IMG/VR virus record: IMGVR_UViG_3300036884_000676
Strand: one strand, 5' to 3'
Length of the DNA: 64,000 nucleotides
Source of the DNA: a virus
Taxonomy: Duplodnaviria; Heunggongvirae; Uroviricota; Caudoviricetes
The position numbers were made by a program, and so were the translations under genes. Positions 1-64,000 of this stretch are shown here, one piece after another. The notes beneath the pieces are model-generated. The model ran no database searches. It saw only the letters and a program-made list of their open reading frames with translations, and was not told where the DNA came from. Numbering within the stretch: position 1 is the stretch's first letter; each line of letters opens with the position of its first letter.

Positions 1-7
1 TTTTGAT

Positions 8-352
8 ATGTTCTTTGACGATGAATTAAATTATAAATTAGAACATAATGGATTACCGGGTATTCAGAACGCTATTGAATCATCTGGTATGGAAAGGACA
101 TTCGCTGCCCTTGTTTTGAAAGTCGTTCTAAGGACAATTAACTTCAGATCTAAACCAGCATTCATTTTCTTAGATGAAGTGATAAATAGATTATATGGAG
201 AATCTGTTGATAAGTTCGTTGAACTATTAAATGTTATTAAGGAAAAAATTGATAAGATCGTAATCATTGAACACAATAATGAAATCATGGCTGATATGAT
301 TATTGATGTGAAAAAGGATAAAAACGGAATTTCAAGTTTTGAAATAATTTAA
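8..352 (+). CDS. C-terminal end of an SbcC/Rad50/T4 gp46-like recombination ATPase; frame is open to the window edge
   Basis: ABC signature-like SSGMERTF, Walker B IFLDE, H-loop IIEH. Confidence 0.8.
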   Translation: MFFDDELNYKLEHNGLPGIQNAIESSGMERTFAALVLKVVLRTINFRSKPAFIFLDEVINRLYGESVDKFVELLNVIKEKIDKIVIIEHNNEIMADMIIDVKKDKNGISSFEII

Positions 353-358
353 TATATA
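350..358 (+). promoter_or_regulatory. Recurrent TAATATATA motif, putative phage late promoter. Other copies: + 9013-9021 and 63981-63989; - 8699-8707, 21480-21488, 35297-35305, 45890-45898, 46582-46590, 54440-54448, 61786-61794; palindromic copy 57917-57930
   Basis: Same 9-mer found roughly 5-55 nt upstream of many starts; resembles the T4 late promoter TATAAATA. Confidence 0.6.
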
Positions 359-382
359 CAATAGAAAACAATAAATTATTTT

Positions 383-1132
383 ATGAAAAATTTTTGGTAC
401 AGACTCAGATTTTTATGGTTCGCTTATTTGACGAATTATTTTTATCAAGATCATTATCTATTAGGAACGACTAATCCAACACTTCTTGATGAAAAATTTC
501 CTGATAATAAATATACTTACACTTGGGATAGACCGAGTTGGTCAACTTGGAATAATATAATTTTTAAAAATTCTCAGGTTAAACTCATTAATAATGAAGT
601 TATCATGACAACAGATCATAATAATGTCCCAAATGAGCCAGCCATTATGAGTGGGGAAATAACCTCTGCTAATTTCTTAAATAGAACATATGGATATTAT
701 GAAGTAAATATGAAGCCTTGTGGATCATGGGATGCTACATGGCTTTTTCAGAGTGCTAATATTCCAGTAGGTATGGAACATTTTGAGATTGATTTCTCAG
801 AATTCGAATGTGATACAGATAGTGCTTTTACTTGTACGATTTGGACTTATGGTATAGACGGAAAAGGAATAAATGGTAAAACCTCAGAAATAATAGCATC
901 AAAGCGTTTTCAAGCAAAAAAGAATCTAACAAATAACTATCATATCTTTGGTTGTGATTGGCAATCGGGATATGTCGCTATTTATTTGGATAATAAATTA
1001 CTTTGGAAATATACTGGAAAAAAGATACCTAATACAAATATGTTTTTATGGGCTAATAACTCATATAAAGGTGGATCATTACCATCCTCTAATAGTACAA
1101 GAGCATTAAGAGTTAGTGAAAATAAATATTAA
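383..1132 (+). CDS. Glycoside hydrolase family 16-like protein
   Basis: EIDFSE catalytic ExDxxE motif, TYGYYEV, W.A.WL and YHIFGCDW segments. Confidence 0.75.
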   Translation: MKNFWYRLRFLWFAYLTNYFYQDHYLLGTTNPTLLDEKFPDNKYTYTWDRPSWSTWNNIIFKNSQVKLINNEVIMTTDHNNVPNEPAIMSGEITSANFLNRTYGYYEVNMKPCGSWDATWLFQSANIPVGMEHFEIDFSEFECDTDSAFTCTIWTYGIDGKGINGKTSEIIASKRFQAKKNLTNNYHIFGCDWQSGYVAIYLDNKLLWKYTGKKIPNTNMFLWANNSYKGGSLPSSNSTRALRVSENKY

Positions 1133-1328
1133 AATGAAAGATTTACTTACTAAAATTAATGAAGCTGCCAACTATATAGCTAAACATGAAAGGACAACAG
1201 GAGCCAATTATGTTGTGGTAAGTCCTAAGGTAGCTGATGCTTTTGAAGAAATCAAAATCATTCAAGATGCAAAAAATATCAATCAGGAAAGGTTCGAAAA
1301 ATTAAAGAAAATATTAGATGAAGATTGA
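1116..1328 (+). CDS. Hypothetical protein (likely start 1134) with C-terminal RxxKLKKIL motif
   Basis: ORF in co-oriented, overlapping gene string. Confidence 0.55.
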   Translation: MKINIKMKDLLTKINEAANYIAKHERTTGANYVVVSPKVADAFEEIKIIQDAKNINQERFEKLKKILDED

Positions 1329-1614
1329 TATAACATACAATCCATATGAAACTGGAAGTACATTAGTTAAAGTAGCACCTGATTTTCAAATCATTTCTAC
1401 ATTACAGAGAACGAATATCCAAGATCTATTGAAAGTTTATGATATGGATATTGTGAAAGAACTTGGAAGTATATTATCAGATGAACTTTCTAAAACAATT
1501 GATAAACAAATTATCAAAAATATGTTCGAAGAAACTTTAGAGGAAAGAAAGAAAAATATATGGAGAAAAATAGTATTGGGAAGAATTTTGGATGAACCCC
1601 CAAACATTCCATAA
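1318..1614 (+). CDS. Hypothetical protein with C-terminal RKIVLGRIL motif
   Basis: ORF overlapping upstream gene. Confidence 0.55.
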   Translation: MKIDITYNPYETGSTLVKVAPDFQIISTLQRTNIQDLLKVYDMDIVKELGSILSDELSKTIDKQIIKNMFEETLEERKKNIWRKIVLGRILDEPPNIP

Positions 1615-1677
1615 ATGGAAAAATCAAACATTTGGTTTTTTTATATATAGAATACATAGTAAAAAAGGCCGATATTC

Positions 1678-2154
1678 ATGAAGTTGATTCATAAAGATAT
1701 TATAAATGAGAGAGAAATTAATCATTATGATGAAGATTATTCATTTTCAAACAATGAATTAAGAGAATCTGAAAAAAATTTTTTTCAAATTTTCGAATTT
1801 AATCCATCTCCCATGTCTATTAATGACATAGATACTAATTTAATTATAGATGTCAATCGAGCCTTTGTAAAAATCATGGAAGTGGATTCTAAAAATGATT
1901 TGATAGGTAAAAATACAACAGAAAAGGAAGGATTAAATTTTCTTAAAGAAAAAGATAAATCATTTTTCTTCTCAGAATTAAAAAAGAATGGTATATTTGA
2001 AAATTATATTTTTTCTTTTAAAACAAAATCTGGAAAAAAACTAAAAGGCGTAGTTTCAGGGACTATTATTGAATTAAATAAAAAAAATTATTTATTAACT
2101 GTTTGTCAAATAATTAGTTCAAGATGTCTTATGAGATTTTTTAATTTATTATGA
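1678..2154 (+). CDS. Stand-alone PAS-domain protein
   Basis: LRESEKNFFQIFEFNPSPMSI...IIDVNRAF...DLIGKN...G.FENY...KTKSGK is a typical PAS S-box pattern; no kinase module. Confidence 0.75.
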   Translation: MKLIHKDIINEREINHYDEDYSFSNNELRESEKNFFQIFEFNPSPMSINDIDTNLIIDVNRAFVKIMEVDSKNDLIGKNTTEKEGLNFLKEKDKSFFFSELKKNGIFENYIFSFKTKSGKKLKGVVSGTIIELNKKNYLLTVCQIISSRCLMRFFNLL

Positions 2155-2504
2155 TGGAAAGTATTCACGATTCAAGAAAATATAACAATGTAAATATTAC
2201 TCCAAAGAAAAGTATAGAGCCGAGGAAGAATATTGATCAGCAAATTAGATTGAAAACAAGAACAGGGGAAGAACCACAAGTTCACCTGAGTATTCATGAT
2301 TCAAGAAAAAAAGGTGTTGAAACTTGGCCTTTTTCTAAAAGATTAATTTTGTTTTATCAAAATAATAGAAAAATCATCAAATGGTCATTTAGAGTTTGTG
2401 TTATTTTGATCATTGTATTGTTTCCTGTATGGTCAGGAACATTGATCGGTAATTGGATAAAGGATTTTATCGGATCAATTATACATATTGTTAAAACGAT
2501 TTAA
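2151..2504 (+). CDS. Hypothetical membrane protein; SIHDSRK occurs twice
   Basis: C-terminal hydrophobic helix; ATGA-type overlap. Confidence 0.55.
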   Translation: MMESIHDSRKYNNVNITPKKSIEPRKNIDQQIRLKTRTGEEPQVHLSIHDSRKKGVETWPFSKRLILFYQNNRKIIKWSFRVCVILIIVLFPVWSGTLIGNWIKDFIGSIIHIVKTI

Positions 2505-2742
2505 AATGATGAAAATTACTATGTCTACTACCAATAAGGGAGAAAGAAATAGACTTACCCAAATAAAATTTAAAAGAAGATTAAAAAGACTGAGAATTTT
2601 GGATAAGAGTGGTCAACCACAAGAAAATCAATATTGCTATAAAAGTCAAGGAAAACCATGTAGCTGCCGATTATGTTCCCCAGAGAAATATAAAAGAAAT
2701 ATTAAACATAAAGTAAGATATGACCGAGAAGAAGAAAAATGA
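2488..2742 (+). CDS. Basic hypothetical protein with PCSCxxC motif
   Basis: ORF with Cys cluster. Confidence 0.55.
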   Translation: MLKRFKMMKITMSTTNKGERNRLTQIKFKRRLKRLRILDKSGQPQENQYCYKSQGKPCSCRLCSPEKYKRNIKHKVRYDREEEK

Positions 2743-3022
2743 ATTAAATAGGGATTTCTATGTTAGTGAAATCGGTGTTTTAGATTGGTTATATGATGAA
2801 AATAAATTCCAGAAAATACGATTAGATCGTGCTGGTTGTTATCATTATAAATATAATAATCAATTACATAGAGTACAGGGACCAGCCATCGAATATTTTA
2901 ATGGTACTGGCAACCAATTTTACTTATTTGGTAAAAAGGTATCTTGGGAAGAACACACGAATAAAAAAAGAGATACTAATATAGATATATGTTTAATTCC
3001 ACCACCTACTCCAATTATTTAG
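2720..3022 (+). CDS. H(R/N)xxGPA-motif protein, related to the 5023-6765 array
   Basis: LHRVQGPAIEY...FYLFG. Confidence 0.65.
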   Translation: MTEKKKNELNRDFYVSEIGVLDWLYDENKFQKIRLDRAGCYHYKYNNQLHRVQGPAIEYFNGTGNQFYLFGKKVSWEEHTNKKRDTNIDICLIPPPTPII

Positions 3023-4451
3023 TTTTCTTTTCTTTCTCTTTGTGCCTTTCGTTATTAACCATCTTTTGAATAAATTGAGCTTTATTCCTGAAAACTCTCA
3101 CAATAAATTTATGTCTATCCTGATTTTTAGGGACCATAGTATCAACTAAGTGAATCAGATAGTTGGTAATTTCATCATCATTTGAATGTGATTTCATCGA
3201 ATCGGTTTCAGATACTACTTCCCATATTTCTTTATCATTTTCTTTGGTACTATTTGGGAACACCCCCGTATTTTTCTGTTTACAATGATAAGTATAACCA
3301 GAGTAGTAGACCATATCATCTATTTCATATTCCCATTCTTCAATCCATTCTGAACACATGGATTTAAGGAACTTAACGATATTTTCAATATGTATTTTCT
3401 CTAAAGTTTCAAGAGGAATAGCTTTCAAATTATTCATAAGTTCAGTTGTACGAGCCCTATTGAATGTAATAACATCCTCTTTTACTTCATCCCATCTTTC
3501 ATAAATATCTTTTATACTGACCTGAACAGTATCATTACAGTATCTTACAAATTCTTGAAGTGAAGATCCTACACATCCAGTTCCAACTGTTTGAAAATTG
3601 ATAGAAGAAACAACAGTAGCTAAATCTGGATTCTTTCCAAAGACAGTTAAGACATAATCAGAAAGATGTGTCCAACTACGAGCGGTAGCATATTGAAGAG
3701 TACCATCGGCGGGTGGTTTATAAATTTCGTCAGGATGACTAACGATATAATCCACTAACACATCCCAACAATGTTCTCTTGCGTATTCTCTTGCCCATTC
3801 ATCAGCTGTTAATTCGTGTTCGAGGATAATAAGACGATTTGAAAGAGCTAAATCCATTTCTTCGACTTCTGTTTTATCCATTTCACCGTAATTACCACTA
3901 GCCATCCAAAAAACATTCTTATTGAATTGAAAATTACTTCCAATTCTTTTTTCATTTAACAACTGGAGAGCTGCGTTACGAACCCTGATATCACAACGGT
4001 TTAATTCTTCGACATGAATAATAGATGGTGTAGTATTTGCTTTTATTGCCCAATCTGGGACAGCGAAACTTAAACTATCAATGTCATCTGAATTCAATAC
4101 GATCAGATATTTCTTTTTTACTTTTTCAAATTCATCTGGAGTAATTAGTCCAGCCTGAACTAATTGACTAAATCTGAGAATCTGTTCAAGTACATTTTTT
4201 AAAACTGGATAACTTCCTAAATCAGTTTCATCCTTATCAGATAATCGAAGATCAATATATTGAATTCCTAAATGTCTTTCTTTTTGAGGATCTTCATCAT
4301 CCCACCATATAATTTTTCGACATATTGCTTCTCCCATGGCTGATTTAGCTGATCCGGGAATACCCTGAAGGTATAATACTAATCCAGATCGCATTATATC
4401 GAAATACATTAATTGTAAAGGGGATAAATTAGATAGATCAAATTTTATCAT
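3015..4451 (-). CDS. MoxR-like AAA+ ATPase with two inserted modules
   Basis: Walker A GIPGSAKS, Walker B IHVEELNR, ASGN sensor, ALSNR arginine finger, TARSW. Confidence 0.85.
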   Translation of the reverse strand: MIKFDLSNLSPLQLMYFDIMRSGLVLYLQGIPGSAKSAMGEAICRKIIWWDDEDPQKERHLGIQYIDLRLSDKDETDLGSYPVLKNVLEQILRFSQLVQAGLITPDEFEKVKKKYLIVLNSDDIDSLSFAVPDWAIKANTTPSIIHVEELNRCDIRVRNAALQLLNEKRIGSNFQFNKNVFWMASGNYGEMDKTEVEEMDLALSNRLIILEHELTADEWAREYAREHCWDVLVDYIVSHPDEIYKPPADGTLQYATARSWTHLSDYVLTVFGKNPDLATVVSSINFQTVGTGCVGSSLQEFVRYCNDTVQVSIKDIYERWDEVKEDVITFNRARTTELMNNLKAIPLETLEKIHIENIVKFLKSMCSEWIEEWEYEIDDMVYYSGYTYHCKQKNTGVFPNSTKENDKEIWEVVSETDSMKSHSNDDEITNYLIHLVDTMVPKNQDRHKFIVRVFRNKAQFIQKMVNNERHKEKEKKTK

Positions 4452-4514
4452 AGTATATTTAGATATTAAGTTTATTGTGTTGTTAATATAATAAAAGGAA
4501 TTGTAAATAAAAAA

Positions 4515-5039
4515 TTATTCGGAGATTAATTGATCAAGAAGTTTCCACATATCTTCATATTCCCCAGCAACATAAAGCATTTCTTTGAAATGTTGATGTT
4601 CCTTTCTATACATATTTATAATTGTTTTCCTGTTAAGAATTCCTTGATTTACATTGGCTATTCTATCACACAATTTTATAAAGGTGGCATATTTGGTATT
4701 TCTTATCTTTCTGTAATATTCATCACTCATTCTTTCTTTACGAGTGCCCTCTCCAGTTGTTACAGCTTTTACAATCATAGCCACCCTTAGATTTGTTATT
4801 TTAACAAGATCTGCAAAACTACAAATATCTTTACAATCTTCGAGAGTATCGTGCTCCCAAGCTACAGCAAAAATATCATCCCTATCATCCTCTGGAATAT
4901 GATGTTGAAAAGTGAGTGCCATATCTTTTACCAGTTGAAGATGATATTCATAATCTTTATCATTATCATATTTATGATTTATCTTCTGGTGACATTCTAT
5001 AGCATGTTTCTTAGCTATTTCTTCAATCGTCTGTTTCAT
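4515..5039 (-). CDS. HD-domain hydrolase of RelA/SpoT-hydrolase (Mesh1-like) type
   Basis: YEYHL, WEHDTLED, IKLCDRIAN. Confidence 0.75.
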   Translation of the reverse strand: MKQTIEEIAKKHAIECHQKINHKYDNDKDYEYHLQLVKDMALTFQHHIPEDDRDDIFAVAWEHDTLEDCKDICSFADLVKITNLRVAMIVKAVTTGEGTRKERMSDEYYRKIRNTKYATFIKLCDRIANVNQGILNRKTIINMYRKEHQHFKEMLYVAGEYEDMWKLLDQLISE

Positions 5040-5364
5040 CGTCTAAAATACTTTTTAAAATTCTTTTTCTTAATTCATTTATATATTCTTCTTCTGTTTT
5101 ATACTTATCACCATCCAAATATAAAGCACCTTCCCCATTGAGATATATAATAGCCGGTCCATGTTCATTGTGCATTTTATATTTTTTTGTATAGATAATA
5201 AAATGACCGCCCTTTTTAACTTTCATTGATAATTTGAAATCTGGTTTTTTTAAAAATTCAAAATTTTCTTTTATAAATTTTTTCCATTCACCATGTTCAT
5301 CATCATTTATTTCAATAACGACATATTCAATATCATTCTCTATTTCAATACTGTAAGGTTTCAT
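5023..5364 (-). CDS. HNExGPA-family paralog 1
   Basis: MHNEHGPAII...LYLDG...EEEY...RKRILKSIL. Confidence 0.7.
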   Translation of the reverse strand: MKPYSIEIENDIEYVVIEINDDEHGEWKKFIKENFEFLKKPDFKLSMKVKKGGHFIIYTKKYKMHNEHGPAIIYLNGEGALYLDGDKYKTEEEYINELRKRILKSILDDETDD

Positions 5365-5713
5365 CCAATCTTATCTTTCTTAGCTCATTTTTAAATTCTT
5401 CTTCTTCACTATATTGTTCACCATTTAGATAGAAACTATTAAGAGTTTGCTCCCAAGTAAGAATATGACTTCTATTTCCAGTATTACTGGTATGATGAAT
5501 TTTAATTTTCATGAGGGCTCTACCATATTCATTATGAATCTTTCCATCTTTGAATACCATTTCCTTAATGAGTTTATCATTCTCGAATTTCCTAATAATC
5601 GTATATTGATGCGATTTTGTATACTCAATTAATGATGAACCTTTAATTTCTTGATCATAAACTTCAATTACATGGTATTCTATATCATTATATATTTCTT
5701 TGTATTCTTTCAT
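5345..5713 (-). CDS. HNExGPA-family paralog 2
   Basis: IHNEYGRA...FYLNG...RKIRLDETL. Confidence 0.7.
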   Translation of the reverse strand: MKEYKEIYNDIEYHVIEVYDQEIKGSSLIEYTKSHQYTIIRKFENDKLIKEMVFKDGKIHNEYGRALMKIKIHHTSNTGNRSHILTWEQTLNSFYLNGEQYSEEEEFKNELRKIRLDETLQY

Positions 5714-6048
5714 TATGATAAAATATCTTTTAATTTTTTATCCCTATCGTAATTAGTAAATTCTTCTTCACTTAAAGCATTTCCTTCGATATGATATAAT
5801 CCACCTTTTATTCCTTCATATTCACCATGAATAGATTGTCCATATTCATTATGGTATTTTCCATCCTTACCATAAGCAACAAAGTTATTTTTATTTTGTT
5901 TAAAAAATACATTCTTTCCAATCAATTTAACATACTTGTGTTTTTTAATAAATTCATCAAAAAAAGTTGGATTATCATCGAGATCTGTTTGTTCAAACTC
6001 GACTACATTATATTCGATTCCATTTTCTATTTCAATATATTCTTTCAT
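5713..6048 (-). CDS. HNExGPA-family paralog 3
   Basis: YHNEYGQS...YHIEG...RDKKLKDIL. Confidence 0.7.
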   Translation of the reverse strand: MKEYIEIENGIEYNVVEFEQTDLDDNPTFFDEFIKKHKYVKLIGKNVFFKQNKNNFVAYGKDGKYHNEYGQSIHGEYEGIKGGLYHIEGNALSEEEFTNYDRDKKLKDILS

Positions 6049-6413
6049 ATTAATATTTCATCAAGTCTGATTTTTCTTATTTCGTTTTTATATTCTTCTG
6101 TTTTTAGTTCCCTGTTATGATCCTTAAAAATTCCAAAGTAATAATATCTTTCACCATTCAACCACCAAGCTTTATAGAAATATTCTATAACAGCTGGCCC
6201 ACATTCATTATGTCTTTTCCCGTCCTTAAAAATTTCTATTCGGTGAAGTTTATCATCTTTATCAAGTTTTCTGACGATACAATTCATAAATCTCCTATGA
6301 TGTAATAAGGGTTTTACTACCTTTTCAACAAAATCATAAATATACAATTCATTCTTCCTAAGTTCAAAGACACTATATTCAATTCCATTATATGTCTCTT
6401 TGTATTCTTTCAT
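6045..6413 (-). CDS. HNExGPA-family paralog 4
   Basis: RHNECGPAV...WWLNG...RKIRLDEIL. Confidence 0.7.
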   Translation of the reverse strand: MKEYKETYNGIEYSVFELRKNELYIYDFVEKVVKPLLHHRRFMNCIVRKLDKDDKLHRIEIFKDGKRHNECGPAVIEYFYKAWWLNGERYYYFGIFKDHNRELKTEEYKNEIRKIRLDEILI

Positions 6414-6765
6414 TTAATGTCTCTTTCAATATTTTACTTCTCTTGTAATTTATTACATATTCCGTCCAGTTATTACCAGTATATTTTATTTTCTTACCAT
6501 CTAAATAGTATTCTCTGATCACATCAGATACGAGAATTCTTTCAATCGCTGGTTCGAATTCGTTATGAAATTTACCATCTTTGAAATACATGGTTTCATT
6601 AATCTTAGCTCCATCTGTCCTTGTAAATGTTGTCTTTACTTTTGAATATTCCTTATCTTTTACAAAAATTCTCCATTCTCTTTTCATTTGAGTATGAGAG
6701 AGTTTTTTATTATCCAAAATTAAAACTTCATATCTAATATCATTATATATTTCCTTAGATTTCAT
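6388..6765 (-). CDS. HNExGPA-family paralog 5
   Basis: FHNEFEPAI...YYLDG...RSKILKETL. Confidence 0.7.
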   Translation of the reverse strand: MKSKEIYNDIRYEVLILDNKKLSHTQMKREWRIFVKDKEYSKVKTTFTRTDGAKINETMYFKDGKFHNEFEPAIERILVSDVIREYYLDGKKIKYTGNNWTEYVINYKRSKILKETLNERIQRDI

Positions 6766-8090
6766 ATATCTTCTTCAGCTGGTAAATCATCTTGAATAAC
6801 AATCTGTTTAGGTGAACCTGCTATAATACCACATTCCTTTCCTATGGAAAGAATTAATGTTTTCTTTAATTTAGACACATCCAAATTATCAGTAAAACCA
6901 TCAGTAAGAATTACGGTATTCAATTGATTGATTTGACTACATCCTACTATAAAATCAATAGCTGGTTGGAGTGTTGTTCCACCACCACCTACTAATTGTA
7001 TCTTCTTAAATTCCCTTTTATTGTTAATAACGGTATAATCTCTTTTCCCCTGTCTTTTTACCTCTACATCACATTGAATCAGATTAATTTTAATTTTATT
7101 TTGAAAAATATAAGACAATACTCTTTGAAAATAACCACCCATTGAACCAGACACATCAAGTATAACATTTAATCCAAATCCGATTTTGAATCTACCTTTG
7201 ATTCCTTCTATTGATCGTCTGTTTCTTTTCGAAATACTTTTTTCTTTATTATATCCTCTTATAGATGATATAGCTGTTTTAATATCTCTCAGGTAATCTT
7301 TTCTTGATTTCTGTAATTTTTCCAAGGTTATTTTTATGTTAGCCTTTTCCAAACCACGACTTCTGAGATATCTTTGAACTCTACCAACTACTTCTTTTTT
7401 AAAATCATCAGATAGATCACAAGGTAAATGATTATCTAACCAATTTTTAATACCATCATCCATTCCATCAAAGACCTTCTTCAAATAATCACTTACTGGA
7501 CAATCCCCAGATTTTCCTTCCTTCCCACTACCTTGTCCTTGACAACTTCCACCTTTTTTCCATTCATTATATTTTCTCTTTTCCTGTTTTAACCATTCAT
7601 AAAGATCCTCGAATACATGCTGACCCTTATATTCCTTTGGCATCATAAGAACCCAAACATCATCAATTGTTTTATCTAAATAGCTAACCTTTTCCGTAGG
7701 AAGTTCGAGAAAATCTTTTGATGGTTTTGTAGTATCAATTAAATCGGAATAAATGGCTTGATTTATACACATATCCTGAGCTATATTACTCATTTCATGA
7801 TTGTATCCACCTCTACGGGTTCTTTTTGGATGATCAAACAATAAATGGAAAATTTCGTGAATGACAATGAAATTAATGTGCTTCTGAGGGGTAGAGTTGA
7901 CGAATTCTCTATTCCAATAACACACCATTCCATGAGTGTTCACAGTAACACCAATTCTTTCAACATGCTTTGATTCCTCGAAATTTATAAATTGACAAAA
8001 TTCACCATAGTAATAGAGCAATAATACCATATCACTCATCATTTCGTCAATACACTTAACTATTTTCGGATGTAGATTACTTCTATTCAT
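6762..8090 (-). CDS. Metallopeptidase-like (HExxH) plus VWA-like domain protein, usual partner of MoxR ATPases
   Basis: IHEIFH...NIAQDMCIN; MIDAS DVSGS; GGGGTTL; ILTDG. Confidence 0.85.
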   Translation of the reverse strand: MNRSNLHPKIVKCIDEMMSDMVLLLYYYGEFCQFINFEESKHVERIGVTVNTHGMVCYWNREFVNSTPQKHINFIVIHEIFHLLFDHPKRTRRGGYNHEMSNIAQDMCINQAIYSDLIDTTKPSKDFLELPTEKVSYLDKTIDDVWVLMMPKEYKGQHVFEDLYEWLKQEKRKYNEWKKGGSCQGQGSGKEGKSGDCPVSDYLKKVFDGMDDGIKNWLDNHLPCDLSDDFKKEVVGRVQRYLRSRGLEKANIKITLEKLQKSRKDYLRDIKTAISSIRGYNKEKSISKRNRRSIEGIKGRFKIGFGLNVILDVSGSMGGYFQRVLSYIFQNKIKINLIQCDVEVKRQGKRDYTVINNKREFKKIQLVGGGGTTLQPAIDFIVGCSQINQLNTVILTDGFTDNLDVSKLKKTLILSIGKECGIIAGSPKQIVIQDDLPAEEDI

Positions 8091-8119
8091 ATAAACTAAT
8101 ATAAGTAAAAATAATCAAA

Positions 8120-8677
8120 CTAAAAAATTATTCTGGAAGAAATTTTATTATAAATATCCAATGATATACCTTTATCAATGTGTACTTTTATTTTCATTTC
8201 TTCTCTCATGGATTTCTTAGGAGATTTAAAGGTTTTATCAAAATCTTCTGGATTTCTTTTCCCTATTTTTTTATTTAAATCTTTAAGTCTTTCGATTTCA
8301 AATTTATTAATAGTTCTTATCCTATTAGAGTATAAAGTTTTCAATGAATCTAATGCTTCTTCTTTATTACCAAATATCCATTGAAGAACATCCAAATTCT
8401 TTACCTCGACATCTGTTGATTTAACCTTGTAAAGAATTAATACACCTGTTCTGTTTATTGAATATTTCCTTCCTCTTATAGTAAAATTAATAAAATCCCC
8501 ATTCTTGGTAATATCCTTAACTTGATTTTCACCAATCATTTGTTTTATATAATCAATAAGGTTTGGTAAGGATTGATCTTTGGAAAAAACAATTCCGAGT
8601 TGTTGGTTAACAACCGAGTCGTAATAATGTTCTAAAATAGGAAAGCTATAATCATAGAAGTCCAACAAGAATTCCAT
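8120..8677 (-). CDS. Hypothetical protein
   Basis: 185-aa ORF after a TAATATATA motif. Confidence 0.6.
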   Translation of the reverse strand: MEFLLDFYDYSFPILEHYYDSVVNQQLGIVFSKDQSLPNLIDYIKQMIGENQVKDITKNGDFINFTIRGRKYSINRTGVLILYKVKSTDVEVKNLDVLQWIFGNKEEALDSLKTLYSNRIRTINKFEIERLKDLNKKIGKRNPEDFDKTFKSPKKSMREEMKIKVHIDKGISLDIYNKISSRIIF

Positions 8678-8725
8678 TCCATTTGATATATTTTTAGGTA
8701 TATATTAAAAATAAAAAAACAAAAA

Positions 8726-8943
8726 CTGTTATCTCATAGCCGCGATTCTGTTTCTACTCTTACATTTGTCTAATGCCTTTCGACATTCCCCGAAGGGTGC
8801 CCCAACCCGACCTCATAGGAAAACCGACATCCTCAGTCTGTTTGGGTTGCTACTTCCGCGGTTCAAACGACCTTACGGTCTCCCTCGTTAGGTTTTGTAG
8901 TCGCGAACTTCCTCTGGTTTCCCAGCGTAAGATCGAACAACAG
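8726..8943 (-). ncRNA. rnpB: Minimal (~218 nt) RNase P RNA
   Basis: GAGGAAGUUCGCGA and ACAGAAUCGCGGCU form a compensated P4; P1, P2, P3, P5, P6 and P15 with the L15 GGU are all identifiable by pairing. Confidence 0.88.
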
Positions 8944-8966
8944 TTTTTGTTCTAAGTTACAAAGTT

Positions 8967-8974
8967 ACAAAAGT
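8967..8974 (-). promoter_or_regulatory. Bacteroidota-type -7 element TAnnTTTG upstream of rnpB. Other copies: + 10835-10842, 21513-21520, 26346-26353, 30116-30123, 33556-33563, 40589-40596; - 45932-45939, 48821-48828
   Basis: Nine exact matches to the Bacteroidota primary-sigma -7 consensus, all intergenic and at operon starts. Confidence 0.75.
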
Positions 8975-9029
8975 ACAAATTATAATCTTACCAAAAAAAT
9001 CAATTGTCTTTTTAATATATATTAGTACT

Positions 9030-10387
9030 ATGATTACCAGTTTTAAAATATTCGAAAGTTCATTCAAACAATTATCTATTCCAGTAGTTAATAGATATGT
9101 TTATCATTCTTCTAATCCAATATTTAGGAAATCAATATTAGAAAAAGGTTTGATACCAAAAAAAGGGGACAAAGAATTGGAGAAGATCATTATGGTAAAG
9201 CTATATTTGTCACTAATTCAGATAAGAAAAAAGATTGGTTTGATTCGACCTATGATGACGATGTTTATAAGATTGATACAACAAAGACAAATAATTTATG
9301 GTATAAGGATCTAAATATGTATTCAAAAAGCATAGGATCTGATATTTATATTTTAACATTTGAACCTATTCCTCCAGAATCCATAGAATTAATTTATAAG
9401 GGGAGTGGAAATGATAAACTAAAAAGAAATTGGAGAAAAAATAGAATTGTTGAAGAATTAGATTTAAAATCAAATCCATTAATATTTTGGCACGGAACAG
9501 CTAGTCAAGATTTAAGAGGAGGACTTAGTGGTTTACACTTAGGTACTTATGAAGCAGCCAAGATAGCATTAGAAGCAACAATAGGGATTCCAGTAAAAGG
9601 AGAATGGGATGGGAAAAGAGAATATGGGAAAACAAAACTATCTGGTAAAAAAAGATTAAGAACAGGAGAAAAAGGTAAATATCGTATTTCTGGATATAAT
9701 TGTGACATACCAGATGATGATTTTTTTCCAGTAGATAATCCATATAAAGCAAAATATTCAAATGGAGAAGAAATTTCTTTGAAATGTAAACCAATTATTT
9801 TTCCTTGTAAAATTGTTGGACCAATGACAAACACGATTCACAATCCACATTCTGATGATATGGCCAATTCAATGATGAAAGGACAATTAAAAAAAGGGAA
9901 TGCTAAAAAAGGTTATTATTATATAAATGATGTGGAAGATTCAGGATCGATTTCAGTAGTAGTTCCAAATTATAAACATATAGAAATTATGAAAAATGTA
10001 TCGGAAAATGTTACACCAAAAACGAGGATTGAAGATGAAATAGATCGTCTGATGGATAAGGGGTATAAAAATCTTACTCCAGATGAACAGGATTTTTTAA
10101 AAAATCCATATAAATCAACTGAAGAACCAAAAGAAGAACCAAAAAAAGAAATTTTGAAATATTATAGTATAGCTGAAGATTTCTTTCGTAGAGTCTTATC
10201 AACAGATGTCAGGAACTATGAATTAAATGATAATCTTGATATTTTTGATATTGTAAAAGATGATAATGAAGCTTTTGATGTTGCCAATACAATCTATTAT
10301 AAATATGGTATTCAAATAGATCCTGAAAACAACGATGAATTTAAATTAGTTAATATATTCAAGAAAATTAATAGTAAAATCAAATAA
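9030..10387 (+). CDS. Multi-domain ART/Tpt1-like protein split by a -1 frameshift at A7G4 (9158-9168)
   Basis: YHSS...SILEKGL domain continues in the -1 frame (GQRIGEDHYGKAIF...) without a stop into ORF 9317; second FWHGT...GLHLGT domain. Confidence 0.65.
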
Positions 10388-10390
10388 AAA

Positions 10391-10502
10391 ACTCCAACAG
10401 GGTTGCACCCTGATTCTGGGAATGTTACTGGATTTCTCCACCCAGCATCACATCTTGCTGACTTTTCAGACCTTTGTAGTTTACCTGCAATTGGATTGGA
10501 GT
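10391..10502 (-). ncRNA. Unassigned GC-rich multi-hairpin RNA candidate
   Basis: Terminal ACUCCAA/UUGGAGU helix enclosing CUGA-AAAG-UCAG, CUGGG/CCCAG with UGGA-GAAA-UCCA, and CAGGG-UGCAA-CCCUG. Confidence 0.5.
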
Positions 10503-10509
10503 ATAATTT

Positions 10510-10686
10510 TTAACACAATCCCAATTTACCAGCATTTAGAATTTCAGTCTCAACCAATCTCAACCATTCTTTAAAATCATTAATCTCTTGAACAGTTAAT
10601 TTTTCATTGAGAGTATTACATACTATATTGGTCAGTTTCGAATTGTTTGAAACATGAACCATCTTTGATAATAAATTTCTATCCAT
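10510..10686 (-). CDS. 58-aa hypothetical protein MDRNLLSK...GKLGLC (below the ORF-track cutoff)
   Basis: Manual translation; AT-rich promoter-like region upstream. Confidence 0.55.
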   Translation of the reverse strand: MDRNLLSKMVHVSNNSKLTNIVCNTLNEKLTVQEINDFKEWLRLVETEILNAGKLGLC

Positions 10687-10859
10687 TGTCTTTATATTTT
10701 TTATAAAGGTAAAAACTTTAATTGAATAAAAAAAATTCGTCTTATACCATTATATATTTTTTTATCTCAGGGGATTGTTGTAATTTTGTACAGTAAACAT
10801 AAAAATTTCATTTTTTTATTCGAAAAATGTTTCATATATTTGTAAAAAATAACTAAAAG

Positions 10860-12080
10860 ATGGATAAGTATAGTTTCCTTGACCAAGACCAATACAAGTT
10901 TACGATGATGCAGGCCGTCATTCGACTTTTTCCAAATTTAATAGTCAGATACAAATTCATTAATCGTGGAAAGACAGTTTGGCCAGAGGGAATGGCTCAA
11001 AAACTCAGAGAACGATTGAAACGATTTTCCGAGGAAGCAATTCTTACAAAAGAAGAATTGGAATATCTTTCTGGAATCCGTTTTTTCCTTCCATTCTTCC
11101 TTTGGGTTCTTTCAAAATATCGTTTCGATGTAAGTGAAGTTCATGTTACCGATAATATTGACGATACCTATGTTGAGGGATACTGGTGGAGAACAATCCT
11201 TTGGGAATGTATATTTTTATCAATGTTATCTGAGTTATATCACGAGATGACAGGTCATAAACTTCCCGAAAGAAGTATCCTTACCAAACTTAATATGAGT
11301 AAAGGGTGGGATTTTTATAAAAACGACATCAATTTCGTTGAAGCTGGTTTCCGCCGTAGGTTTTCTTTCGATAACCAAGATTATGTTATCAATGATTTGA
11401 TTAAATCCTCAAAAAGTTGTCTTATCGGTACAAGTAATGTATATTTCGCTAAAAAATACAATCTGATACCAATCGGGACTGTCGCTCACGAATGGTACAT
11501 GGCTCATTCAGCTATGTTCGGATATCATGAAGCAAACCGTAAATCATTAGAAGATTGGATCAGGGTTTACAATGGAGATTTGGGTACGGTATTACCCGAC
11601 ACTTTCACATCAAAGGCATTTTTCAACATTTTCGATACACACTTCGCTAAATTGTTTGATGGGTTCAGACAAGATAGTGGTGATCCCTTTATCATCGGTC
11701 ATTTGGGTCTTGATAATTATTACAGGACAATTCATGATAAACATATAATTCAGTCAAAGTCAGTTATTTTTAGTAACGCCTTGGATAATCTCAAATCAAT
11801 CCTTGAAATCAGTGATGAATTCAAAAAAGAACTTATTACCCGTTTCATGATTGGAACTTGGTTAACTTGTGATATTCCTATCATTTCGGATGAATCGAAG
11901 TCTGTTGATTTTTCTACTATGGAAAAAATAAAACCATTAAACATTGTCATGAAATTATCTCATGTGTTTATTGATGGTGTATGGATTCCTGTTGTTAAAT
12001 TGGGAGATGGTAGTGGGGAGAAATATACAGGTGATCCCAATCAGATTGATTTAGCAAAAAGAATTTTAAATATTAAGTAA
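10860..12080 (+). CDS. pncB: Nicotinate phosphoribosyltransferase
   Basis: LDQDQYKFTM, EAGFRRRFS, GTSNV, GTVAHEW, PDTF, RQDSGDP, LNIVMK, KLGD. Confidence 0.92.
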   Translation: MDKYSFLDQDQYKFTMMQAVIRLFPNLIVRYKFINRGKTVWPEGMAQKLRERLKRFSEEAILTKEELEYLSGIRFFLPFFLWVLSKYRFDVSEVHVTDNIDDTYVEGYWWRTILWECIFLSMLSELYHEMTGHKLPERSILTKLNMSKGWDFYKNDINFVEAGFRRRFSFDNQDYVINDLIKSSKSCLIGTSNVYFAKKYNLIPIGTVAHEWYMAHSAMFGYHEANRKSLEDWIRVYNGDLGTVLPDTFTSKAFFNIFDTHFAKLFDGFRQDSGDPFIIGHLGLDNYYRTIHDKHIIQSKSVIFSNALDNLKSILEISDEFKKELITRFMIGTWLTCDIPIISDESKSVDFSTMEKIKPLNIVMKLSHVFIDGVWIPVVKLGDGSGEKYTGDPNQIDLAKRILNIK

Positions 12081-12081
12081 G

Positions 12082-12546
12082 ATGGAAAACTATTTAAGTC
12101 CAAAAACAGAAAAAATAATAGAAGTATTCGCTATTATTTTAACTTGTGTGTTCATGTTTGGTGTGATTCTTACACCAGTAATGATATCCTATTATTATTT
12201 TCATTTTGATACCTATTATATTGGTTTTTTAGTATCAGCTATAATTACAACAGAGATCAGTGTTGGTATCAAAATTTATGGAAAGAAAATAGAAAAAAAA
12301 GGAAAAATACCATTTAGAGAATATCTAAATCAATTAAAACCAAACATCATCACTGATATTTTTGTGATTCTCTCATCTTCCATACTACTTATGATTATAT
12401 GTGCAGTAATCACTTTTATTTTAGCTCTCTTTGATATCAATCATTTTACAAATGGTTTTCTAAATGGAATCATTTTGGCACTTGTGTTGATAGGAATTAA
12501 TAAATTGTATAAAAAAGAAATTAAAGGAAAATCTTTGTTGGTATGA
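12082..12546 (+). CDS. Four-helix membrane protein
   Basis: Four hydrophobic segments. Confidence 0.6.
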   Translation: MENYLSPKTEKIIEVFAIILTCVFMFGVILTPVMISYYYFHFDTYYIGFLVSAIITTEISVGIKIYGKKIEKKGKIPFREYLNQLKPNIITDIFVILSSSILLMIICAVITFILALFDINHFTNGFLNGIILALVLIGINKLYKKEIKGKSLLV

Positions 12547-12788
12547 TAATTACAAAACGAACACCATTTGGAGTTAATACAATGGACATTCCTATTACGG
12601 ATAGTCAATTGGATGAAATAGTGAATTCTGATAAACACATTCAATATATTTGTCCTGAATTACCTGCTTGTGAAAGGGAATTTCTTATTTCAGGAACTAC
12701 ACCTAAGGAATGGGAGAAAATGTTCGGTGGTTGTAGTAATCATTGTCAACCATGTAAATATAATGTAATTCAAATCAATGAACCATGA
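12543..12788 (+). CDS. Hypothetical protein with P.L...EREFLISG.TP.EW motif
   Basis: Coupled ORF. Confidence 0.6.
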   Translation: MIITKRTPFGVNTMDIPITDSQLDEIVNSDKHIQYICPELPACEREFLISGTTPKEWEKMFGGCSNHCQPCKYNVIQINEP

Positions 12789-13132
12789 AAAAAATATTAG
12801 AAAGAAAAGATTTTATCAAATTTACGCATCTGAAAAGTTATATAGAATCTGAGGTGATCGGATTAAATTTGGGTGATTACCCAAATACAGAATTCGATCA
12901 AACTAAATGGGGGGATTTGATTTTTAATCTAAAACTTATGTTTCATTGGTTGAACCATATGAATTCACATTCTTATACAGGAATGTATCATGGATCAACA
13001 GGATTCTTACATATCAATAAAATTAAAACTGTACCTAATTCAGAATTGAAAATTGTTATCAATGAGAACAACGACATTGAATTTCTTGTAGTAAAACGAA
13101 ATACTTATAAATTAAACTTATATAAATCTTAA
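12785..13132 (+). CDS. Hypothetical protein
   Basis: Coupled ORF. Confidence 0.55.
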   Translation: MKKILERKDFIKFTHLKSYIESEVIGLNLGDYPNTEFDQTKWGDLIFNLKLMFHWLNHMNSHSYTGMYHGSTGFLHINKIKTVPNSELKIVINENNDIEFLVVKRNTYKLNLYKS

Positions 13133-13136
13133 ACAA

Positions 13137-13367
13137 ATGAAAAAATCAAATGTTAAAAGGCTTGTTGTCTATTTAAACAACATTGGAAAAAACAAAGATT
13201 TTCATACAACTTACACATACAAAGATGTTGTTGATGAATCTGAAGCAATACGTGTTGTTTGGGCTATGCATTTAGGGCCAACAGATAACACAAGTGATGT
13301 GTTGTTAAAAATAAAAAAGGTCATCTTCAACAATAAACCACTTACTTCTTTTGAGAAAAAGATATAA
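13137..13367 (+). CDS. Hypothetical protein
   Basis: Coupled ORF. Confidence 0.55.
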   Translation: MKKSNVKRLVVYLNNIGKNKDFHTTYTYKDVVDESEAIRVVWAMHLGPTDNTSDVLLKIKKVIFNNKPLTSFEKKI

Positions 13368-14189
13368 ATGAGAACATATGGAAATACTTGGGGGGTTTTT
13401 GATAAGGATGATGTGAATGTTCAATCCCAATTAGTTCTTGCTAATTTAAGAAAAGGCGATAAACTGAAAATTGGTTCTATTGAATATGAAGTAACTGTCC
13501 AAACCAAGAAAACCCTAAGATTAAAATCCGATAAAAAATGTTATTCATTTAAAATTTGGATGTTGGAAGAATTTGGAAAGTGGTGTTGTAATGCGGGTAA
13601 AGGGTATGATCCAGCTGATAAAATATTGAGTGATATACAGGGTGATTTAATTCTGGATAGTATAAACTCTAATAACCCACTTCATGAATTGACCGATTCT
13701 GGGAAAATTTTATTGAGAGATCCGATTTATGAATTCTCAATAGGAATGAATACTTGGAAGAAAGCGATGGACAGAATACTTTCAGTAATAAAATGGCACA
13801 GCTTAGAAAATGATTTTAAAGATATTGTTATTGATAGTAAATTTATAACAGAAGCTAAACATATTTTTTCACTTCCCTTTGTAAAAGAAGAAATTATAAG
13901 ATATACCAAAGGATTCAAAGGTGAAGCAAAAGAATCAAAAGAGGCCTTTCTTATACTTGGTAAGTATATGAAAGGAGAAGATATAACGGAAGAAGAAAAG
14001 AACTTTTTTAAAGACCAGATGATTGACATTCTTAAAGGTATCGGGGTCATTCTTCCAATTCAATTAATACCATTACCTTTTGTGAGTACAATTCTACTTA
14101 TTGTTATGGATTATACACTAAAAAGTATGGGTATAAAAATTTTACCGAGTTCATTTTATGAGGAGGAAAAGAAAGATGAAAAATTATAA
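13368..14189 (+). CDS. Hypothetical protein with C-terminal hydrophobic hairpin
   Basis: 273-aa ORF; DILKGIGVILPIQLIPLPF segment. Confidence 0.55.
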   Translation: MRTYGNTWGVFDKDDVNVQSQLVLANLRKGDKLKIGSIEYEVTVQTKKTLRLKSDKKCYSFKIWMLEEFGKWCCNAGKGYDPADKILSDIQGDLILDSINSNNPLHELTDSGKILLRDPIYEFSIGMNTWKKAMDRILSVIKWHSLENDFKDIVIDSKFITEAKHIFSLPFVKEEIIRYTKGFKGEAKESKEAFLILGKYMKGEDITEEEKNFFKDQMIDILKGIGVILPIQLIPLPFVSTILLIVMDYTLKSMGIKILPSSFYEEEKKDEKL

Positions 14190-14439
14190 AGTATCTGATT
14201 TTAATCAGGGAGATAAAGTAAAGATTATTGGAAACATTGGATTTGCTCTATCTTCTGGTGGAACTTATCCCCCAAAAGATTCGAAAGAATATCCAATGGT
14301 CGGAATTATCGAGAAAAAATCACCATGTTTATTATCCTTGATCCCAATTGGTTATTCTATCACGGTAAATGGATATGGGTTTCGTTTGGATACTCTTATT
14401 AAGAATGATTTAATTGAAAAAATAGAAAATGAATCCTGA
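14158..14439 (+). CDS. Hypothetical protein
   Basis: Overlapping ORF string. Confidence 0.5.
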   Translation: MRRKRKMKNYKVSDFNQGDKVKIIGNIGFALSSGGTYPPKDSKEYPMVGIIEKKSPCLLSLIPIGYSITVNGYGFRLDTLIKNDLIEKIENES

Positions 14440-14656
14440 TGAATGTATCGCTTGTGGAAAATGTTGTAATAAACATTGGTTGGTAAAATTAACGAATGAC
14501 AGAGAAAAAAAGATGTTTAAAGGAAGTTTGGTTTCTGGTGAATTTATATGGACGAATGAATGTAAGTTTCTTTTAAAGAATGGTAAATGTAAAATTCACG
14601 GAGAAAAACAACCTTATAAATGTAAAGAATACTTTTGTGAGGGAAGAAAAATTTAA
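14429..14656 (+). CDS. YkgJ-like cysteine-cluster protein
   Basis: CIACGKCC...CKFL...CKIH...PYKCKEYFC. Confidence 0.7.
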   Translation: MNPDECIACGKCCNKHWLVKLTNDREKKMFKGSLVSGEFIWTNECKFLLKNGKCKIHGEKQPYKCKEYFCEGRKI

Positions 14657-14659
14657 GTT

Positions 14660-15175
14660 ATGAATTATCTAAGAATAATATTAAGTTGTTTCGTAATTTA
14701 TTTGTTTATTGTAGTAGCAATTAGATTATTCGGGAAAAAGGAATTGTCCCAATTATCGGTTGTTGACTTGGTATTCATTCTTCTTATAAGTAATGCGGTT
14801 CAAAACGCGATGGTAGGGTCTGATTCATCTCTTTTAGGTGGATTGATCGCCGCTAGTACCTTATTCATAGTAAATTATTTCTTTAAAATTTTCCTATTTA
14901 AATATCCCAGATTTAATAAACTGGTTCAGGGGAAACCTATACCACTTATCATACGGGGAGTTGTAAATGATGAAAATTTATTAAAGGCCAGAATGACTTT
15001 TGCTGAATTAAGAGAAACGATCCGTGAACATGGTATAGACCCGAATAATATAAAGAAAATTGATTTGGTGTTACTGGAGGTGGATGGTAATATAAGTGTC
15101 CTGACTAATAATTTTGAATCCAAATCAAAGAAAAGAAGATCACCACATAAAATGTTAAAAAAAGACGCAAATTGA
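14660..15175 (+). CDS. DUF421/YetF-like membrane protein
   Basis: RLFGKKELSQLSVVDLV, QGKP...G, LRE..REHG, LEVDGNISV. Confidence 0.85.
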   Translation: MNYLRIILSCFVIYLFIVVAIRLFGKKELSQLSVVDLVFILLISNAVQNAMVGSDSSLLGGLIAASTLFIVNYFFKIFLFKYPRFNKLVQGKPIPLIIRGVVNDENLLKARMTFAELRETIREHGIDPNNIKKIDLVLLEVDGNISVLTNNFESKSKKRRSPHKMLKKDAN

Positions 15176-15352
15176 AAAATATATTTTATTGGATTAACGA
15201 ACATATTTGGTACAAACACTTTTTTCAAGATGGTAAACAGATTTATCATATTGTTGAAATGAAAGGTATCAGAACATTTTTGGTTGATGGACAAGGGGGA
15301 CAAAGATCAACAATTACACCAATGATTAAAATAGGAAGAAATATATTATAAC

Positions 15353-16171
15353 ATGGAAACTTATAAACCAGCTTTACTTATTTGGATGGAAAAAATGTTT
15401 AAACATGCACGAGAAAGACAATGGTTTGAAACATACCATTGTTTTGATGTACATGGTGTTATTTCTAATCCAGATTATAGAAAAACCGAAAAGGTCGGAA
15501 AGGAATTTAAGATTAATTATTATCCTTGGGCCAAGGAAACCCTTCAATATCTTACAAAGAATCGTCCAGATATGATTCTATTTATTTATACATCATCGTA
15601 TAAAAAAGAAATAGAAAGATACATGGAACAATTCAAAAAAGATGGTATCCATTTTAAATATGTAAATGAAAATCCTGAAATTTCTGATGCCAAGGGAAGT
15701 TTTGGTTGTTACGATAAGAAACCTTACTGGAATTCTATATGGGAAGATAAAGCTGGTTTCGATCCAGAGATAGATTGGAAATCATTTTATGACTATTTCA
15801 CAACTTCAGATTATAAACCAGATCCGAGTTGGAGTTTTAAATCAGATGAATCTTATCATGAAAAAATAAAACCAATAAGTTATAAAGATTTGACTGATGA
15901 ACAATTGATAGAATTTGCTAAACTAAGAATTGATAATTCTCCTGAGTGGAAAAGTTATGGAAGATTATACTATGAAAAGCATGTGAATAAAAAAATTACT
16001 ATCAAAAAAATCACCATCGAGGACAAGCATAATTATGATTATTTTTGTGTGTCTTTTATTGTTAAAACAAAAGAATTTGCTGACGAAAGATTACCAATTC
16101 AATTTGATAGGTTTTATCCCAATGAAATATCATATCTTATTAAGTGTGGAATTAACTTTGAAATGTTATGA
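15353..16171 (+). CDS. HAD-like hydrolase domain protein
   Basis: FDVHGVI motif I-like, YTSS, YVNENPE, WEDKAGF. Confidence 0.55.
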   Translation: METYKPALLIWMEKMFKHARERQWFETYHCFDVHGVISNPDYRKTEKVGKEFKINYYPWAKETLQYLTKNRPDMILFIYTSSYKKEIERYMEQFKKDGIHFKYVNENPEISDAKGSFGCYDKKPYWNSIWEDKAGFDPEIDWKSFYDYFTTSDYKPDPSWSFKSDESYHEKIKPISYKDLTDEQLIEFAKLRIDNSPEWKSYGRLYYEKHVNKKITIKKITIEDKHNYDYFCVSFIVKTKEFADERLPIQFDRFYPNEISYLIKCGINFEML

Positions 16172-16467
16172 AAAATATTATATTATTTGTCCTTTTGTTT
16201 GTAGGAACACAAACGATGGCTCAAAAAATCGAATCAATCAGAGTAGATAGTTTACAATATAATTTTTACATACAGGGAATTCCGGGTGTAAAATATGAAT
16301 GGATATTTACTACCCCTCCCGACTATAATGATCAGTATATAATCACTAAGAAGGACACTACATATTTTCATTTTAGGTCGGTTGGGTCAGTCGCTGTTAT
16401 GGTGAGATATAAAGACAAAGAGGGTAAATGGTCGGACAATTTATTTACAAATATTAAAGTAAAATAA
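16168..16467 (+). CDS. Secreted small beta-sandwich protein
   Basis: Signal peptide MKNIILFVLLFVGTQTMA. Confidence 0.55.
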   Translation: MKNIILFVLLFVGTQTMAQKIESIRVDSLQYNFYIQGIPGVKYEWIFTTPPDYNDQYIITKKDTTYFHFRSVGSVAVMVRYKDKEGKWSDNLFTNIKVK

Positions 16468-16469
16468 TA

Positions 16470-17174
16470 ATGAATAAAAAAGACATTTTAAAAGGAAAAT
16501 TTGATAAGAAGTCAGTTGATTCTTTATCAACAAAAGAAAAATCAGATATGATTTATTCACTTCATTCTCCATGTACTAAAGAAGTAAGTGCAAGACTTAA
16601 ACCTCATCCATTGGAGGGAATCGGTGAATTTGGAATTGAAAATATTACCAAATTTTTAAAACTCTGTATGAAAACCAATCAGGATAATGTCGAATGGTTT
16701 TTACTTCATATTACTGATTTTATTAGATGTGATCATGATATGAAGAAATCTAAAAAGATTATTTCCGAATTTCAAAAAGTTAAAACTTTTAATATTCTTA
16801 GTAAATATTTAGCTAAAGATAAAGGAACGACACCTTGGAAATCTACTGAAATAGATAAATATAATGTATGGTTCAGTGGTAATTCTCTTTTTCCTCTGGA
16901 AGATGAAATTAAGAGGATCGAAGAAAAGAAGAAATCTGATACGAAGAAAGAAGAAGAGAAAACGAAAAAACGAGTTGTATCAGAAATGATTCAAAAAAAG
17001 GTTAGGAAAAATATCAAAAAATTTGAAGTTGATACTATCCTTTACCTTGATGAATTATTCAGTAAAGGACAAATCACAAAAGAATATTATAATACATTCG
17101 TTAAGAAGGTTCACATGATTGGTTATAAAACTACGAGTGTGGTTTTTAGTAATTTTGAAACATGGATGATATGA
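16470..17174 (+). CDS. Hypothetical protein
   Basis: 234-aa ORF. Confidence 0.55.
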   Translation: MNKKDILKGKFDKKSVDSLSTKEKSDMIYSLHSPCTKEVSARLKPHPLEGIGEFGIENITKFLKLCMKTNQDNVEWFLLHITDFIRCDHDMKKSKKIISEFQKVKTFNILSKYLAKDKGTTPWKSTEIDKYNVWFSGNSLFPLEDEIKRIEEKKKSDTKKEEEKTKKRVVSEMIQKKVRKNIKKFEVDTILYLDELFSKGQITKEYYNTFVKKVHMIGYKTTSVVFSNFETWMI

Positions 17175-17458
17175 ATGAAAATCTAATTATTGGTAATATT
17201 GTTTATTTCGCCAAAACAGAAGAATTTTGGGATAAACCCTTTGTAATGAAACGACACCATGTTTATGATACCAGAACCGTAATATTAAAAGGTAAAGTGA
17301 CTGAGATAAAAGGGGATGAATTTAAAGCCAAACTTATTGATAATAACGGATTCGAAAAAGATGGTGAAGAATTTGTATTTCATAAGAATTCCCTTTTAGT
17401 CAATCAAGATTTTAAAAATTTTAATTTACTTGGGAAGTGGAAAATAAATGACATATAA
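17162..17458 (+). CDS. Hypothetical protein
   Basis: Coupled ORF. Confidence 0.5.
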   Translation: MDDMNENLIIGNIVYFAKTEEFWDKPFVMKRHHVYDTRTVILKGKVTEIKGDEFKAKLIDNNGFEKDGEEFVFHKNSLLVNQDFKNFNLLGKWKINDI

Positions 17459-18529
17459 ATGAAAATACTAATTGGAATAACAGGTGGTATAGCGGCTTAT
17501 AAGACATTGGATGTCATATCCATTCTTCAAAAGAAAGGACACGAAGTTCATGTTATTATGAGTGAAAACGCAAAACATTTCGTTACAGAAGAAGTGGTAA
17601 ATGTTATCAGTAAAGAAAATCTGAAAACAGAAACATTCGGAGAAACAATTCATATCAAGGAATCAAAATGGTGTGATGCTTTTGTTCTTTGTCCAGCAAC
17701 AGCCAATTCCATCGCTAAAATAAATTATGGGATATCAGATAGTTTTCTGTTGTCTACTGTTTTGGCACTTCCTGATAAAATTCGAATTTGTTGTCCGGCC
17801 ATGAATACCAATATGTGGGAGAATCCCATCACCCAGCAAAATATTGATTCATTAAAGAAACATGGTTGGAAAATAATTTTTCCAGTTGAAGGTATGTTGG
17901 CTTGTAATGATTTCGGTATGGGTAAATTACCATCACCGAAAGTAATTGTTGAGAAAATCACTGATATTATCAATCCACTTCCAATGTGGTGTTCACCATT
18001 CAAAAATAATTTGAATTATAAAGGAACGACCATAGATTCATTTTCTTTCCTTGATTATGAATGGAGAAAAGAATTCGAAATCAATATGTTTCCTCATGTG
18101 GGGTCTTTTGGAGTACGCCGTAGACACGATGTTCATAAGGGTATAGATTTATATGCCGAAGTTGGAACTGAGGTCTATTCAGTAGAATTTGGTGAAATAG
18201 TAGACATTTGTTGGTTTACTGGTGAACCTCTGGGGATGCCTTGGTGGGAAGATACTAAGGCTGTTTATGTAAAGGGAAAATCTGGAATTGTGGTATATGG
18301 TGAAATCGAACCAAATCCCTCCTTAGAGATTGGTCAAACTTGGTGTTCTGAAATGTTGATCGGTACAGTGAAAAGAGTTCTCAAAAAGGATAATCACAGA
18401 CCATTATCCATGTTACATTTGGAATTACATCATCCAGATCACATTCACACTCCACAGTGGGAAATCGGTCAACCGAAACCAGTTGGCGTTCTTGATCCGA
18501 CCCCTTATTTGTTAAATATTTACAAATAA
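17459..18529 (+). CDS. coaC: Phosphopantothenoylcysteine decarboxylase (CoaC) flavoprotein fused to an M23-like peptidase domain
   Basis: ILIGITGGIAAYK, HI, PATANSIAK, PAMNTNMW, GMLAC; then HKGIDLY and LHLELH. Confidence 0.85.
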   Translation: MKILIGITGGIAAYKTLDVISILQKKGHEVHVIMSENAKHFVTEEVVNVISKENLKTETFGETIHIKESKWCDAFVLCPATANSIAKINYGISDSFLLSTVLALPDKIRICCPAMNTNMWENPITQQNIDSLKKHGWKIIFPVEGMLACNDFGMGKLPSPKVIVEKITDIINPLPMWCSPFKNNLNYKGTTIDSFSFLDYEWRKEFEINMFPHVGSFGVRRRHDVHKGIDLYAEVGTEVYSVEFGEIVDICWFTGEPLGMPWWEDTKAVYVKGKSGIVVYGEIEPNPSLEIGQTWCSEMLIGTVKRVLKKDNHRPLSMLHLELHHPDHIHTPQWEIGQPKPVGVLDPTPYLLNIYK

Positions 18530-18536
18530 AAATATC

Positions 18537-19250
18537 ATGAAAAAGATTTTAATTACTTCAGGTGGTACAAGAGAATATATTGATGAAGTTCGTGTACTCA
18601 CCAATATATCATCTGGTAAATTGGGTTCATTAATAGCGGATCAATTTTCGATATTTAATGGTCCTTATTCCGTTTCTCATAAGTGTAATTTATATGAAGT
18701 ACATTTCGTTTATGTGAAAGGTTCATTGAAACCATTTTTTGAGGGGGATGATGTTATATTACATGAAGTAACTGATGTTAAATCCGTTTATGATATAATG
18801 GAAAAACTCGTTCCAGAAATGGATGTGGTTATTCATCCGATGGCCGTATCAGACTTTGGATTTACCCCAATCAAAACAAAACTAAAAAGTAATGATCCAG
18901 AGGGTTTCATTCAAAGTATGAAAGAAAGAATTTATCAAACTCCAAAGATATTATCTCATATAAAAGAATGGAATCCCAATTGCTTTCTTATTTCTTTTAA
19001 ATTTGAAAATGAATTAACAAGAGATGAATTACTTTTCTCCGCTGAAGAATCGATGAAGAAGAATGGTTCTGATATTGTCATTGCTAATGATAAATCAGAA
19101 ATGAAAAAATTGGGTGTTCACAAGGCTTATGTTATCAGGAAAGAACCAGTACCAACTTATGGTGTTTATGGAAGATTGGATTGTGAATTAAATGGAAAAG
19201 ATGAAATAGCCAGAAAAATTTTTAAAATAGTAAACGAATTGAATGATTGA
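18537..19250 (+). CDS. coaB: Phosphopantothenate-cysteine ligase (CoaB)
   Basis: ILITSGGTREYIDEVRVLTNISSGKLG, AVSDF, ISFKFE, VIAND. Confidence 0.88.
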   Translation: MKKILITSGGTREYIDEVRVLTNISSGKLGSLIADQFSIFNGPYSVSHKCNLYEVHFVYVKGSLKPFFEGDDVILHEVTDVKSVYDIMEKLVPEMDVVIHPMAVSDFGFTPIKTKLKSNDPEGFIQSMKERIYQTPKILSHIKEWNPNCFLISFKFENELTRDELLFSAEESMKKNGSDIVIANDKSEMKKLGVHKAYVIRKEPVPTYGVYGRLDCELNGKDEIARKIFKIVNELND

Positions 19251-19782
19251 TTTTATAAAAATATTAGATCCTGAAACAGAATTAGAAAGAAAAATTTTAA
19301 TTGACCCTATTTTCATAAAAGGTGTTCAGTACGGTAGATCAAGACCCGGCCATCCCGAAGGACAAATCATATTTCATATTAGAGATATTTTTAGAAATAT
19401 TGATAATTGTAAATATGTTAACCCCGAAGAAAGAAGAAAACTCAGACTGATTGCTCTTTTTCATGACACTTGTAAATTTCAAGTGAATTACGATTTACCA
19501 AGAGTAGGTGATAATCATCATGGTTATTTGGCTCGCAAATTCGCTGAAAAATATATCACTGATGAAGATATACTCCAGATAATAGACCATCATGATGACG
19601 CTTATAACATATGGAAAAGATCCAGTAAGAGAAATGAATGGGATAAAGGTGAAAAAGATTTACTTAAACTCGTTGATAAAATAAATGATATAAATTTATA
19701 CTCTTGGTTTTATTTCTGTGATAATAGTACTGGAAACAAAAGTCAAGGTGATTATGAATGGTTTTTAAATATAACAGCATGA
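19243..19782 (+). CDS. HD-domain protein
   Basis: HPEG...H, LFHDTCK, HHG, HHDD, CDN. Confidence 0.7.
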   Translation: MIDFIKILDPETELERKILIDPIFIKGVQYGRSRPGHPEGQIIFHIRDIFRNIDNCKYVNPEERRKLRLIALFHDTCKFQVNYDLPRVGDNHHGYLARKFAEKYITDEDILQIIDHHDDAYNIWKRSSKRNEWDKGEKDLLKLVDKINDINLYSWFYFCDNSTGNKSQGDYEWFLNITA

Positions 19783-19901
19783 AAAAATTAGTATTCGTAT
19801 TTGTATCTTTTCTGGTATCATCATGTGTACATGAAAGATGTGCAGCGTATGGTGGTGAAAAAAGACACTATCAGATAGATTCCAGAAGTTTTAAAAAATA
19901 G
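19779..19901 (+). CDS. 40-aa micro-lipoprotein MKKLVFVFVSFLVSSCVHERCAAYGGEKRHYQIDSRSFKK
   Basis: Manual translation; lipobox VSSC; ATGA overlap with upstream gene. Confidence 0.7.
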   Translation: MKKLVFVFVSFLVSSCVHERCAAYGGEKRHYQIDSRSFKK

Positions 19902-19905
19902 TATC

Positions 19906-20046
19906 ATGAGAAAAATTATTTTTTTTCTACTATTCGTATTTGTATCTTTTTTGGTTTCATCCTGTGTGGTGGAACAACCGAAATGTTCAGCATATGGAGA
20001 AAAGCAAAGATATCAAAAAAATCCCAGTGATTGGGAAAGAAAATAA
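19906..20046 (+). CDS. 46-aa micro-lipoprotein paralog MRKIIFFLLFVFVSFLVSSCVVEQPKCSAYGEKQRYQKNPSDWERK
   Basis: Manual translation; shares FVFVSFLVSSC and CxAYG with the previous ORF. Confidence 0.7.
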   Translation: MRKIIFFLLFVFVSFLVSSCVVEQPKCSAYGEKQRYQKNPSDWERK

Positions 20047-20608
20047 TGGAATTATTGATTTTGAGGGTACAATTGTAAAACCAAATAAATCAGGTGTTTA
20101 CAAATGTCCATTTCATTGTGGTGATCCCCGTTATTCATTGCCAAAATGGAAAACCGAAAAAGGGTTCAGACAACATATGGAGAAATGTCCAAAAAGACCA
20201 TTTCATGTCAATTCTATAAAAGAAAAGGAAACTGTCATTAAGGAACTTTTCGATAAGATGAAAGAAGAACTTATTCCTACCTTACCTTATACAATCGGAC
20301 AAAAGTTAATCTATGTAAAAGAGATAATTCTGAAACCGACCCATGTTCAAAGAGGGAATAGAATGGTTAAAGTCAGATATGAGGCCGTTAAAGATTTTCA
20401 AGCAAGAGAAGAAGAATTAAAAACTATTGATGTCCGATGGCTTGGATTTGTACCAAAAAATTTGGAGGATATGAAACATTATATTCTTCTGAATAACCAT
20501 ATAAGTCCTTCGGAATTATGTAAAACTATGGAAGAAGCTGAGTTGAAAGCACGATCAGATAAAAAATCATATCAAGAAGATTGTGATTTTGCTTCCATGT
20601 GTAGATAA
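19940..20608 (+). CDS. Hypothetical Zn-finger-like protein; true start probably near 20025
   Basis: CPFHC...H...C motif; the annotated N-terminus overlaps the lipoprotein gene. Confidence 0.55.
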   Translation: MYLFWFHPVWWNNRNVQHMEKSKDIKKIPVIGKENNGIIDFEGTIVKPNKSGVYKCPFHCGDPRYSLPKWKTEKGFRQHMEKCPKRPFHVNSIKEKETVIKELFDKMKEELIPTLPYTIGQKLIYVKEIILKPTHVQRGNRMVKVRYEAVKDFQAREEELKTIDVRWLGFVPKNLEDMKHYILLNNHISPSELCKTMEEAELKARSDKKSYQEDCDFASMCR

Positions 20609-20609
20609 T

Positions 20610-21458
20610 TTATAAAGTGAATTGATATTTATTCTGTAAATATTTTTCGTAAATTTCTAAATTCTGTTTTATCTTCGGTAGTTTTTTAAGGAAAGATTCT
20701 ACACTTAAATTGGTATAAGATACTTTGAGTCTTTCATAATAATGTAAATCTTCATCGTCAACATCTCCCCTCATATTTTTATACATATTATCAATAGCTT
20801 TATTCCAAAGTTCGTCCTCTTCCTTTTGTTCTTCTGGTGTCGGTTCAATATATTGATCACTCAATGGATTACGATTCATATTAAATAACTGGTTTATTGG
20901 AGATGTACTTTCTTCACCGGGATCTTTTGGATTCTTTGGTTCTTTCATCATATTAAACAAATTATTATCTTTTTGGATTTTATTGATATGAGTTACGAAT
21001 AAAAGTTTTATTTTTCCTTTTTTATATCCTAAATAACTATCTCCCGGTTCAAGTTTGGCTCTGTATTGAACCCACATTTCTATACTGGCGGTATATCCTT
21101 TTTTCTTTTCAATTTCTTTCTCTTTTTTAAAATGTAAAGCATAATCCTTTTCGTGTTCGTACCCCGTATTACATTCAAAATTTTTAAATTGTGGAATTTC
21201 TTTTATTATCTTATGGTATAACATTTCAGCTATACCGTATGTTCCGCCAAATCTTTTTCTCATTGCATCAGACATTGACATATTTAAATCGACTGAAGCT
21301 GGACCAGAAAATAACTGATGCCTAAATCTCTTATATGGCTCCTTGAATGGAGAATCTGCTTTAGTCATCCCTTTTATTTCCTCAGGTGAAAATTTACCTA
21401 CAAGATCAGGTGAATCGGCCTGTTCGAAAAATTTTTTCCAATTTTTAAGATATTTCAT
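20610..21458 (-). CDS. Hypothetical protein with CTS-like N-terminus (MKYLKNWKKFFEQ)
   Basis: TAATATATA upstream; shared N-terminal motif. Confidence 0.6.
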   Translation of the reverse strand: MKYLKNWKKFFEQADSPDLVGKFSPEEIKGMTKADSPFKEPYKRFRHQLFSGPASVDLNMSMSDAMRKRFGGTYGIAEMLYHKIIKEIPQFKNFECNTGYEHEKDYALHFKKEKEIEKKKGYTASIEMWVQYRAKLEPGDSYLGYKKGKIKLLFVTHINKIQKDNNLFNMMKEPKNPKDPGEESTSPINQLFNMNRNPLSDQYIEPTPEEQKEEDELWNKAIDNMYKNMRGDVDDEDLHYYERLKVSYTNLSVESFLKKLPKIKQNLEIYEKYLQNKYQFTL

Positions 21459-21542
21459 TGAAACTATCCTCTTTTTGTTTATATATTATTTTTTTATTCC
21501 AGAAAAACTTCGTAATTTTGTTTAAAATTAAGTAGTATCCAT

Positions 21543-23315
21543 ATGAATAAGAACATTAAGATATCCCTCAACCAGATTAATACCGTAACTGGTGATATCA
21601 AAGGAAATTACAGTAAAATATTGGATCTTACCCATAAGGCTATTTCTGATGGAGCGGACATCATTGTATTTCCCGAAACATCGGTAACAGGATATTGTGT
21701 TGGTTCTCTGTGGGATAATGTAGATTTTATTTTTGAACAGGAAAATTGTATCAAAGATTTGATTAAAATTATTCCTCATGATAAAGCCCTTATCATTGGT
21801 TATATCAGTTATCATGGAGCTAAACCTGATGGTTTCCCATTACTTCGTAATAGTGTCGCTGTTATCAATCAAAATAAATTACAGAGGTACGACAAACAAC
21901 TTCTCGCCAACGCTGATCATCACGAGGATAGAAAATATTTTAAGCCGGGAAAGAAATCCAAAGTATTTGAACTTCATTTAAAAGATGGTGAAACCTTAAA
22001 GGTAGGTGTTCCTATTTGTGAAGATGCTTGGTATATGAATCATTTCCGTAATATTCCAAAAGAAATGATTAATTTGGGGGCCGAAATTTTGATTATTCCC
22101 AATCAATCTTATTTCTATTATGGTAAGGATTTACTCCGTGAAAAACTTTTCAGTACCATCGCTAATGAGTATCATATTCCAGTTATCACCCTCAATTCTG
22201 TTGGAATTGGTGATATTGTAAAGAACATCATCATATATGATGGAAGTTCAATGGTATTCAACGAAAACGGTGAAAAACTAAGACATTTCAAGAAATTCGG
22301 GGAACAATCTGATATTATTGATTTATTTACCAGTAAATCTTCTTTATATCATAATGAATACTTCGAAAATTATACCACAAAACCAAAATTTGAAGAAATC
22401 ATTGACGCTATCTGTTTTGAACAGAAAGAAATGTTTCGTCTGTTGGGTATAAAGAAGGCTCAGGTTCATCTTTCTGGTGGAATTGATAGTATCATAGTCG
22501 CGGTTCTTTGTATCCTCTCTATGGGGAAAGAAAACTGTGTTTTTATAACAAATCCGACTTCACTTAACACTAAAAGTCTGAAACTTGTTCATAAGATGGT
22601 TAAAACTCTTGGAGTTGACTTATACACCGATGAATTAGATGAAATTGTTAACGCTCTCAAAAAGGCTGATACCAAAGCATTCGGAGAAACCACATCCAAA
22701 ATTCAGGGTGAAATTGAAACAGTGTTTCACGCCGTTGGTAGGACAGTTCAGGGATTAGCGGCCACTCATCGTTTCGGTAGTGGTATAGTCGCCACAGGTA
22801 ATCATACAGAAATCGTTCTTGGTTGGTGTAACTTTCATGACATTGGTTCAATTGGAGTACATTCAATCATTGGTGATTTAACCAAATTGGAACTCTATCA
22901 ATTATCTCAGGTATTGAATGATAAATGTCGTGAGATGTACAATGGTGAGAATGTTATTCCTGAGGAATTGTTTAATGGAAAAGTTCTCCCCGCAGCTGAT
23001 TTACCAGATAGTAAACTTGACCCATTTGATTATTACATTCAGTCTGGATTATGTGCCGCTTACATTCGTGAAAGAAAATCCAGAAATCAGTTGATCGAAG
23101 ATTTTAAAAATCACAGATTGAATCCTGATTTCTTTCCCTCAAATGTATATGAGAAATATACTATGGAACAGTTTATCAAGGAAGTTGAAATCACAATGTC
23201 AAGAAGTAGAACTTCCGTATTCAAGGCCGCACAGCATGCACCTATTGTGATATTAAGTCCTCGTAGTAGGGGGTTCTCAAATCGTGAAACCATTTTGAAC
23301 AAATATATATCATGA
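21543..23315 (+). CDS. nadE: Glutamine-dependent NAD+ synthetase
   Basis: Nitrilase triad (FPET, YDKQLL, PICED) followed by LSGGIDS, TGNHTE, IGDLTK. Confidence 0.92.
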   Translation: MNKNIKISLNQINTVTGDIKGNYSKILDLTHKAISDGADIIVFPETSVTGYCVGSLWDNVDFIFEQENCIKDLIKIIPHDKALIIGYISYHGAKPDGFPLLRNSVAVINQNKLQRYDKQLLANADHHEDRKYFKPGKKSKVFELHLKDGETLKVGVPICEDAWYMNHFRNIPKEMINLGAEILIIPNQSYFYYGKDLLREKLFSTIANEYHIPVITLNSVGIGDIVKNIIIYDGSSMVFNENGEKLRHFKKFGEQSDIIDLFTSKSSLYHNEYFENYTTKPKFEEIIDAICFEQKEMFRLLGIKKAQVHLSGGIDSIIVAVLCILSMGKENCVFITNPTSLNTKSLKLVHKMVKTLGVDLYTDELDEIVNALKKADTKAFGETTSKIQGEIETVFHAVGRTVQGLAATHRFGSGIVATGNHTEIVLGWCNFHDIGSIGVHSIIGDLTKLELYQLSQVLNDKCREMYNGENVIPEELFNGKVLPAADLPDSKLDPFDYYIQSGLCAAYIRERKSRNQLIEDFKNHRLNPDFFPSNVYEKYTMEQFIKEVEITMSRSRTSVFKAAQHAPIVILSPRSRGFSNRETILNKYIS

Positions 23316-23557
23316 ATAAAAAAATTGAAATATTCGATGAACTTATTGAATTAACTCAAAATGAGATTGATAAAATTCAGAAAGATATATACAAAATAGA
23401 AGATAAGAATCTTTCAAAAAAATCCAAAAGATATTTTATATCCAATTTAGAAAAGCAAATTAAAAAATTGGAGAGAAATATAAAGAACATCGAAGAAATA
23501 AAAAAGGACTTAAAAGATTATTATAAACTGAAAAAGAAAAACAAAAAGAATATTTAA
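23312..23557 (+). CDS. Coiled-coil hypothetical protein
   Basis: Coupled ORF. Confidence 0.5.
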   Translation: MNKKIEIFDELIELTQNEIDKIQKDIYKIEDKNLSKKSKRYFISNLEKQIKKLERNIKNIEEIKKDLKDYYKLKKKNKKNI

Positions 23558-23584
23558 TTATATAATCTAAAAAGAAACTCTGAT

Positions 23585-24307
23585 ATGAACTTAGAATTTA
23601 CAGAAATCGACAATGTGATAATTGTACCCGAATGTACAGCATCAATGAATGTAGATCCACAAAAAGGATTTACTCCATTATGTCCTGAAGAACTTCCTGT
23701 TCCAGAAGGTGACAAAATTGTCAATGAATTGAATGGTCAAAACTCTATCACTAAATATAAACTTGTGTCTAAGGATGTTCATCCTAAAAACGCAGCTTGG
23801 ATCGCTACACCAGAGAATCCCCAATTATCAGTTGTCGGACTTCCTGATGTTGATGTTCGTTGGAACAGACATTGTGAATCTGGTACTCGTGGAATGGAAC
23901 TTCTTGATGGATTACCAAAAATGACAGAATACGACTTTTTTGTTGGTAAGGGTTTCGAACCGAATCTTCATCCATATTCAGCTTGTTATCATGATGTGGC
24001 AAAAACAATATCTACTGGTGTCATTGAATGGTTGAATCAACATAATATTTTAACGGTTATTGTTGGTGGATTGGCACTTAATGTAGAAGAAACCCCTCTT
24101 TGCGTTGGTCATACAGTAATTGATCTCGCTGAGGCTGGTTTTCAGGTCGTTCTTAATTTAGGAGCTGTTCGTGGACTTGGAACAATTGAAGGTCAGGAAA
24201 AATTTATTGAAATGTTGAAAAATAAATATAATGTATTTGTTGTTAATTCTTATAAAGATATTAGCACCAATCTTACATTTGATTTACCATATACTGGAAC
24301 AGTTTAA
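23585..24307 (+). CDS. pncA: Nicotinamidase
   Basis: VDPQKGF, KDVH, WNRHC, GKG, YSA, GLA...CV..T. Confidence 0.88.
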   Translation: MNLEFTEIDNVIIVPECTASMNVDPQKGFTPLCPEELPVPEGDKIVNELNGQNSITKYKLVSKDVHPKNAAWIATPENPQLSVVGLPDVDVRWNRHCESGTRGMELLDGLPKMTEYDFFVGKGFEPNLHPYSACYHDVAKTISTGVIEWLNQHNILTVIVGGLALNVEETPLCVGHTVIDLAEAGFQVVLNLGAVRGLGTIEGQEKFIEMLKNKYNVFVVNSYKDISTNLTFDLPYTGTV

Positions 24308-24318
24308 TATTCTGTATT

Positions 24319-24606
24319 ATGAACTCAACTGAAAAAATAGAACAGTTACAATCTGAAATCGAGAAAGAACAACAAAAGATTAAGAATTGTAAACACACAT
24401 GGGGTAAAGTGAAATATGATCCATATACAATAAAAGAACCAACTTTTTCACATTTCATTCCACATGGTTCAGACCCAGAACCAGTTTATAACTGGTCAAA
24501 TAAAACTGTTTCAAGATGGAGTAGGACTTGTACTGAATGTGGACATACTGAATATACAGAAAAAACGGGTCCTGTTGAACCTCTAAAAAATGAACCAAAA
24601 TTTTAA
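24319..24606 (+). CDS. Hypothetical protein with CxH and CxxC motifs
   Basis: CKHTW...RTCTECG. Confidence 0.55.
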   Translation: MNSTEKIEQLQSEIEKEQQKIKNCKHTWGKVKYDPYTIKEPTFSHFIPHGSDPEPVYNWSNKTVSRWSRTCTECGHTEYTEKTGPVEPLKNEPKF

Positions 24607-25238
24607 TGTTTGATATAAATAATTTCTTAGAAGGATATGACTTTCTTCTCAATAAAATGTTTCAAATCTTCGAATTAAAAAAGAAATACTCAACAAAAGT
24701 ATTACTTAATTTGGATTTGAAAGACGCCTATCTTACTTTTGATAAACATCCCAACGGTAAAATTGAAATTAATCTAAGGAATAAGCAATTCGGGGGAGCC
24801 CCTGTTTGTGGTGTATTCAATGATGAAATAGATCAGCCATTGGAGATTTTTGAAAAGAATTTAAAAGAATTTCAAGAGGATTTTCTAAAAAAGAAAAAAG
24901 AAGAAGAAGCTGATATTACCAAAAAGGGATTTACTGAATTACAGTCAATTACAATCGGATTAAAAACTTATCCACAAATTAAGATTATAAAGAGTACTGG
25001 TATAATTGATTTTAGAACCAGTAAAATGATAAAATGTTCTTGGGAAAGACCAATTGAGAAATCAACGGCTGATAAATTATTGAAACTAAAAAAAAGAGAT
25101 CTGGTTTTAACCGATGGTGATGTGAATTTTATTTGTCATAAGATAAGTAAAATCGAATTAATAACAAATAAAACATCAGCAGGAACGAATGTTTGTTTCG
25201 GTATGACCATTGAATTTAAAAATGGAGAAAGGAAATGA
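24606..25238 (+). CDS. Hypothetical protein
   Basis: Coupled ORF. Confidence 0.55.
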   Translation: MFDINNFLEGYDFLLNKMFQIFELKKKYSTKVLLNLDLKDAYLTFDKHPNGKIEINLRNKQFGGAPVCGVFNDEIDQPLEIFEKNLKEFQEDFLKKKKEEEADITKKGFTELQSITIGLKTYPQIKIIKSTGIIDFRTSKMIKCSWERPIEKSTADKLLKLKKRDLVLTDGDVNFICHKISKIELITNKTSAGTNVCFGMTIEFKNGERK

Positions 25239-25241
25239 TGT

Positions 25242-25643
25242 ATGGACAACAGGAGAGAAATATTAGAACAGAGGATTGAAGAACTTAAAAAGAAAAGAGG
25301 GGTTGATTGGGTAAGTCCTTATGATCCTGAACTTGGATTTGTAACAGAAGCTGATGAAATTAGAAAAATTGTTTTAAATGCTCATAAAACAGGTGATACT
25401 TCCGAATTGAATAAAATTCATCCAGATAGAGATTTTGTGGGATTATATCCTGAGGAAATGAAAACTTATGATAAGGATGGTAAAATAATTGATTTAAAAG
25501 ATCTTCTCAAAAAAGATCCTTTCTTAGCTATACTTCTTAAAGATAGAAAAAGACTTAAAGAAAAATTAATAGAGGATGAACAACAAATAGAAAAATTACA
25601 AAAAGAACTGAACGATCTCAAAGAACAGTTAAAAAAACAATAA
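25242..25643 (+). CDS. Hypothetical coiled-coil protein
   Basis: ORF in operon. Confidence 0.55.
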   Translation: MDNRREILEQRIEELKKKRGVDWVSPYDPELGFVTEADEIRKIVLNAHKTGDTSELNKIHPDRDFVGLYPEEMKTYDKDGKIIDLKDLLKKDPFLAILLKDRKRLKEKLIEDEQQIEKLQKELNDLKEQLKKQ

Positions 25644-25650
25644 ACGAAAT

Positions 25651-26322
25651 ATGGACGAATTCACAAAATATGCTACCCGACATATGGGTATTAACAGTTT
25701 AACACTGGATAAATATAAATCAATAGCCTCAAATTACATTTCACCAACTATTATTGAAGAAAGACAACTCAATGTTGTTACGATGGATGTGTTTTCACGA
25801 TTGATGATGGATAGAATTATTTTTTTGGGTGTTCCCATTGATGATTATGTTGCTAATATCATTCAAGCACAATTATTATTCTTAGAATCGGTTGATAGTG
25901 GTAAAGATATTCAAATTTATCTTAACAGTCCGGGTGGATCTGTTTACGCTGGACTTGGTATCTACGATACAATGCAATATATCAACTCAGAGGTTGCTAC
26001 TATTTGTACAGGTATGGCCGCCTCAATGGCCGCCATTCTTTTATGTGCCGGAACAAATGGTAAGAGAACTGCTTTACAACATTCTCGTATTTTGATCCAT
26101 CAACCTATGGGAATGGCTGAAGGTCAAGCATCAGATATGGAGATCACAGTTAAAGAAATTAATAAACTCAAAAAAGAGTTATACGAAATCATAGCTTTAC
26201 ATTCTGGTCAGACTTTTAAAAAAGTGGAGAAAGATTCGGATCGTGATTATTGGATGACTTCAATCGAAGCTAAGAATTATGGTATTATTGATGAAATCCT
26301 TGAGAAGAAAATAGTCGGATAA
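25651..26322 (+). CDS. clpP: Clp protease proteolytic subunit with a Bacteroidota-type N-terminus
   Basis: DVFSRLMMDRIIFLG, INSPGGSV, AASMAA, IHQP, DSDRDYWM. Confidence 0.96.
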   Translation: MDEFTKYATRHMGINSLTLDKYKSIASNYISPTIIEERQLNVVTMDVFSRLMMDRIIFLGVPIDDYVANIIQAQLLFLESVDSGKDIQIYLNSPGGSVYAGLGIYDTMQYINSEVATICTGMAASMAAILLCAGTNGKRTALQHSRILIHQPMGMAEGQASDMEITVKEINKLKKELYEIIALHSGQTFKKVEKDSDRDYWMTSIEAKNYGIIDEILEKKIVG

Positions 26323-26369
26323 TTTTTTTATTCAATAATATTTCTTATATTTGAGGAAATAAGAAAATT

Positions 26370-26678
26370 ATGAAGATAAGAATTCAAGTGATTGAAAATA
26401 GTAATGAGTCACTATCAATATCCTATACTTTACAGAAACTAACCTTAGTTGGTTGGGTTAATTTACAATTATCTGATGTCTGGAAAGAAAAACTTCCCTA
26501 TTTAGATGGAATTTCACCCATCCGATTCTTCGGAAAGGCCGGGAGTAGTTGTACTGATTCAGAAAAAGCTAAAACAGTCAAGACTTTTTTGAATAAATCC
26601 AAATATCTTGATGATTCTATGTACGAACTAATTTTTGGTTATAAACCTATACATAAGAAAGTTAGTTATCTCTATTAA
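26370..26678 (+). CDS. Hypothetical protein
   Basis: ORF after TATATTTG promoter. Confidence 0.55.
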   Translation: MKIRIQVIENSNESLSISYTLQKLTLVGWVNLQLSDVWKEKLPYLDGISPIRFFGKAGSSCTDSEKAKTVKTFLNKSKYLDDSMYELIFGYKPIHKKVSYLY

Positions 26679-27018
26679 GATGAAAAAAGAACCAATTCTT
26701 ATTACAGAAGATGGTGTACCATACTATGATGAAAATAAGTTGGTCTGGGATACACATGATTTTTCCTCTGGTGATCCTGCTATAATAGTTAATCCTACAT
26801 TTTTAGATCAAACACCTGTAAAATATGCTAAAAATATTGATCGAATGTTTTTTCATAGTAAGAAAAAAGCATTGGAATATATGAAAGATAACATAAGATT
26901 TTTAGCTTTGACTGACATTGATAAACTATCAAATGGTATTAATGAAGGAAATATAATTATCAATAGAAAAGATTTAATAAAATTACTCAGAAAAAGAATA
27001 AACGATGAAAACTGTTAG
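26635..27018 (+). CDS. Hypothetical protein
   Basis: ORF string. Confidence 0.5.
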   Translation: MVINLYIRKLVISIKMKKEPILITEDGVPYYDENKLVWDTHDFSSGDPAIIVNPTFLDQTPVKYAKNIDRMFFHSKKKALEYMKDNIRFLALTDIDKLSNGINEGNIIINRKDLIKLLRKRINDENC

Positions 27019-27295
27019 TATACCAGCTAATGTTCATTTACCCAAGGTCGAAGTCGAAATCGATCCACTTGATGTCTTAAAAGAATTAGAGGAAGAATTT
27101 TTAGATAAATATGGATGGATTGAAAAAAAAGGAAAGAAATATTTTTTAATGTATCCAGAACTCAGCTTTGATGAAAAGAGTTATCAAGTACGTCAAGTAT
27201 CTACGAATGAAGTGAAATTTATTGATGCTATTCATACGATGCAAACTTTTTTACAAGAAAAAAATAAGAAATCAAAATCAAAACCAAAATCTTAA
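27005..27295 (+). CDS. Hypothetical protein
   Basis: ORF string. Confidence 0.5.
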   Translation: MKTVSIPANVHLPKVEVEIDPLDVLKELEEEFLDKYGWIEKKGKKYFLMYPELSFDEKSYQVRQVSTNEVKFIDAIHTMQTFLQEKNKKSKSKPKS

Positions 27296-27308
27296 CAAAA
27301 AACTCACA

Positions 27309-29354
27309 ATGAAAAAACTCGCAATTATTTTTATGTCATTACTATTTGTAGTAATGGTTGGTTATTCTCAGAAATTCAATCCTGATTCGGGATACAGATT
27401 AACAAAGGATACCTTACAATTAAATGAGGTTACTATCAGTTCCTTTCTTCCATACCAAGCAACAACCTTGATGCCAATCACTTTTAAGAATTTATATAAA
27501 GCTGATTTGGGATTGAAAAATTATGGTCAAGAACCAAGTAGGATTTTAAATACCACTCCATCTATAACCACTTATTCGGAATCAGGTGGTGATTGGGGTT
27601 ATTCTTATATAAGATTAAGAGGTATTGATCAAACCAGAATAAACACCACTCTTAATGGTGTTCCAATGAATGAACCAGAGGATCAAGGATGTTATTTCTC
27701 AAATTATCCTGATTTTCTTCAGTCTGTTGATATGTTACAAATACAGAGAGGAACAGGAATGACTAAAAATGGGTCAGCCAGTTATGTTGGAAGTATGAAT
27801 TTCGAATCATATAAACCATCTACATCAAGTGTAGGGGCCTTTTTCGGAGCTGGATCATTCGGATCAACCAAAATTTCAATGAATACTGAACAAAATTGGA
27901 AAAAAGGTGGGTTATATGCTTCATTTTCTGACCTTGAAACAAAAGGTTATAAATATCATTCTGGTAATCATTCCAGAAGTGCTTTTCTTGTGGGAAATTA
28001 TACAACTGGAAGAAATCAATTTAAATTTGTTGGTTTTGCTGGTGAACAAATGAACCAATTAGCTTGGTTGGGTGTTCCAATAGATAGTATCAATTTAGAC
28101 CGTAGATATAACACTTGTACCACTCGTGAAAATGATCATTTTAATCAATATCATTTGCAATTTCATCACACCTATATTATAGATAATAAATCCAGATTTA
28201 ATTATTGTGTCTATTATAATTATTTGAATGGTTTCTATACTTATGATGGAATTCATAATGGAACATGGGATACTATATCATCTGGTAAATATAATTTATA
28301 TGCATATCATCTTTATTCTAACTTCTTAGGTACTAATGTAAACTATTATATTAAACTTGGACCATTGGATTTTTATACAGGGGTTAATGGTTCTAAGTAT
28401 GATAGGGAACATCATGGAACAACAAATGATATCTATACTTACAAAAATACAGGATTCAGAGATGATTTAAGTGGATTTGTTAAAGGTATTTTAAACGCTG
28501 GAAGTTTCAATTTTTATGGTGATGTTCAATATCGTTATACTACTTTTGTTTATAATGGTGATGTTTATCTACAACATTTTATTTGGAATTTTCTGAATTA
28601 TAGTGTTGGTGTTGAATATAAAGCCAAACACAACATCCTTTATTATTCCATTGGTAAAACACATCGAGAACCTATTCGTAATGATATGTTTGGTGGTTAT
28701 GATAATCTATCGTCTGATCCTCTTGGAAAAGCTGTTTTTTATGATTTAAAACCAGAATCAGTATTGGATCAGGAATTTGGCTATCGTTATATCATAGGAA
28801 ATTTAAATTTGAACATCAATCTATATTATATGTTATTCAAAGATGAATTAGTATTAACGGGAGCTTACGGGCCAACAGGATTACCACTTCATGAAAATGT
28901 AGATAACAGTTTCAGGTCAGGATTTGAATTCGATTTTAAATACAGATGGAAATTTGGATTAACATTACTTCAAAATGTATCCTATAATTATAGTAAAATA
29001 ACATGGACAAATAAACAAACAACTCCTGTCTTAACACCAGAATGGCTATCAAATACTGAAGTAAATTATAATTACAAATGGTTTATAATCGGTTTGAGTG
29101 GTAGGTATCAAAGTTGGTCTTATATTGATCAAAGAAACAACTTCACCATTCCAAGTTTTTATACACTGAATGCTATGATTGGATTAAAATGGTCATGGGG
29201 AGAATGGGATATTTATTTGAATAACATAACTGATCAAAAAACTTTATCGAGTGGTATGGTTTCTGGTGATGGGACTCCTTATAATCAATTTATTCCTCTG
29301 TATTATGTGAATGCACCATTTAATTTCTTTACTGGACTTAAATTTAAAATGTAA
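27309..29354 (+). CDS. TonB-dependent outer-membrane receptor
   Basis: Signal peptide, TonB-box-like LNEVTIS, plug IRLRGIDQTRINTTLNGVPMN, C-terminal FFTGLKFKM. Confidence 0.9.
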   Translation: MKKLAIIFMSLLFVVMVGYSQKFNPDSGYRLTKDTLQLNEVTISSFLPYQATTLMPITFKNLYKADLGLKNYGQEPSRILNTTPSITTYSESGGDWGYSYIRLRGIDQTRINTTLNGVPMNEPEDQGCYFSNYPDFLQSVDMLQIQRGTGMTKNGSASYVGSMNFESYKPSTSSVGAFFGAGSFGSTKISMNTEQNWKKGGLYASFSDLETKGYKYHSGNHSRSAFLVGNYTTGRNQFKFVGFAGEQMNQLAWLGVPIDSINLDRRYNTCTTRENDHFNQYHLQFHHTYIIDNKSRFNYCVYYNYLNGFYTYDGIHNGTWDTISSGKYNLYAYHLYSNFLGTNVNYYIKLGPLDFYTGVNGSKYDREHHGTTNDIYTYKNTGFRDDLSGFVKGILNAGSFNFYGDVQYRYTTFVYNGDVYLQHFIWNFLNYSVGVEYKAKHNILYYSIGKTHREPIRNDMFGGYDNLSSDPLGKAVFYDLKPESVLDQEFGYRYIIGNLNLNINLYYMLFKDELVLTGAYGPTGLPLHENVDNSFRSGFEFDFKYRWKFGLTLLQNVSYNYSKITWTNKQTTPVLTPEWLSNTEVNYNYKWFIIGLSGRYQSWSYIDQRNNFTIPSFYTLNAMIGLKWSWGEWDIYLNNITDQKTLSSGMVSGDGTPYNQFIPLYYVNAPFNFFTGLKFKM

Positions 29355-29647
29355 TGAAAACGGAAGAAGCCATTAAAATTATAAAGTTAAATGAAAGAAA
29401 ACCGAGATTCACCAAGAAAGGTGGTTTTATGGTTTCTTTTGAGAAAAAAGAGGGTCATATTTTAGCATCTCATCATTTTCCTGATAAACATACTGGTGAA
29501 CCATTGATTCGAACTGAGGAAGAAGCTTGGAATTTAGCTAAAAGATTTGCCACATCTACTGATGATTCATATGTAAATATATATGTAACCGATAGTGAAT
29601 GGCGTCCAGTAAAAGGATATTACGAAAAAACAATCAGGAGATATTAA
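29354..29647 (+). CDS. Hypothetical protein
   Basis: TAATG coupling. Confidence 0.55.
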   Translation: MKTEEAIKIIKLNERKPRFTKKGGFMVSFEKKEGHILASHHFPDKHTGEPLIRTEEEAWNLAKRFATSTDDSYVNIYVTDSEWRPVKGYYEKTIRRY

Positions 29648-29841
29648 TGATGGAGAAAACATGGAAAGATCTCAACGAAGATCAAAAAATAAAATACAAA
29701 GAATATTGTGATAACAAATATGGTAAAACCGTTGTATTTTGTGAAACAGGTGAGCCTTTGTATTTTGATGAAAATATAAATTTAAGAATGTCATGGGTCG
29801 TTATCGAATTACTCTTTGGTAATTTAGAACCATTATTTTAA
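29647..29841 (+). CDS. Hypothetical protein
   Basis: TAATG coupling. Confidence 0.5.
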   Translation: MMEKTWKDLNEDQKIKYKEYCDNKYGKTVVFCETGEPLYFDENINLRMSWVVIELLFGNLEPLF

Positions 29842-29872
29842 TTGAAACTTCGTTCTAAAAATATATATAATT

Positions 29873-29956
29873 GGCTGGGTGGCGGAACTGGTAGACGCGC
29901 GGGACTTAAAATCCCGTTCCTGTATGGGAGTGTGGGTTCAATTCCCATCCCGGCTA
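29873..29956 (+). tRNA. tRNA-Leu(UAA), canonical class II
   Basis: Full cloverleaf, loop CU-UAA-AA, long variable arm. Confidence 0.93.
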
Positions 29957-29957
29957 C

Positions 29958-30068
29958 AATCTCTGACATGGCACCCACTCTAAGGGACCAATACGAAAAG
30001 TTTGGGAGCTATCTGGAACAAGGCCGGAAGGCAGAAGGGATGGTAGTGGGGAGCCTAAATCAGAGATT
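29958..30068 (+). ncRNA. SRP (4.5S)-like hairpin RNA
   Basis: Long rod closed by AAUCUCUGA/UCAGAGAUU, apex CAAG-GCC-GGAA-GGC-AGAA versus canonical CAGG-UCC-GGAA-GGA-AGCA. Confidence 0.45.
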
Positions 30069-30125
30069 TTTTAAATATTTTTATCAAATAATTTTTTTTA
30101 TTCAGAAATTTGACATAATTTTGTA

Positions 30126-30535
30126 GTCCCTTGTTTGATAAAGAGTGTGAGTCAAAGGAAACAATAAAGATTTTTAAGTCTTGAGTTCCGGCTGTAAAGG
30201 TAGCATACTCTTGTTCTTTGATTTAATGATGAAAAAGTTAGTTCTCGAAGATTAACGGCACCAGAAAGGTGTACGACACTCGTTGAGAGTGTACGATACT
30301 AAGAGGTGTATCAGAATCTTTGAAACGGGTATAAACCCGTTTGGGGAGGCGAGCAGCCGAACCAAATACAAACTCATATAACTCCGGCCCGCAAGTCGGA
30401 TGAAAATTGAGTATTCAGTTTTGCGGAACTGTTGGGATAGCTAACATAAATTTATTTGTTGTGGTGATAAGTCCAAATCGATATGATTTAGTTCAGGAAG
30501 TATCGGACTAATTTGGTGAAAAACAAACACAACAA
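30126..30535 (+). ncRNA. Large structured RNA candidate
   Basis: ORF-free, starts after a TAATTTTG promoter; contains a pseudoknot, a four-way junction and many hairpins. Confidence 0.6.
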
Positions 30536-30538
30536 CAC

Positions 30539-30600
30539 GGACAGGTAGCTTAAGAGAGAGCCGTATCAACGAGACGGTGGTTTAAACCCACCTCTGTCCA
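30539..30600 (+). ncRNA. 62-nt tRNA-like RNA with a truncated anticodon arm
   Basis: Acceptor GGACAGG/UCUGUCC-A, D-arm-like GCUU/GAGC, T arm GGUGG-UUUAAAC-CCACC, anticodon arm only CGU-AUCA-ACG. Confidence 0.6.
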
Positions 30601-30773
30601 CAATATAAAGGGTGCAAAACTTGTTTTAACAATGTTTTTCGGGACGGTTTAGTTAAATCGGTTATTCTTAACCAGCCCTTCTTAGAAAATTAGAAGAATC
30701 TGATACCCGATGGTGTATAGGATACCCGAAGTACAAGGGATGATCGGTGGCAACACAATCAACTTCTTTTAAC

Positions 30774-30904
30774 GAGTGTATTAGTGTAACGAAAGCACAG
30801 GCTGTTTGATGTTAGAGTAAGTTTTAGACGGCGGTCTTGGTCATTAGATTGACAAAACTGAAATATCGTAGGTCGGATGAGGGTTCAAATCCCTCATACA
30901 TTCC
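30774..30904 (+). ncRNA. tRNA-like RNA whose anticodon loop is replaced by a ~55-60-nt structured insert
   Basis: 8-bp acceptor GAGUGUAU/AUACAUUC, D arm GUG/CAC, T arm GAGGG-UUCAAAU-CCCUC; no assignable anticodon. Confidence 0.65.
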
Positions 30905-31080
30905 AAAAGGTGATGTGATGGAATAGTTTTTTCCATCCTGTTTTAAGGAGAGAACATTTGAGGATAAAGCGAGCCTACATCACAAACAGGATCACCAAAT
31001 AAGGTGAGGGAAACAAAGTAGAGTACCTTTTCTTCGGATTGAGGCCTTCGGGCCGAGGGAAATGACCTGTTCTCCCTCAA
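30905..31080 (+). ncRNA. Double-pseudoknot structured RNA candidate
   Basis: At least seven 6-8-bp complementary pairs, two of them crossing; ends at a U-run. Confidence 0.55.
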
Positions 31081-31176
31081 CTTTTTTAAAAAACGAAATT
31101 AAATTAAACTTTTTGAAAAAAAAGTTCTAAAATAGAAAAAAGAGACTTTATAAGTTAAATATATAATAAAAAAACA

Positions 31177-31249
31177 TATCCAGTAGGAACGTAAGTTCCG
31201 TTTTGGGACGCTCAGCGACCCAGAGGGGAAAACTCCCCGCAACTGGATA
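31177..31249 (+). promoter_or_regulatory. GC-rich four-way-junction RNA at the 5' end of the rplL-tRNA transcript
   Basis: UAUCCAGU/ACUGGAUA closing GGAAC-GUAA-GUUCC, UGGG..CCCA and GGGG-AAAA-CUCCCC arms. Confidence 0.55.
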
Positions 31250-31260
31250 AACTTTTTGAA

Positions 31261-31431
31261 ATGATTATGACACAGAACATCCAAAATATGATTATTAATC
31301 AGATACCCGGTAAAAATACCGATTGGATGAACTTTGTCTATAACGAATATAGAAAAAACCCAATCGGAAACGATTGGGTTTTTTTGTTTTATATGTCCAC
31401 CATAGTTTTTAACTGGTGTTCTTTGAAATAA
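31261..31431 (+). CDS. Met/Ile/Gln/Asn-rich leader peptide (MIMTQNIQNMIINQIPGK...)
   Basis: 14 of the first 15 codons encode M, I, Q or N; overlaps antiterminator and terminator. Confidence 0.75.
   Translation: MIMTQNIQNMIINQIPGKNTDWMNFVYNEYRKNPIGNDWVFLFYMSTIVFNWCSLK
31358..31385 (+). terminator. Attenuator terminator ACCCAAUCG-GAAA-CGAUUGGGU plus U-run
   Basis: Perfect 9-bp stem; competing strand CCGAUUGG at 31319-31326. Confidence 0.85.
31417..31428 (+). promoter_or_regulatory. boxA-like antitermination element TGTTCTTTGAAA; also 31878-31888 (+) and 45368-45378 (-)
   Basis: Matches rrn boxA consensus; found only at tRNA operons in this window. Confidence 0.55.
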
Positions 31432-31508
31432 TGATAAATCATATTCGGATTATAAGTTCAAAACTGATAATCTGAACATAAAATGTAAATAAAAATAAAT
31501 TAGAAACT

Positions 31509-31886
31509 ATGGAAGATTTAAAAAAATTAGCGGATGATCTGAGTAATCTCACCGTATTAGAGTGTTACCAGTTAGCTAAGATAATGAAAGAAGAATACGG
31601 AATAGAATCAAATACAAAAATTGTTGGTGTGAATGTATCACCAGTTCCAACTAAGGTAGTTGAAATTGAAAAAACAAGTTTTGATGTGATTCTAAAATCA
31701 GCAGGAACAACCAACAAACTTGGTGTTATCAAATCCATCAAAGAAATGACAGGACAAAGTTTATTGGAAATTAAGAATCTCGTTGATAATGCACCAGCGA
31801 AACTAAAAGAAAATGTAAGTAAAGATGAAGCTATGTCTTTACTGAATATTCTGAAAGAATTAGGTGCAGAAATTGAAGTTCTTTGA
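31509..31886 (+). CDS. rplL: Ribosomal protein bL12 (L7/L12)
   Basis: LSNLTVLE...LAK.MKEEYGI; EKTSFDVIL; KLGVIK; KE.VSKDEA...LKELGAEIEV. Confidence 0.95.
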   Translation: MEDLKKLADDLSNLTVLECYQLAKIMKEEYGIESNTKIVGVNVSPVPTKVVEIEKTSFDVILKSAGTTNKLGVIKSIKEMTGQSLLEIKNLVDNAPAKLKENVSKDEAMSLLNILKELGAEIEVL

Positions 31887-31899
31887 AAATAATAAAAAA

Positions 31900-32025
31900 T
31901 GTAGTAGCGAGTTTGAGTGTTACTTCGTAGCTCAACAGTCGAGCATCAATCAGTTAAATTGAAAGTTGTGGGTGCGATTCCCACCGAACCCGAAAGGGTA
32001 ATATCACTCAATGATTATCTCTACA
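31900..32025 (+). ncRNA. tRNA-Asn(GUU)-like domain whose acceptor is embedded in a long closed stem
   Basis: D, anticodon (UCAAU-CAGUUAA-AUUGA) and T arms present; 3' acceptor strand interrupted by a CCC-GAAA-GGG hairpin. Confidence 0.6.
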
Positions 32026-32035
32026 TTTTTTTAAT

Positions 32036-32113
32036 GGGTGTGTAGCTCAGTAGCGTTAGAGCGCGACACTGATAATGTCGAGGTCGTAGGTTCAAGTCCT
32101 ACCATACCCACCA
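32036..32113 (+). tRNA. tRNA-Ile(GAU), canonical, CCA encoded
   Basis: Full cloverleaf. Confidence 0.95.
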
Positions 32114-32123
32114 AAAATAACAC

Positions 32124-32205
32124 TGTGTCGTACGCAGCCGATCCTGATAAGATCGAGAACTTGTAACTGGTGTTGAAAATGTGGGTTCGAATCCCACCGG
32201 CACAA
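32124..32205 (+). tRNA. D-armless tRNA-Ile(GAU)-like RNA with long variable region
   Basis: Acceptor UGUGUCG/CGGCACA-A, anticodon arm CGAUC-CUGAUAA-GAUCG, T arm; only 8 nt where the D arm should be. Confidence 0.7.
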
Positions 32206-32214
32206 CAAAAATTT

Positions 32215-32286
32215 GGGTTGGTAGTACTAATGAAAAACGGCGGCCTGTTAAGCCGCGAGATGTGGGTTCAAGTCCCACCCGGCCCT
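32215..32286 (+). tRNA. tRNA-Asn(GUU) with a weak D arm lacking GG
   Basis: GCGGC-CUGUUAA-GCCGC; GGGUUGG/CCGGCCC. Confidence 0.8.
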
Positions 32287-32295
32287 CAATATTAT

Positions 32296-32369
32296 TCCTC
32301 AGTAGCTCAGCTGGTTAGAGCATTTGACTGTTAATCAAAGGGTCACAGGTCCAAATCCTGTCTGGGGAG
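32296..32369 (+). tRNA. tRNA-Asn(GUU); T-loop is UCCAAAU
   Basis: Full cloverleaf. Confidence 0.9.
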
Positions 32370-32375
32370 CAAAAT

Positions 32376-32451
32376 TCGGAATGTTTGTCTGTGATTGGGT
32401 GCACCACACAGATAATAAAGGAAAAATGTGGTTCAATTCCACCATTCCGAG
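32376..32451 (+). ncRNA. tRNA-like RNA with acceptor and T arm plus one long central hairpin; no anticodon assignable
   Basis: UCGGAAU/AUUCCGA, GUGG-UUCAAUU-CCAC, UCUGUG/CACAGA. Confidence 0.5.
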
Positions 32452-32459
32452 CAAAAATA

Positions 32460-32551
32460 GGGAGTGTAGCTGATTTGGTTTAGCGGCAGACCGTTAATCT
32501 GTGACTGAAAATATTGAAATAAAGTTGGTTCGACCCCATCCTCTCCCGCCA
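32460..32551 (+). tRNA. tRNA-Asn(GUU) with a 21-nt AU-rich variable region, CCA encoded
   Basis: GCAGA-CCGUUAA-UCUGU then GACUGAAAAUAUUGAAAUAAA. Confidence 0.8.
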
Positions 32552-32559
32552 GTACATAT

Positions 32560-32638
32560 TGTGGTGTATCCCCCATGTCTTATAAACATGCATTAAAAGG
32601 GTAATAGCGTGTATGTGGGTTCGAGTCCCACCACCACA
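32560..32638 (+). tRNA. D-armless tRNA-Ile(UAU)-like RNA with long variable region
   Basis: UGUGGUG/CACCACA-A, CAUGU-CUUAUAA-ACAUG, T arm; 6-nt D replacement UAUCCC. Confidence 0.7.
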
Positions 32639-32644
32639 ACAAAT

Positions 32645-32716
32645 GGTCGGGTAAGCTAACGGTTAAACTGGATGTCTTATACACATCTTTTAAGAGTTCG
32701 AATCTCTTCCTGACTA
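32645..32716 (+). tRNA. tRNA-Ile(UAU)
   Basis: Cloverleaf, GAUGU-CUUAUAC-ACAUC. Confidence 0.88.
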
Positions 32717-32721
32717 CAAAT

Positions 32722-32797
32722 GGCGAGATAGCTCAGACGGTTTTAGAGCGTCGGATTCATAACCCGGAGGTCGAGGGTTCAACTCCCTCTCTCGCTA
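32722..32797 (+). tRNA. tRNA-Met(CAU), elongator-like
   Basis: Cloverleaf, UCGGA-UUCAUAA-CCCGG. Confidence 0.9.
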
Positions 32798-32805
32798 CCC
32801 AAAAT

Positions 32806-32877
32806 AGTCCTATGGCGTAACGCGAAGCGTGACTCCCCTTGAAGGAGATGGTACTGGTTCGAATCCAGTTAGGACTG
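32806..32877 (+). tRNA. tRNA-Gln(UUG)
   Basis: AGUCCUA/UAGGACU-G; loop CCUUGAA. Confidence 0.82.
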
Positions 32878-32882
32878 CAAAT

Positions 32883-32968
32883 ATCAATGTGAACGGAATG
32901 GTTATCGTAGAGGTCTCATAAGCCTTTCAACTCGTTGAGTTGTGGTGGTTCGAATCCACTCATTGATA
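32883..32968 (+). tRNA. tRNA with CAU anticodon (Met or Ile2) and a long variable arm
   Basis: GAGGU-CUCAUAA-GCCUU plus CAACUC-GUU-GAGUUG arm. Confidence 0.8.
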
Positions 32969-32974
32969 CAAAAT

Positions 32975-33045
32975 AGTCCTGTGGTGTAACGGTAGCATGC
33001 GAGCCTTTGAAGCTTTGGGTACAGATTCGAATTCTGTCAGGACTG
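32975..33045 (+). tRNA. tRNA-Gln(UUG)
   Basis: Cloverleaf, loop CUUUGAA. Confidence 0.85.
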
Positions 33046-33051
33046 CAAAAT

Positions 33052-33124
33052 TGTTCTGTCGTATAATTGGCAGTACAGCACCCTCTGAAGGTGTATGGTG
33101 TAGGTTCGAGTCCTACTGGAACAG
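33052..33124 (+). tRNA. tRNA-Gln(CUG)
   Basis: GCACC-CUCUGAA-GGUGU. Confidence 0.9.
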
Positions 33125-33129
33125 CAAAT

Positions 33130-33201
33130 GGTTCTGTGGTGTAATGCGTAGCACGAGTGATTCTGAATCACTTGGTTAAGGTTCGAATCCTTACAGAACT
33201 A
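33130..33201 (+). tRNA. tRNA-Gln(CUG)
   Basis: AGUGA-UUCUGAA-UCACU. Confidence 0.9.
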
Positions 33202-33202
33202 C

Positions 33203-33517
33203 ATGAAAAAGGACATAAGAAAGACATTTCGTAAAGAGGTATTCACCAGAGATAAGTATACTTGTAAAGGATGTGATCAAAAACTTGATGAATCTGAATT
33301 GGATGCACATCACATCACTGACCGCAATGAAATGCCAAATGGTGGATATGTGAAAGAGAACGGTATAACTCTTTGTAAGAAAGATTGTCATATAAAAGCT
33401 GAAAAATTTCATATAACAGATGGAAAAGAATGGGTAGAGGGATTTCATCCAGATGACTTATACGAGAAGATTGATTCATCTAAGGGGAAGGCTGTTTTAA
33501 TGTCTCAAATTATTTAG
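33203..33517 (+). CDS. HNH endonuclease
   Basis: RDKYTCKGC...DAHHI...NGITLC...CH. Confidence 0.8.
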   Translation: MKKDIRKTFRKEVFTRDKYTCKGCDQKLDESELDAHHITDRNEMPNGGYVKENGITLCKKDCHIKAEKFHITDGKEWVEGFHPDDLYEKIDSSKGKAVLMSQII

Positions 33518-33584
33518 AATAATGAGAAATAATTTTTTTATTGATTTAATTTTTGTATCTTTGTATTGTATAAATTTAAATTAT

Positions 33585-33857
33585 ATGAAACAGTTTATTA
33601 AACCATCAACATTCAAAGAAAGAAAAAAAAGACCAGATAAAACGAAAGTTGATGAATTTATCGAAAAGTTCAACAAACTTATAAAAAAGGGAGAATTAGA
33701 GGCTAATGATGTACTCAATAAACTCCCATACTTAAATGAATCTGAGTTTAATCTGGCTGTTGCTATTGCTCGTGAAAATGGTTGGCAATTAACTCAATTT
33801 GAAGATAATTACAACACGACATCTTACCAACTTACAGAAATAAAACTTTCTGTTTAA
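33585..33857 (+). CDS. Hypothetical protein
   Basis: ORF after TATCTTTG promoter. Confidence 0.55.
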   Translation: MKQFIKPSTFKERKKRPDKTKVDEFIEKFNKLIKKGELEANDVLNKLPYLNESEFNLAVAIARENGWQLTQFEDNYNTTSYQLTEIKLSV

Positions 33858-33883
33858 AAAACAATATATAATCATTGTTGTAT

Positions 33884-33954
33884 TGTCCTATGGTGTAATG
33901 GCAACACGTGGGTTTTTGGAGCCTTAGTTCTAAGTTCGAATCTTAGTAGGACAA
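33884..33954 (+). tRNA. tRNA-Gln(UUG)
   Basis: UGUCCUA/UAGGACA; loop UUUUGGA. Confidence 0.85.
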
Positions 33955-34049
33955 CTCTATCACAATATACAAGAAGTCAACTACGATGGGAATCGAGGCC
34001 AACACGACAAGGATCAAACTTCGTTATAAAGATATTGTGGATTTTTTCT

Positions 34050-34075
34050 CCCAACCCGAAAGGGTTGGGTTTTTT
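34050..34075 (+). terminator. Intrinsic terminator CCCAACCC-GAAA-GGGUUGGG-U6
   Basis: Perfect 8-bp stem plus U-run. Confidence 0.85.
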
Positions 34076-34096
34076 ATTAAATTAATTATGATTAAC

Positions 34097-34312
34097 ATGA
34101 GTACAATTTTAGAACAGAGAATCAAGATGGATAACGATGTCTTAAAACGAATAAGACGCGAGATCTTAAAGAGTGCCAAGAAAGGTAATTTATATTACTA
34201 TTGGGAAGTTACTGGATTGAATGAATCCACTATCAGATATATTGTTGATATATTGGAATCTGAGGGAAAAATGTTTAAGAATAAAGGAAGTTGTAAGATT
34301 ATCAGGTGGTAA
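34097..34312 (+). CDS. Hypothetical protein (start MSTILEQ)
   Basis: The ORF-track start at 33986 runs through the terminator; internal ATG preferred. Confidence 0.55.
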   Translation: MSTILEQRIKMDNDVLKRIRREILKSAKKGNLYYYWEVTGLNESTIRYIVDILESEGKMFKNKGSCKIIRW

Positions 34313-35294
34313 TTGGTTGTTTATTACTATATTCATTTTTTAAAATATTCATCATATCTATATGATTATGAACAGTTTTTATCTGATAAATATGGTCTAA
34401 TCCGTATTCCTTTATTATATTATCTATTCTTTCCTTTTCCATTCCATGCGAACTATAATCACTTACTCTTCTTCCACCTTCTTCTTTAAAATATAAAATA
34501 CTTCCCTTTGGGATCTTGAATGATTTATCATTAACAGCCCATTCTCCCTCAGTTTCGAATGTTACACTATTTATTTCAAAGGCTTTTGAAAAAAGTTTCC
34601 TCAGTTCAGGAAATTCTAATTTGTCTTTTATGTAATCTTCAATTGGTTTCCAATTTTTCCAAGGATAATCCTTTGTCATTGGATAATCAACAACATATTC
34701 TTTTAGCATTTCCAAAATTATCTTGACAAAATCATCAAGATTATTTATATGTAATTGACCTAAATGATAAAGATCATCTATTTTTTCCGACAAAGTATAA
34801 TGAATATCCTGAATATAATTAATTATACCGTTTTTATCATGATAAGTATCAAATTTAAGTCCACCATCTCTTTTTTTCTTAATATTTCTATAAGCTAAAT
34901 TTTGAAACAATTTATCTAATGCCCCAGTGAAGGTTATATCTCTTTTACGGCCATTTTTATATTCGATAAATTGTGGATCATTCATTACTAATCTTCTCCA
35001 GTACTTAAAATTTTGTTTACAAAAGAAATCTGGATTGAAGTATTCTATGGGTTCTAAGTTTTTATTCAATTTCAAGACTTCAGAACCATTCATTATGACA
35101 AGCAACTCTCTGATGTCAAACCAGTGTTTTGCTATCCCATAATGGTCTGAAATTCCCTTTAAATTCAAAAATTCCATCCTCATTAAAGAATCCCACACTT
35201 TATCATCTCCAACTCTTAAAACTAAATAGAACCAATTAGGTTCATTCTTGGGAATCCATTTCTTTTCGAATATTTGAAAATCAGTAATCATCAA
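34302..35294 (-). CDS. Hypothetical protein with CTS-like N-terminus (MITDFQIFEK)
   Basis: TAATATATA upstream. Confidence 0.6.
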   Translation of the reverse strand: MMITDFQIFEKKWIPKNEPNWFYLVLRVGDDKVWDSLMRMEFLNLKGISDHYGIAKHWFDIRELLVIMNGSEVLKLNKNLEPIEYFNPDFFCKQNFKYWRRLVMNDPQFIEYKNGRKRDITFTGALDKLFQNLAYRNIKKKRDGGLKFDTYHDKNGIINYIQDIHYTLSEKIDDLYHLGQLHINNLDDFVKIILEMLKEYVVDYPMTKDYPWKNWKPIEDYIKDKLEFPELRKLFSKAFEINSVTFETEGEWAVNDKSFKIPKGSILYFKEEGGRRVSDYSSHGMEKERIDNIIKEYGLDHIYQIKTVHNHIDMMNILKNEYSNKQPITT

Positions 35295-35319
35295 TGTATA
35301 TATTATTTTTTATGGGCAC

Positions 35320-35342
35320 AAAAAAACCGTGAATTCACGGTT
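35320..35342 (-). terminator. Intrinsic terminator
   Basis: AACCGUG-AAUU-CACGGUU plus U-run on the minus strand. Confidence 0.75.
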
Positions 35343-35364
35343 TAATGTTATATTATATTAGAAG

Positions 35365-35994
35365 TTAAAAGTTAATACCAGTATAATCAATAAGATCTTT
35401 CATATGTTCATTCTTATGTCCTTCGGCGTGTTCCATAGCTTCAAAGATATCTGTCTTACTTCTTTCAGTTTTGAATCCATTTGTAATTATATCAACATAT
35501 TTAGGATCTGTCCAACTTTTAAATCCAGTTCCATTGATTGCATATGGGTTGAATCCCCAATGAGCTTTACACTCAACACCATCTTCAATTGTTGGTTGAA
35601 AAAAATCCAAAGATCCATAATTTCCAACAAAAAATCTTTTCTTTGTTAGTTTATCTTCAAACATCAATCTATATACATTCTTTAAGTCTATCCAATAATA
35701 TCCGTAGCAAATTCTATATCCGTATTTTTGGGTTTCGCTGAATTTATTTGGATTGAATGAAACATTTATCTTTTTTGGATTTTTTGCTTCTATTACTTTA
35801 TAGTAATTGTCGAATGTAATTCCAATCTCATGAAATTGACCATCTATTAATCCTGCATAAGATCTCCAACCCAGACCAAAAGCACAATCATACCAATCCC
35901 ATTCACGGGCAGGGATATTCTCTTTATAAAGTGGTTGAACGACTAACTTTCCTTTACGGATAGTCAGTCTTTCAATCGGATTTATTGTTTTCAT
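35365..35994 (-). CDS. Hypothetical protein (start MKTINP)
   Basis: ATGA coupling to upstream gene. Confidence 0.55.
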   Translation of the reverse strand: MKTINPIERLTIRKGKLVVQPLYKENIPAREWDWYDCAFGLGWRSYAGLIDGQFHEIGITFDNYYKVIEAKNPKKINVSFNPNKFSETQKYGYRICYGYYWIDLKNVYRLMFEDKLTKKRFFVGNYGSLDFFQPTIEDGVECKAHWGFNPYAINGTGFKSWTDPKYVDIITNGFKTERSKTDIFEAMEHAEGHKNEHMKDLIDYTGINF

Positions 35995-36176
35995 TTTCTG
36001 ACGGCTAAAAGAATGATACCGAAAATAATTATAATTACTGCAAAAGGAATCCACAATGGAGAAGTAACCCACCACCATGACCATGTTATAGCACCTGTTA
36101 ATTTAAGAATTAGGAATACGATGAACAATACTGTTCCGAAACTCATTCCACCACTTGCTGTTGAATTTTTTGACAT
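35991..36176 (-). CDS. Small two-helix membrane protein
   Basis: LFIVFLILKLTG.ITWSWWWVTSPLW, a common phage membrane family pattern. Confidence 0.7.
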   Translation of the reverse strand: MSKNSTASGGMSFGTVLFIVFLILKLTGAITWSWWWVTSPLWIPFAVIIIIFGIILLAVRK

Positions 36177-36187
36177 AATATTAATTT

Positions 36188-36694
36188 TTAATTGTTATTA
36201 CTTAATAATTGTTGATAATAATTATATTTGTATTTATCATAGTTATCTTTTGTCATAAAAAGTAGATATATTGTTCCTTTATTAATATTTTTGATTAACC
36301 AACGATATACAAATGTATTTCCTTTTGGTTCTTTCCATATATTATTTTTCTTGTCAAAATTATCAGCATCCGTAGAATTAATAAAGGCTCTTAGATATTT
36401 ATTGTCGTAATCTTCAATATAAAGTTTGAAAAGGTCAGTATTATACTCCATCATAATTATATAGAAGTAACAAAAATCACTCTTAGTAAAATAATATAAA
36501 TTTGTACTCGATTGAAATTTAATCACTATGGAATAATAACCACTATCTATTTTTTCGGGTTTACTAATAGAAATAGAAATTGGTTTCAATTGTTTCAGAA
36601 TGTTTTTTTTGGTTTCACCTATAAATGATTGTGAAAATACGAAATTGAACATTACAATACCAACGAGTGTTAAAAATAGTTTTTTCATTATCAT
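36188..36694 (-). CDS. Secreted hypothetical protein
   Basis: Signal peptide MKKLFLTLVGIVMFNFVFS. Confidence 0.55.
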   Translation of the reverse strand: MIMKKLFLTLVGIVMFNFVFSQSFIGETKKNILKQLKPISISISKPEKIDSGYYSIVIKFQSSTNLYYFTKSDFCYFYIIMMEYNTDLFKLYIEDYDNKYLRAFINSTDADNFDKKNNIWKEPKGNTFVYRWLIKNINKGTIYLLFMTKDNYDKYKYNYYQQLLSNNN

Positions 36695-36700
36695 TTGATT

Positions 36701-37567
36701 TTAGATTCCTAATAAATGTTTTGCTAGTGAAACCTCTGGGATATGTTGAAAATAGTACATTACTCCGAATAAAGATAGAGCCAATGAAAAGAAGAAAAAC
36801 AAAGCCCATCCAATTTGTTTGTGGGTCATACTTTGATAATTATGTAATTTTTTCCATTCGAACCAAATTTCGATAACTCCCAGAATCATAAGTAAAGCAA
36901 ATAATCCTATTTTTAACCAGAAAAACAGAACAGTTGAAGCTAATAGTCCAAATGATAAAATTCCCAATCCCAACCAAGATTTTAATGAGAAACCAATTGA
37001 TTTAAATATTCTTCCACCATCCAATGGACTTATTGGTAAAAGGTTGAATAAATTTACAAAGGCCATCCATCCGGCTATCGCCGCGAATAATGGATTCAGA
37101 GTAATAAAATATACTATTCCAGTAATAATAGTTAGGGCAAATCCCCAAACTGGTCCCATTATAGCAACAACGAATTCCGTATTTCTTGATTTGAAATCAT
37201 TCTCAATAACAGCGGCACCACCAATGAATGGTATAAAATAAATGCCCTTAACTTTTAATCCATGTCTTTTGGCAGCCCATATATGACCAGATTCATGAAC
37301 AAATAAACAAACCATGATAGCTATGGCGAATGTCCAAGTAGTGAGAAATGCATAACTCACAACACTTCCAACGGCCAAACCTATTTTTACCACCTTTGCC
37401 CCTTTTAATAATTTTGTTACAACTGGAATGGCTTTAGATCCAATTTTTCCAAGAGCCACAAAAAATCCTACAAAGATATTTTTCTTCTTCGGTTTTTCTT
37501 CAATCTTTGGTTGATAATTATAAGATGCTTTTACAAAAATTTTTTCTGGTTTTTCTCCAATCATCAT
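36701..37567 (-). CDS. Site-2 protease (peptidase M50)
   Basis: HESGH, IPFIGGA, MGP, NLFNLLPISPLDGGRI. Confidence 0.9.
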   Translation of the reverse strand: MMIGEKPEKIFVKASYNYQPKIEEKPKKKNIFVGFFVALGKIGSKAIPVVTKLLKGAKVVKIGLAVGSVVSYAFLTTWTFAIAIMVCLFVHESGHIWAAKRHGLKVKGIYFIPFIGGAAVIENDFKSRNTEFVVAIMGPVWGFALTIITGIVYFITLNPLFAAIAGWMAFVNLFNLLPISPLDGGRIFKSIGFSLKSWLGLGILSFGLLASTVLFFWLKIGLFALLMILGVIEIWFEWKKLHNYQSMTHKQIGWALFFFFSLALSLFGVMYYFQHIPEVSLAKHLLGI

Positions 37568-38178
37568 AATGTAACTTTTTTGAGGTTATAAATTTTTATC
37601 CAGTTTATAAATCCATAAATTGCCGTTCCTGTAAAAATCAATGATTCTATAGCGACAAGGTATATTCCACTAAATCCAAACAAAAAAACACAAACTATAT
37701 CACTTATTATCCAGACTAACCAAGATTCAATGTATTTAAAGGATAGTAGGTTGACACCAAGGATACTGAGAACTGTTACTGTGATGTCTAAGAATAGGTT
37801 TGCTGACTGTTTTTCTACTGGAAGTATCTGTCGAACTATGAAATCAATAACAAAAATGGAAATTATAGTAATTATACTCCAAATTAGACGCTGTTTATTC
37901 GTCAACCATCTTAATCCCTTACCTTCGTTTTTATCTGTTTTTCTCCAATAAAATATGGCAACAATACAGATGTAAGTAAAGTAAATTTGTAGAATGGCAT
38001 TAGCGTAAAGTGAATTATTCCAGAAAAGAAAGAAGAAACACACTTGACCGATAATACTACAAATCCAATTCCACCAATTAGCTTTTGTGGCAAATATAAC
38101 GGAAACAAAATTGAAAATCGATCCGATCAATTCCAAGTAAGTTAAATGATAACCATATATTGTTAAGGCTGTTTCCAT
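37564..38178 (-). CDS. pnuC: PnuC-family nicotinamide riboside transporter
   Basis: LELIGSI, WNWICSII, ANAILQIYF, DITVTVLSI, ESWLVWIISD. Confidence 0.85.
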   Translation of the reverse strand: METALTIYGYHLTYLELIGSIFNFVSVIFATKANWWNWICSIIGQVCFFFLFWNNSLYANAILQIYFTYICIVAIFYWRKTDKNEGKGLRWLTNKQRLIWSIITIISIFVIDFIVRQILPVEKQSANLFLDITVTVLSILGVNLLSFKYIESWLVWIISDIVCVFLFGFSGIYLVAIESLIFTGTAIYGFINWIKIYNLKKVTL

Positions 38179-38182
38179 TATA

Positions 38183-38509
38183 TTAAGTTAAATTCATAAA
38201 TTTTTCTCGTAAAGATTCTTCCATATTTTGTAGAAAAATTTGTTTGTTTTGTAAAACCCATTCAACAGCTTCCTGTGATGATGTGAAATAATCCTTTTCG
38301 AGTACAAGATCTTTAATATCCATTATCATATATCGTTTAGGTAATGAATATAAAGCTCCATTTCTATCATAACAATTAGATCCCTGAATATTATAATCTG
38401 CCACTAAAATGTGTCTCCACACACCATCATCTGATGGTTTCCCAAAAATTGTATTACTCCATGCTGGTAAACCAATATTATAAATCTCTAATTCACAAAA
38501 ATTATTCAT
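38183..38509 (-). CDS. Hypothetical protein (start MNNFCE)
   Basis: ORF in minus-strand operon. Confidence 0.5.
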   Translation of the reverse strand: MNNFCELEIYNIGLPAWSNTIFGKPSDDGVWRHILVADYNIQGSNCYDRNGALYSLPKRYMIMDIKDLVLEKDYFTSSQEAVEWVLQNKQIFLQNMEESLREKFMNLT

Positions 38510-38667
38510 TTTTGAATTTTCAGAAAATATAAAATATTGACATAACCCACAAACAATGCCACAATAGAAATACTGAAAACAACCAAAAAGGATGAAAGAA
38601 ATCACCATCTAAATATGATTTTTCACCCGGTATAATCATAAATCCACCAAAGATTGGTATCCAAAAT

Positions 38668-39465
38668 TTAATTTTTTCCATTTTCTTTTATAAATTCATC
38701 AATATGTTTAAGTCCACATTGGGTTTGTAATATATCATTGATATCCATGTTGAAATTGGCATAATCCCTATGACTATGATCTTCATTTAATAATTTAGTA
38801 ATTAATTCAATACAATAATTACCCCATACCCTTTTAATCTCCTTTACTCTCCAACTATCATTGAGGGCTTTATTATATTCAAATTCTCGTTTTTCTATCA
38901 ATGAATTGAATTTCTCTGATAAATCATTTTCATCGAACTTGACTTTTTTTGACTGTTCGATTTCCCAGAGATAATAATATACAGTATCTAAGTGTGATTT
39001 TATTATATCAGAAGAAGAAACCCAATTCCATTTCTCTTTTTTCCATTCATGTTGACAATCATTACATTTGTTAACTTCATTCGTATCCATTTCTCCGTGC
39101 ATACTACCACTCATACTACCAGAAAATAAGAAAAAATCTCCTTCCACATGACCATCTACCTGACCTTGAACTCTCTTTATTCTATCGTTTACTTTCGAAC
39201 TACCACATTTGGGACATTTATTATTGTGTCTGTTAGCATAACCTTTGTCCTTTTCCTCTTTCTCTGAAGCTTCATTTTTACAAATTTCATCGAATGATTG
39301 ATATTGATTCTTTAAAACAGCCAATCTTTTTTCCTTAATAACAGGATCGACAGATTCGAGTTCTATTTTCTGAAAAGATCTTTTAATTGAATGCCAAACA
39401 CCATACCAATTAGTAGTGAATATAATGAATAATACTACTACAGCAACAATAAAAATATATTCCAT
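38668..39465 (-). CDS. Membrane-anchored Zn-ribbon protein
   Basis: N-terminal TM, CPKCGS...CNDCQHEW. Confidence 0.6.
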   Translation of the reverse strand: MEYIFIVAVVVLFIIFTTNWYGVWHSIKRSFQKIELESVDPVIKEKRLAVLKNQYQSFDEICKNEASEKEEKDKGYANRHNNKCPKCGSSKVNDRIKRVQGQVDGHVEGDFFLFSGSMSGSMHGEMDTNEVNKCNDCQHEWKKEKWNWVSSSDIIKSHLDTVYYYLWEIEQSKKVKFDENDLSEKFNSLIEKREFEYNKALNDSWRVKEIKRVWGNYCIELITKLLNEDHSHRDYANFNMDINDILQTQCGLKHIDEFIKENGKN

Positions 39466-39521
39466 AATTATTTAGTTTATCAATTTTACTAAATGTATGA
39501 AAAATAAGTGGAATAAAAAAA

Positions 39522-39761
39522 TTAAATTTGGATAAATTTACCAGTAATCATCCCTTTGCGAATCCATCTCATTAGGGTAATAGATTTGAATGTTGGAGTA
39601 AAATATATATCTTTGTTCTCTTTCTCGTCAAGAGTATCAATTTGTAATTCATAATAAGTATCGTCTACCTTTATATGATAGTAAACCCATCCATTACAAA
39701 TATGAGATAATTTAGCTGTTGTTCCGTTTACTATTTCAGTTAGTGTGTGTTTATAGTCCAT
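39522..39761 (-). CDS. Hypothetical protein
   Basis: Coupled ORF. Confidence 0.55.
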   Translation of the reverse strand: MDYKHTLTEIVNGTTAKLSHICNGWVYYHIKVDDTYYELQIDTLDEKENKDIYFTPTFKSITLMRWIRKGMITGKFIQI

Positions 39762-40114
39762 TACTTTTTTGCTAATTTTTTGGTATATTTAATGATATTT
39801 TTTGTGTTGTTATTTAATCTTTTAATTTCGTCTGGAGACATTTTAATCAACATCTGTTCTGGTGTCCATTCGGTAATTCTCCTTATAACCTCGACATCTT
39901 CTACTATATAATTATATTTGGGTATTTCCTGTTTTAACATTTCTATTTGATGTTGAATATCTCGTTCCTTTTTAGCGTCATCACAATCACATTCCCAATA
40001 TTCATCATAATCATCCCATTTTTTCTTTTCTTCTTCACCACAATATAAGCAAATATGACTTATATAACCTATTTCATCGATGAATTTTCTTTCATTTTTT
40101 CTTAGCTTTCTCAT
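39761..40114 (-). CDS. Hypothetical Cys-containing protein
   Basis: CLYCG...CDC. Confidence 0.55.
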   Translation of the reverse strand: MRKLRKNERKFIDEIGYISHICLYCGEEEKKKWDDYDEYWECDCDDAKKERDIQHQIEMLKQEIPKYNYIVEDVEVIRRITEWTPEQMLIKMSPDEIKRLNNNTKNIIKYTKKLAKK

Positions 40115-40347
40115 AAATCTATGTTGTATTTCTCTTTGATTTCTTCTTTGGTATATAGGTGATAATTACAATCCTCATATTCTCCCCATTCCAATATACA
40201 ATGATAAAGTTGAGGTTCGCTCCATCCAGATTTAATAATCTTCAAACCAACTATATTTTGAGTATCAATATAAGATCTAACAAGTTGTTCAGAACTTTTT
40301 TCAAAATTGAGTTTTATTACATCTAATCCGTCATTCAATCCTGACAT
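40111..40347 (-). CDS. Hypothetical protein
   Basis: Coupled ORF. Confidence 0.5.
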   Translation of the reverse strand: MSGLNDGLDVIKLNFEKSSEQLVRSYIDTQNIVGLKIIKSGWSEPQLYHCILEWGEYEDCNYHLYTKEEIKEKYNIDL

Positions 40348-40535
40348 ACTTCATCCTCCTCTTCTCCATTATTAAATCCTTTGCCATAAAATGGGCCACT
40401 GGTTTCATCGGTTTCGATTTTTTCATCATCTTCTAAACCGTTATTAAAACCTTTACCATAAAAAGGACCAGATTGTTCATCTACTGGTTTCTTTTTCTTT
40501 TTAGGTTCATCTTCTTCGTATTTTCCATACCACAT
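40335..40535 (-). CDS. Acidic 66-aa peptide with duplicated SGPFYGKGFNNG
   Basis: Direct repeat at both protein and DNA level. Confidence 0.55.
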   Translation of the reverse strand: MWYGKYEEDEPKKKKKPVDEQSGPFYGKGFNNGLEDDEKIETDETSGPFYGKGFNNGEEEDEVCQD

Positions 40536-40615
40536 ACTATTTATATATGATTTTTCAAGGAAAGTTTTTTTATTTCACTATTTTTTCGTACTTTTGTAGT
40601 CTAATAAATTCTCTT

Positions 40616-40882
40616 ATGAAAATAGATAAGGTAATACATGGATTTACTTTCAGGTACAATGTATCTCTTATTCCGAATACGATGAAATGTAAGGTCTATT
40701 TCTTATCAAAGGATGAAGAAGTAATCGGAGAAATAAGCCCTGATTTCAAATATATTATCCTACCCGATACTTACACCAGCCCATATATAACTGATTATGG
40801 TAATGTGAAAGTCGGAAAATTAAAGATGAATAAGTTTCAACAGGCAGATGCTCGTGATTACAATTCCATAAATACAAAATGA
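40616..40882 (+). CDS. Hypothetical protein
   Basis: ORF after TACTTTTG promoter. Confidence 0.55.
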   Translation: MKIDKVIHGFTFRYNVSLIPNTMKCKVYFLSKDEEVIGEISPDFKYIILPDTYTSPYITDYGNVKVGKLKMNKFQQADARDYNSINTK

Positions 40883-41274
40883 AAATAAGTGATTTTTTAA
40901 AAGGACAAGGTGTTTTCAGTAATGAAATTAAAGCCAGATTCCAAAACGGACAAATCAAAATAAATGGGGAGTCCGTTAAGGAAGATATTGATTTGAATGT
41001 GAAAAAACAAATTCCAGATCCAAAAGTTGATGATATTCCATTTGAAGCTGGAGATTGGATTTTTCACAATTTAATAACTTCGTTATCAGAGGATAAAAAG
41101 AAAAAACTATTTCTCATTACTACCTTATTTGATATTGAAACTCTGTTCTCAGGTGGATGTCAGATTAACGACAAACCAGTTGAAGATATTTTACCAGAAT
41201 TGAATATTATGAAAGGTCATATATTTTTAAAAACTTCCAAAAAACAATGTTTCATCCTAAAACTTAACAAATAA
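40879..41274 (+). CDS. Hypothetical protein with S4-like N-terminus
   Basis: SDFLKGQGVFSNEIKARFQNGQIKING. Confidence 0.45.
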   Translation: MKISDFLKGQGVFSNEIKARFQNGQIKINGESVKEDIDLNVKKQIPDPKVDDIPFEAGDWIFHNLITSLSEDKKKKLFLITTLFDIETLFSGGCQINDKPVEDILPELNIMKGHIFLKTSKKQCFILKLNK

Positions 41275-41282
41275 AAACTAAT

Positions 41283-42272
41283 ATGACTAACAAAAAAGAT
41301 AAAAAAATAGGACTTGTATTTGGAAAGTTCATGCCCCTTCATAATGGACACATGGCCTTGATTCGATTTGCACAATCTCAGTGTGATAAACTATATGTAT
41401 TGTTATGTGAGGCTAATGATGAACCAATATGTGGAAAAATTCGATTAGGATGGTTATTGGACACATTCAAAGATGATTTGAACATAGAAGTGAGAATTAC
41501 TGATGTTCAATTACCATTAGTTCCCTATTCATCTAAATTAATAGCTAAAATGTGGGCCAAATTTTTCAAGGAAGAATTTCCTGATGTGAATATTCTATTT
41601 ACTTCGGAAAGATATGGTGATTTCACAGCAGAATTCATGGGTATAAAACATATACTTTTTGATAATGACAGAGAAGAAGTTTTTGTATCAGCCACCAAGA
41701 TTCGTAATCATCCACTCATTTATTGGGATTATATTCCCGACATTGTAAAACCGTACTTTGTTAAGAAAATTTGTATTTGTGGAACAGAATCAACGGGAAA
41801 AAGTATATTAACCGAAAAACTTGCTAAGAGATTTCATACTAACTTTGTTCCAGAATGGGGTAGAACTTTATGTCCGTCTACAACTGAATGTACCATAGAT
41901 ATAATTAAACAAATCGGTAAATCCCACGCTACTGACATTCACAATAAAATACAATTCTCACATAAATTTTTATTTTCAGATACCGACCTGAATACAACAA
42001 AAATGTATTCCTATTTCTTATTCAATGAAATACCGAAATTTGATGATTGGATTGAACAAGAAAATAAGTTCGATTTGTACATTTTTCTTGAAAACGATGC
42101 CCCTTTTATTCAGGATGGAACACGACTGACAAAAGAAAGAAGGGATGAACTACGAGATTACCATTACGACTACCTTATATCTCAAGGATGTAAAGTTGAA
42201 ATTGTAACTGGTAGTGATTGGGAAATCAGGTATGAAAAAGCTGTCAGAATAATTGAGGAAAATTTCGGATAA
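41283..42272 (+). CDS. nadR: NadR-type bifunctional NMN adenylyltransferase / ribosylnicotinamide kinase (no HTH)
   Basis: FGKFMPLHNGH; ISAT-like VSATKIR; Walker A GTESTGKS; SDTD; DGTR. Confidence 0.92.
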   Translation: MTNKKDKKIGLVFGKFMPLHNGHMALIRFAQSQCDKLYVLLCEANDEPICGKIRLGWLLDTFKDDLNIEVRITDVQLPLVPYSSKLIAKMWAKFFKEEFPDVNILFTSERYGDFTAEFMGIKHILFDNDREEVFVSATKIRNHPLIYWDYIPDIVKPYFVKKICICGTESTGKSILTEKLAKRFHTNFVPEWGRTLCPSTTECTIDIIKQIGKSHATDIHNKIQFSHKFLFSDTDLNTTKMYSYFLFNEIPKFDDWIEQENKFDLYIFLENDAPFIQDGTRLTKERRDELRDYHYDYLISQGCKVEIVTGSDWEIRYEKAVRIIEENFG

Positions 42273-42277
42273 GAATC

Positions 42278-42568
42278 ATGAGAAATTACAAATTAGAAAA
42301 ATTACAAGCCGGAGAAAGTTTCGTTACCAGTGAAAAAGGTAATTCCATGTCACCAATTATTAAGTCGGGACAAAAACATAAACTTGTTCCCGCCACTTGG
42401 AGAGATGTAGATGTAGATGATATAGTCTATTGTAAAGTCAAAGGAAACTTCTACACTCACCTTGTAAAAGCAAAAAATGAAGATAAGGGTTGCTTAATAG
42501 GTAACAACAAAGGTGGAGTTAACGGATGGACTAAACAAGTCTATGGTAAGGTTGTAAAAATCCTTTAA
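42278..42568 (+). CDS. S24/S26 peptidase-like small protein
   Basis: GNSMSPIIKSG...DIV....H.VK. Confidence 0.65.
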   Translation: MRNYKLEKLQAGESFVTSEKGNSMSPIIKSGQKHKLVPATWRDVDVDDIVYCKVKGNFYTHLVKAKNEDKGCLIGNNKGGVNGWTKQVYGKVVKIL

Positions 42569-43824
42569 ATATAAATATTCAGAATTTCATTCAGTTTAAT
42601 TTTGGTTTCCTCATTCAGTGATTTCCCCTTATTTTCATTATACAGAATCATAAAGGAACTTACCACTTTATTGAATTTGAAACTATCCGTATAACCAAAT
42701 ACAGTTTCCTTAAACTTTTCAATATCAACAGTTTCCTTACCAGTTCTTGACATCCATTCATCCCATTTTTTGAAGAATCTGATGATACCATTGATGTTCT
42801 GGTCTGACCATTGACCACCATCGAAATAATGTCCGATGAACATCAGATAAAACCTCAGAACCTTTGGATCATAGTTATCTGGATTAACAATATTTCCTTT
42901 ACTTTTGGCCATCTTGATTCCATTATTCAGAATCATTCCCTGATGCACCACTTTTTTAAAAGGTTCTTCCTCACTGATCATCCCAATATCATACAGGAAC
43001 ATATTAATAAAACGAGCATATATCAGGTGCATGCAAGCGTGTTCACTTCCCCCGATGTACAGATCAACTTGTTTATATTTATCTTTACTACACAGTTCAT
43101 TTTCGTTGTACGAATCACAATAACGGATAAAATAGAAACTACTATCTACGAAAGTATCCAGAGTATCAGTCTCACCTTCAATTGGAATAGGACATCCCCA
43201 ACTTCTTTGTCTACTGACACACCAATCATGTTGATTCTCCAGCCAATCTCTTTGAGAATTGATTGTTTTCTTTGGGTAATCAATCCAATCCAGATTTTTT
43301 ATCAGTCGGTCTTTATATTCGGTGATTTTAAAATACCATTGTTCCATTTGACGAATTTCAATGGTCGTATTACATCTATCACATTTACCATCTTTGACCT
43401 GTTCACGAGCCAGAACAGTTCCACAACTTGGACACCAATTTACTTCACCCCAAGCTTTGTAAGCCAGTCCATGTTCTTTCAGTTTGATAAATATCCATTG
43501 TGTCCACTTCTGGTAAGATGGATCTGAAGTAATTACTTTTTCTTCAAAAGAAGTGTCCATTCTTTCCATCTGTTTACGGAAATTCTCAATGTTTTCATAG
43601 GTAACTTCTCTGGGATCTCTATTGACTGATTTGGCGTAATTTTCAGCTGGAAGTCCAAAGGAATCATACCCAAACGGTTGAAAAACTTTAACTCCTTTAT
43701 ATCTTTGGTATCGACAATAACTGTCTACGATAGCGTAATTATAATAATGTCCGATGTGCAGTCCGTTTCCGCTCGGATAAGGAAACATGACAACCACCAT
43801 TTTTTCATTTTTTATGTCGTTCAT
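42565..43824 (-). CDS. leuS: Minimal leucyl-tRNA synthetase (419 aa)
   Basis: MFPYPSG..LHIGH, FGLPAEN, WCPSC..VLA.EQV, DWCVSRQRSWG, DTFVDSS, YIGG.EHA.MHL.YARF, KMAKSKGN; CP1, Leu-specific and C-terminal domains absent. Confidence 0.9.
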   Translation of the reverse strand: MNDIKNEKMVVVMFPYPSGNGLHIGHYYNYAIVDSYCRYQRYKGVKVFQPFGYDSFGLPAENYAKSVNRDPREVTYENIENFRKQMERMDTSFEEKVITSDPSYQKWTQWIFIKLKEHGLAYKAWGEVNWCPSCGTVLAREQVKDGKCDRCNTTIEIRQMEQWYFKITEYKDRLIKNLDWIDYPKKTINSQRDWLENQHDWCVSRQRSWGCPIPIEGETDTLDTFVDSSFYFIRYCDSYNENELCSKDKYKQVDLYIGGSEHACMHLIYARFINMFLYDIGMISEEEPFKKVVHQGMILNNGIKMAKSKGNIVNPDNYDPKVLRFYLMFIGHYFDGGQWSDQNINGIIRFFKKWDEWMSRTGKETVDIEKFKETVFGYTDSFKFNKVVSSFMILYNENKGKSLNEETKIKLNEILNIYI

Positions 43825-44584
43825 TGTCTTTTAATTTGTTTGAGAAATGTTCAATTGAGATATTATGTTTTTTGATTGTTTTATAAATAAGACTTCTATT
43901 ACTTTCGTTATATTCCATATTTAAATTTTTCATAATATCTCTATAAGATTTTGATTTAGAAATAATCCCTTTAAAAAGATTAATATCATAATCGAAATAA
44001 TCATAATTTCTTTTATTTGTGAAATCTTTCCAATCATCTTTTTCAATTATTTCCTTATCTTCGTATCTAAAATAACACCCACCAGCCGTCCCTTTCAATT
44101 GACAACTAAATTTAATTTGTTGTCTAAAAATACCTGTTTCTCTTTCAGCTCCTCGAAGGCTAATGAATTTTTTTAAAGGAGTAAAATTTTTATCATACAT
44201 TATAATTGATTTCTTATTTGGATTGGATATTTTCATTAGTTTTTTACTTTTATCAGAATGTTTTTTTCCTGTCCAATCTACACCATCTCCACCATCTGTA
44301 CTATTCTTCAATCTAAATCCCCAGCATTTAAATTGAGAAATCCAATATCTTTCTAATGAATCAATATTATTTTTATCACCGATATCAAGTATTTCTATTA
44401 TTGGTGAAAGATTTTTATTTTTGAGATATTTTAACCATTTATTTTTTCTTGTCCAAGGTTCTTGACGGATACTCCAATTTGACATATGTCCCCTCAATCT
44501 TTTTTCTAAATTTTTGGTCTTACCTACATATTTTATAATTTTATCTTCTGGGTCTGTTAATGTATAAATATAAAATTCCATCAT
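43805..44584 (-). mobile_element. Free-standing GIY-YIG homing endonuclease with NUMOD-like repeats
   Basis: YIYTL...YVGKT...R...H; ERYWI..F; N.TDGGDG; KHSDKSKKLM. Confidence 0.85.
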
Positions 44585-44633
44585 AGATTTTTATTTCTAT
44601 ATATAAAAATTTATGTGTAATGTTTCATAGTTG

Positions 44634-44707
44634 TAACCCCACCCGGACTTGAACCGAGATATTTAGTTTCTAAAACTAACGCCGCTAACCAATTAGGCCA
44701 TGGGGTC
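44634..44707 (-). tRNA. tRNA with Leu(UAG) anticodon but no variable arm
   Basis: UUAGU-UUUAGAA-ACUAA, 4-nt variable loop, A73. Confidence 0.85.
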
Positions 44708-44717
44708 ATTATTTTAG

Positions 44718-44791
44718 TAGTTCTGTTCGGACTTGAACCGAAATATTTGGTTTTTGAAACCAACGCCGCTAACCAATTAGGCCACAGAACC
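44718..44791 (-). tRNA. tRNA with Leu(CAA) anticodon but no variable arm
   Basis: UUGGU-UUCAAAA-ACCAA, 4-nt variable loop, A73. Confidence 0.85.
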
Positions 44792-44796
44792 TTTTG

Positions 44797-44881
44797 TATC
44801 GATGGTGGGACTCGAACCCACACCCTCGTAATGAGGAACGGCTTCTGAGGCCGTCGCGTCTACCAATTCCGCCACACCGAC
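44797..44881 (-). tRNA. tRNA-Leu(CAG), class II
   Basis: Canonical cloverleaf. Confidence 0.93.
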
Positions 44882-44933
44882 AAATTTCAAATATTTACCA
44901 GTTTTTTGAAAAACTGTTCAAAATTTGATTTTG

Positions 44934-45007
44934 TAGCACCTGTCGGATTCGAACCGACAAACTTGGATTTTAAGACCAATATGGTTGCTCTATTACATCA
45001 AGGTGCC
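44934..45007 (-). tRNA. tRNA with Leu(UAA) anticodon but no variable arm
   Basis: UUGGU-CUUAAAA-UCCAA, 4-nt variable loop, A73. Confidence 0.82.
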
Positions 45008-45012
45008 ATTTG

Positions 45013-45096
45013 TAGCCTCTGTGGGAATCGAACCCACACGGTCTTTCGACCACTGGATTTTGAGTCCAGAGCGTCTACCAATTCCGCCAAGAGGCC
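45013..45096 (-). tRNA. tRNA-Leu(CAA), class II
   Basis: Canonical cloverleaf. Confidence 0.94.
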
Positions 45097-45101
45097 ATTT
45101 G

Positions 45102-45186
45102 TGGGAGTTGATGGAGTTGCACCACCCGAGCCCTGAGGACAACAGATTTACAGTCTGCCCCGCTACTACTTACGGAATAAACTCCC
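45102..45186 (-). tRNA. tRNA-Tyr(GUA), class II
   Basis: CAGA-CUGUAAA-UCUG, long variable arm. Confidence 0.9.
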
Positions 45187-45190
45187 AAAG

Positions 45191-45275
45191 TGACCAAGGT
45201 GGGATTCGAACCCACACGGGCGTAAAGCCCAACGGATTTTAAGTCCGTCGCGTCTACCAGTTCCGCCACAAGGCC
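45191..45275 (-). tRNA. tRNA-Leu(UAA), class II, with two U-U mismatches in the acceptor stem
   Basis: Cloverleaf. Confidence 0.88.
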
Positions 45276-45283
45276 AATTTCAG

Positions 45284-45365
45284 TGTCCATAGGGGGACTC
45301 GAACCCCCACGCCTTTCGACAATAGTTTCTTAGGCTATCGCGTCTACCAGTTCCGCCATACGGAC
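45284..45365 (-). tRNA. tRNA-Leu(AAG), class II
   Basis: AUAGC-CUAAGAA-ACUAU; A34. Confidence 0.88.
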
Positions 45366-45382
45366 AATTTCAAAGAACTCAG

Positions 45383-45454
45383 TGGGAATAGAAGGATTCG
45401 AACCTACAAATCACGATTTTACAGACCGCTGAGCGACCACTGCTCAATATTCCC
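45383..45454 (-). tRNA. tRNA with Tyr(GUA) anticodon but short variable loop
   Basis: GCGGU-CUGUAAA-AUCGU, 5-nt variable loop. Confidence 0.82.
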
Positions 45455-45459
45455 GTTTG

Positions 45460-45532
45460 TGGAAGTACAAGGATTCGAACCTCGAATACACGGTGTTACA
45501 AGCCGCTGAGCGACCATCCGCTCACTACTTCC
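45460..45532 (-). tRNA. tRNA with Tyr(GUA) anticodon but short variable loop
   Basis: GCGGC-UUGUAAC-ACCGU, 5-nt variable loop. Confidence 0.82.
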
Positions 45533-45533
45533 T

Positions 45534-45689
45534 TGGTGGGGGTGGATGGAATTTCACACATCGGATGATAAGTTTACAGCTTACGAAGTAACTGTTTTAC
45601 ATCACTACAATTGATTGGCCTTCGATAAAGGAAACAGTCCAATTCAGAATCCTTATCAATCGAGATACTTTGGTACAGTAATCACCCCC
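45534..45689 (-). ncRNA. 156-nt tRNA-Tyr(GUA)-like RNA with a giant D-arm domain, CCA encoded
   Basis: GGGGGUG/CACCCCC-A-CCA, GUAAG-CUGUAAA-CUUAU, T-like arm; ~95 nt in place of the D arm. Confidence 0.7.
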
Positions 45690-45720
45690 TTTTATTTTCA
45701 ATATGTTTAAGAACATGCAA

Positions 45721-45752
45721 CAAAAAACCCATCACTTTTTCAAGGACGGGTC
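45721..45752 (-). terminator. Attenuator terminator ACCCGUC...GAUGGGU plus U-run
   Basis: 7-bp stem followed by U-run; competing strand GGAUGGGUU at 45799-45807. Confidence 0.85.
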
Positions 45753-45780
45753 TTTCTGATTCTATGATAATATTTAAAGT

Positions 45781-45867
45781 TTATCTTTCAGCAATACTAA
45801 CCCATCCTCGATTTTGATAGAGGTATAAATACAAATAATATAGGTTAATATTTACTCTGTTTTTCAT
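45781..45867 (-). CDS. 28-aa Leu/Tyr leader peptide MKNRVNINLYYLYLYLYQNRGWVSIAER
   Basis: Manual translation; nine consecutive Leu/Tyr codons; stops 28 nt before the terminator. Confidence 0.88.
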   Translation of the reverse strand: MKNRVNINLYYLYLYLYQNRGWVSIAER

Positions 45868-45963
45868 AACTTTTATTCTTTCTGAAAATTATATATTAAA
45901 TAATTTTAGTCTGTTTTTTCTATTTATACGACAAAGGTATGTAAAAGTTTTAAAATAAAAAAA

Positions 45964-46575
45964 TTATTTTGAAGTTTTCTTGAAATAGTCTATCACTTCT
46001 TTGAATTTAACATCAGATTTTATTTCATTAAAATCTAAATCATAGATGTCATATACATATTCTTTTGTGTTGTTTTGGTCTACATATATATAAACTATAA
46101 ACTTGGGATTAACAAGTCTAACATCGAATATGACCTGTGATTCTTTATCTTGATCGTTATAGGATTTTATTGCCTCTGGTGAAGTGAATACTAATCCATA
46201 TCTACCATAAGAACCCAGATTCTTAGTGTATCTACTGTCCATTTTCTTAGTAGTACAATCCCAAGCCACACTGAAATTACCTGATTGTACTTCTTTCATT
46301 CCTGTTTTGGTTTTAGTCAGGGATGAATACCAAGAACCGATACCTCTGAATCCTGTTTTAAGGATTCCCTCGATATTTTCTTTTTTGGTAAAGTGTATAA
46401 TGGGTGAATCGGATGGTAATTTTTTAGAACCTATCCAAGAAAATCCTCTTTGTGGTCTTTTATTCTCAAAAGAAAGGATACAATTATGAAAATCATCGAT
46501 TGTTTCGATTCTTTGGATGACTTCCTTATTCTTTCTGGTAAACTCAGTGAAATTATCCATATACTGAAGGTTCAT
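45964..46575 (-). CDS. CTS-like N-terminus plus ART/Tpt1-like domain
   Basis: MDNFTEF; IHFT...GILKTGF; QESQVIF-like DKESQVIF. Confidence 0.55.
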   Translation of the reverse strand: MNLQYMDNFTEFTRKNKEVIQRIETIDDFHNCILSFENKRPQRGFSWIGSKKLPSDSPIIHFTKKENIEGILKTGFRGIGSWYSSLTKTKTGMKEVQSGNFSVAWDCTTKKMDSRYTKNLGSYGRYGLVFTSPEAIKSYNDQDKESQVIFDVRLVNPKFIVYIYVDQNNTKEYVYDIYDLDFNEIKSDVKFKEVIDYFKKTSK

Positions 46576-46587
46576 TTTCAGTATATA

Positions 46588-46797
46588 TTAAATCAAATTG
46601 AATGGTTTATTTTCAATTTCCTTATACCATTCGAGTATTATTTCAGCGTTTCTTTTATTAGAATATCCTTCAAAACTATCAGCTATCTTCCATGAATAAC
46701 CAGCAGCACCGCCCGAAAGAATAGTTCGCCATCTCCATCTTATTTTTATCTGAGGATAAAACATACCACCTTTCTCACGGATTCTACTTTTTCTCAT
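46588..46797 (-). CDS. Hypothetical protein
   Basis: ORF string. Confidence 0.5.
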   Translation of the reverse strand: MRKSRIREKGGMFYPQIKIRWRWRTILSGGAAGYSWKIADSFEGYSNKRNAEIILEWYKEIENKPFNLI

Positions 46798-46799
46798 AA

Positions 46800-47024
46800 T
46801 TAATTTTTTGAGGCCTGATCATTCTCCATATTTTTTTTAAGACTTGGAATGAGAACATCTTTGGTGAATTCTCGTACCTTATCGGCCAATAACCCGGCTT
46901 GTCCAGAAAGAATTGAACCACCCAAAGAATGAATAACGATCAAAAAATTAGGATCATTATATTTTTTCTCCAGTTCTTCCAAGTCTTGAATAATAAATTT
47001 TTCCTGATCTGTCATGATTTCCAA
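46800..47024 (-). CDS. Hypothetical protein
   Basis: ORF string. Confidence 0.5.
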   Translation of the reverse strand: MEIMTDQEKFIIQDLEELEKKYNDPNFLIVIHSLGGSILSGQAGLLADKVREFTKDVLIPSLKKNMENDQASKN

Positions 47025-47497
47025 TTTTTGAATGGGATTTTAGCTAAATTACAATTATAATATTTACTATCCCCTGTAACTTCTTCTTTAATCCAATCTG
47101 GTTTTTCAAATGATTCATTTTCAGAATCCAGTTCAATCTCAGCTACTATTAATCCACCGTTATGTCCAAAAAACACATCAACTTCCCAAGTATGTCCTTT
47201 GTATGGAATGATGTATCTCGATTTGACAATGAAATTTTTCTCACAATAGTCTACGATAAGATCAACGGCATCCCCAAAAGGAATTTCATATTCATATTCT
47301 TTTCGTGATATAAGTCCAGATCCTTTGACAGTCATGAATCCTTTCTTTCCAAAAGTTCTAATTCGAACTAATTTTTCATTATCTTCGAACATGAAACCTT
47401 GACGAACCTCCACAGATTTATATTTATCTTTAATCTGTAAAAACTTTTCTTCGTCAACAAGAAATTTTCTTTCGATTTCTAAATTTTTATTTTTCAT
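47012..47497 (-). CDS. CYTH-domain protein (triphosphatase/adenylate cyclase family)
   Basis: EIERKFLV, QG, VRIR, KG, EYEYEIP, WEVDVF, VAEIEL, P.W..EVTGD.KY.N. Confidence 0.9.
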   Translation of the reverse strand: MKNKNLEIERKFLVDEEKFLQIKDKYKSVEVRQGFMFEDNEKLVRIRTFGKKGFMTVKGSGLISRKEYEYEIPFGDAVDLIVDYCEKNFIVKSRYIIPYKGHTWEVDVFFGHNGGLIVAEIELDSENESFEKPDWIKEEVTGDSKYYNCNLAKIPFKNWKS

Positions 47498-47910
47498 AAT
47501 CTGTCGAGCTCATCTTCTAAGAAAGAGATTGATCCATATAATACTCCGAGTAAAGTGGAATTTAAAATAAAGGCCCTTTGTTCTGATTTACTTCCGTGTT
47601 TAACTGGTGTAATTTTTCTACGAATTAATTCCTTTTTTTCATCGATATAATCAGAATATGAATAAATATCATATTTTTTAAATTTATTCAGAATATATGA
47701 TGACGATGATTGATCTCTTATAGTGGATGATAGGAAGAAATCAAGAATTTCTAAATCAATTGATTTTTCGATTCCATGTTCCAAACGGCTTCTAATAATC
47801 TTTAAACCTTCAACAGTAAGATTAGGATTTTCATCTTTTCCAAGATGTCTATCGGTATCTTCGTGTTTTTTCGAAGAAAAACATTTTAAAATTGACATAG
47901 TATTAATCAA
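47494..47910 (-). CDS. Hypothetical protein, weak histidine-phosphatase-like features
   Basis: RHLG...LT.EG, SST, H. Confidence 0.45.
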   Translation of the reverse strand: MINTMSILKCFSSKKHEDTDRHLGKDENPNLTVEGLKIIRSRLEHGIEKSIDLEILDFFLSSTIRDQSSSSYILNKFKKYDIYSYSDYIDEKKELIRRKITPVKHGSKSEQRAFILNSTLLGVLYGSISFLEDELDRL

Positions 47911-48748
47911 TAAAAGCGTTGATAGTATTATTTGAATTGTTTTCAGTAGAGAGATGAATTTCGTGCCATCCGATAAGTTCGATTGTATGATGATCAGGAT
48001 GTTTTACTTTACCACGACCAAGAACCCTTGCTCCACTAACTCTTTGGGTGTATCCTATACGATCAAATGGTTTAAGTTTGTTGTATTGGAGTACGGAAAT
48101 AATCGAATCCCCTTTAACATAGACTGTTTCACCACCAGAACGAACAACTTCAGCTACATAGTGAGGTTTTCCACCAGTAGGTCTTGAAATAGGTTCATTT
48201 TTATGAATGATAGTGTTTTTATCGGGTTCGAAATGTACAGGAACGAAAAACCATTCACCCTGACGGACAAATCCTTTGTTTTTACGTTTTCTCCATTCTT
48301 TGGTTTTAACACCTTTCTGTTGCATTGCCACGGTTACGGCTTTTGGACGAAGTAAGGAGAAAGCTTCACGAATATTTTTAGCCACGGTAACACCTGCGAC
48401 AAACCAGTGCATTTCATCACGACCAACCAGAAGTCTTTCGGTTGTCGTATCACCATGTTTGAAATCTTTTACTCTTTCAGTGATCATATGACCACCAGAC
48501 CATCTTTGATTCATTCTTGGTGAACGAACAAGAAGTAACATTTGTCTTAATTTCGGATCGTAATCGAGAACATTGATATTAATTTCGGAATCATCAATAT
48601 CGGGATGAATAGTGAGAGTAAAATGTTCACCTTGTTTATCGGTGGCAACATTTAATCTCAGAATACCACCTCTTGGTGAAGTACCTTTGCGGATGGTGAT
48701 TCTTGCTCCCATCTTCTCGAATTGTTTTTCTAACCAATTTCTTTCCAT
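47903..48748 (-). CDS. Hypothetical protein
   Basis: 281-aa ORF; GRDEMHWFVA, RQGEWFFVP, H. Confidence 0.6.
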   Translation of the reverse strand: MERNWLEKQFEKMGARITIRKGTSPRGGILRLNVATDKQGEHFTLTIHPDIDDSEININVLDYDPKLRQMLLLVRSPRMNQRWSGGHMITERVKDFKHGDTTTERLLVGRDEMHWFVAGVTVAKNIREAFSLLRPKAVTVAMQQKGVKTKEWRKRKNKGFVRQGEWFFVPVHFEPDKNTIIHKNEPISRPTGGKPHYVAEVVRSGGETVYVKGDSIISVLQYNKLKPFDRIGYTQRVSGARVLGRGKVKHPDHHTIELIGWHEIHLSTENNSNNTINAFID

Positions 48749-48851
48749 GACACTATATATTGTAACAAATTTATCTTAAATTTCCATTTTCATTTAAAAA
48801 TATTTCTTTTCCATGAGTTACAAAGATAAGAAATACTTTCAAATAAAAAAA

Positions 48852-49142
48852 TTATAAATCAACTTTTTCGAACAACTTCTTATTAAGTTCCAAAAACTTA
48901 GTTTCAAAAAGAGCCTTCACATATACTCCATCATTTTTAAGGAACACTTCGTTTTCGAAACAAATTAATGTCGTGCCGGGTTTAGCGGTGATGTGATTTG
49001 AATCATCAACTGGTATATTAAAAAATTGAGTTGTCTTATATACCTTAATGTCTCTTTCTGTTTTTGAAACTTTCTGTGCTTCAATTGGTCTCCTACTTTC
49101 GTTTATAAATTCCATAGGTGATTTAATATTTTTATAATCCAT
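48852..49142 (-). CDS. Hypothetical protein
   Basis: ORF. Confidence 0.5.
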   Translation of the reverse strand: MDYKNIKSPMEFINESRRPIEAQKVSKTERDIKVYKTTQFFNIPVDDSNHITAKPGTTLICFENEVFLKNDGVYVKALFETKFLELNKKLFEKVDL

Positions 49143-49293
49143 TCCATATTATTATTTTTTTGTAAGAAAGTCTACGATATCACTCACTGAGTTCTTAGCT
49201 GTTTTGTAAGCACTTTCTGAATCAAAACCTAATGACTGTATATATTCATAATAATTGTACCTCTTTTTATTGAAGATGTACCAAAAACAAATA

Positions 49294-49554
49294 TTAATCT
49301 TTTTCATCTATTCTATCGTTTAAAAATTTAGCTAATTTTTTAGCTTCCTCAGATTCCAAAACAATTTGATCATCATATATTCTACCAGTAAAAAGATGAT
49401 AAAAAGCGTATCTGATACGACCAAAAATCAAACTCCTTATAGTCTGTTGACCATTAGTATATATGGCAATGTAAAACAATTTATCTTCTTCATCGTACTG
49501 AATTTGGATCAAATGAGTTCCACAACTACACTCTGATACATGCTTCGTTTTCAT
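49294..49554 (-). CDS. Hypothetical protein
   Basis: ECSCGTH motif. Confidence 0.55.
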   Translation of the reverse strand: MKTKHVSECSCGTHLIQIQYDEEDKLFYIAIYTNGQQTIRSLIFGRIRYAFYHLFTGRIYDDQIVLESEEAKKLAKFLNDRIDEKD

Positions 49555-49621
49555 GTTGAATAAATTTTTATGGTTTTATATTATATCCTTGAATATAGTG
49601 AAATGTTTCGAAATAAAAAAT

Positions 49622-50584
49622 TTATTTGATTTCTATTTTTATGTTTGGTATGAAAATATTTACTTTATCAAGATCATCTATTAAATCTTTCTTGTATAAT
49701 TTAGGATACCAATTTGAATCATATTCGATACCAATTATATATTTATTAATACCTTTTATACAATCAAAATTATTTGATGGATCATATTTCAAATTAAGTT
49801 CAGTATGAGAATTACATTCTACTCTTTCTTCAGCTTCGTGTTTAAAATATGGATCTTTATGATATAAATGAGATCTAATTTTAAAATGATGGCTCATTCT
49901 ATCACCATCGAATGTTATTTTAACTGGATGGTTATTATAATTTAGATTTTTATTTCTCGAAAAAGATATAAAATGAAATAAGGAAATCATTCTATCATCT
50001 TTTAAAATATTCTTCAAATTATCCAAAGTTGTCCAATGATATAAGAATCCAACCTGTTTTGACTCTTTTAATTCACAACCCCAATTATAATTTCTCTCCC
50101 TTTGATATTGTTTTATTATTTCAACTAAACTTGACCAAAAGACAACAGCTGTAGTTCCTACCCCTTCTTTAAATTTTATTGAATCGTATCCTTTCTTTTT
50201 AAGTTTGGGAACTATATGATATTCCCTATCCAATATTTCTAAAACTTTATATGGTGAAAAATAATCATAACCATAGAATCTTTGTTTCCTCATAAGATCA
50301 TTTAATTCTGTTTCGGGTATAGGTAACGATCTCAATAATTTTTCATAATTATCAATTCCTTGCTCTCCATAAGGTGTTAAATCCAATGTTTTTTCCAAGT
50401 GAAGTTTAACTACATAGATATATTTTCCATATCTTTTCGATTCCTTTTCCGTATCGGAGAAATATATTCCCATTCTACTTTTTGTAGTATCTCGTCTGGT
50501 TTTAAATGATGTAATATCATCATTATAACTTCCATGATACCAAATTTCATTATCATTATTGAATTTTTCAAAAGTGGTTAACAT
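49622..50584 (-). CDS. CTS-like N-terminus plus two ART-like domains
   Basis: WYHGS...GIYFS...GYDSI; linker ELKE; LYHWT...ISFSR...EAEE. Confidence 0.65.
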   Translation of the reverse strand: MLTTFEKFNNDNEIWYHGSYNDDITSFKTRRDTTKSRMGIYFSDTEKESKRYGKYIYVVKLHLEKTLDLTPYGEQGIDNYEKLLRSLPIPETELNDLMRKQRFYGYDYFSPYKVLEILDREYHIVPKLKKKGYDSIKFKEGVGTTAVVFWSSLVEIIKQYQRERNYNWGCELKESKQVGFLYHWTTLDNLKNILKDDRMISLFHFISFSRNKNLNYNNHPVKITFDGDRMSHHFKIRSHLYHKDPYFKHEAEERVECNSHTELNLKYDPSNNFDCIKGINKYIIGIEYDSNWYPKLYKKDLIDDLDKVNIFIPNIKIEIK

Positions 50585-50593
50585 ATGATGTAT

Positions 50594-51229
50594 TTATCTT
50601 TTCTTTCTATCTGGTTGATCATATGGAATGACATATCCAATCTTATTCTTATCATCATATACACCGAATACGAATCCGAATTGCTTTATCATATCTAAAT
50701 ATGGAATATGCTGATTCTTTTCATCATTTACCCAAGAATGTCCACAACTAAAAAATCTACAATTTTGGATAGCCTTATCATATTCTTCTTTACTATGAAC
50801 GACTGTAACCTGTGGATGCTTTTTTAAATGTTCCTCGGCTATTTTATAACCATAAATATCACTTTCAACTCTTAATTCTGGATGTTCGTTTGTTCCGATT
50901 TCAGGAAATTCGAGTAATCCCGGCATTGGTTTTTGACCCAACATTAAATCTTCATTTGTTTCATCCTCTAAATCAAAAACAACATCATATAATAATTCTC
51001 TGACATATTCTATTTCTTTTGGATATAAATAAGTTCTGTATTTAAAAAGAACTTGTCTTACAATCTTTTTGAATTTATTATAATCATCATCATTCATTAT
51101 CATAGCCCCAATATATGGCTGAATTTGTGGATCTTGTTTAATTCTTTCAAACCATTTTTTGGCTCTTTCGTAGGTGAAAACAGGTTCATCTTCAAATCTT
51201 TCATTAACAAATTCTTGAAACTTTTTCAT
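50594..51229 (-). CDS. Putative head-packaged protein (MKKFQEFVNE)
   Basis: N-terminus nearly matches the T4 capsid-targeting sequence MKTYQEFIAE. Confidence 0.65.
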   Translation of the reverse strand: MKKFQEFVNERFEDEPVFTYERAKKWFERIKQDPQIQPYIGAMIMNDDDYNKFKKIVRQVLFKYRTYLYPKEIEYVRELLYDVVFDLEDETNEDLMLGQKPMPGLLEFPEIGTNEHPELRVESDIYGYKIAEEHLKKHPQVTVVHSKEEYDKAIQNCRFFSCGHSWVNDEKNQHIPYLDMIKQFGFVFGVYDDKNKIGYVIPYDQPDRKKR

Positions 51230-51259
51230 GATGTTGTTTTTTATTGATATATATAAAAT

Positions 51260-51281
51260 AAAAAAACCGGATGTTATCCGG
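51260..51281 (-). terminator. Intrinsic terminator
   Basis: CCGGAU-AAC-AUCCGG plus U-run. Confidence 0.7.
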
Positions 51282-51282
51282 C

Positions 51283-51567
51283 TCAAATGTAAAGATCATA
51301 TATTAATAACATATGATCTCTAAAATTTTCTCGATCCACACTATCACCAGCAAATTCGTGTTTCTTGATATATTTATTATACCATCCATTAAATAAATCA
51401 TTAACCATTTTTCGAGTTAATTGATTTCGGAAAATATCACTATGAACTTTCCCTTTACAATAAAACTCACATACATAATCAATAAACTCTTTTTTCATTT
51501 CTGGTGAAAGATCTGAATTTTCATTTAAAGACTGAGAGAAAGATTCAAAAGTTTTTAAGTTTTTCAT
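51283..51567 (-). CDS. Putative head-packaged protein (MKNLKTFESFSQSLNE)
   Basis: CTS-like N-terminus. Confidence 0.6.
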   Translation of the reverse strand: MKNLKTFESFSQSLNENSDLSPEMKKEFIDYVCEFYCKGKVHSDIFRNQLTRKMVNDLFNGWYNKYIKKHEFAGDSVDRENFRDHMLLIYDLYI

Positions 51568-51569
51568 TC

Positions 51570-52655
51570 TTATTTTTTCTTCTTTTTTTCTTCTGGTATT
51601 GATGGTGGAAAATATTCCAATAACCAAGAATCTAAATTATCAGCAGATGGTTTATAATTATGTTTTGAATATAAATGACGAACCTTATCGAATTCATCAT
51701 CAGTTACTTTTGTTCCACAATCTGTACATTCAACTGTCTTGGCTGGTTTTGGAACTGAATTTTCAACAAGTTCATCTTCAATATTGATATCAATATCATC
51801 AATATTTATATCTTCTTCGATAGTATCTGGTTTTATATGAAGTCTATTCATTATAAAATCTGAAAATTTTTCTATCTTAATTTCTTTTTTTTCACCAATA
51901 TCATCACTATCATGATTTCTTCCGAGATATTCTTCTTCTGGTTCACCATTTATCATCAAAATAACATCCTCACCAGCAGCTCTTCCGTGTCCTGATTTAG
52001 ATTGTTCCACATATTCTTGATATGTTTTTCTTGCCTCTTCTTCTGTATCACAAGGAATATTACCGATGTTTCCTACATTTACAATGAATTCATCTGGAAC
52101 AATCACTTTTTCTTCGATAGGTTTTTCAACTGATTCTAAGATTTCATCTTCTTCAACTTCCTTAATAGCCTTAACGGTATTAGCCGCGAAATTTTCCCAT
52201 TTCTTTTCCCAAAGTTGTTTTTCCTCAGACTTTTTTTCATTCAGGTTTAATATTTTACTTAAAAGATCTTTATCGGTTTCATTTAATTCTGGTTGTTTTA
52301 CTTCCTCTACATTAATAGTAGATTCATAAGTTTTTTCTGCATCCTTCTTTTCTTTCTTATAAGCTTTATGAAACTCTTTTAAAAATTCGGGTAATGAATA
52401 TTCTTTGATTTCTTTACTCAATCTATCTTCTACATAAACGATACTATCTTTTACACTTTTGATTATACCATCTATCTTATCGGTTGTAATTTGGCGACCT
52501 CTAATACCTAAATTATCAAGAGGATCTAAATCACCCCTATTGATGGTCTGTCTTGGAGATGGTTTGATAAATAAATCAGTATCACCACCAACACCCTTAC
52601 CTTTATTTTCGGTACTTTCTTTCATGAAATCTTCAAATTTTTTAATATTCTTCAT
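51570..52655 (-). CDS. Acidic multi-module putative head protein (MKNIKKFEDFMKE)
   Basis: CTS-like N-terminus; internal KIEKFSDF and many xxE sites. Confidence 0.6.
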   Translation of the reverse strand: MKNIKKFEDFMKESTENKGKGVGGDTDLFIKPSPRQTINRGDLDPLDNLGIRGRQITTDKIDGIIKSVKDSIVYVEDRLSKEIKEYSLPEFLKEFHKAYKKEKKDAEKTYESTINVEEVKQPELNETDKDLLSKILNLNEKKSEEKQLWEKKWENFAANTVKAIKEVEEDEILESVEKPIEEKVIVPDEFIVNVGNIGNIPCDTEEEARKTYQEYVEQSKSGHGRAAGEDVILMINGEPEEEYLGRNHDSDDIGEKKEIKIEKFSDFIMNRLHIKPDTIEEDINIDDIDINIEDELVENSVPKPAKTVECTDCGTKVTDDEFDKVRHLYSKHNYKPSADNLDSWLLEYFPPSIPEEKKKKK

Positions 52656-52712
52656 TTTGTTATTCTTTCTTTTTAGACTATATATTGAAATAATTAGTCC
52701 TCATCTTCCCAC

Positions 52713-53027
52713 TTATATCCCCTTTTTCGTGTAATTTTTAATATCATCTATCCAAGTTTGGATTTTCCCCTCATCTTCGGTTGCATCTGCTGCCTCTTGA
52801 AGCCTTCTCAATAAAATATCAACCTCTGATTTATGAAAATTGAAAACATATCTATGACCATTTTTAAAAAAATTTGATTTTACAAAACCTTCTAAATGAG
52901 AATCAATTCCTTTATTAATCATATCTTTAAACAACTTAAAATCATCAGATCCGATGGGAGTTGTTATTTCCATGAACTCACTTTCGTTCTCTTTTTCTTC
53001 TTTTATAAAATCTTTAAATCTTTTCAT
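52713..53027 (-). CDS. Putative head-packaged protein (MKRFKDFIKE)
   Basis: CTS-like N-terminus. Confidence 0.6.
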   Translation of the reverse strand: MKRFKDFIKEEKENESEFMEITTPIGSDDFKLFKDMINKGIDSHLEGFVKSNFFKNGHRYVFNFHKSEVDILLRRLQEAADATEDEGKIQTWIDDIKNYTKKGI

Positions 53028-53487
53028 TATTTATAATGACTTATTTTACCAGTTAAAGCATTTCTTCCACCAGATGATTTCATAGATTTATTTTTTCCTG
53101 ATTTCTTTCCCAACTTTTTAATTTTCTTTACTGTCGAACTTCTTGGTAAAGCTGGTGAATTTGGTGATCCCGTGCCGATGCAGCTACATCTCCACTTCCA
53201 CCTCCACCACCTCCGGCACATTCTTGAACACCCTCTTCTTCTCTTTCAATAATTAATCGAAATGGGACACCCATGTATTTAAAAGTGATTTCCGCTGTTT
53301 CCATATCCAGAGTATTATCTTCTACCTGAGAAGTACTAAATGTATCTCCACCATTATTCATGATAGTGTCGTAAATCAATTCTATCATTTTTAATTTACT
53401 GATAGGATCATCATTACGATAATCATTATCTGTCAATTTCTCAACTAATTCTTCGAATGTTTTCAAATATTTCAGCTTCGTATTCAT
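53027..53487 (-). CDS. Putative head-packaged protein with a probable single-base frameshift near 53170
   Basis: KYLKTFEELVE; the -1 frame continues TGSPNSPALP... to a TAATG overlap with the next gene. Confidence 0.55.
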
Positions 53488-53488
53488 A

Positions 53489-54025
53489 TTATTTTAATCT
53501 TTTATGTTGTTCAGGATCACCTAATAAACCAAGTGATCTTAAATGTTTACAGGAACGAACTCCATTTCTTGCATTTCTCCATCCCGGACAATCACAACCC
53601 CACTCACCAGTTTTTTTATTCTGTGCAACTGTGTAAACTCTATCACTGGTTTCTGATTCGATTTCAAATCTATTTGTCCATAGAGCATTATCATCTAATT
53701 TATGTTTACCTCTTAAAGATGCTGGTACTGGATAGTTATGTTCATGTTCTTCATCGTGCTCTTTCACGATGTCTAAACCAACCTCAGTACGCTTTGTTTT
53801 CTTTTGATCTTCGGGTTCCCATTCCTTTTCAAAATTTTCGAAATCCAAGAGATTATTTAATTTTTTGTCAATGCCACCTTTTAAATCAGAAACTGCGATT
53901 CCCGGTTCATTTTCTTCCTTAACAATGTCTAAACCAACTTCAGTTCTTTTGGTTTTCTTTTGTTCTTCGGGTTTCCAATCTTTTGAAAATTCATCGAAGT
54001 TTAATAAATTGTTGAGCTTTTCCAT
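53489..54025 (-). CDS. Two ~35-aa repeat modules plus a SWIM zinc finger
   Basis: KLNNLLxFxxF...KKTKRTEVGLDIVKE twice; WGCDCPGW...CKHL. Confidence 0.7.
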   Translation of the reverse strand: MEKLNNLLNFDEFSKDWKPEEQKKTKRTEVGLDIVKEENEPGIAVSDLKGGIDKKLNNLLDFENFEKEWEPEDQKKTKRTEVGLDIVKEHDEEHEHNYPVPASLRGKHKLDDNALWTNRFEIESETSDRVYTVAQNKKTGEWGCDCPGWRNARNGVRSCKHLRSLGLLGDPEQHKRLK

Positions 54026-54035
54026 TTTTTATTTT

Positions 54036-54434
54036 TTATTTTTTAACAACTTCTAAACCACTCGTATTGGTATCAGTTGATTTAGGCATTTTCTTTGGGT
54101 CTTTTTCTGGGATATCAGTTGGTACTGGTTTTTTATCATCATCCACAGTATAACCTAAACTCTTTCGAGCATCATTTTTAACAAAATCTTCATAAGAACA
54201 AATATATCTATCAATTGGATTATCCCACCAGAATAAATTATTTTGTTGATGTTTTTTTAAATCAGAAATTACCCTATCACCAATATCAGAATGCATCGTT
54301 TTGGTTTCTGGACCAATTTTTACTTCTTGATTCCCCATGATTTCTGCACGAATTCTTTTCAACTGATCAACAGTTGATTGTCTTGGTAAACTTTCATACA
54401 ATTTATCTCTAAATATGCTAAATTTTGCAATCAT
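54036..54434 (-). CDS. Hypothetical protein with CTS-like N-terminus
   Basis: MIAKFSIFRDKLYE; TAATATATA upstream. Confidence 0.55.
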   Translation of the reverse strand: MIAKFSIFRDKLYESLPRQSTVDQLKRIRAEIMGNQEVKIGPETKTMHSDIGDRVISDLKKHQQNNLFWWDNPIDRYICSYEDFVKNDARKSLGYTVDDDKKPVPTDIPEKDPKKMPKSTDTNTSGLEVVKK

Positions 54435-54453
54435 ATGGGTATATATTAATTTT

Positions 54454-55092
54454 TTAAATCAAATATTCGTAATCTATTCTATCAGTAGTATCTATATCAA
54501 ATCCAGTAACAACACTAATCCAAAATAAGATATCACCAATTTGAACATCTCCATCATTCACTCTTGCTTGAGATGGATCTCCATTAGCTGACACTGAAGT
54601 GAAATAAGTTCCTATTTTTCCCCAAGGTCCATCTGGAATACCAGCATATACTTGACCTCCAGAATTAACGATAATCTTAACTCTCGATTTTGGTTTTTGT
54701 AAAACTGGAGCATTTCCGTACAAAGCAGGTGTTCCACCACTAACAAACATAGGTGTAATACCTGATGTTGATTGACAAATCATTTGAATGTTCAATGTAT
54801 TAAATGTAGGTCTTTCTCCTTCCACCATTTCACCAGTTTGAACAAGTAATGTTTTTCTTATAGATTCTAATTTATCCAATGCAAGTTGGGCCGTTTCACG
54901 AGAATCGAAACTCAACATAATATCATTTCGATTAGTAATTTTGATAACCACACAATTATTCTTAACAAACCAATGAGATAAATCCAGAATAATACTATAT
55001 CTGAAATTCCCATCCTTATCCACTATAATTATTCTGGTTGTATCTCCATTTGGAATTGAAACAAAATTCTCTAATTTGTAATTGTATGTCAT
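54454..55092 (-). CDS. Putative virion structural protein
   Basis: Beta-rich; ends D.TDRIDYEY like tail/baseplate-associated proteins. Confidence 0.5.
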   Translation of the reverse strand: MTYNYKLENFVSIPNGDTTRIIIVDKDGNFRYSIILDLSHWFVKNNCVVIKITNRNDIMLSFDSRETAQLALDKLESIRKTLLVQTGEMVEGERPTFNTLNIQMICQSTSGITPMFVSGGTPALYGNAPVLQKPKSRVKIIVNSGGQVYAGIPDGPWGKIGTYFTSVSANGDPSQARVNDGDVQIGDILFWISVVTGFDIDTTDRIDYEYLI

Positions 55093-55113
55093 TCTTTTTT
55101 ATTTTTTAATTTT

Positions 55114-55671
55114 TTATTTCATCATCGGAATAATTTCACTATCTTCCCCTACTGTTGATACTATTTGCCATCCCATCTTTAACCAAGATTTTAACTCCGC
55201 TTCCAATTCTTCCACTTCTTTTAATACATCTTTTAATTCATATTCACCAACTGGTAATCTTAAATAAGTGGAATTAAATCTCAAACCTTCATTAATAGAT
55301 TTGGACTCTTTTATAATGTCTTTAAATCTTTTTACTTTATAACTCTCTTTATGTATATCTGAATCACTACTTCTATGATTCTGATGTGGTTTAAATCCCA
55401 TTTCGAAATCCAAAATTCTGGCATATTTATTAAATAACATTTTTTCATCACCCTCTAAATATTTCCAAAGTTCATCGTCATAAGCGTCCATTCCACCAAT
55501 AGAACCTTCGTGCCCACTTCCATGTAAATCATCATTCAATAACTTTAGAGCTTTTCTTCTAAGTTCTCTATATTTTATTCTGAGTTCGTCTTTATCGAAA
55601 CTTTTGAGTTTAAGATATTCATCATAATACTCTTTATCCCTTTTGAAAAATTCATCATCTATCATATTCAT
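55114..55671 (-). CDS. Hypothetical protein with an internal CTS-like segment
   Basis: KVKRFKDIIKESKSINE. Confidence 0.55.
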   Translation of the reverse strand: MNMIDDEFFKRDKEYYDEYLKLKSFDKDELRIKYRELRRKALKLLNDDLHGSGHEGSIGGMDAYDDELWKYLEGDEKMLFNKYARILDFEMGFKPHQNHRSSDSDIHKESYKVKRFKDIIKESKSINEGLRFNSTYLRLPVGEYELKDVLKEVEELEAELKSWLKMGWQIVSTVGEDSEIIPMMK

Positions 55672-55684
55672 TTAATTATTTTTA

Positions 55685-56878
55685 TTAAACACTAATATAA
55701 ACCGTTACCCATGTTGTACTGTTTGCCCAATAACCAGTTATCCATTGTCCACCAACATATGTGGCTATAACTATATATTTTTGTTCTGTCCTGAAATTAT
55801 TTGCTAAATCGTTTATTTCAAAATACACATCATAAATTCCAATATCTGTCATTCCAGTTATTGGAACTAAATCATTATACCCATATATCGTGATAACAGA
55901 ATCATATTTACTAATTATTCCATCTACATTATCTGTTATTCCAGAAATAAATATATCTTGAAGATTAATTGAATTATATGTTGTTCCACTTGTAAGAATA
56001 AAAGCGGTTGTTGAACCACTGGTGATTCCAGTTGTTACCCCAGAAAGAACAGGATTCCATGTAAAAACAGGTGGAGTAGTATCAATTGGAGGATTATTAA
56101 TAGTTAAGTTTCTATATCTTTCAGATCTCAATACCCAATTTATTCTACTATTTGCTTGGTCTGTATTAAATTCACTTAGGAATTGCAATTTCACTTTTTC
56201 TTCTGTATCTAAACCAATCAATAATGTCAAAGCATCAATTTTTTCAATGGTTCTGATATTAGCATATGGTATATAAATTAATGAATTACCATCTATATCA
56301 ATAACTTTTAATTCGGTAGAACCAGTTGAGGTTGGGATTGTATAATTAACATAATCAGATATAATTGAATTGTAATAAAGTCCACTGAAGAAACTTGTTC
56401 TTTTGAATTGATCAGGATTTGATAGTGAACTTTGTCCAAGGTTTGCCATAAGTATTTCCAAAACCACTTTGTTCTTCGTTGATTTATTATTGAAATAAAT
56501 TTGTGGAATTCTTTTAGCACTATTACCAGTTAAAACTAACATTTGACCCATTGTTCTTATTTGAGTTGGATCATCAGCGTAATAATATTCTATGTATTGT
56601 TCGGTTTCTTGAACCCACATCGGATCTATTGGAGTATATTTTGCTCTAACCATTAAAAAAGTTATATTATTACCCAAGAATCCATATAAAAGTGGTTGAT
56701 CAGAAGATTCAGGATTTAATATCATTTGAGCCAGATTAAAATTTTCATAATGAAACTCTAATCCCTCTAAATTTAATTTACCTTTTAAGTTAGGTCCTTC
56801 TACCACAATCATTGCACATTCATAAGGTCTAATAATCTTATCAGCGGCGTAGAACATATTTGGTTGTATATATGGCAT
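55685..56878 (-). CDS. Putative virion protein with C-terminal Ig-like DTTPP domain
   Basis: DTTPPVF...DNVDG...GIYDVYFEINDLANN. Confidence 0.6.
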   Translation of the reverse strand: MPYIQPNMFYAADKIIRPYECAMIVVEGPNLKGKLNLEGLEFHYENFNLAQMILNPESSDQPLLYGFLGNNITFLMVRAKYTPIDPMWVQETEQYIEYYYADDPTQIRTMGQMLVLTGNSAKRIPQIYFNNKSTKNKVVLEILMANLGQSSLSNPDQFKRTSFFSGLYYNSIISDYVNYTIPTSTGSTELKVIDIDGNSLIYIPYANIRTIEKIDALTLLIGLDTEEKVKLQFLSEFNTDQANSRINWVLRSERYRNLTINNPPIDTTPPVFTWNPVLSGVTTGITSGSTTAFILTSGTTYNSINLQDIFISGITDNVDGIISKYDSVITIYGYNDLVPITGMTDIGIYDVYFEINDLANNFRTEQKYIVIATYVGGQWITGYWANSTTWVTVYISV

Positions 56879-56889
56879 TTTATTTTAAT

Positions 56890-57279
56890 TTATTTTTTAT
56901 TTGGATTTTTTTGGGCCCATTCAACTCCAGCTTTAAAAGTATCTACTATCATATGTTCTAAATAAGTTGGATGCATTTCTTTCATATCCGGTCCCGTCTC
57001 TTTTCTCACATGATTAATTTGAACATTATCAACTAATAAATCTTTACAATAATTCCAAGCAGCTCCCTGTGAATTTCCAGCTGATAGAGTTTCTGGTGTT
57101 AATTCTTCTTTAATTACATCAAGACCAGTTTCAGTCCTCTTAGTCTTTTTTTGTTCTTCTGGATTCCATGTTTTTTCGAAATCTTCAAAATCCATAAGAT
57201 TGTTCAATTTTTTATCAGAACCAGCTTTCATTTGAGAAACTTCGATTCCCGGTTCATTACACTCATTCTTTATTTTCAT
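56890..57279 (-). CDS. Protein carrying a third copy of the 35-aa module
   Basis: KKLNNLMDFEDFEKTWNPEEQKKTKRTETGLDVIKE. Confidence 0.6.
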   Translation of the reverse strand: MKIKNECNEPGIEVSQMKAGSDKKLNNLMDFEDFEKTWNPEEQKKTKRTETGLDVIKEELTPETLSAGNSQGAAWNYCKDLLVDNVQINHVRKETGPDMKEMHPTYLEHMIVDTFKAGVEWAQKNPNKK

Positions 57280-57291
57280 TTTTATTTTAAT

Positions 57292-57654
57292 TTATTTTTG
57301 ATCACCGAATAAAACATTATCTATAAGTGGATTATACGGATGAAAGTTTACATCAATAATTGTTTCTCCTTTATATATATTTCCAATTAAATACTTTAAT
57401 TTAGCCTTTTCAAATTGTCCCTTTGTATTCAATAGTATTCTGATACTTCCAAATCTGATATCAAATGGTTTATCGGGATGATTTGTCGAAAATTCTTTCT
57501 TAGTTCTGTCTGTAACTATTAAGCAAACCCATTTCTTTCCTATCTTTCTTCGTATCTTTTGATACTCTTTTGCATATGCAGTCATCTTAGGCTTTTTCGG
57601 TTTCTTCAATTTCTTTTTTTCTAATAAGAATTCATCAAATCTTAATATTATCAT
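57292..57654 (-). CDS. Basic putative head protein (MIILRFDEFLLE)
   Basis: CTS-like N-terminus. Confidence 0.55.
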   Translation of the reverse strand: MIILRFDEFLLEKKKLKKPKKPKMTAYAKEYQKIRRKIGKKWVCLIVTDRTKKEFSTNHPDKPFDIRFGSIRILLNTKGQFEKAKLKYLIGNIYKGETIIDVNFHPYNPLIDNVLFGDQK

Positions 57655-57666
57655 ATTCGTATAATT

Positions 57667-57897
57667 TTATTTTCCCCAATCTTTTCCCTCAGGTGAAATT
57701 TTTACCAGTTCTTTAATTCTTGTTATTGCTTTATCAAAACAATCAAAGAGCTCATCGTCACCTACTAAATTATAGAGTTCACCCTTTAAAGATTCTATTG
57801 TTTTAATATAAGACTTAGCCACTTTTTGTTCTTCTGGATTTTTGGGTAATGCCCATGTTCCTTCATTAACAAACTCATTAAATTTCTTCATTTTCAT
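57667..57897 (-). CDS. Putative head-packaged protein (MKMKKFNEFVNE)
   Basis: CTS-like N-terminus. Confidence 0.6.
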   Translation of the reverse strand: MKMKKFNEFVNEGTWALPKNPEEQKVAKSYIKTIESLKGELYNLVGDDELFDCFDKAITRIKELVKISPEGKDWGK

Positions 57898-57950
57898 GGA
57901 TTTTGATTTCTTTTCTTTAATATATATTAAAAAACTAAAATACTTTTTCA

Positions 57951-60419
57951 ATGAATTATCTTCTTAGTAAAAAATATGATGGAACATTCACTATTAACTT
58001 TATCGGAACTGAAATGTTAAGCCAAACAGGTAATACTTTGAAATTGGTTACTACAGCTCCAATTAGTGGAATAAAGGATATATATCTAACAGGGGCAACG
58101 ATTGATGGGTCTAATAGTTATCAATATTTGAAGATATTCTTTAAATATAAAAATATACCAGATATAAATGATCTAAAATGTGGAGATTGTTGGAGTGATT
58201 TAATACCGATTGAACAAATAACAGGTATAACTTTCAGTGAAAGTGTTCCTTTTAACATCGAATTATACATATATCGAATTGATGATGGTCCTTTTGATAG
58301 TTTTCATCCGAGATCGTCCATTTACATTTCAAACATAACTTTATATGGTGATTACGATTTGAATTATACTGATGGGGCATTTACCATAAGTGGAACAACA
58401 GAATCAATCATTCTAAAACCAAAAGATATCTATAAAGTATTTTCAGTATCAGATTTTCAAGTTATCGGAAATTTAAATATTTCAAACCTTGATATTAAAT
58501 GGCGTGTTACACAAACTGATGGAAGAACATTCTCACAATGGGAGCCATTAACAAAAGAAAATATATCTTCATATAAATTCAATGAATTGAGATTTGCACA
58601 GGTTCAATATCTTATAACTCCACTAACCAATGATCCTGAACCAGCAAATATTTACGATATTATATTAATCGGTGATTTTCAGAATGTATCGGCCAATTAT
58701 TTAAAAACTAATAAATATGGATTAAGAGAAGATTGTTTAACAACATATTTACAAGCAACTGGAACAACACAAATTTGTGGCTTGAATGTACAATCAACTG
58801 ATCCGAATGATCCTTCAAATTGGAATACAGTAAAACCAGCCAATGCACCTCTTAGTGATCGTGAATTAAACTTGAATGCTTATACACAAGGATTGAGTTG
58901 TTATAGTAATCCAGACGCTAATGTGGAGGGTGCTTTAACGGCTGAAAATACAGCCAACTCTTCTACTTTTTGGCAACCGTATAATATAGATGCAATAACG
59001 GCCTATTATAATTCATTAGCCAATCAAGTAAGTCAATTATTTGGATGGAATGTTGACTACCACTTGACAGATCCAGATAGAAATGGTATAGATTATATCT
59101 TACACGAATACCAGTTGAAGAATATTATTGATGTAAAAACTATAAGAGTAATTGTTCCAGAAAATAAATTTCCAGAAAATCAACCAAGAGCAAATACGGT
59201 TTATTTAGATTTATTTGACAAATTCGAAATTCATATATTAAAAGATGAATTCAAAAGTAAATTCGGTGTTCATCGCCGTCCAAGTGAAGATGATATTATC
59301 TTTTTCTGTCCTTTAAATAGGTTATATTATGTTTCAAGTTCAAATGTATACAGAGATGTTATGAACGCTGGAATATATTATAAAGTCATGTTAGAAAAAT
59401 ACGAACAGAAAGCCAATATTCTTAATCTTTCCGCTGAAAGTAAAGCCAAATTGGGAGATCTTACAAGAAGTACAACAATGGAAGAATTATTTGGTCAGGA
59501 AATTAAAGAAGATTCCGACAAAATAGCAAATAAAGATCAATTCAAACCATTTACCTTCGATGTAATGAGATATATTGTGAATAATAAGGTAATTCGTGTA
59601 AAGCAAGACATTTGGAATGGGAATATAAACTATGCGGTGAATTATTATAACTTTAAAGATGCCATCAGTAAACAATGTGTTTTATACAAAAAAACAGATA
59701 ACTCAGTTAAGGTATCAGATAACAGAAGTTTCACTTTATGGTTTAATTTTAATAATGGTTGGGATGCTTTGAATCCAGCCAGAAATGCTTGGAAACAATA
59801 TGACATAGACCAGACTACTAATTTCCAATTGTTGAATAATTTTGATGAAACAAATAAATTGGGATATAGAATTTGGTATTTCAAAAAAGATATCAATTTC
59901 CAAATCAACAATTCATTTTATAAATTACAAAATCTGTCATTACTAACAAATATTTGGTATGGATTAGTTGTCATGTTAGATAACAGACAAAGAGTAGTTG
60001 AATTGAAATTATACCAGAGAGATAATGATTATGATATTACTTTCATTGAACCTAACAGTTATCAGGTCGAAACTATTTCTTGGATGGATACAACTGGTTA
60101 TACTTCATTAATAAGTAGTGGGTTTAAACCAGTTAATAATACAGAACTTCATTCAGTAAATACAACATTCAAGACGATAAACGAAACATTTTATGATGGA
60201 TTTGATCCATTTAGTTTTGATCATGATGTTGATATTCAAATTTTGGGAAGTAATATAAAATATACGAATCTCAGAATATTTAACGATGTTATTCCTACTG
60301 ATGAAATTAATAATACATTGAATGAAAATATTATCAGGAATGCCGATAAGTTGATATTGGCAGATAATGCGGATAAGAATATTTACGCTGAAAACTTTGT
60401 AAATCTTAATTGGGTGTAA
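57951..60419 (+). CDS. Large virion protein with a central T4 gp14 neck-like segment and C-terminal LamG-like region
   Basis: Q.FGW.V.Y...D...I.KDEF...PSEDDIIFFCPLNRLY.V; FTLWF...W.GLVV. Confidence 0.55.
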   Translation: MNYLLSKKYDGTFTINFIGTEMLSQTGNTLKLVTTAPISGIKDIYLTGATIDGSNSYQYLKIFFKYKNIPDINDLKCGDCWSDLIPIEQITGITFSESVPFNIELYIYRIDDGPFDSFHPRSSIYISNITLYGDYDLNYTDGAFTISGTTESIILKPKDIYKVFSVSDFQVIGNLNISNLDIKWRVTQTDGRTFSQWEPLTKENISSYKFNELRFAQVQYLITPLTNDPEPANIYDIILIGDFQNVSANYLKTNKYGLREDCLTTYLQATGTTQICGLNVQSTDPNDPSNWNTVKPANAPLSDRELNLNAYTQGLSCYSNPDANVEGALTAENTANSSTFWQPYNIDAITAYYNSLANQVSQLFGWNVDYHLTDPDRNGIDYILHEYQLKNIIDVKTIRVIVPENKFPENQPRANTVYLDLFDKFEIHILKDEFKSKFGVHRRPSEDDIIFFCPLNRLYYVSSSNVYRDVMNAGIYYKVMLEKYEQKANILNLSAESKAKLGDLTRSTTMEELFGQEIKEDSDKIANKDQFKPFTFDVMRYIVNNKVIRVKQDIWNGNINYAVNYYNFKDAISKQCVLYKKTDNSVKVSDNRSFTLWFNFNNGWDALNPARNAWKQYDIDQTTNFQLLNNFDETNKLGYRIWYFKKDINFQINNSFYKLQNLSLLTNIWYGLVVMLDNRQRVVELKLYQRDNDYDITFIEPNSYQVETISWMDTTGYTSLISSGFKPVNNTELHSVNTTFKTINETFYDGFDPFSFDHDVDIQILGSNIKYTNLRIFNDVIPTDEINNTLNENIIRNADKLILADNADKNIYAENFVNLNWV

Positions 60420-60450
60420 ACATTTTTCTTATTTTTTGATATAATATATT

Positions 60451-61257
60451 ATGATAAAGAAATTTAATGCCTATAAATCATTGACATTGAAATACATGAT
60501 ATTTGATTGGGATAACAACATTCTACATATGCCCACTCCAATTCATATCGAAGTCTTAAAAAAAGGCAAATGGATTCCAAAAGATATACTACCAGAAGAA
60601 TTTGCCAAAATAAGAACAAATGAAAATTGGAGAAACAGGAATAATGATTTTGTATTGACATTTCAAGAATTTAGAGATACAGGGCCAAGGGGTAATAAAT
60701 CTTTTCTCGAAGATGCTAAGAAATCTGTTTTGAGGGGTAATTTTGGTCCCTGTTTTCAAGATTTTATCAAAACATTAATCAATGGTAATATTTTTCTTAT
60801 TATTACCGCTCGTGGTCATGAACCAGAAACAATAAAACATTTTGTTAAATGGCTGATTTGTAATTATTTGACTCCAGAACAAAGAATAAAAATGAAAAAA
60901 AATCTGGAGAAATTTCAAAAACTTTTTAATTCAAAAGATTCCACCATTCATTCTTATTTGGATACTTGTGAGTTTATTGGTATTATGTCTCAATATTTTA
61001 GAAATAGATTTGGATTGGACTTTGAGAATACCCAAAATGTTGAAGAGGGTAAGGAATTGGCCATTGATTCATTCTTGATTAGATTACAAAATTTTGCCAC
61101 TAAAATCGGAGCTAAATTAAAAGTAGGTTTCTCCGATGATGATGAAAATACTGTAAGACATATGACAGATTTCTTTAAAGAGAAAGATCTTGATGTCGCT
61201 GTTGATTATTATATTTTCAATACTTCAAATAAGGGGAAAGAAAAAGTTAAGATATAA
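60451..61257 (+). CDS. HAD-superfamily hydrolase
   Basis: IFDWDNNIL, IITARGH, K, GFSDDD. Confidence 0.7.
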   Translation: MIKKFNAYKSLTLKYMIFDWDNNILHMPTPIHIEVLKKGKWIPKDILPEEFAKIRTNENWRNRNNDFVLTFQEFRDTGPRGNKSFLEDAKKSVLRGNFGPCFQDFIKTLINGNIFLIITARGHEPETIKHFVKWLICNYLTPEQRIKMKKNLEKFQKLFNSKDSTIHSYLDTCEFIGIMSQYFRNRFGLDFENTQNVEEGKELAIDSFLIRLQNFATKIGAKLKVGFSDDDENTVRHMTDFFKEKDLDVAVDYYIFNTSNKGKEKVKI

Positions 61258-61780
61258 CCTCTATTTTCAATATATCTGAATAAAAAGTATCAAACACTAA
61301 TATTTCTTTTTCTGAATTATATTCAGACCATCCAGAGATTTGTGATCTGGTTATTGGATTTGTTATTAATTTTTTTTGTCTTTCAGTTATTTTATCCATA
61401 ACCAAATCCAAAGATACTGGATATTTAACATCTTTTAAGTCTAAGGTATATAAGTAAGAAAACATATCTTCCGAATCTGGTTCAATAAAACCCATGGCAA
61501 TTTCCTTTTCGTATGACCAAGATATACCAGCGTTGTTCTTAGGTGAAAATCTAATTGGTTTCGTTATTTCATAATCTCTTGATTCTCCCCTATAAACTAA
61601 AGTATTTTTTGTCATTTCTTTAACTAAGTTATAACTTTCCTGAAACAAATTTGAAGGTATTTTGTTTACATCTTCAATAAACTTTATAGTTTGTTGTGCA
61701 AAGAAATCCATAAACCAGATGGCTAATTCATCTGGTATTGATTCTTTCATTCCCTCAAATACTTTAAAATTTACAATCAT
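61247..61780 (-). CDS. CTS-like N-terminus plus R-S-E type ADP-ribosyltransferase-like domain
   Basis: MIVNFKVFE; VYRG...ISWS...SEKEIL. Confidence 0.65.
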   Translation of the reverse strand: MIVNFKVFEGMKESIPDELAIWFMDFFAQQTIKFIEDVNKIPSNLFQESYNLVKEMTKNTLVYRGESRDYEITKPIRFSPKNNAGISWSYEKEIAMGFIEPDSEDMFSYLYTLDLKDVKYPVSLDLVMDKITERQKKLITNPITRSQISGWSEYNSEKEILVFDTFYSDILKIEVIS

Positions 61781-61950
61781 AGATTTATATATTAAAATCC
61801 ACAATTATTTTCTTATCGTCTGGACTGAATTCGATATTCACTGAATGAATATGATTTTTTAATTCCTCTGTTAATTCCAAAACTCTTTTCATTATTTTTG
61901 ATTTAATCTGATCGTTGTTCATTTTATCTTTTTATTTTTATATATAGAAA

Positions 61951-63507
61951 GTGATGAAGTTAGACAAAGAAACATATGAGAAAATCATTCATTCCAAAGA
62001 GTTTAAGGATTGGTTTGGTGATTGGGAACATCCGAATAAAAAGACCAGTAAAATAGTGGATAAAAATGGTAAACCATTGGTAGTTTATCATGGAAGCCCT
62101 TATAAATTCACAGAATTCAAATATGGTATGAATGATACTTCTGGTCAGATGGGTGCTGAATATGCTTTTTGGTTTTCAAACCTGAATGTTGCAACACATT
62201 ATTCACAATGTTATCCAAGATCGTATTACAATGAAAGGAATGAGGTTAACGAGAAATATAACGAGAAAATAGAAAAAGACAAGATTGAATTTTTAAAGAC
62301 GGTAGATATGTCGGTATGGGATGGAATGTTATCTTTCATAGAAAAGGAGTATGGTAAGTCTACTGGTTATTATAATTTAAGTAGTTGGGTGAAATCAGAT
62401 AATTGGAAAGAAGTATCAAAGACATTGATGGATTTATTGTTTTGGATAGGTAAGAAGAACATAGATGAAATCAGTCCAAAACTAAGTGAATTTGTACACT
62501 TGGATAAAAAATACGATATTGAATTGAATAAGGAATTGGAAGAAATTCAAAGTAAATACGACAATCAAGAGGGTTACATATATCCATGCTTTATAAAAGC
62601 GACAATTATTGAGGAAGAAGATGGGGAGAATGTAGGTGTGGGTTTAAATCGAGTTCCAGATAGTAGTATTCATTGTAAAATAATCAGGAATGCGGACACT
62701 GGAGCACAGTTCGCTGATGAATATGTGGTAACAAATCCTAAACGAATAAAAATAGCAACTGGTGAAAACACAACTTTCAATGGAAAGAGTAAAAATATTT
62801 ATGAAAATCATCATAGAATGATAATCAATTTTGGAGAATTTGAATTTGTATTATTAGAGAAGAATAATGAATCGATAGATGGTCAGACTATGTATAACAA
62901 GTTAATAAAAAGGTTTCCTGAAATTAACATTGACAGACCAGAAGGTATAAGTGGTGAATCCATAACGATATGGGGTATTTATAAAGGTCATGATAAATAT
63001 GAAGATATTTACAAGTGGTATGAAGATTTAGATGATAAAGAGTTTATTGACAAGTTATTGAAATACATAAACAAATTTGGTTGGTATTCAAGGGCATCAA
63101 TGACAAGGATTAAGAACACACATACATTAAGTATTTCTCCGAAGTGGAGTAAGGGGTATGTATTAATTCCAGATACATTATATCATGCTTGTCCAATGTC
63201 CAGATTAAATGATATTTTGAAACATGGTTTAAAATCCAAGTCGGAAGATATTCGACACAAGTACCCACCGAGAATCTATATGTCTACGAACAAAGAGGTT
63301 TTATATTCATTAATAAAGGAATTAAAAGTATGGAAGCAGATAGATAAAACAGATAAAGAACCATATGCGATTGTGGGTATAAATACAGATGATTTGAATT
63401 TAGGTATATTATATAAAGACCAAATGAGTTTATTTACAGGTAATTGTTACATACAAGGAAAGAGCATACCAGCTAAATACTTATGGGTAGTTGATAAAAA
63501 TATATAA
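61951..63507 (+). CDS. Multi-domain protein: ART-like domain plus internal CTS-like linker plus Tpt1-like domain
   Basis: FKDWFGDW...PLVVYHGS...FWFS; MIINFGEFEFVLLE; LYHAC...ILKHGL...RIYMS. Confidence 0.65.
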   Translation: MMKLDKETYEKIIHSKEFKDWFGDWEHPNKKTSKIVDKNGKPLVVYHGSPYKFTEFKYGMNDTSGQMGAEYAFWFSNLNVATHYSQCYPRSYYNERNEVNEKYNEKIEKDKIEFLKTVDMSVWDGMLSFIEKEYGKSTGYYNLSSWVKSDNWKEVSKTLMDLLFWIGKKNIDEISPKLSEFVHLDKKYDIELNKELEEIQSKYDNQEGYIYPCFIKATIIEEEDGENVGVGLNRVPDSSIHCKIIRNADTGAQFADEYVVTNPKRIKIATGENTTFNGKSKNIYENHHRMIINFGEFEFVLLEKNNESIDGQTMYNKLIKRFPEINIDRPEGISGESITIWGIYKGHDKYEDIYKWYEDLDDKEFIDKLLKYINKFGWYSRASMTRIKNTHTLSISPKWSKGYVLIPDTLYHACPMSRLNDILKHGLKSKSEDIRHKYPPRIYMSTNKEVLYSLIKELKVWKQIDKTDKEPYAIVGINTDDLNLGILYKDQMSLFTGNCYIQGKSIPAKYLWVVDKNI

Positions 63508-63518
63508 TACAACTTTCA

Positions 63519-63983
63519 ATGGAAAGAGAAAAAATATTTATGAAAAATCATATGATAACAAAATTTAAAATGTTTGAATATCACGAAGAAAATATAAATA
63601 AAATATTGGATAAAATAAACAAACACGGTAAAGATTCTTTAACGGATTTTGAAAAAGAAATACTTCAGAATCAGGGTGATATAAAGATACAAAAATATTA
63701 TGAAAAAGGACATTTTGAATTTGATTATGACTCTACAAAAAATGAGGATAAAAAAATAATTGTCAATGGAACTTTAAAATATAAAGGAAAAGAATATCAT
63801 GGTTGTTTCACCTATCCCCAAGAAATAGAACATGAATCGTCAATAGATGATAAATTTTATAGTGCATCTTATGGATTCTGGAAATTCTTTGATGAAAGAA
63901 ATCTTGAATTTGAACCAGATGATGATGATTTTTATGATTTAGATGATTTGATGCAGGAAGTAGAAGCCAACTTTGTAAATTAA
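63519..63983 (+). CDS. Putative head-packaged protein (MITKFKMFEY)
   Basis: CTS-like segment; INKILDKI..G..SLT..E motif shared with ORF 9317. Confidence 0.55.
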   Translation: MEREKIFMKNHMITKFKMFEYHEENINKILDKINKHGKDSLTDFEKEILQNQGDIKIQKYYEKGHFEFDYDSTKNEDKKIIVNGTLKYKGKEYHGCFTYPQEIEHESSIDDKFYSASYGFWKFFDERNLEFEPDDDDFYDLDDLMQEVEANFVN

Positions 63984-64000
63984 TATATACATTCATGATA

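What the first reader, a model, noticed from the sequence alone, without database searches (positions are those of the whole stretch)
32036..32716. Each Ile tRNA is paired with a D-armless twin of the same anticodon
Canonical Ile(GAU) at 32036 is followed by D-armless GAU at 32124, and D-armless UAU at 32560 is followed by canonical UAU at 32645. Both twins keep acceptor, anticodon and T arms and A73, have 6-8 nt instead of a D arm, and have ~24-25-nt variable regions that can pair back to the D remnant (UAUCCC/GGGUA; ACGCAG/CUGGUGU). Two independent copies of one architecture argue for design rather than decay. D-armless tRNAs are established mainly in mitochondria.
Basis: partly seen in the sequence, partly recalled or inferred. 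Interest (0 to 1): 0.78.

Follow-up and report, generated by a model that had tools for sequence, protein, structure and literature searches.

The report
Rewired isoleucine tRNAs beside normal twins
Two unannotated genes in a giant phage's tRNA cluster are most likely working isoleucine tRNAs whose D-arm is not lost: its loop now follows the anticodon arm and its stem is re-formed with the short stretch left in front, a non-cloverleaf build shared by about a hundred phage arginine and isoleucine tRNAs that gene finders miss.

Summary
At 32124-32205 (GAU) and 32560-32639 (UAU) lie tRNA-like genes with a 7-bp acceptor, normal anticodon and T arms, A73, a 7-8 nt connector in place of a D hairpin, and a 24-25 nt variable region. 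Each lies 5-10 nt from a canonical Ile tRNA of the same anticodon.

They are not decay products and not mitochondrial-style armless tRNAs. A covariance model built only from other phages scores them 70.3 and 57.9 bits; canonical tRNAs score 30.4 or less.

About 100 distinct relatives (87 clusters at 85% identity) carry only Arg or Ile anticodons, apart from two oddballs. Across them:
- the connector pairs with the 2-3 nt just 5' of a D-loop-like motif (UAAC(U)GG), with many compensatory changes;
- the third motif base covaries with the last variable base (A-U 91, G-C 9), like the 15-48 pair;
- the base after GG is A in 76/76 Arg members (matching A20) and U in 21/24 Ile members;
- all Ile members have A73, and 38/101 encode CCA.

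Twinning is not a family trait (8/112 elsewhere), but it recurs in related huge phages (5/7).

I found no paper on this family. This scan has met it before on other DNA. Charging, decoding and the reason for twins are untested.

The parts
32036..32113 (+). Canonical tRNA-Ile(GAU), with CCA encoded
   Evidence: ARAGORN; Rfam RF00005 70.8 bits; only 21.7 bits with the rewired-family model R2
32124..32205 (+). Rewired tRNA with anticodon GAU (the 'twin'), 82 nt including A73
   Evidence: R2, built without any sequence of this genome: 70.3 bits, E 1.6e-16. Not called by ARAGORN or by the Rfam tRNA model. Segments verified.
32131..32138 (+). Connector TACGCAGC. It starts with the family-invariant U8 A9. 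CAG (32135-32137) is the 5' strand of helix X2.
   Evidence: TA invariant in 101/101 members; CM alignment pairs CAG with TTG
32139..32155 (+). Anticodon arm CGATC-CTGATAA-GATCG; anticodon GAT at 32146-32148; U33 and A37 present
32161..32163 (+). TTG, 3' strand of helix X2 (C-G, A-U, G-U with 32135-32137)
   Evidence: Family covariation at these columns: 83/83 and 80/83 paired, 4-5 pair types; CM alignment
32164..32171 (+). D-loop-like motif TAACTGG followed by T. The A at 32166 is 15-like, the GG is 18/19-like, and the T at 32171 is 20-like.
   Evidence: Motif present in 101 members. The base after GG is U in 21/24 Ile members and A in 76/76 Arg members.
32180..32180 (+). Last variable-region base (T), the 48-like partner of the A at 32166
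   Evidence: A-U 91, G-C 9, A-A 1 over 101 members; 83/83 paired on the MAFFT alignment
32181..32204 (+). T arm GTGGG-TTCGAAT-CCCAC and acceptor 3' strand CGGCACA; A73 follows at 32205
32560..32639 (+). Rewired tRNA with anticodon UAU (the 'twin'), 80 nt including A73
   Evidence: R2 57.9 bits, E 3.8e-13; Rfam tRNA 35.3 bits with the D arm deleted; not called by ARAGORN
32567..32573 (+). Connector TATCCCC; CCC (32570-32572) is the 5' strand of helix X2
32574..32590 (+). Anticodon arm CATGT-CTTATAA-ACATG; anticodon TAT at 32581-32583
32599..32601 (+). GGG, 3' strand of helix X2 (pairs with CCC at 32570-32572)
   Evidence: the same CCC/GGG pairing occurs in relatives L064:3146-3222 and L063:3281-3357
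32602..32614 (+). D-loop-like TAATAG plus short tail CGTGTAT. This is a divergent sub-type: it has only one G where relatives have GG. The A at 32604 and the T at 32614 are the 15/48-like pair.
32615..32638 (+). T arm GTGGG-TTCGAGT-CCCAC and acceptor 3' strand CACCACA; A73 follows at 32639
32645..32717 (+). Canonical tRNA-Ile(UAU)
   Evidence: ARAGORN; Rfam 53.3 bits

Best explanation
Both twins are most likely functional elongator tRNAs for isoleucine: GAU for AUU/AUC and UAU for AUA. They belong to a phage-restricted class of Arg and Ile tRNAs with a rewired D-arm.

Build. After U8-A9 the chain runs through a 5-6 nt connector straight into the anticodon arm. After that arm, 2-3 nucleotides pair back to the connector (helix X2). 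Then comes a D-loop-like bulge, UAAC(U)GG plus the position-20 base. In the 8-nt-connector subclass a further 2 bp form with the start of the connector (X1). A short tail ends in a base that pairs with the 15-like purine. The T arm and the acceptor stem are canonical.

Inferred, not shown. X2 (and X1) stack on the anticodon stem to give a vertical arm of about normal length. The GG bulge docks on the T loop, so the usual L-shape results. The RNA is then cut out of the array, given CCA, charged by the host IleRS and used on the ribosome like its canonical neighbour.

Why this phage keeps both builds side by side is open. My best guess is a second, structurally different supply of the same decoding capacity that survives something acting on ordinary tRNAs, such as a host tRNA-targeting defence.
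For: Membership:
- Model R2, built from 54 IMG/VR genes only, scores the twins 70.3 and 57.9 bits. No canonical tRNA in four arrays of this genome exceeds 30.4 bits.

Selection on the fold, measured on MAFFT alignments that were not fitted to the structure:
- The acceptor, anticodon and T stems are 95-99% paired with 4-6 pair types per pair.
- The two core X2 pairs are paired in 83/83 and 80/83 sequences with 4-5 pair types.
- The 15/48-like pair is paired in 83/83 (A-U 78, G-C 5).
- Sliding the partner by 1-3 columns drops pairing to 32-47%.
- 0 of 500 shuffles reach the observed score.
- X1 in the 8-nt-connector class: G-C 22 and A-U 8; C-G 24 and U-A 5.

Marks of aminoacylated tRNAs:
- Anticodons are Arg (76) or Ile (24) in all but two of 102 members.
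- The base after GG is A in 76/76 Arg members. A20 is the main ArgRS determinant (PMC9976931).
- The base after GG is U in 21/24 Ile members. D20 and D21 are IleRS determinants (same review).
- A73 is present in 24/24 Ile members.
- U33 is present in all members by selection, and position 37 is A in all but three of 102.
- CCA is encoded directly after N73 in 38/101 members.

Used in place of a canonical gene elsewhere:
- 104 of 112 members have no canonical same-anticodon tRNA in the fetched locus.
- In the fetched tRNA arrays of Caulobacter phage Ccr10 and Maribacter phage Panino, the rewired gene is the only ACG or UCU gene respectively.

Context in this window:
- The twins sit in a same-strand array with the 5-10 nt CAAA-type spacers that also follow canonical tRNAs.

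Breadth:
- 87 clusters at 85% identity, median pairwise identity 61%.
- Cultured hosts fall in three phyla.

Precedent:
- E. coli HisRS, EF-Tu and ribosomes accept even a fully D-armless tRNA (PMC11551756).
Against: No expression, processing, charging or decoding data exist for any member.

Nearest-neighbour energies do not favour X2 or X1 for the GAU twin (-16.8 against -19.6 kcal/mol without them). They barely favour X2 for the UAU twin.

The UAU twin lacks the second G of the GG motif and has C, not U, after it. The GAU twin cannot form X1 beyond the invariant U8-G and A9-U.

A third of Arg members have U73, which is not the usual A/G73.

The IMG/VR set was fished with a motif that fixes TAAC, GG, the tail and the T arm. 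Conservation of those letters is therefore partly by construction.

No phage ArgRS was found, and no full-length IleRS-type enzyme was seen in this 211-kb fragment. Charging would depend on host enzymes that have never been tested on this build.

One earlier scan report on this family was later marked 'part of it fell', without saying which part.
Confidence: 0.78

Rival explanations
1. tRNA-like decoys or regulators. The RNAs are made and folded but are not used in translation. They show an Ile anticodon loop and a tRNA elbow to soak up a host anticodon nuclease, a modification enzyme or a sensor, and so protect the canonical twin next door.
For: The twins duplicate anticodons that canonical genes already supply 5-10 nt away. 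The same array holds other tRNA-like RNAs that cannot decode, at 31911-32010 and 32376-32455. The operon is sorted by amino acid and lies behind a leader ORF and a terminator, which would fit a stress-response unit.
Against: A decoy would not need the synthetase determinants that the family keeps: A20-like A in 76/76 Arg members, A73 in 24/24 Ile members, and encoded CCA in 38/101. In most phages the rewired gene is the only one with its anticodon in the locus.
Confidence: 0.1
2. Truly D-armless, flexible Y-shaped tRNAs of the mitochondrial tRNA-Ser(AGY) kind. The long variable region would be a loose linker, with no D-loop/T-loop contact.
For: There is no D hairpin, and Rfam aligns the UAU twin with the D arm simply deleted. 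Minimum-free-energy folds leave the connector unpaired. E. coli can use a D-armless tRNA (PMC11551756).
Against: The connector-variable pairs covary. So does the 15/48-like pair, which crosses X1 just as in a normal tRNA core. The UAAC(U)GG motif and a canonical TTCRANT T loop are conserved. Mitochondrial D-armless tRNAs have short variable regions and eroded T loops (PMC7609411).
Confidence: 0.06
3. Decaying duplicates (pseudogenes) of the neighbouring canonical Ile tRNA genes.
For: Position next to a same-anticodon gene. A related huge phage (LR745206) holds one copy with a broken T loop and an acceptor mismatch (L007:1414-1492).
Against: The twins share no stem sequences with their neighbours. 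They match an independent family model at E below 1e-12, and all their stems are intact. The architecture recurs with compensatory changes in 87 sequence clusters.
Confidence: 0.02

Closest known systems
Canonical bacterial and phage elongator tRNA-Ile and tRNA-Arg (cloverleaf, Rfam RF00005)
   Same: 7-bp acceptor, U8-A9, a 5-bp anticodon stem with a 7-nt loop (U33, A37), a T arm with a TTCRANT loop, a discriminator base, often an encoded CCA, a D-loop consensus (A14-R15...G18G19-N20), R15:Y48-type covariation, and class-specific position 20 and position 73.
   Different: The chain order differs. No D hairpin lies between positions 9 and 26. The D-loop motif and the strand(s) that pair with the connector lie 3' of the anticodon arm, so the anticodon arm is enclosed by the D-stem-like helix. 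ARAGORN of 112 members. Rfam's tRNA model scores the two window genes at 35 bits and below threshold.
Mitochondrial D-armless tRNAs (mammalian mt-tRNA-Ser(AGY), nematode mt-tRNA-Ser)
   Same: No D hairpin. A short connector joins the acceptor stem to the anticodon stem.
   Different: Those tRNAs lack a D-loop/T-loop contact, have short variable regions, fold into a flexible Y-shape and need adapted partner proteins (PMC7609411, PMC9427863, PMC11551756). The phage genes keep a D-loop motif, a canonical T loop and a covarying 15/48-like pair.
Class II (long variable arm) tRNAs: Leu, Ser, Tyr
   Same: More than 20 nt lie between the anticodon arm and the T arm.
   Different: In class II tRNAs the extra region is a self-contained hairpin added to a normal D arm. 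Here it pairs with the 5' connector and carries the D-loop motif.
Non-canonical cytosolic tRNAs with 8/4 or 9/3 acceptor/T branches (allo-tRNA, tRNA-Sec; PMC5389517)
   Same: Natural, conserved departures from the standard cloverleaf, found through metagenomes.
   Different: Those alter stem lengths but keep the cloverleaf order of arms. Here the order of segments changes.

Membership tests
Rewired-D-arm phage tRNA class (defined here by model R2 and alignments A4/A5) | High score with a covariance model built without the query genome, well above canonical tRNAs | tested here: met
   70.3 bits (GAU) and 57.9 bits (UAU), against 30.4 or less for all canonical tRNAs searched
Rewired-D-arm phage tRNA class (defined here by model R2 and alignments A4/A5) | Connector of 7-8 nt that starts with UA and pairs (X2) with the 2-3 nt just 5' of the D-loop-like motif | tested here: met
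   GAU twin: CAG/TTG. UAU twin: CCC/GGG.
Rewired-D-arm phage tRNA class (defined here by model R2 and alignments A4/A5) | D-loop-like motif UAR(N)1-3GG located 3' of the anticodon arm | tested here: inconclusive
   The GAU twin has TAACTGG (met). The UAU twin has TAATAG-C, with only one G where its closest relatives have TAATAGG or TAATTGG.
Rewired-D-arm phage tRNA class (defined here by model R2 and alignments A4/A5) | Third motif base pairs with the last variable base (A-U or G-C) | tested here: met
   A32166/T32180 and A32604/T32614; 100 of 101 in the family
Rewired-D-arm phage tRNA class (defined here by model R2 and alignments A4/A5) | Arg or Ile anticodon; Ile members have A73 and U after GG | tested here: met
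   Anticodons GAU and UAU, both with A73. U follows GG in the GAU twin; C follows AG in the UAU twin.
Canonical cloverleaf tRNA (Rfam RF00005) | D stem-loop hairpin between position 9 and the anticodon stem | tested here: not met
   Only 7-8 nt lie there. Rfam aligns the UAU twin with 15 D-arm positions replaced by 4 nt.
Canonical cloverleaf tRNA (Rfam RF00005) | Score at or above the gathering threshold (29 bits) | tested here: inconclusive
   UAU twin 35.3 bits (met). GAU twin: no tRNA match at E up to 10 (not met).
Canonical cloverleaf tRNA (Rfam RF00005) | Acceptor, anticodon and T arms of standard size, with U33, purine 37 and a T-loop consensus | tested here: met
Functional tRNA-Ile (substrate of bacterial IleRS) | Anticodon GAU or a modified-U/C AU, A37 (t6A), A38, A73 (PMC9976931) | tested here: met
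   Loops CTGATAA and CTTATAA; A73 in both. Modifications cannot be read from DNA.
Functional tRNA-Ile (substrate of bacterial IleRS) | Is aminoacylated with isoleucine and decodes AUH codons | not testable with these tools
   Needs charging assays or tRNA-seq.
Mitochondrial-type D-armless tRNA | No D-loop/T-loop interaction elements; short variable region; relaxed T loop | tested here: not met
   D-loop-like motif, 24-25 nt variable region that pairs with the connector, canonical TTCGAAT/TTCGAGT loops

The most novel reading that the evidence does not exclude
The rewired tRNAs are a phage-private second decoding set, kept beside canonical twins because their altered core makes them invisible to something that disables ordinary tRNAs. 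That could be a host anticodon nuclease or another tRNA-targeting defence, or the phage's own attack on host tRNAs. In this phage they lie in an amino-acid-sorted operon (Asn/Ile/Met/Gln). Judging from its leader ORF (MIMTQNIQNMIINQI) and terminator, the operon may be switched on when exactly those codons are decoded slowly. That would amount to a sensing-and-rescue circuit for tRNA depletion.
Probability: 0.2. Interest if true: 0.92.

Novelty: new variant of a known kind. Interest (0 to 1): 0.8.

Why it matters
A 2024 paper states that all known bacterial tRNAs are cloverleaves and that arm size is the whole extent of structural diversity in cytosolic tRNAs (PMC11551756). A 2020 review of non-canonical tRNAs does not mention phages (PMC7609411).

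A conserved natural class of non-cloverleaf tRNAs in phages of at least three bacterial phyla would change that picture.
- It would show that the L-shape can be built from a different chain order.
- It exposes a blind spot: ARAGORN of 112 members, and the members checked in three cultured phages are unannotated or overlapped by a 'hypothetical protein'. Phage tRNA repertoires are therefore under-counted.
- It offers ready-made alternative scaffolds for engineered tRNAs.

The twin arrangement in this giant phage poses a sharp, testable question. What does the rewired build do that the canonical one beside it cannot? Cultured carriers on Caulobacter, Microbacterium and Maribacter make this directly testable.

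Tried and rejected
- Thermodynamic folding. Minimum-free-energy folds give the three arms but say nothing reliable about the connector. RNAfold also misfolds the canonical Ile(GAU) D arm, so I relied on covariation.
It is energetically fine (-18.9 kcal/mol) but not conserved. In relatives the TAAC(U)GG stretch has no matching connector.
- A dedicated phage synthetase. There is no ArgRS (PF00750) in this 211-kb record or in three complete huge-phage relatives. The only PF00133 hit in this record is a 419-aa LeuRS core at 42565-43824. An orthogonal IleRS or ArgRS pair is therefore not supported here.
- Alignment A4 put the acceptor 5' strand of the 7-nt and 8-nt connector classes one column apart. 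I left the acceptor out of that count and re-counted it on the one-class alignment A5.
- BLAST of the odd neighbours (31911-32010, 32376-32455, and the 73-nt and 92-nt Asn genes) against all fetched loci found no relatives.
- Five literature searches found no description of this build.
- Reading the twins as recent duplicates of their canonical neighbours is rejected, because they share no stem sequences.
Full report
WHERE THE WINDOW LIES. The window is G000:C1:124537-188536 of a 210,983-bp IMG/VR virus record with about 30% G+C. Rfam's tRNA model matches 74 places in the record and ARAGORN tRNA genes in it. The nearest public records are the 635-735 kb 'uncultured phage' genomes LR756501/3, LR756502 and LR745206. 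The finding lies in a same-strand array (about 31911-33202) that holds only Asn, Ile, Met and Gln tRNA genes. The array sits directly behind a ribosomal protein bL12 homologue at 31509-31886.

THE OBSERVATION.
- The GAU twin (32124-32205) reads: acceptor TGTGTCG, connector TACGCAGC, anticodon arm CGATC-CTGATAA-GATCG, a 25-nt variable region, T arm GTGGG-TTCGAAT-CCCAC, acceptor CGGCACA, A73.
- The UAU twin (32560-32639) reads: TGTGGTG, TATCCCC, CATGT-CTTATAA-ACATG, 24 nt, GTGGG-TTCGAGT-CCCAC, CACCACA, A73.
- The canonical Ile(GAU) gene ends 10 nt before the first twin. The canonical Ile(UAU) gene starts 5 nt after the second.
- ARAGORN calls neither twin. Rfam's tRNA model reaches 35.3 bits on the UAU twin by deleting the D arm and inserting 21 nt. 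It misses the GAU twin.
- A relaxed structural scan expects 0.23 such elements per shuffled window and finds 2.

THE TWINS ARE MEMBERS OF A LARGE FAMILY.
- My scan of the whole record found two more genes of the same build outside the window. Both carry Arg anticodons and both lie near canonical genes of the same anticodon: G000 11839-11916 (UCU) and 72864-72945 (ACG).
- A first model (R1) found 11 members in this record and the three huge-phage genomes, at 46-85 bits. Canonical tRNAs scored 36 bits or less.
- A motif scan of IMG/VR returned 77 loci. R1 found 122 matches in them.
- After removing duplicates and poor stems, 102 distinct genes remain. Their anticodons are UCU 36, ACG 19, UCG 15, CCU 6, GAU 13, UAU 9, CAU 2, plus two oddballs. 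That is 76 Arg and 24 Ile.
- The 101 of these whose D-loop-like motif could be anchored were used for the counts below. They form 87 clusters at 85% identity, and their median pairwise identity is 61%.
- The same motif occurs only four times in one genome each of 185,579 prokaryote species. All four lie on metagenome-assembled contigs, three of them inside ARAGORN-called tRNA arrays like those of phages.
- To avoid circularity I built R2 from 54 IMG/VR genes only. It scores the window's twins at 70.3 and 57.9 bits (E 1.6e-16 and 3.8e-13). It scores no canonical tRNA in four arrays of this genome above 30.4 bits.

WHAT THE FOLD IS. Lining the members up on the conserved motif shows a common plan: acceptor; U8 A9 (invariant, 101/101); a 5-6 nt connector; the anticodon arm; a 2-8 nt spacer; three bases x3x2x1; UAAC(U)GG; one base; 0-5 bases; UG; AAAAU; the T arm.
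- The connector pairs with x1-x3 (helix X2). On a MAFFT alignment not fitted to any structure, the two core pairs are paired in 83/83 and 80/83 sequences. Pair types are C-G, U-A, A-U, G-C and G-C, C-G, A-U, U-A, G-U. The third pair forms in about half of the sequences.
- In the correct register 82.5% of cells pair. Shifted registers give 19-45%.
- In the 8-nt-connector subclass, two more connector bases pair with the two bases before UG (helix X1): G-C 22 and A-U 8; C-G 24 and U-A 5.
- The UAAC(U)GG stretch is thus a bulge flanked by the two partner strands of one continuous connector. Its sequence is the D-loop consensus (A14, R15, G18, G19).
- Its third base covaries with the last variable base: A with U 91 times, G with C 9 times, one exception. 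The G-C cases occur in both Arg and Ile members and in both connector classes. This pair crosses X1 exactly as the 15-48 pair crosses the D stem in a normal tRNA.
- For the whole structure, 93.5-94.2% of cells pair, against 32-47% when partners are slid. None of 500 shuffles reaches the observed score.
- So 'D-armless' describes the secondary-structure drawing but not the molecule. The D loop and the D-stem-like pairing are present, and the anticodon arm sits inside them instead of after them.
- That the result is an L of normal size is my inference. It rests on the stack (anticodon stem, X2, X1, about 10-12 layers) and on the intact T loop.

IN THE TWO WINDOW GENES.
- The GAU twin forms X2 as CAG/TTG and has TAACTGG, U after GG, and the A/U 15-48-like pair. 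It has an 8-nt connector but no X1 beyond the invariant U8-G and A9-U.
- The UAU twin forms X2 as CCC/GGG. It belongs to a sub-type with a short tail (relatives L064:3146-3222 and L063:3281-3357). It has TAATAG-C where those relatives have TAATAGG or TAATTGG, so one G of the GG is missing.
- The ACGCAG/CUGGUGU helix is not conserved. It would bury the motif that the family keeps unpaired.
- Nearest-neighbour energies do not decide between the alternatives.

ARE THEY TRANSFER RNAs IN FUNCTION? Shown:
- The family keeps features that matter only for charging and use.
- The base after GG is A in 76/76 Arg members. A20 is the main determinant of bacterial ArgRS and is unique to that family (PMC9976931).
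- The base after GG is U in 21/24 Ile members. The same review lists D-loop G16, D20 and D21 as IleRS determinants.
- A73 is present in 24/24 Ile members.
- U33 is present in all members by selection, and position 37 is A in all but three of 102.
- CCA directly follows N73 in 38 of 101 genes, against about 1.6% by chance.
- Elsewhere the rewired gene usually stands alone for its anticodon. Only 8 of 112 have a canonical same-anticodon tRNA in the fetched locus (median 8.7 kb, 9 tRNAs).
- Within the fetched tRNA arrays of cultured phages, the rewired gene is the only Arg(ACG) gene of Ccr10 and the only Arg(UCU) gene of Panino.
- Those genes are unannotated, or overlapped by a 'hypothetical protein' CDS, in GenBank.

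Inferred: host IleRS and ArgRS charge these tRNAs. No ArgRS, and no full-length IleRS-type enzyme, was found in this 211-kb record.

Precedent: the E. coli translation machinery accepts even a tRNA with the D arm removed (PMC11551756).

Not shown: expression, processing, charging, decoding.

THE TWINNING. All four rewired genes of this record have a canonical same-anticodon gene nearby. So do 5 of 7 in the related huge phages: within 6 nt in LR745206, 250 nt in LR756501, and 0.3-1.1 kb in LR756502. Both builds are therefore kept over the divergence of these phages. That argues against simple redundancy but does not say what the difference is.

The whole record repeats the theme with other builds:
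- long-variable-arm versions of Lys, Glu, Thr, Val, Met, His and Pro tRNAs;
- 75-nt Leu and 73-nt Tyr genes next to normal class II ones;
- three different Asn(GUU) genes in this array.

Upstream of bL12 an ORF begins MIMTQNIQNMIINQI. Fourteen of its first 15 codons code for Met, Ile, Gln or Asn, the four amino acids of the array; the other is Thr. The ORF runs into a strong terminator at 31352-31385, and the folded region has a z-score of -6.0. A first-stage note on this genome gave me that lead. I checked only that the ORF and the terminator exist. It fits, but does not prove, a unit that responds to slow decoding of those codons. This is the basis of the more novel reading.

WHAT IS KNOWN. 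Five searches of the held literature found nothing on this build. A 2020 review of non-canonical tRNAs does not mention phages. [quoted passage not shown] Rfam has no separate family for it.

This scan has met the same class several times on other DNA and calls it a 'rewired D-arm'. I had reached the same reading beforehand (note) and borrow the word. One of those reports was later marked 'part of it fell', without details. For that reason I keep the L-shape and charging claims labelled as inference.

VERDICT. The twins are most likely working Ile tRNAs of a phage-restricted, unpublished, non-cloverleaf class (confidence 0.78). The purpose of keeping them beside canonical twins is open.

Noticed in passing
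window 31261-31431, terminator 31352-31385: A leader-like ORF starts MIMTQNIQNMIINQI, built from Met/Ile/Gln/Asn codons plus one Thr, and includes ATT, ATC and ATA. A 15-bp intrinsic terminator with a T run follows. Both lie upstream of the bL12 gene and of the array that holds only Asn/Ile/Met/Gln tRNAs. The ORF runs through the terminator, so this is not a textbook trp-type attenuator. Rfam gives a weak Thr_leader match at 31304-31387 (24.3 bits).
   Followed up: partly
window 31509-31886: A phage-encoded ribosomal protein bL12 homologue (Pfam Ribosomal_L12 plus the N-terminal dimerisation domain) ends 25 nt before the tRNA array.
   Followed up: partly
window 31911-32010: A tRNA-Asn(GUU)-like RNA with D, anticodon and T arms (Rfam tRNA 39.9 bits, model positions 4-67). 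Its 3' acceptor strand is interrupted by a CCC-GAAA-GGG hairpin and both ends continue into a long duplex. No relatives were found in the fetched loci.
   Followed up: partly
window 32376-32455: A tRNA-like RNA with a perfect 8-bp acceptor and a 4-bp T stem (an 8/4 branch), a 4-nt connector, and a 6-bp hairpin with a 13-nt loop in place of an anticodon arm. A UAAUAAAGG...AAAAU stretch precedes the T arm. It is not called by any tool and has no relatives in the fetched loci.
   Followed up: partly
window 32215-32287, 32296-32370, 32460-32551: Three Asn(GUU) genes with three builds: one with a nearly unpaired D stem, one canonical, and one of 92 nt with a 22-nt variable region, an imperfect T stem and an encoded CCA.
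   Followed up: no
window 32883-32969; G000 10356-10445, 70817-70903, 71243-71328, 73120-73203, 90879-90963, 91234-91316, 72675-72760, 72767-72852: Class-II-like tRNAs (3-bp D stem, long variable hairpin) carry anticodons of class I families (Met, Val, Thr, Glu, Lys UUU and CUU, Pro UGG and CGG). Most lie next to normal-length genes of the same anticodon. Caulobacter phage Ccr10 also has annotated Lys tRNAs of 87 and 91 nt.
   Followed up: no
window 42565-43824 (-) and 44633-45365 (-): A 419-aa LeuRS catalytic core (best match TIGR00396 leuS_bact, PDB 1h3n E 1.4e-83) is about half the length of bacterial LeuRS, so the editing and C-terminal domains appear to be missing. It lies beside an array that mixes 83-86 nt class II Leu tRNAs with 75-nt Leu(UAG, CAA, UAA) genes that have no long variable arm. 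A GIY-YIG gene lies between them.
   Followed up: partly
G000 11839-11916 (-) and 72864-72945 (-), outside the window: Two further rewired tRNAs of this genome, Arg(UCU) and Arg(ACG). Each lies near a canonical gene of the same anticodon (c11717-11789 and c72554-72628).
   Followed up: yes
L007:1414-1492 (LR745206.1 387977-388055): A rewired GAU copy whose 5' half is identical to the intact LR756502 gene. Its T loop reads CTCAGAA and its acceptor has a mismatch, so it is probably a decaying copy.
   Followed up: partly
window 30775-30903: A 129-nt tRNA-like gene (Rfam tRNA 30.5 bits). ARAGORN reads it as a UUA-anticodon tRNA with a 37-nt insert in the anticodon loop.
   Followed up: no
window 27222-29354: A TonB-dependent receptor-like gene (Plug plus beta-barrel domains) inside the phage record. 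It hints at a Gram-negative host.
   Followed up: no
L120 (NC_073468.1), L121 (PP540027.1): In Microbacterium phage Pumpernickel the rewired Arg gene lies about 2 kb downstream of an RtcB-like RNA ligase gene and a homing endonuclease gene. In Maribacter phage Panino it is overlapped by an annotated 'hypothetical protein' CDS and lies beside a very large 'tRNA methyltransferase' gene.
   Followed up: no

What the first reader, a model, noticed from the sequence alone, without database searches (positions are those of the whole stretch)
42565..43824. Half-size leucyl-tRNA synthetase beside variable-arm-less tRNA-Leu genes: a possible natural orthogonal pair
Seen: 419 aa versus about 800-950 for bacterial LeuRS. 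QRDW runs straight into LENQHDWCVSRQR (~43205-43253), so the CP1 editing domain is cleanly excised. The Leu-specific domain before KMAKS, the N-terminal helix and the C-terminal domain are also absent, while HIGH and the Leu-pocket motifs remain. Established: CP1 edits mischarged Ile/norvaline, the C-terminal domain contacts the tRNA elbow, and CP1-less LeuRS is known in some Mycoplasma. Inference: this enzyme charges the three arm-less Leu-anticodon tRNAs 0.8-1.2 kb upstream and may be error-prone.
Basis: partly seen in the sequence, partly recalled or inferred. Interest (0 to 1): 0.92.

Follow-up and report, generated by a model that had tools for sequence, protein, structure and literature searches.

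The report
Half-size phage leucyl-tRNA synthetase
A giant peat-soil phage encodes a strongly conserved leucine-tRNA-charging enzyme cut to half its normal size, but the short leucine tRNAs next to it are a common phage trait and not its private partners.

Summary
ORF 42565-43824 (-) encodes a 419-aa bacterial-type LeuRS. It lacks the CP1 editing domain, a 52-aa insertion, about 27 N-terminal residues and the last 95 residues, which include the elbow-binding C-terminal domain. HIGH, KMAKS, the Zn knuckle and the leucine-pocket residues are intact. The AlphaFold model (pLDDT 94.5) superposes on T. thermophilus and E. coli LeuRS (Z 38).

The gene belongs to a large monophyletic huge-phage clade under strong purifying selection. 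No separate gene supplies the missing domains in this contig or in five near-complete relatives. Seven Leu tRNAs lie upstream; three have class I bodies and covary as real tRNAs.

The "orthogonal pair" reading is not supported as stated:
- Two near-complete relatives have the enzyme but only long-arm Leu tRNAs.
- One huge phage without any LeuRS has arm-less Leu tRNAs.
- Similar 74-78-nt Leu tRNAs are annotated in ordinary Bacillus, Pseudomonas, Stenotrophomonas and Mycobacterium phages that lack LeuRS.
- Both Leu tRNA classes keep A73 and A15:U48.

Most likely this is an editing-free minimal LeuRS that serves phage Leu tRNAs of both shapes. Activity without the C-terminal domain is untested, and that is the real surprise. 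This scan found the family before on other DNA.

The parts
42565..43824 (-). Minimal LeuRS, 419 aa: Rossmann catalytic core, ZN1 knuckle and a truncated helical anticodon-binding domain. The start could also be M9 or M13.
43747..43758 (-). HIGH motif (residues 23-26)
   Evidence: H23, G25 and H26 are invariant or nearly so
43372..43434 (-). ZN1 zinc knuckle (C131, C134, C148, C151)
43204..43254 (-). Junction where CP1 is excised: QRDW-LENQHDWCVSRQR, residues 191-207
42901..42915 (-). KMAKS loop (residues 304-308), preceded by the linker NNGI in place of a leucine-specific domain
   Evidence: PMC3643597 for the GKDG precedent
43805..44584 (-). GIY-YIG homing-endonuclease-like ORF (259 aa) between the tRNA array and LeuRS. 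Its end overlaps the LeuRS start by 20 nt.
   Evidence: same position in LR756501
44633..44707 (-). tRNA-Leu(UAG), 75 nt, class I body (4-nt variable loop), G1.U72, A73, A15:U48
44717..44791 (-). tRNA-Leu(CAA), 75 nt, class I body. Its acceptor stem is identical to that of tRNA-Gln(CUG) at 33130.
44796..44881 (-). tRNA-Leu(CAG), 86 nt, class II
44933..45007 (-). tRNA-Leu(UAA), 75 nt, class I body, no GG doublet in the D loop
45012..45096 (-). tRNA-Leu(CAA), 85 nt, class II
45190..45275 (-). tRNA-Leu(UAA), 86 nt, class II
45283..45365 (-). tRNA-Leu(AAG), 83 nt, class II
45382..45454 (-). tRNA-Tyr(GUA), 73 nt, class I body, first tRNA of the array

Best explanation
The gene encodes a functional, editing-free minimal leucyl-tRNA synthetase of a huge-phage-specific clade. 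It keeps the complete leucine/ATP site, the ZN1 knuckle and most of the helical tRNA-binding domain. It activates leucine and, during infection, most likely leucylates Leu tRNAs. These would be chiefly the phage's own Leu tRNAs, both long-arm and arm-less, recognised through features the two classes share (A73 and the A15:U48 core) and not through the variable arm or the elbow. It is part of the phage's translation-supply module and is not a private partner of the arm-less tRNAs. Shown: domain content, fold, conservation, phage restriction, linkage to Leu tRNA arrays, and lack of obligate co-occurrence with arm-less tRNAs. Inferred: catalytic activity, tRNA substrates and lowered fidelity.
For: - Family assignment: LeuRS is by far the best family (TIGR00396, 381 bits, against 160 or less for Val/Ile/Met).
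- Fold: the model has pLDDT 94.5 and pTM 0.92. 413-418 of 419 residues superpose on Tt/Ec LeuRS at Z 38 and rmsd 1.7-2.0. The best Foldseek match is CP1-less M. mobile LeuRS 3ZIU, TMq 0.93.
- Active site: catalytic and leucine-site residues are invariant across 60 homologues (H23, D54, E261/H262/H266, Q295, K304/M305/K307).
- Conservation: more than 120 clusters at 69% identity or above, on contigs up to 780 kb. The clade is monophyletic. dN is 0.2-0.3 with dS saturated, so dN/dS is about 0.1 or less.
- tRNA linkage: in 6 of 34 loci the gene lies directly downstream of Leu tRNAs on the same strand. All nine LeuRS-positive genomes examined encode two or more Leu tRNAs (at least four in all but one).
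- Shared identity marks: A15:U48 in 47 of 47 and A73 in 46 of 47 Leu tRNAs of both classes.
- Precedent: M. mobile LeuRS works without CP1 and with a tetrapeptide in place of the LSD, and removing the LSD removes sensing of variable-arm size (PMC3643597).
Against: - Deleting the C-terminal domain abolishes aminoacylation in T. thermophilus and E. coli LeuRS (PMC3561953), and this enzyme lacks it.
- The retained core is net acidic (mean charge -3.9, pI 6.3), against +4.1 and pI 8.2 for the same columns of full-length homologues. No basic surface has evidently replaced the lost tRNA grip.
- tRNA-Gln(CUG) at 33130 has the same acceptor stem and A73 as arm-less Leu(CAA), so recognition of the acceptor stem alone would mischarge it.
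- No biochemical data exist for any member of the clade.
Confidence: 0.55

Rival explanations
1. Orthogonal pair: the mini-LeuRS is dedicated to the arm-less Leu tRNAs, which host LeuRS cannot charge.
For: - The gene lies 0.8-1.2 kb from three arm-less Leu tRNAs here, and the same arrangement occurs in LR756501.
- Seven of nine LeuRS-positive genomes have arm-less Leu tRNAs.
- E. coli LeuRS does not charge S. coelicolor type I tRNALeu (PMC6614811).
- The CTD, which docks on G19:C56, is absent, and 6 of 16 arm-less Leu tRNAs lack the D-loop GG doublet, against 3 of 31 class II Leu tRNAs (Fisher p 0.005 for arm-less Leu against all other tRNAs).
Against: - G002 (complete, terminal repeats, 424-aa enzyme) and G003 have only long-arm Leu tRNAs.
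- LR756504 has no LeuRS but has Leu(CAA) of 75 nt and Leu(AAG) of 76 nt.
- Class I-shaped Leu tRNAs with A73 are annotated in cultured Bacillus, Pseudomonas, Stenotrophomonas and Mycobacterium phages, and none of these appears among the tblastn LeuRS hits.
- In 4 of 6 linked loci the tRNA next to LeuRS is class II.
- Class swapping affects many other amino acids that have no matching synthetase.
Confidence: 0.1
2. The enzyme charges tRNA only together with a trans-acting tRNA-binding partner, either a phage or a host protein, that replaces the lost C-terminal domain.
For: CTD loss is lethal to activity in model LeuRSs (PMC3561953). The core is acidic. G002 has a free-standing Trbp111-like ORF (PF01588, E 2.5e-20) 10 kb from its LeuRS.
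Against: - No CP1, Anticodon_1 or LeuRS C-terminal pieces occur elsewhere in this contig or in five near-complete relatives.
- The Trbp111-like ORF is present in only 1 of 5 genomes.
- No neighbouring gene is conserved across the 34 loci.
Confidence: 0.1
3. It is not a tRNA-charging enzyme. It would be a leucine-activating or leucine- or tRNA-binding protein with another role, such as leucyl transfer to another acceptor, a sensor or regulator of the Leu/Tyr tRNA operon, or a decoy.
For: It lacks the C-terminal tRNA-binding domain that model LeuRSs need for aminoacylation. Its whole-protein score is below the curated LeuRS cut-off (381 against 548 bits). Other pared-down synthetase paralogues with non-tRNA roles are known (GluQRS and MshC types; MshC appears weakly).
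Against: It retains the helical tRNA-binding domain, the ZN1 knuckle and the conserved post-CP1 motif. It is repeatedly linked to Leu tRNA genes. Related phages carry further synthetase-like ORFs (SerRS and other class I open frames), which points to a translation-supply set. No conserved non-tRNA partner gene was found.
Confidence: 0.2
4. It is a decaying remnant of a captured host leuS gene.
For: It is half the normal size, and two relatives (L034, L036) have the frame split.
Against: Hundreds of intact relatives have the same boundaries. dN/dS is about 0.1 or less and the catalytic residues are invariant. The model is confident and compact.
Confidence: 0.02

Closest known systems
Mycoplasma mobile LeuRS (PDB 3ZIU, 637 aa)
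   Same: Bacterial-type LeuRS with CP1 naturally replaced by a short linker and the leucine-specific domain replaced by a tetrapeptide (GKDG there, NNGI here). It is the best Foldseek match (TMq 0.93) and is editing-deficient (PMC3643597).
   Different: MmLeuRS keeps the roughly 52-aa insertion, the full helical domain and the C-terminal elbow-binding domain. The phage enzyme has lost all three and is about 220 aa shorter.
Canonical bacterial LeuRS (T. thermophilus 1H3N/2BYT, E. coli 4AQ7)
   Same: Same catalytic core, ZN1 and helical domain; 36-39% identity over 413-418 structurally aligned residues, Z 34-38.
   Different: The phage enzyme has no CP1, no Tt 437-486 insertion, no N-terminal extension and no CTD. 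Deleting the CTD alone inactivates the Tt and Ec enzymes (PMC3561953).
Streptomyces coelicolor LeuRS with type I and type II tRNALeu (PMC6614811)
   Same: Class I-shaped and class II tRNALeu coexist in one compartment, and one LeuRS serves both.
   Different: ScoLeuRS is a long full-length enzyme whose LSD enables charging of the type I tRNA. Here the enzyme has no LSD and no CTD, and the tRNAs are phage-encoded.
Human and yeast mitochondrial LeuRS with type I tRNALeu
   Same: LeuRS working on Leu tRNAs that lack a long variable arm.
   Different: The mitochondrial enzymes are full length and keep a CP1 fold and a C-terminal domain.
LeuRS urzymes (PMC9026127)
   Same: Engineered deletion of CP1 and the anticodon-binding domain leaves a catalytically competent core.
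   Different: Urzymes are about 130-aa laboratory constructs with low activity. This is a natural 419-aa protein under strong purifying selection that keeps ZN1 and most of the helical domain.
Class I-shaped tRNA-Leu genes annotated in cultured phages (Bacillus phage P59, Pseudomonas phage vB_PseuGesM_254, Stenotrophomonas phage DLP_6, Mycobacterium phage Archie)
   Same: 74-78 nt, Leu anticodons, A73, 4-5-nt variable loop; 75-84% identical to the huge-phage arm-less Leu tRNAs.
   Different: None of those phages appears among the LeuRS hits, so their tRNAs must depend on host LeuRS.

Membership tests
Bacterial-type leucyl-tRNA synthetase (NCBIfam TIGR00396 leuS_bact) | Class I signature motifs HIGH and KMSKS | tested here: met
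   HIGH at 23-26. KMAKS at 304-308, which is KMSKS in most relatives.
Bacterial-type leucyl-tRNA synthetase (NCBIfam TIGR00396 leuS_bact) | LeuRS is the best-scoring synthetase family, and the leucine and adenylate site residues are conserved | tested here: met
   381 bits for leuS_bact against 160 or less for ValRS/IleRS/MetRS. D54, E261, H262, H266, Q295 and M297 align with Tt D80, E540, H541, H545, Q574 and M576 and are invariant or nearly so.
Bacterial-type leucyl-tRNA synthetase (NCBIfam TIGR00396 leuS_bact) | Whole-protein score above the curated equivalog cut-off | tested here: not met
   381.4 bits against a cut-off of 548.4, because four modules are missing.
Bacterial-type leucyl-tRNA synthetase (NCBIfam TIGR00396 leuS_bact) | CP1 editing domain (PF13603) | tested here: not met
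   No residues lie between positions 196 and 197, where full-length homologues carry 141-269 aa. There is no PF13603 hit in the contig.
Bacterial-type leucyl-tRNA synthetase (NCBIfam TIGR00396 leuS_bact) | C-terminal tRNA-elbow-binding domain | tested here: not met
   The model ends at Tt 783 / Ec 765. About 95 residues are missing relative to homologues. No match to model positions 760-843 anywhere in the contig or in five relatives.
Bacterial-type leucyl-tRNA synthetase (NCBIfam TIGR00396 leuS_bact) | Leucylation of tRNALeu | not testable with these tools
   Needs an aminoacylation assay.
Naturally CP1-less LeuRS (M. mobile type) | CP1 replaced by a short linker, LSD replaced by a tetrapeptide | tested here: met
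   0 residues at the CP1 site and NNGI before KMAKS. GKDG precedent in PMC3643597.
Naturally CP1-less LeuRS (M. mobile type) | Retained C-terminal domain and the roughly 52-aa insertion after the post-CP1 motif | tested here: not met
   Both are absent. The 611-653-aa CP1-less forms keep them.
Orthogonal (private) synthetase-tRNA pair | Enzyme and special tRNA always occur together | tested here: not met
   LeuRS without arm-less tRNA: G002, G003. Arm-less tRNA without LeuRS: LR756504 and cultured phages.
Orthogonal (private) synthetase-tRNA pair | No cross-charging with the host pair in either direction | not testable with these tools
   Needs a cross-charging matrix.
Type I (short variable loop) tRNALeu | Cloverleaf with a 4-5-nt variable loop, a Leu anticodon and A73 | tested here: met
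   ARAGORN structures. 18 sequences from 8 genomes, with 18 of 19 pairs keeping pairing through double changes. A73 in 17 of 18. A15:U48 in 16 of 16.

The most novel reading that the evidence does not exclude
The huge-phage mini-LeuRS is a shape-agnostic leucylating enzyme. Having shed the elbow-binding C-terminal domain, the variable-arm-sensing region and the editing domain, it would charge any Leu tRNA body (long-arm, arm-less, GG-less elbow). This would let these phages run a second set of structurally disguised tRNAs that escape host tRNA-targeting defences or host synthetase limits. It would be the smallest natural LeuRS and would overturn the rule that bacterial LeuRS needs its C-terminal domain.
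Probability: 0.2. Interest if true: 0.85.

Novelty: new variant of a known kind. Interest (0 to 1): 0.6.

Why it matters
- If active, this would be the smallest natural LeuRS, about 220 aa shorter than the M. mobile enzyme. It would also be a natural counter-example to the finding that bacterial LeuRS stops working without its C-terminal domain.
- It gives a ready-made test of how little of a class Ia synthetase translation needs, and a compact scaffold for engineering.
- The negative result matters as well. Arm-less Leu tRNAs are widespread in ordinary phages without LeuRS, so they are not evidence of a private code channel. Host LeuRSs from several phyla probably accept them, which contrasts with the published E. 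coli result on a Streptomyces type I tRNALeu.
- The genome-wide swapping of tRNA body classes in these huge phages remains unexplained.

Tried and rejected
- Missing domains encoded elsewhere. PF13603, PF08264 and TIGR00396 searches of the 211-kb contig, and PF13603 and TIGR00396 searches of five 97-100% complete relatives, found none. The only weak CP1 hit lies inside a separate 749-aa synthetase-like ORF in G001.
- Conserved neighbouring partner gene. tblastn of the window's neighbours and all-against-all ORF clustering over 35 loci found no gene that travels with LeuRS.
- Trbp111-like tRNA-binding partner. Found in only 1 of 5 genomes.
- Expression. No RNA holder was listed for the stretch or for the gene. 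The DNA is held by many peat metagenome runs.
- Promoter and terminator scan of 42000-46200. Promoter-like sites were no more frequent than in shuffles, and no terminator-like site lies on the minus strand between the tRNA array and LeuRS. Co-transcription is therefore neither shown nor excluded.
- G1.U72 as a Leu-specific mark. It is present in 37 of 47 Leu tRNAs but also in most Arg and Glu tRNAs, and in the LeuRS-less phage, so it is not specific.
- Origin of the arm-less tRNAs from within-genome similarity. Inconclusive.
- Taxonomic origin of the clade. The cluster members carry no organism names.
- Literature. I found no description of a CTD-less LeuRS or of phage type I tRNALeu.
- A wider census of LeuRS against arm-less tRNA across IMG/VR was considered and dropped, because a pattern scan would give too many chance matches.
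Full report
**Observation**

The minus-strand ORF 42565-43824 encodes 419 aa. Pfam finds only class I synthetase catalytic families. In NCBIfam the best model by far is bacterial LeuRS: TIGR00396 scores 381 bits in four stretches, below its 548-bit cut-off, while ValRS, IleRS and MetRS models score 160 bits or less.

phmmer against T. thermophilus LeuRS aligns query 7-198 to Tt 34-227, 197-215 to Tt 418-436, and 211-299 to Tt 487-578. KMAKS aligns to Tt KMSKS at 638.

**Fold**

An AlphaFold2 model built on a 60-sequence alignment is very confident (pLDDT 94.5, pTM 0.92).
- The best Foldseek match is the naturally CP1-less M. mobile LeuRS 3ZIU (TMq 0.93).
- VIA-align places 413-418 of the 419 residues on Tt LeuRS 26-783 and E. 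coli LeuRS 27-765, at Z 34-38 and rmsd 1.7-2.4 A.

**What is missing**

I parsed the alignment against 28 full-length homologues. The protein lacks exactly four modules:
- about 27 N-terminal residues;
- CP1, which is 141-269 aa in homologues and 0 here;
- a roughly 52-aa insertion after residue 215;
- about 95 C-terminal residues, namely the end of the helical domain plus the elbow-binding C-terminal domain (Tt 817-876 according to PMC3561953).

The leucine-specific domain is absent (linker NNGI), but it is equally absent in the nearest full-length homologues. Its loss is a lineage trait, as in B. subtilis and M. mobile (PMC3643597).

**Is it a real gene?**

The word-indexed search returned more than 120 clusters at 69-100% identity, nearly all 404-442 aa. 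Many sit on contigs of 0.4-0.78 Mb. IMG/VR gave 32 loci on viral contigs. GenBank huge-phage genomes carry related forms:
- LR745206 (634 kb): a 422-aa form at 76% identity.
- LR756501 (735 kb): a 508-aa form without CP1 or CTD.

In a core tree the 414-431-aa proteins form one clade. Its sister, P0123, is a 530-aa form with a 115-aa mini-CP1. P0065 (515 aa, 80% identical in the flanks, on a phage contig) also keeps a mini-CP1 with the TTKPxT and GTGxVMxVPxxDxRD editing motifs. CP1-less forms of 569-653 aa arise several times elsewhere in the tree.

HIGH, the Zn-knuckle cysteines, the EHxxxH and QGM leucine-site residues and KMxKS are invariant or nearly so. Against 14 relatives, dN is 0.19-0.31 while dS is saturated, so dN/dS is about 0.1 or less. 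This is a maintained gene and not a remnant.

**Are the missing domains supplied in trans?**

- PF13603, PF08264 and TIGR00396 searches of the 211-kb contig found nothing beyond the gene itself.
- In five relatives rated 97-100% complete, no CP1 or C-terminal piece is encoded separately.
- No neighbouring gene is conserved across 35 loci.
- A Trbp111-like ORF occurs in only one relative.
- The retained core is net acidic (-3.9, pI 6.3), against +4.1 and pI 8.2 for the same columns of full-length homologues. I see no basic surface that would compensate for the lost tRNA grip.

**The tRNAs**

ARAGORN finds an array on the same strand upstream. In order it holds Tyr(GUA) 73 nt, Leu(AAG) 83, Leu(UAA) 86, Leu(CAA) 85, Leu(UAA) 75, Leu(CAG) 86, Leu(CAA) 75 and Leu(UAG) 75. 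A GIY-YIG ORF follows, and its end overlaps the LeuRS start.

The three 75-nt tRNAs have normal cloverleaves with 4-5-nt variable loops. Eighteen such tRNAs from eight huge-phage genomes align well, and 18 of 19 base pairs are kept through double changes. They are real tRNAs under selection.

All 47 Leu tRNAs examined, of both classes, have A15:U48, and 46 have A73. These are the established bacterial tRNALeu identity features (summarised in PMC3643597). G1.U72 is common (37 of 47), but it is shared with Arg and Glu tRNAs.

Each arm-less anticodon (UAG, CAA, UAA) also has a class II twin in the genome.

**Test of the pairing idea**

I took a tRNA census of whole or near-whole genomes.

| | Arm-less Leu tRNA present | Arm-less Leu tRNA absent |
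|---|---|---|
| LeuRS present | this contig, G001, G004, G005, LR745206, LR756501, and the L029 contig | G002 (complete, terminal repeats, 424-aa enzyme; all 55 Rfam tRNA hits inspected) and G003 |
| LeuRS absent | LR756504 (636 kb), with Leu(CAA) 75 nt and Leu(AAG) 76 nt | LR756511 (595 kb) |

Neither feature needs the other.

More tellingly, a BLAST of one arm-less tRNA against 50,697 phage records found full-length matches annotated as tRNA-Leu in many ordinary phages. I confirmed 74-78-nt, A73, Leu-anticodon tRNAs in four of them:
- Bacillus phage P59 (UAG, UAA);
- Pseudomonas phage vB_PseuGesM_254 (CAA, UAG);
- Stenotrophomonas phage DLP_6 (CAG);
- Mycobacterium phage Archie (UAG).

None of these phages is among the tblastn hits for LeuRS. 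Arm-less tRNA-Leu is thus a widespread phage trait that must normally depend on host LeuRS.

Three further points count against a private pair:
- Where the mini-LeuRS abuts tRNAs (6 of 34 loci), the adjacent tRNA is class II Leu in four cases.
- Class swapping is genome-wide. Long-arm versions of Met, Val, Thr, Glu, His, Lys and Asn tRNAs occur here and in relatives without dedicated synthetases.
- Arm-less Leu(CAA) has the same acceptor stem and discriminator as tRNA-Gln(CUG) at 33130. The enzyme cannot be reading the acceptor stem alone without mischarging.

**What still favours a link**

- Seven of nine LeuRS-positive genomes carry arm-less Leu tRNAs.
- Six of 16 arm-less Leu tRNAs lack the D-loop GG doublet on which the canonical CTD docks, against 3 of 31 class II Leu and 37 of 359 other tRNAs (Fisher p = 0.005).
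- E. coli LeuRS does not charge S. coelicolor type I tRNALeu, and the LSD region decides that ability (PMC6614811).
- Replacing the LSD with a tetrapeptide removes discrimination by variable-arm size (PMC3643597).

An enzyme without an LSD or a CTD could therefore be indifferent to tRNA body shape.

**Verdict**

The most likely reading (0.55) is an active, editing-free minimal LeuRS that serves Leu tRNAs of both shapes as part of the huge-phage translation-supply set. Al-Shayeb et al. proposed that role in general terms (PMC7162821).

The main uncertainty is whether any bacterial-type LeuRS can charge tRNA without its C-terminal domain, since deleting it abolishes aminoacylation in the Tt and Ec enzymes (PMC3561953). 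That uncertainty keeps two rivals alive: dependence on a partner (0.1) and a non-tRNA role (0.2). The exclusive orthogonal pair gets 0.1.

**Prior work**

I found no paper describing this enzyme form or phage type I tRNALeu. This scan has flagged the same family on other genomes, with concordant follow-ups.

Noticed in passing
window 32460-32551 and 32883-32969; G000:C1 10356-10445, 70817-70903, 71243-71328, 73120-73203, 89071-89154, 90879-90963, 91234-91316: Genome-wide swapping of tRNA body class. Long-variable-arm (81-92 nt) tRNAs carry Asn, Met, Val, Thr, Glu, His and Lys anticodons, each beside a normal 72-77-nt copy. The same pattern occurs in relatives G001-G004, LR745206 and LR756504. 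The purpose is unknown.
   Followed up: partly
window 45382-45454 (-): tRNA-Tyr(GUA) of 73 nt with a class I body, although bacterial tRNATyr is class II. Relatives mostly carry 82-90-nt Tyr tRNAs.
   Followed up: no
window 43805-44584 (-); L002 5216-5986: The GIY-YIG ORF between the Leu tRNA array and LeuRS is 65% identical to the one at the same position in the 735-kb phage LR756501, while the two LeuRS proteins are only 38-44% identical (419 against 508 aa). This suggests a homing endonuclease that targets this junction. L036 has a copy directly downstream of a split LeuRS, and L023, L024 and L012 carry more distant copies elsewhere.
   Followed up: partly
window 44717-44791 (-) and 33130-33202 (+): Arm-less tRNA-Leu(CAA) and tRNA-Gln(CUG) share an identical acceptor stem (GGUUCUG/CAGAACU) and A73, but their bodies differ.
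   Followed up: yes
P0065 (L085 9633-11180) and P0123: Close phage relatives of the mini-LeuRS keep a shrunken CP1 of about 115 aa with the TTKPxT and GTGxVMxVPxxDxRD editing motifs. This may be the smallest natural editing domain, and it is an intermediate in the loss of CP1.
   Followed up: partly
G002:C1:102849-103121: A free-standing Trbp111-like tRNA-binding ORF (118 aa, PF01588, E 2.5e-20) lies 10 kb upstream of that phage's mini-LeuRS. It is absent from four other genomes.
   Followed up: no
G001:C1 51.8-53.5 kb and 396.7-398.2 kb; G002:C1 82.8-84.2, 193.9-195.8 and 342.3-342.9 kb; G003:C1 401.4-402.9 kb; G005:C1 144.8-145.3 kb: Relatives carry further class Ia synthetase-like open frames of 454-516 aa and 666-749 aa, shorter than typical bacterial Ile/Val enzymes. 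Size reduction of phage synthetases may be general.
   Followed up: no
L096 299-453; L097 216-376; L098 301-377; L099 301-375: Class I-shaped tRNA-Leu genes (74-78 nt, A73) occur in cultured Bacillus, Pseudomonas, Stenotrophomonas and Mycobacterium phages that encode no LeuRS. I found no paper discussing them.
   Followed up: partly
L034 and L036, LeuRS region about 10001-11250: In two relatives the mini-LeuRS frame is split in two (280+191 aa and 213+251 aa). In L036 a GIY-YIG ORF lies directly downstream. The cause could be a frameshift, an intervening element or an assembly error.
   Followed up: no
L007 3537; G003 and LR756511 arrays: Suppressor-type tRNAs with anticodon CUA occur in several related huge phages. 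None was seen in this 211-kb contig.
   Followed up: no
window 41283-42272 (+): A NadR-like ORF (cytidylyltransferase-like N-terminus plus AAA_28 kinase domain) lies beyond a 96-aa ORF convergent with LeuRS.
   Followed up: no

Follow-up and report, generated by a model that had tools for sequence, protein, structure and literature searches.

How does a large phage control the synthesis of its own tRNAs? In the textbook view, growth rate and the stringent response act on the promoters of tRNA genes. We addressed this question at a Tyr/Leu tRNA array in a window of 64,000 nt (the whole stretch of DNA that was analyzed; IMG/VR record IMGVR_UViG_3300036884_000676, Caudoviricetes), where a short ORF with a run of Leu and Tyr codons and a strong hairpin lie upstream of the tRNA genes. 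The window belongs to a 210,983-bp giant-phage contig of 30.6% G+C from peat soil, in which ARAGORN identifies 67 tRNAs in five arrays sorted by amino acid. We refer to these arrays and to the leaders and cassettes preceding them as A to E, with E denoting the Tyr/Leu array.

A leader ORF with nine consecutive Leu and Tyr codons

The contig sequence and the ORF list define a minus-strand ORF at 45867-45781, which runs from an ATG to a TAA and comprises 28 codons plus the stop. Codons 9-17 (45843-45817) form an uninterrupted regulatory run, CTA TAT TAT TTG TAT TTA TAC CTC TAT, which uses four different Leu codons and both Tyr codons and spells LYYLYLYLY. A sequence-only reading of the locus had reported this ORF with its codons and coordinates, and these held exactly. 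All nine codons are readable by anticodons of array E under the wobble rules adopted here. The same reading had taken the codons to match the downstream anticodons UAG, CAA, UAA, AAG, and GUA. For leader E alone, the idea that each isoacceptor is sampled is not significant (5 of 6 distinct anticodons sampled, P=0.27); only across all five leaders of the contig is it supported, with 34 of 40 distinct anticodons sampled against 29 expected with synonymous shuffling (P=0.006).

Three related loci (L001, L014, and L074) contain homologs of this ORF that are 27-28 codons long and agree with the window in frame and in the position of the stop, and there are four distinct versions of the E-type leader (the window, L001/L035, L014, and L074). 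All 27 nt of the run are unchanged in the four versions, synonymous sites included, whereas the flanking codons differ. DNA contigs of four peat runs yielded no variants of use in leader E. Upstream of the ATG, this genome has no more than a weak stretch of purines; the leaders of L002 and L003 carry AGGAGA 9-10 nt 5' of the ATG.

The Leu/Tyr run by itself is not beyond chance. The six-frame translation of the contig contains two Leu/Tyr runs of at least nine codons, the other one being 11 codons long and located elsewhere. We used a scan of IMG/VR with the exact degenerate Leu/Tyr codon pattern as a negative control: it returned at least 122 matches, taken as chance matches, and 0 of these 122 are followed by a same-strand tRNA within 3 kb. 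The significance of the run rests on its context, which recurs at all five arrays.

The Tyr/Leu array and the genes behind it

The array following the leader (44633-45689, minus strand) is composed of a 156-nt tRNA-Tyr-like RNA, three tRNA-Tyr(GTA) genes, and seven tRNA-Leu genes. ARAGORN and Rfam together support eight tRNAs, one Tyr (GTA) and the seven Leu (AAG, TAA, CAA, TAA, CAG, CAA, and TAG). ARAGORN with relaxed settings adds two tRNA-Tyr(GTA) genes at 45529-45459 and 45186-45101, both with sub-threshold Rfam hits; for the gene at 45186-45101, the copy in a relative is called tRNA-Tyr at the normal ARAGORN threshold. The first gene after the terminator (45534-45689, minus strand) encodes the 156-nt RNA, which was judged tRNA-like by eye only and which combines a 7-bp acceptor stem, an encoded CCA, a GUA anticodon-like loop, and a large insert. 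The claim of 11 downstream tRNA or tRNA-like genes, all with Leu or Tyr anticodons, held in the form of 10 tRNAs and this one tRNA-like RNA. No terminator-like site was found on the minus strand from attenuator E to the end of the array.

Several further features of this region were observed. The L001 version of the tRNA-like RNA is shorter, about 107 nt. Three 75-nt tRNAs with the Leu anticodons TAG, CAA, and TAA (44633-44707, 44717-44791, and 44933-45007, minus strand) lack the long variable arm of bacterial tRNA-Leu and adjoin normal 85-nt copies with the same anticodons. Directly past the array, the stretch 42565-44584 (minus strand) contains a GIY-YIG endonuclease-like ORF of 259 aa and, overlapping it, a 419-aa class I aminoacyl-tRNA synthetase core of the I/L/M/V type (42565-43824, minus strand). 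We found no terminator-like site between the array and these genes either, and it is thus possible that attenuator E governs the GIY-YIG-like ORF and the synthetase core as well, by a putative co-transcription.

A promoter-like motif, an intrinsic terminator, and a spacer box frame the leader

A promoter-like motif (AGAAAAAACAGACT, 11 nt, ATATATAA) is located at 45889-45921 on the minus strand, between the upstream gene and leader E and 21 nt upstream of the leader ATG. When both strands of the 211-kb contig were scanned with a stringent pattern of this motif, only 4 matches were obtained, each of which immediately precedes one of the leaders A, B, D, and E. The motif is also conserved in relatives. 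It likely acts as a dedicated phage promoter, although promoter function is inferred here.

The terminator hairpin (45752-45722, minus strand; -17.2 kcal/mol) starts 28 nt past the leader stop codon. Its 5' arm (region 3, 45740-45752) is common to the terminator and to the antiterminator described below, and its 3' arm (region 4, 45722-45737) includes the U tract, with six U after the hairpin. An intrinsic terminator is present in 31 of 31 tabulated cassettes.

A conserved spacer box (GTTCTT...TTGAAAATAA; 45692-45714, minus strand) separates the terminator from the first tRNA-like gene. With a strict pattern, the box is detected downstream of the terminator in cassettes A, B, C, and E, and a variant form is present at D; it also precedes tRNAs within arrays, for example at window positions 45378 and 31878. 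The box may be an RNA processing signal, a function that we can only infer. We considered it as a second promoter and regard this as unlikely: the box is ~3-25 nt away from the 5' end of the first tRNA-like gene and recurs between array tRNAs. In the form GTTCTTTGA(A/C)AT or GTTCTTTAAAATA, the box is found a few to ~25 nt upstream of many tRNA 5' ends and behind every attenuator terminator.

Leader E adopts a four-segment layout with alternative folds

Computation of the alternative folds showed that the leader E RNA has the classical four-segment layout. Region 2, the antiterminator strand (45799-45811, minus strand), is a near-copy of the terminator 3' arm and spans leader codons 19-23. It can pair with region 3 over 13 contiguous pairs (45799-45811 with 45740-45752). 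The sequence-only reading had proposed a 9-bp pairing between 45799-45807 and 45744-45752, which held and which extends to these 13 bp. None of 500 shuffles of the upstream sequence matched this length (null mean 5.9). Region 1, the 5' strand of the anti-antiterminator helix, is located at 45840-45856 (minus strand), with a second short segment at 45820-45823. The 5' side of this 1:2 helix comprises leader nt 12-28 and 45-48, and its 3' side comprises nt 59-78 (-16.5 kcal/mol); the helix is found in the MFE, centroid, and RNAalifold consensus structures, and it overlaps the regulatory codons. The consensus of 4 homologs retains it together with the terminator and includes one compensatory pair (columns 21-70).

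The full-length leader has an MFE of -34.7 kcal/mol, corresponding to z = -3.9 against 200 dinucleotide shuffles. This MFE fold consists of the 1:2 helix and the terminator, and the 2:3 alternative amounts to -22 kcal/mol. We modeled nascent RNA with a ribosome set early or midway in the codon run, at a stage at which the terminator 3' arm has not yet been made. In such constrained folds, a segment 2-5 codons past the run pairs with the terminator 5' arm in all five leaders. For leader E, the antiterminator forms with the ribosome at codons 9-13. With codon 17 in the ribosomal A site, region 2 is partly covered and the fold reverts to the terminator, and stalls at codons 15-17 would likewise cover part of region 2. 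Judging from standard ribosome footprints, we infer that the effective sensing codons of leader E are approximately 9-14.

Two earlier claims about the ribosome have to be revised accordingly. Stalling anywhere at codons 9-17 had been expected to free region 2, which held in part, as only stalls at about codons 9-14 do so. A ribosome reaching the stop codon had been expected to mask region 2, and this failed in part: with 16 nt between region 2 and the stop codon, a terminating ribosome would barely mask region 2. In the unstalled case it is more likely, again as inferred from standard footprints, that the moving ribosome first shields region 2 and that region 1 then sequesters it.

A cassette of this kind precedes each tRNA array in the contig

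A promoter-like motif, a leader ORF, an antiterminator, and a terminator are located upstream of all five tRNA arrays. Leader A contains the run GMDCGRDDR and precedes tRNAs called by ARAGORN as Asp (three), Leu, Arg, Gly (four), Cys (two), and Met (two). Leader B reads PRPERPTEVTT, continuing to 18 codons with one miss, and its array carries Glu (four), Arg (two), Pro (two), Thr (four), Ala (two), and Val (three). The run KHSKHFSSSSKWF of leader C is followed by Arg, His (two), Phe (two), Ser (two), Lys (five), and Trp, and the run QNIQNMIINQI of leader D (window position 31261) by Ile (two), Asn (three), Met (two), and Gln (five). Together with LYYLYLYLY of the Tyr/Leu cassette, these are five unrelated peptides within one RNA architecture, and a strong hairpin with a U tract closes all five leaders. 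In a 5x5 leader-by-array matrix of the longest run drawn from an array's amino acids, the diagonal values are 9, 11, 13, 11, and 9, whereas the off-diagonal values are 5 at most. Among the runs in all six frames of the contig, each leader run came first or within the top three of its length for its own amino acid set.

Sister cassette D (31134-31385, plus strand) consists of a promoter motif at 31134-31166, the Ile/Met/Gln/Asn leader starting at 31261, region 2 at 31319-31326, and a terminator at 31356-31385. It precedes a gene for ribosomal protein bL12 (31509-31886, plus strand; both Pfam L7/L12 domains), which is in turn followed by the Ile/Asn/Met/Gln tRNA array. Since the bL12 gene is sandwiched between attenuator D and the array, it is probably under the control of this switch, as inferred from its position. 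Leader D (31261-31431, plus strand) differs from its four relatives by an extra C (CCCGG versus CCGG), which extends the ORF to 56 codons and through its own terminator; the relatives have 20 codons, with a TGA directly after region 2. Contigs of four peat runs showed no reported insertion or deletion at this site, and those from three of the runs crossed it without any difference; several assemblies thus agree in the sequence, the extra C of leader D included. As leader D reads through its terminator, the geometry is not uniform across cassettes.

The surroundings of cassette D contain additional elements. Between the promoter motif and leader D, a G+C-rich element of ~80 nt (31170-31255, plus strand) resembles a three-way junction; it has no Rfam match and is absent from the cassette of the relatives. 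Further upstream, a G+C-richer, apparently structured stretch without long ORFs (29960-31080, plus strand) follows a tRNA-Leu(TAA). It contains a weak tRNA match of 129 nt at 30775-30903 and no other Rfam family match. An HNH endonuclease ORF (33203-33517, plus strand) is inserted in the Gln part of array D.

Leader codons, antiterminators, and arrays co-vary among related loci

We collected relatives from IMG/VR and metagenomes by a bL12-based search and two promoter-motif scans. The bL12 search yielded one locus, and a protein search with the upstream 203-aa ORF found no relatives. A terminator-anchored script delineated ~30 cassettes in ~25 related metagenomic loci. Over nine independent leader families, the run lengths of leaders with their own arrays sum to 134, compared with a permuted mean of 56. 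Changes in the leader follow changes in the array: a C-type leader with Ile codons precedes an array holding tRNA-Ile (L007), a leader spelling Thr/Arg/Pro/Val/Ala/Gly precedes exactly such an array (L052), and in L090 and L104 two tandem leaders together spell the nine amino acids of their array. The tandem cassettes of L090 (minus strand; oriented positions 5200 and 5790) serve one array, and both leaders spell the same set; likewise in L104. Homologous leaders keep the membership of their amino acid set while residue order and identity are shuffled, which indicates that selection acts on the codons rather than on the peptide.

The RNA elements co-vary as well. Between the window and L001/L014, regions 2, 3, and 4 differ in a mutually compensating way: the relatives have one extra terminator base pair, and their altered region 2 still pairs with region 3 over 11 bp. 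Formal counting of terminator pairs was hampered by a one-base register shift between the window and the relatives, and we read these compensating changes from the sequences directly. Across 12 cassette types, pairing of region 2 with its own terminator arm sums to 117 bp versus 79.9 +/- 5.7 bp for permuted combinations, and none of 100,000 permutations reached 117. By this contiguous-pairing measure, no antiterminator above chance was detected in leader types B and G.

A further element was seen in L044, L089, L115, and L119. Here, tRNA-Arg/Pro/Ala genes are preceded at a distance of 13-14 nt by a conserved ORF of 35-36 codons with a strong terminator; Arg, Pro, Ala, Gly, Ser, His, and Met are abundant in this ORF. 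The contiguous-pairing measure revealed no antiterminator in this element, which may be a variant switch or something else.

Similar cassettes in other phages

The design is not restricted to this clade. In the huge-phage record LR756502.1, a leader spelling Lys/His/Phe/Ser/Trp and a terminator precede tRNA genes for Phe, His, Phe, and Lys (three). In the cultured Caulobacter phage CcrRogue (NC_019408), the leader run RQFVQIQVVR and a G+C-rich terminator are followed by Phe, Val, Ile, Ile, Val, Gln, Gln, and Arg. This codon-matched leader maps to about 51,650-51,810 of NC_019408 (positions 9650-9810 of the locus L248, taken from NC_019408.1), and a second site is located at 7746-7990 of L248. 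The annotated small ORF gp349 of CcrRogue, with a terminator, precedes Pro/Lys/Leu tRNAs, with a less clear match to its array. The words attenuator and leader are absent from the phiCbK/CcrRogue genome paper (PMC3556154), and the literature searched contained no description of phage tRNA genes under attenuator control. In that literature, leader-peptide attenuation is described for amino acid and synthetase genes and not for tRNA genes.

Rfam searches did not assign cassette E to a known family. No T-box riboswitch reached the gathering score within the window or E<=1 within 44550-45960. The Leu, His, Thr, Trp, and Phe leader families were likewise not matched, with only tRNA-clan and chance-level hits obtained, and there were no other cis-regulatory matches at gathering score in the window. 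Among the public RNA runs searched, we found none containing the region; three metatranscriptome runs contained next to none of its words.

Discussion

Our analysis supports the attenuator interpretation put forward for this locus: the expectations that can be computed are met, and the design recurs with co-variation. The sequence anatomy of the cassette, its alternative folds, its recurrence, and its co-variation are shown here. It is thus likely that cassette E is a ribosome-mediated leader-peptide transcription attenuator that sets transcription of the Tyr/Leu array, a conclusion reached without expression, 3'-end, or ribosome data. Translation of the leader, the coupling of transcription and translation in a host that remains unidentified, and the direction of the response are inferred.

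In the proposed mechanism, transcription would start from the dedicated phage promoter motif, and a ribosome would translate the 28-codon leader. If aminoacylated Tyr or Leu tRNAs are in short supply and decoding is slow, the ribosome would stall at around codons 9-14, covering region 1 and leaving region 2 free. Region 2 would then pair with the terminator 5' arm over 13 bp, no terminator would form, and RNA polymerase would enter the tRNA genes. If decoding is fast, the ribosome would cross region 2 during the synthesis of regions 3 and 4, region 1 would recapture region 2, and the terminator would form, ending transcription at 45722. As the products are tRNAs that read the test codons, the switch would constitute a negative feedback loop matching phage tRNA supply to demand. 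It would be on in early infection or whenever Tyr/Leu tRNAs are limiting and off once phage tRNAs accumulate. Because the sensor would read aminoacyl-tRNA at the A site, missing and uncharged tRNAs would be indistinguishable to it.

It could be argued that the switch reports general translational capacity or amino acid starvation, for instance via charging levels, rather than tRNA abundance, or that it acts via Rho or RNA stability instead of the intrinsic terminator. Several points favor this view: to a stalled ribosome, the absence of a tRNA and the lack of its charging look alike, the translation of leader D through its terminator would fit a coupling-type logic, and types B and G are without a clear contiguous antiterminator. 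We nevertheless consider it unlikely. Each leader draws only on amino acids that its own array serves, which a general sensor would not need; a strong hairpin followed by a U tract, together with a region 2 made to fit it, favors intrinsic termination; and extra tRNA would give no relief from amino acid starvation.

Two other explanations appear even less plausible. The hairpin could stop transcription constitutively or with some leakage, or could end an upstream transcript; the ORF would then be untranslated, and the agreement between an AT-rich, low-complexity Leu/Tyr run and the tRNAs would be fortuitous. The low G+C content of the genome, the second run of 11 Leu/Tyr codons in the contig, and the IMG/VR pattern matches without nearby tRNAs are all consistent with this possibility. 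However, the match extends to 5 of 5 arrays, including sets that are not AT-rich such as Gly/Asp/Cys/Arg and Pro/Arg/Glu/Thr/Val/Ala, and it recurs in a Caulobacter phage with a G+C content of 66% (PMC3556154). The promoter motif located between the upstream gene and the leader in addition speaks against this possibility. Alternatively, the ORF could give rise to a micro-protein with a function of its own, such as a hydrophobic Leu/Tyr peptide, and would then precede the tRNA genes only incidentally. ORF length and an N-terminal MKN motif are indeed kept in several leaders. Yet the shuffling of residues among homologous leaders is the reverse of what selection on a peptide would produce, the run of leader E is conserved at synonymous sites, and the five leader peptides of the contig are unrelated in spite of their common RNA architecture. 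We thus retain ribosome-mediated attenuation as the preferred reading.

We compared this attenuator to known regulatory systems. The features of the enterobacterial leaders and of the pheM attenuator discussed here are textbook knowledge. Attenuators of enterobacterial amino acid operons (trpL, hisL, leuL, pheL, and the multivalent thrL and ilvL/ivbL) share with the phage cassettes a small ORF (translated in the former, inferred to be so in the latter) in which regulatory codons form a run, the 1:2, 2:3, and 3:4 helices, and an intrinsic terminator, with stalling favoring the antiterminator. Cassette E meets all structural criteria of a leader-peptide attenuator. It does not meet the criterion that the regulated genes specify amino acid biosynthesis or a synthetase, as the first genes behind it are tRNAs. 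The leaders for Thr/Ile (thrL) and for Ile/Leu/Val (ilvL) resemble the phage leaders in addressing several amino acids. Enterobacterial attenuators regulate biosynthetic enzymes, whereas the phage cassettes would regulate tRNAs, the decoding adaptor itself, and they are viral. Unlike their enterobacterial counterparts, they come as a set of paralogous cassettes per genome, with a dedicated promoter motif and each for up to ~9 amino acids, and they lack sequence similarity to the enterobacterial leaders, as no Rfam leader family is matched. The pheM leader of Escherichia coli pheST (phenylalanyl-tRNA synthetase) likewise applies attenuation to the translation apparatus and senses aminoacyl-tRNA for one codon family, but it controls a synthetase, responds to a single amino acid, and is cellular, whereas the phage element is placed before tRNA genes. 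T-box riboswitches also choose between terminator and antiterminator in response to the state of a specific tRNA. They do so by binding uncharged tRNA via a specifier loop and the T-box sequence, without translation, whereas the phage element is built as an ORF, with an ATG followed in frame by the codon run and a stop.

Phage tRNAs are reported to replace or supplement host tRNAs, which are reportedly degraded during infection, and T5 tRNA-Tyr reportedly acts against retron/PtuAB. This work concerns what the tRNAs do and is not known to address how their synthesis is controlled. A role of the cassettes against host anticodon nucleases is plausible but conjectural; the link to a PtuAB-type nuclease degrading tRNA-Tyr, suggested in the sequence-only reading, remains speculation. 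A bolder reading would hold that large phages run their tRNA genes as separately regulated supply modules, each with a leader in the codons of its own tRNAs. These modules would sense codon-specific decoding speed in the infected cell in real time and would restore only the tRNA groups in deficit, among them any that host anticodon nucleases have destroyed. We put this forward tentatively, as less likely than not. If true, the cassette would be an inducible counter-defense and a natural multi-channel sensor of tRNA availability, and this control may extend to bL12 and to the minimal synthetase in the same operons.

Taken together, tRNA synthesis in this virus appears to be under direct feedback from decoding speed, exerted separately on each tRNA group. 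If true, this would explain why the tRNA genes of large phages are sorted into arrays by amino acid, and it would provide phages with a way to sustain translation when host tRNAs are degraded or mismatched to phage codon usage. Leader-peptide attenuation would gain a new class of targets and would extend to viruses, and the cassettes would offer synthetic biology compact, programmable sensors of codon-specific translation. The same design is found in cultured Caulobacter phages, which makes the proposed regulation of phage tRNA supply testable at the bench.
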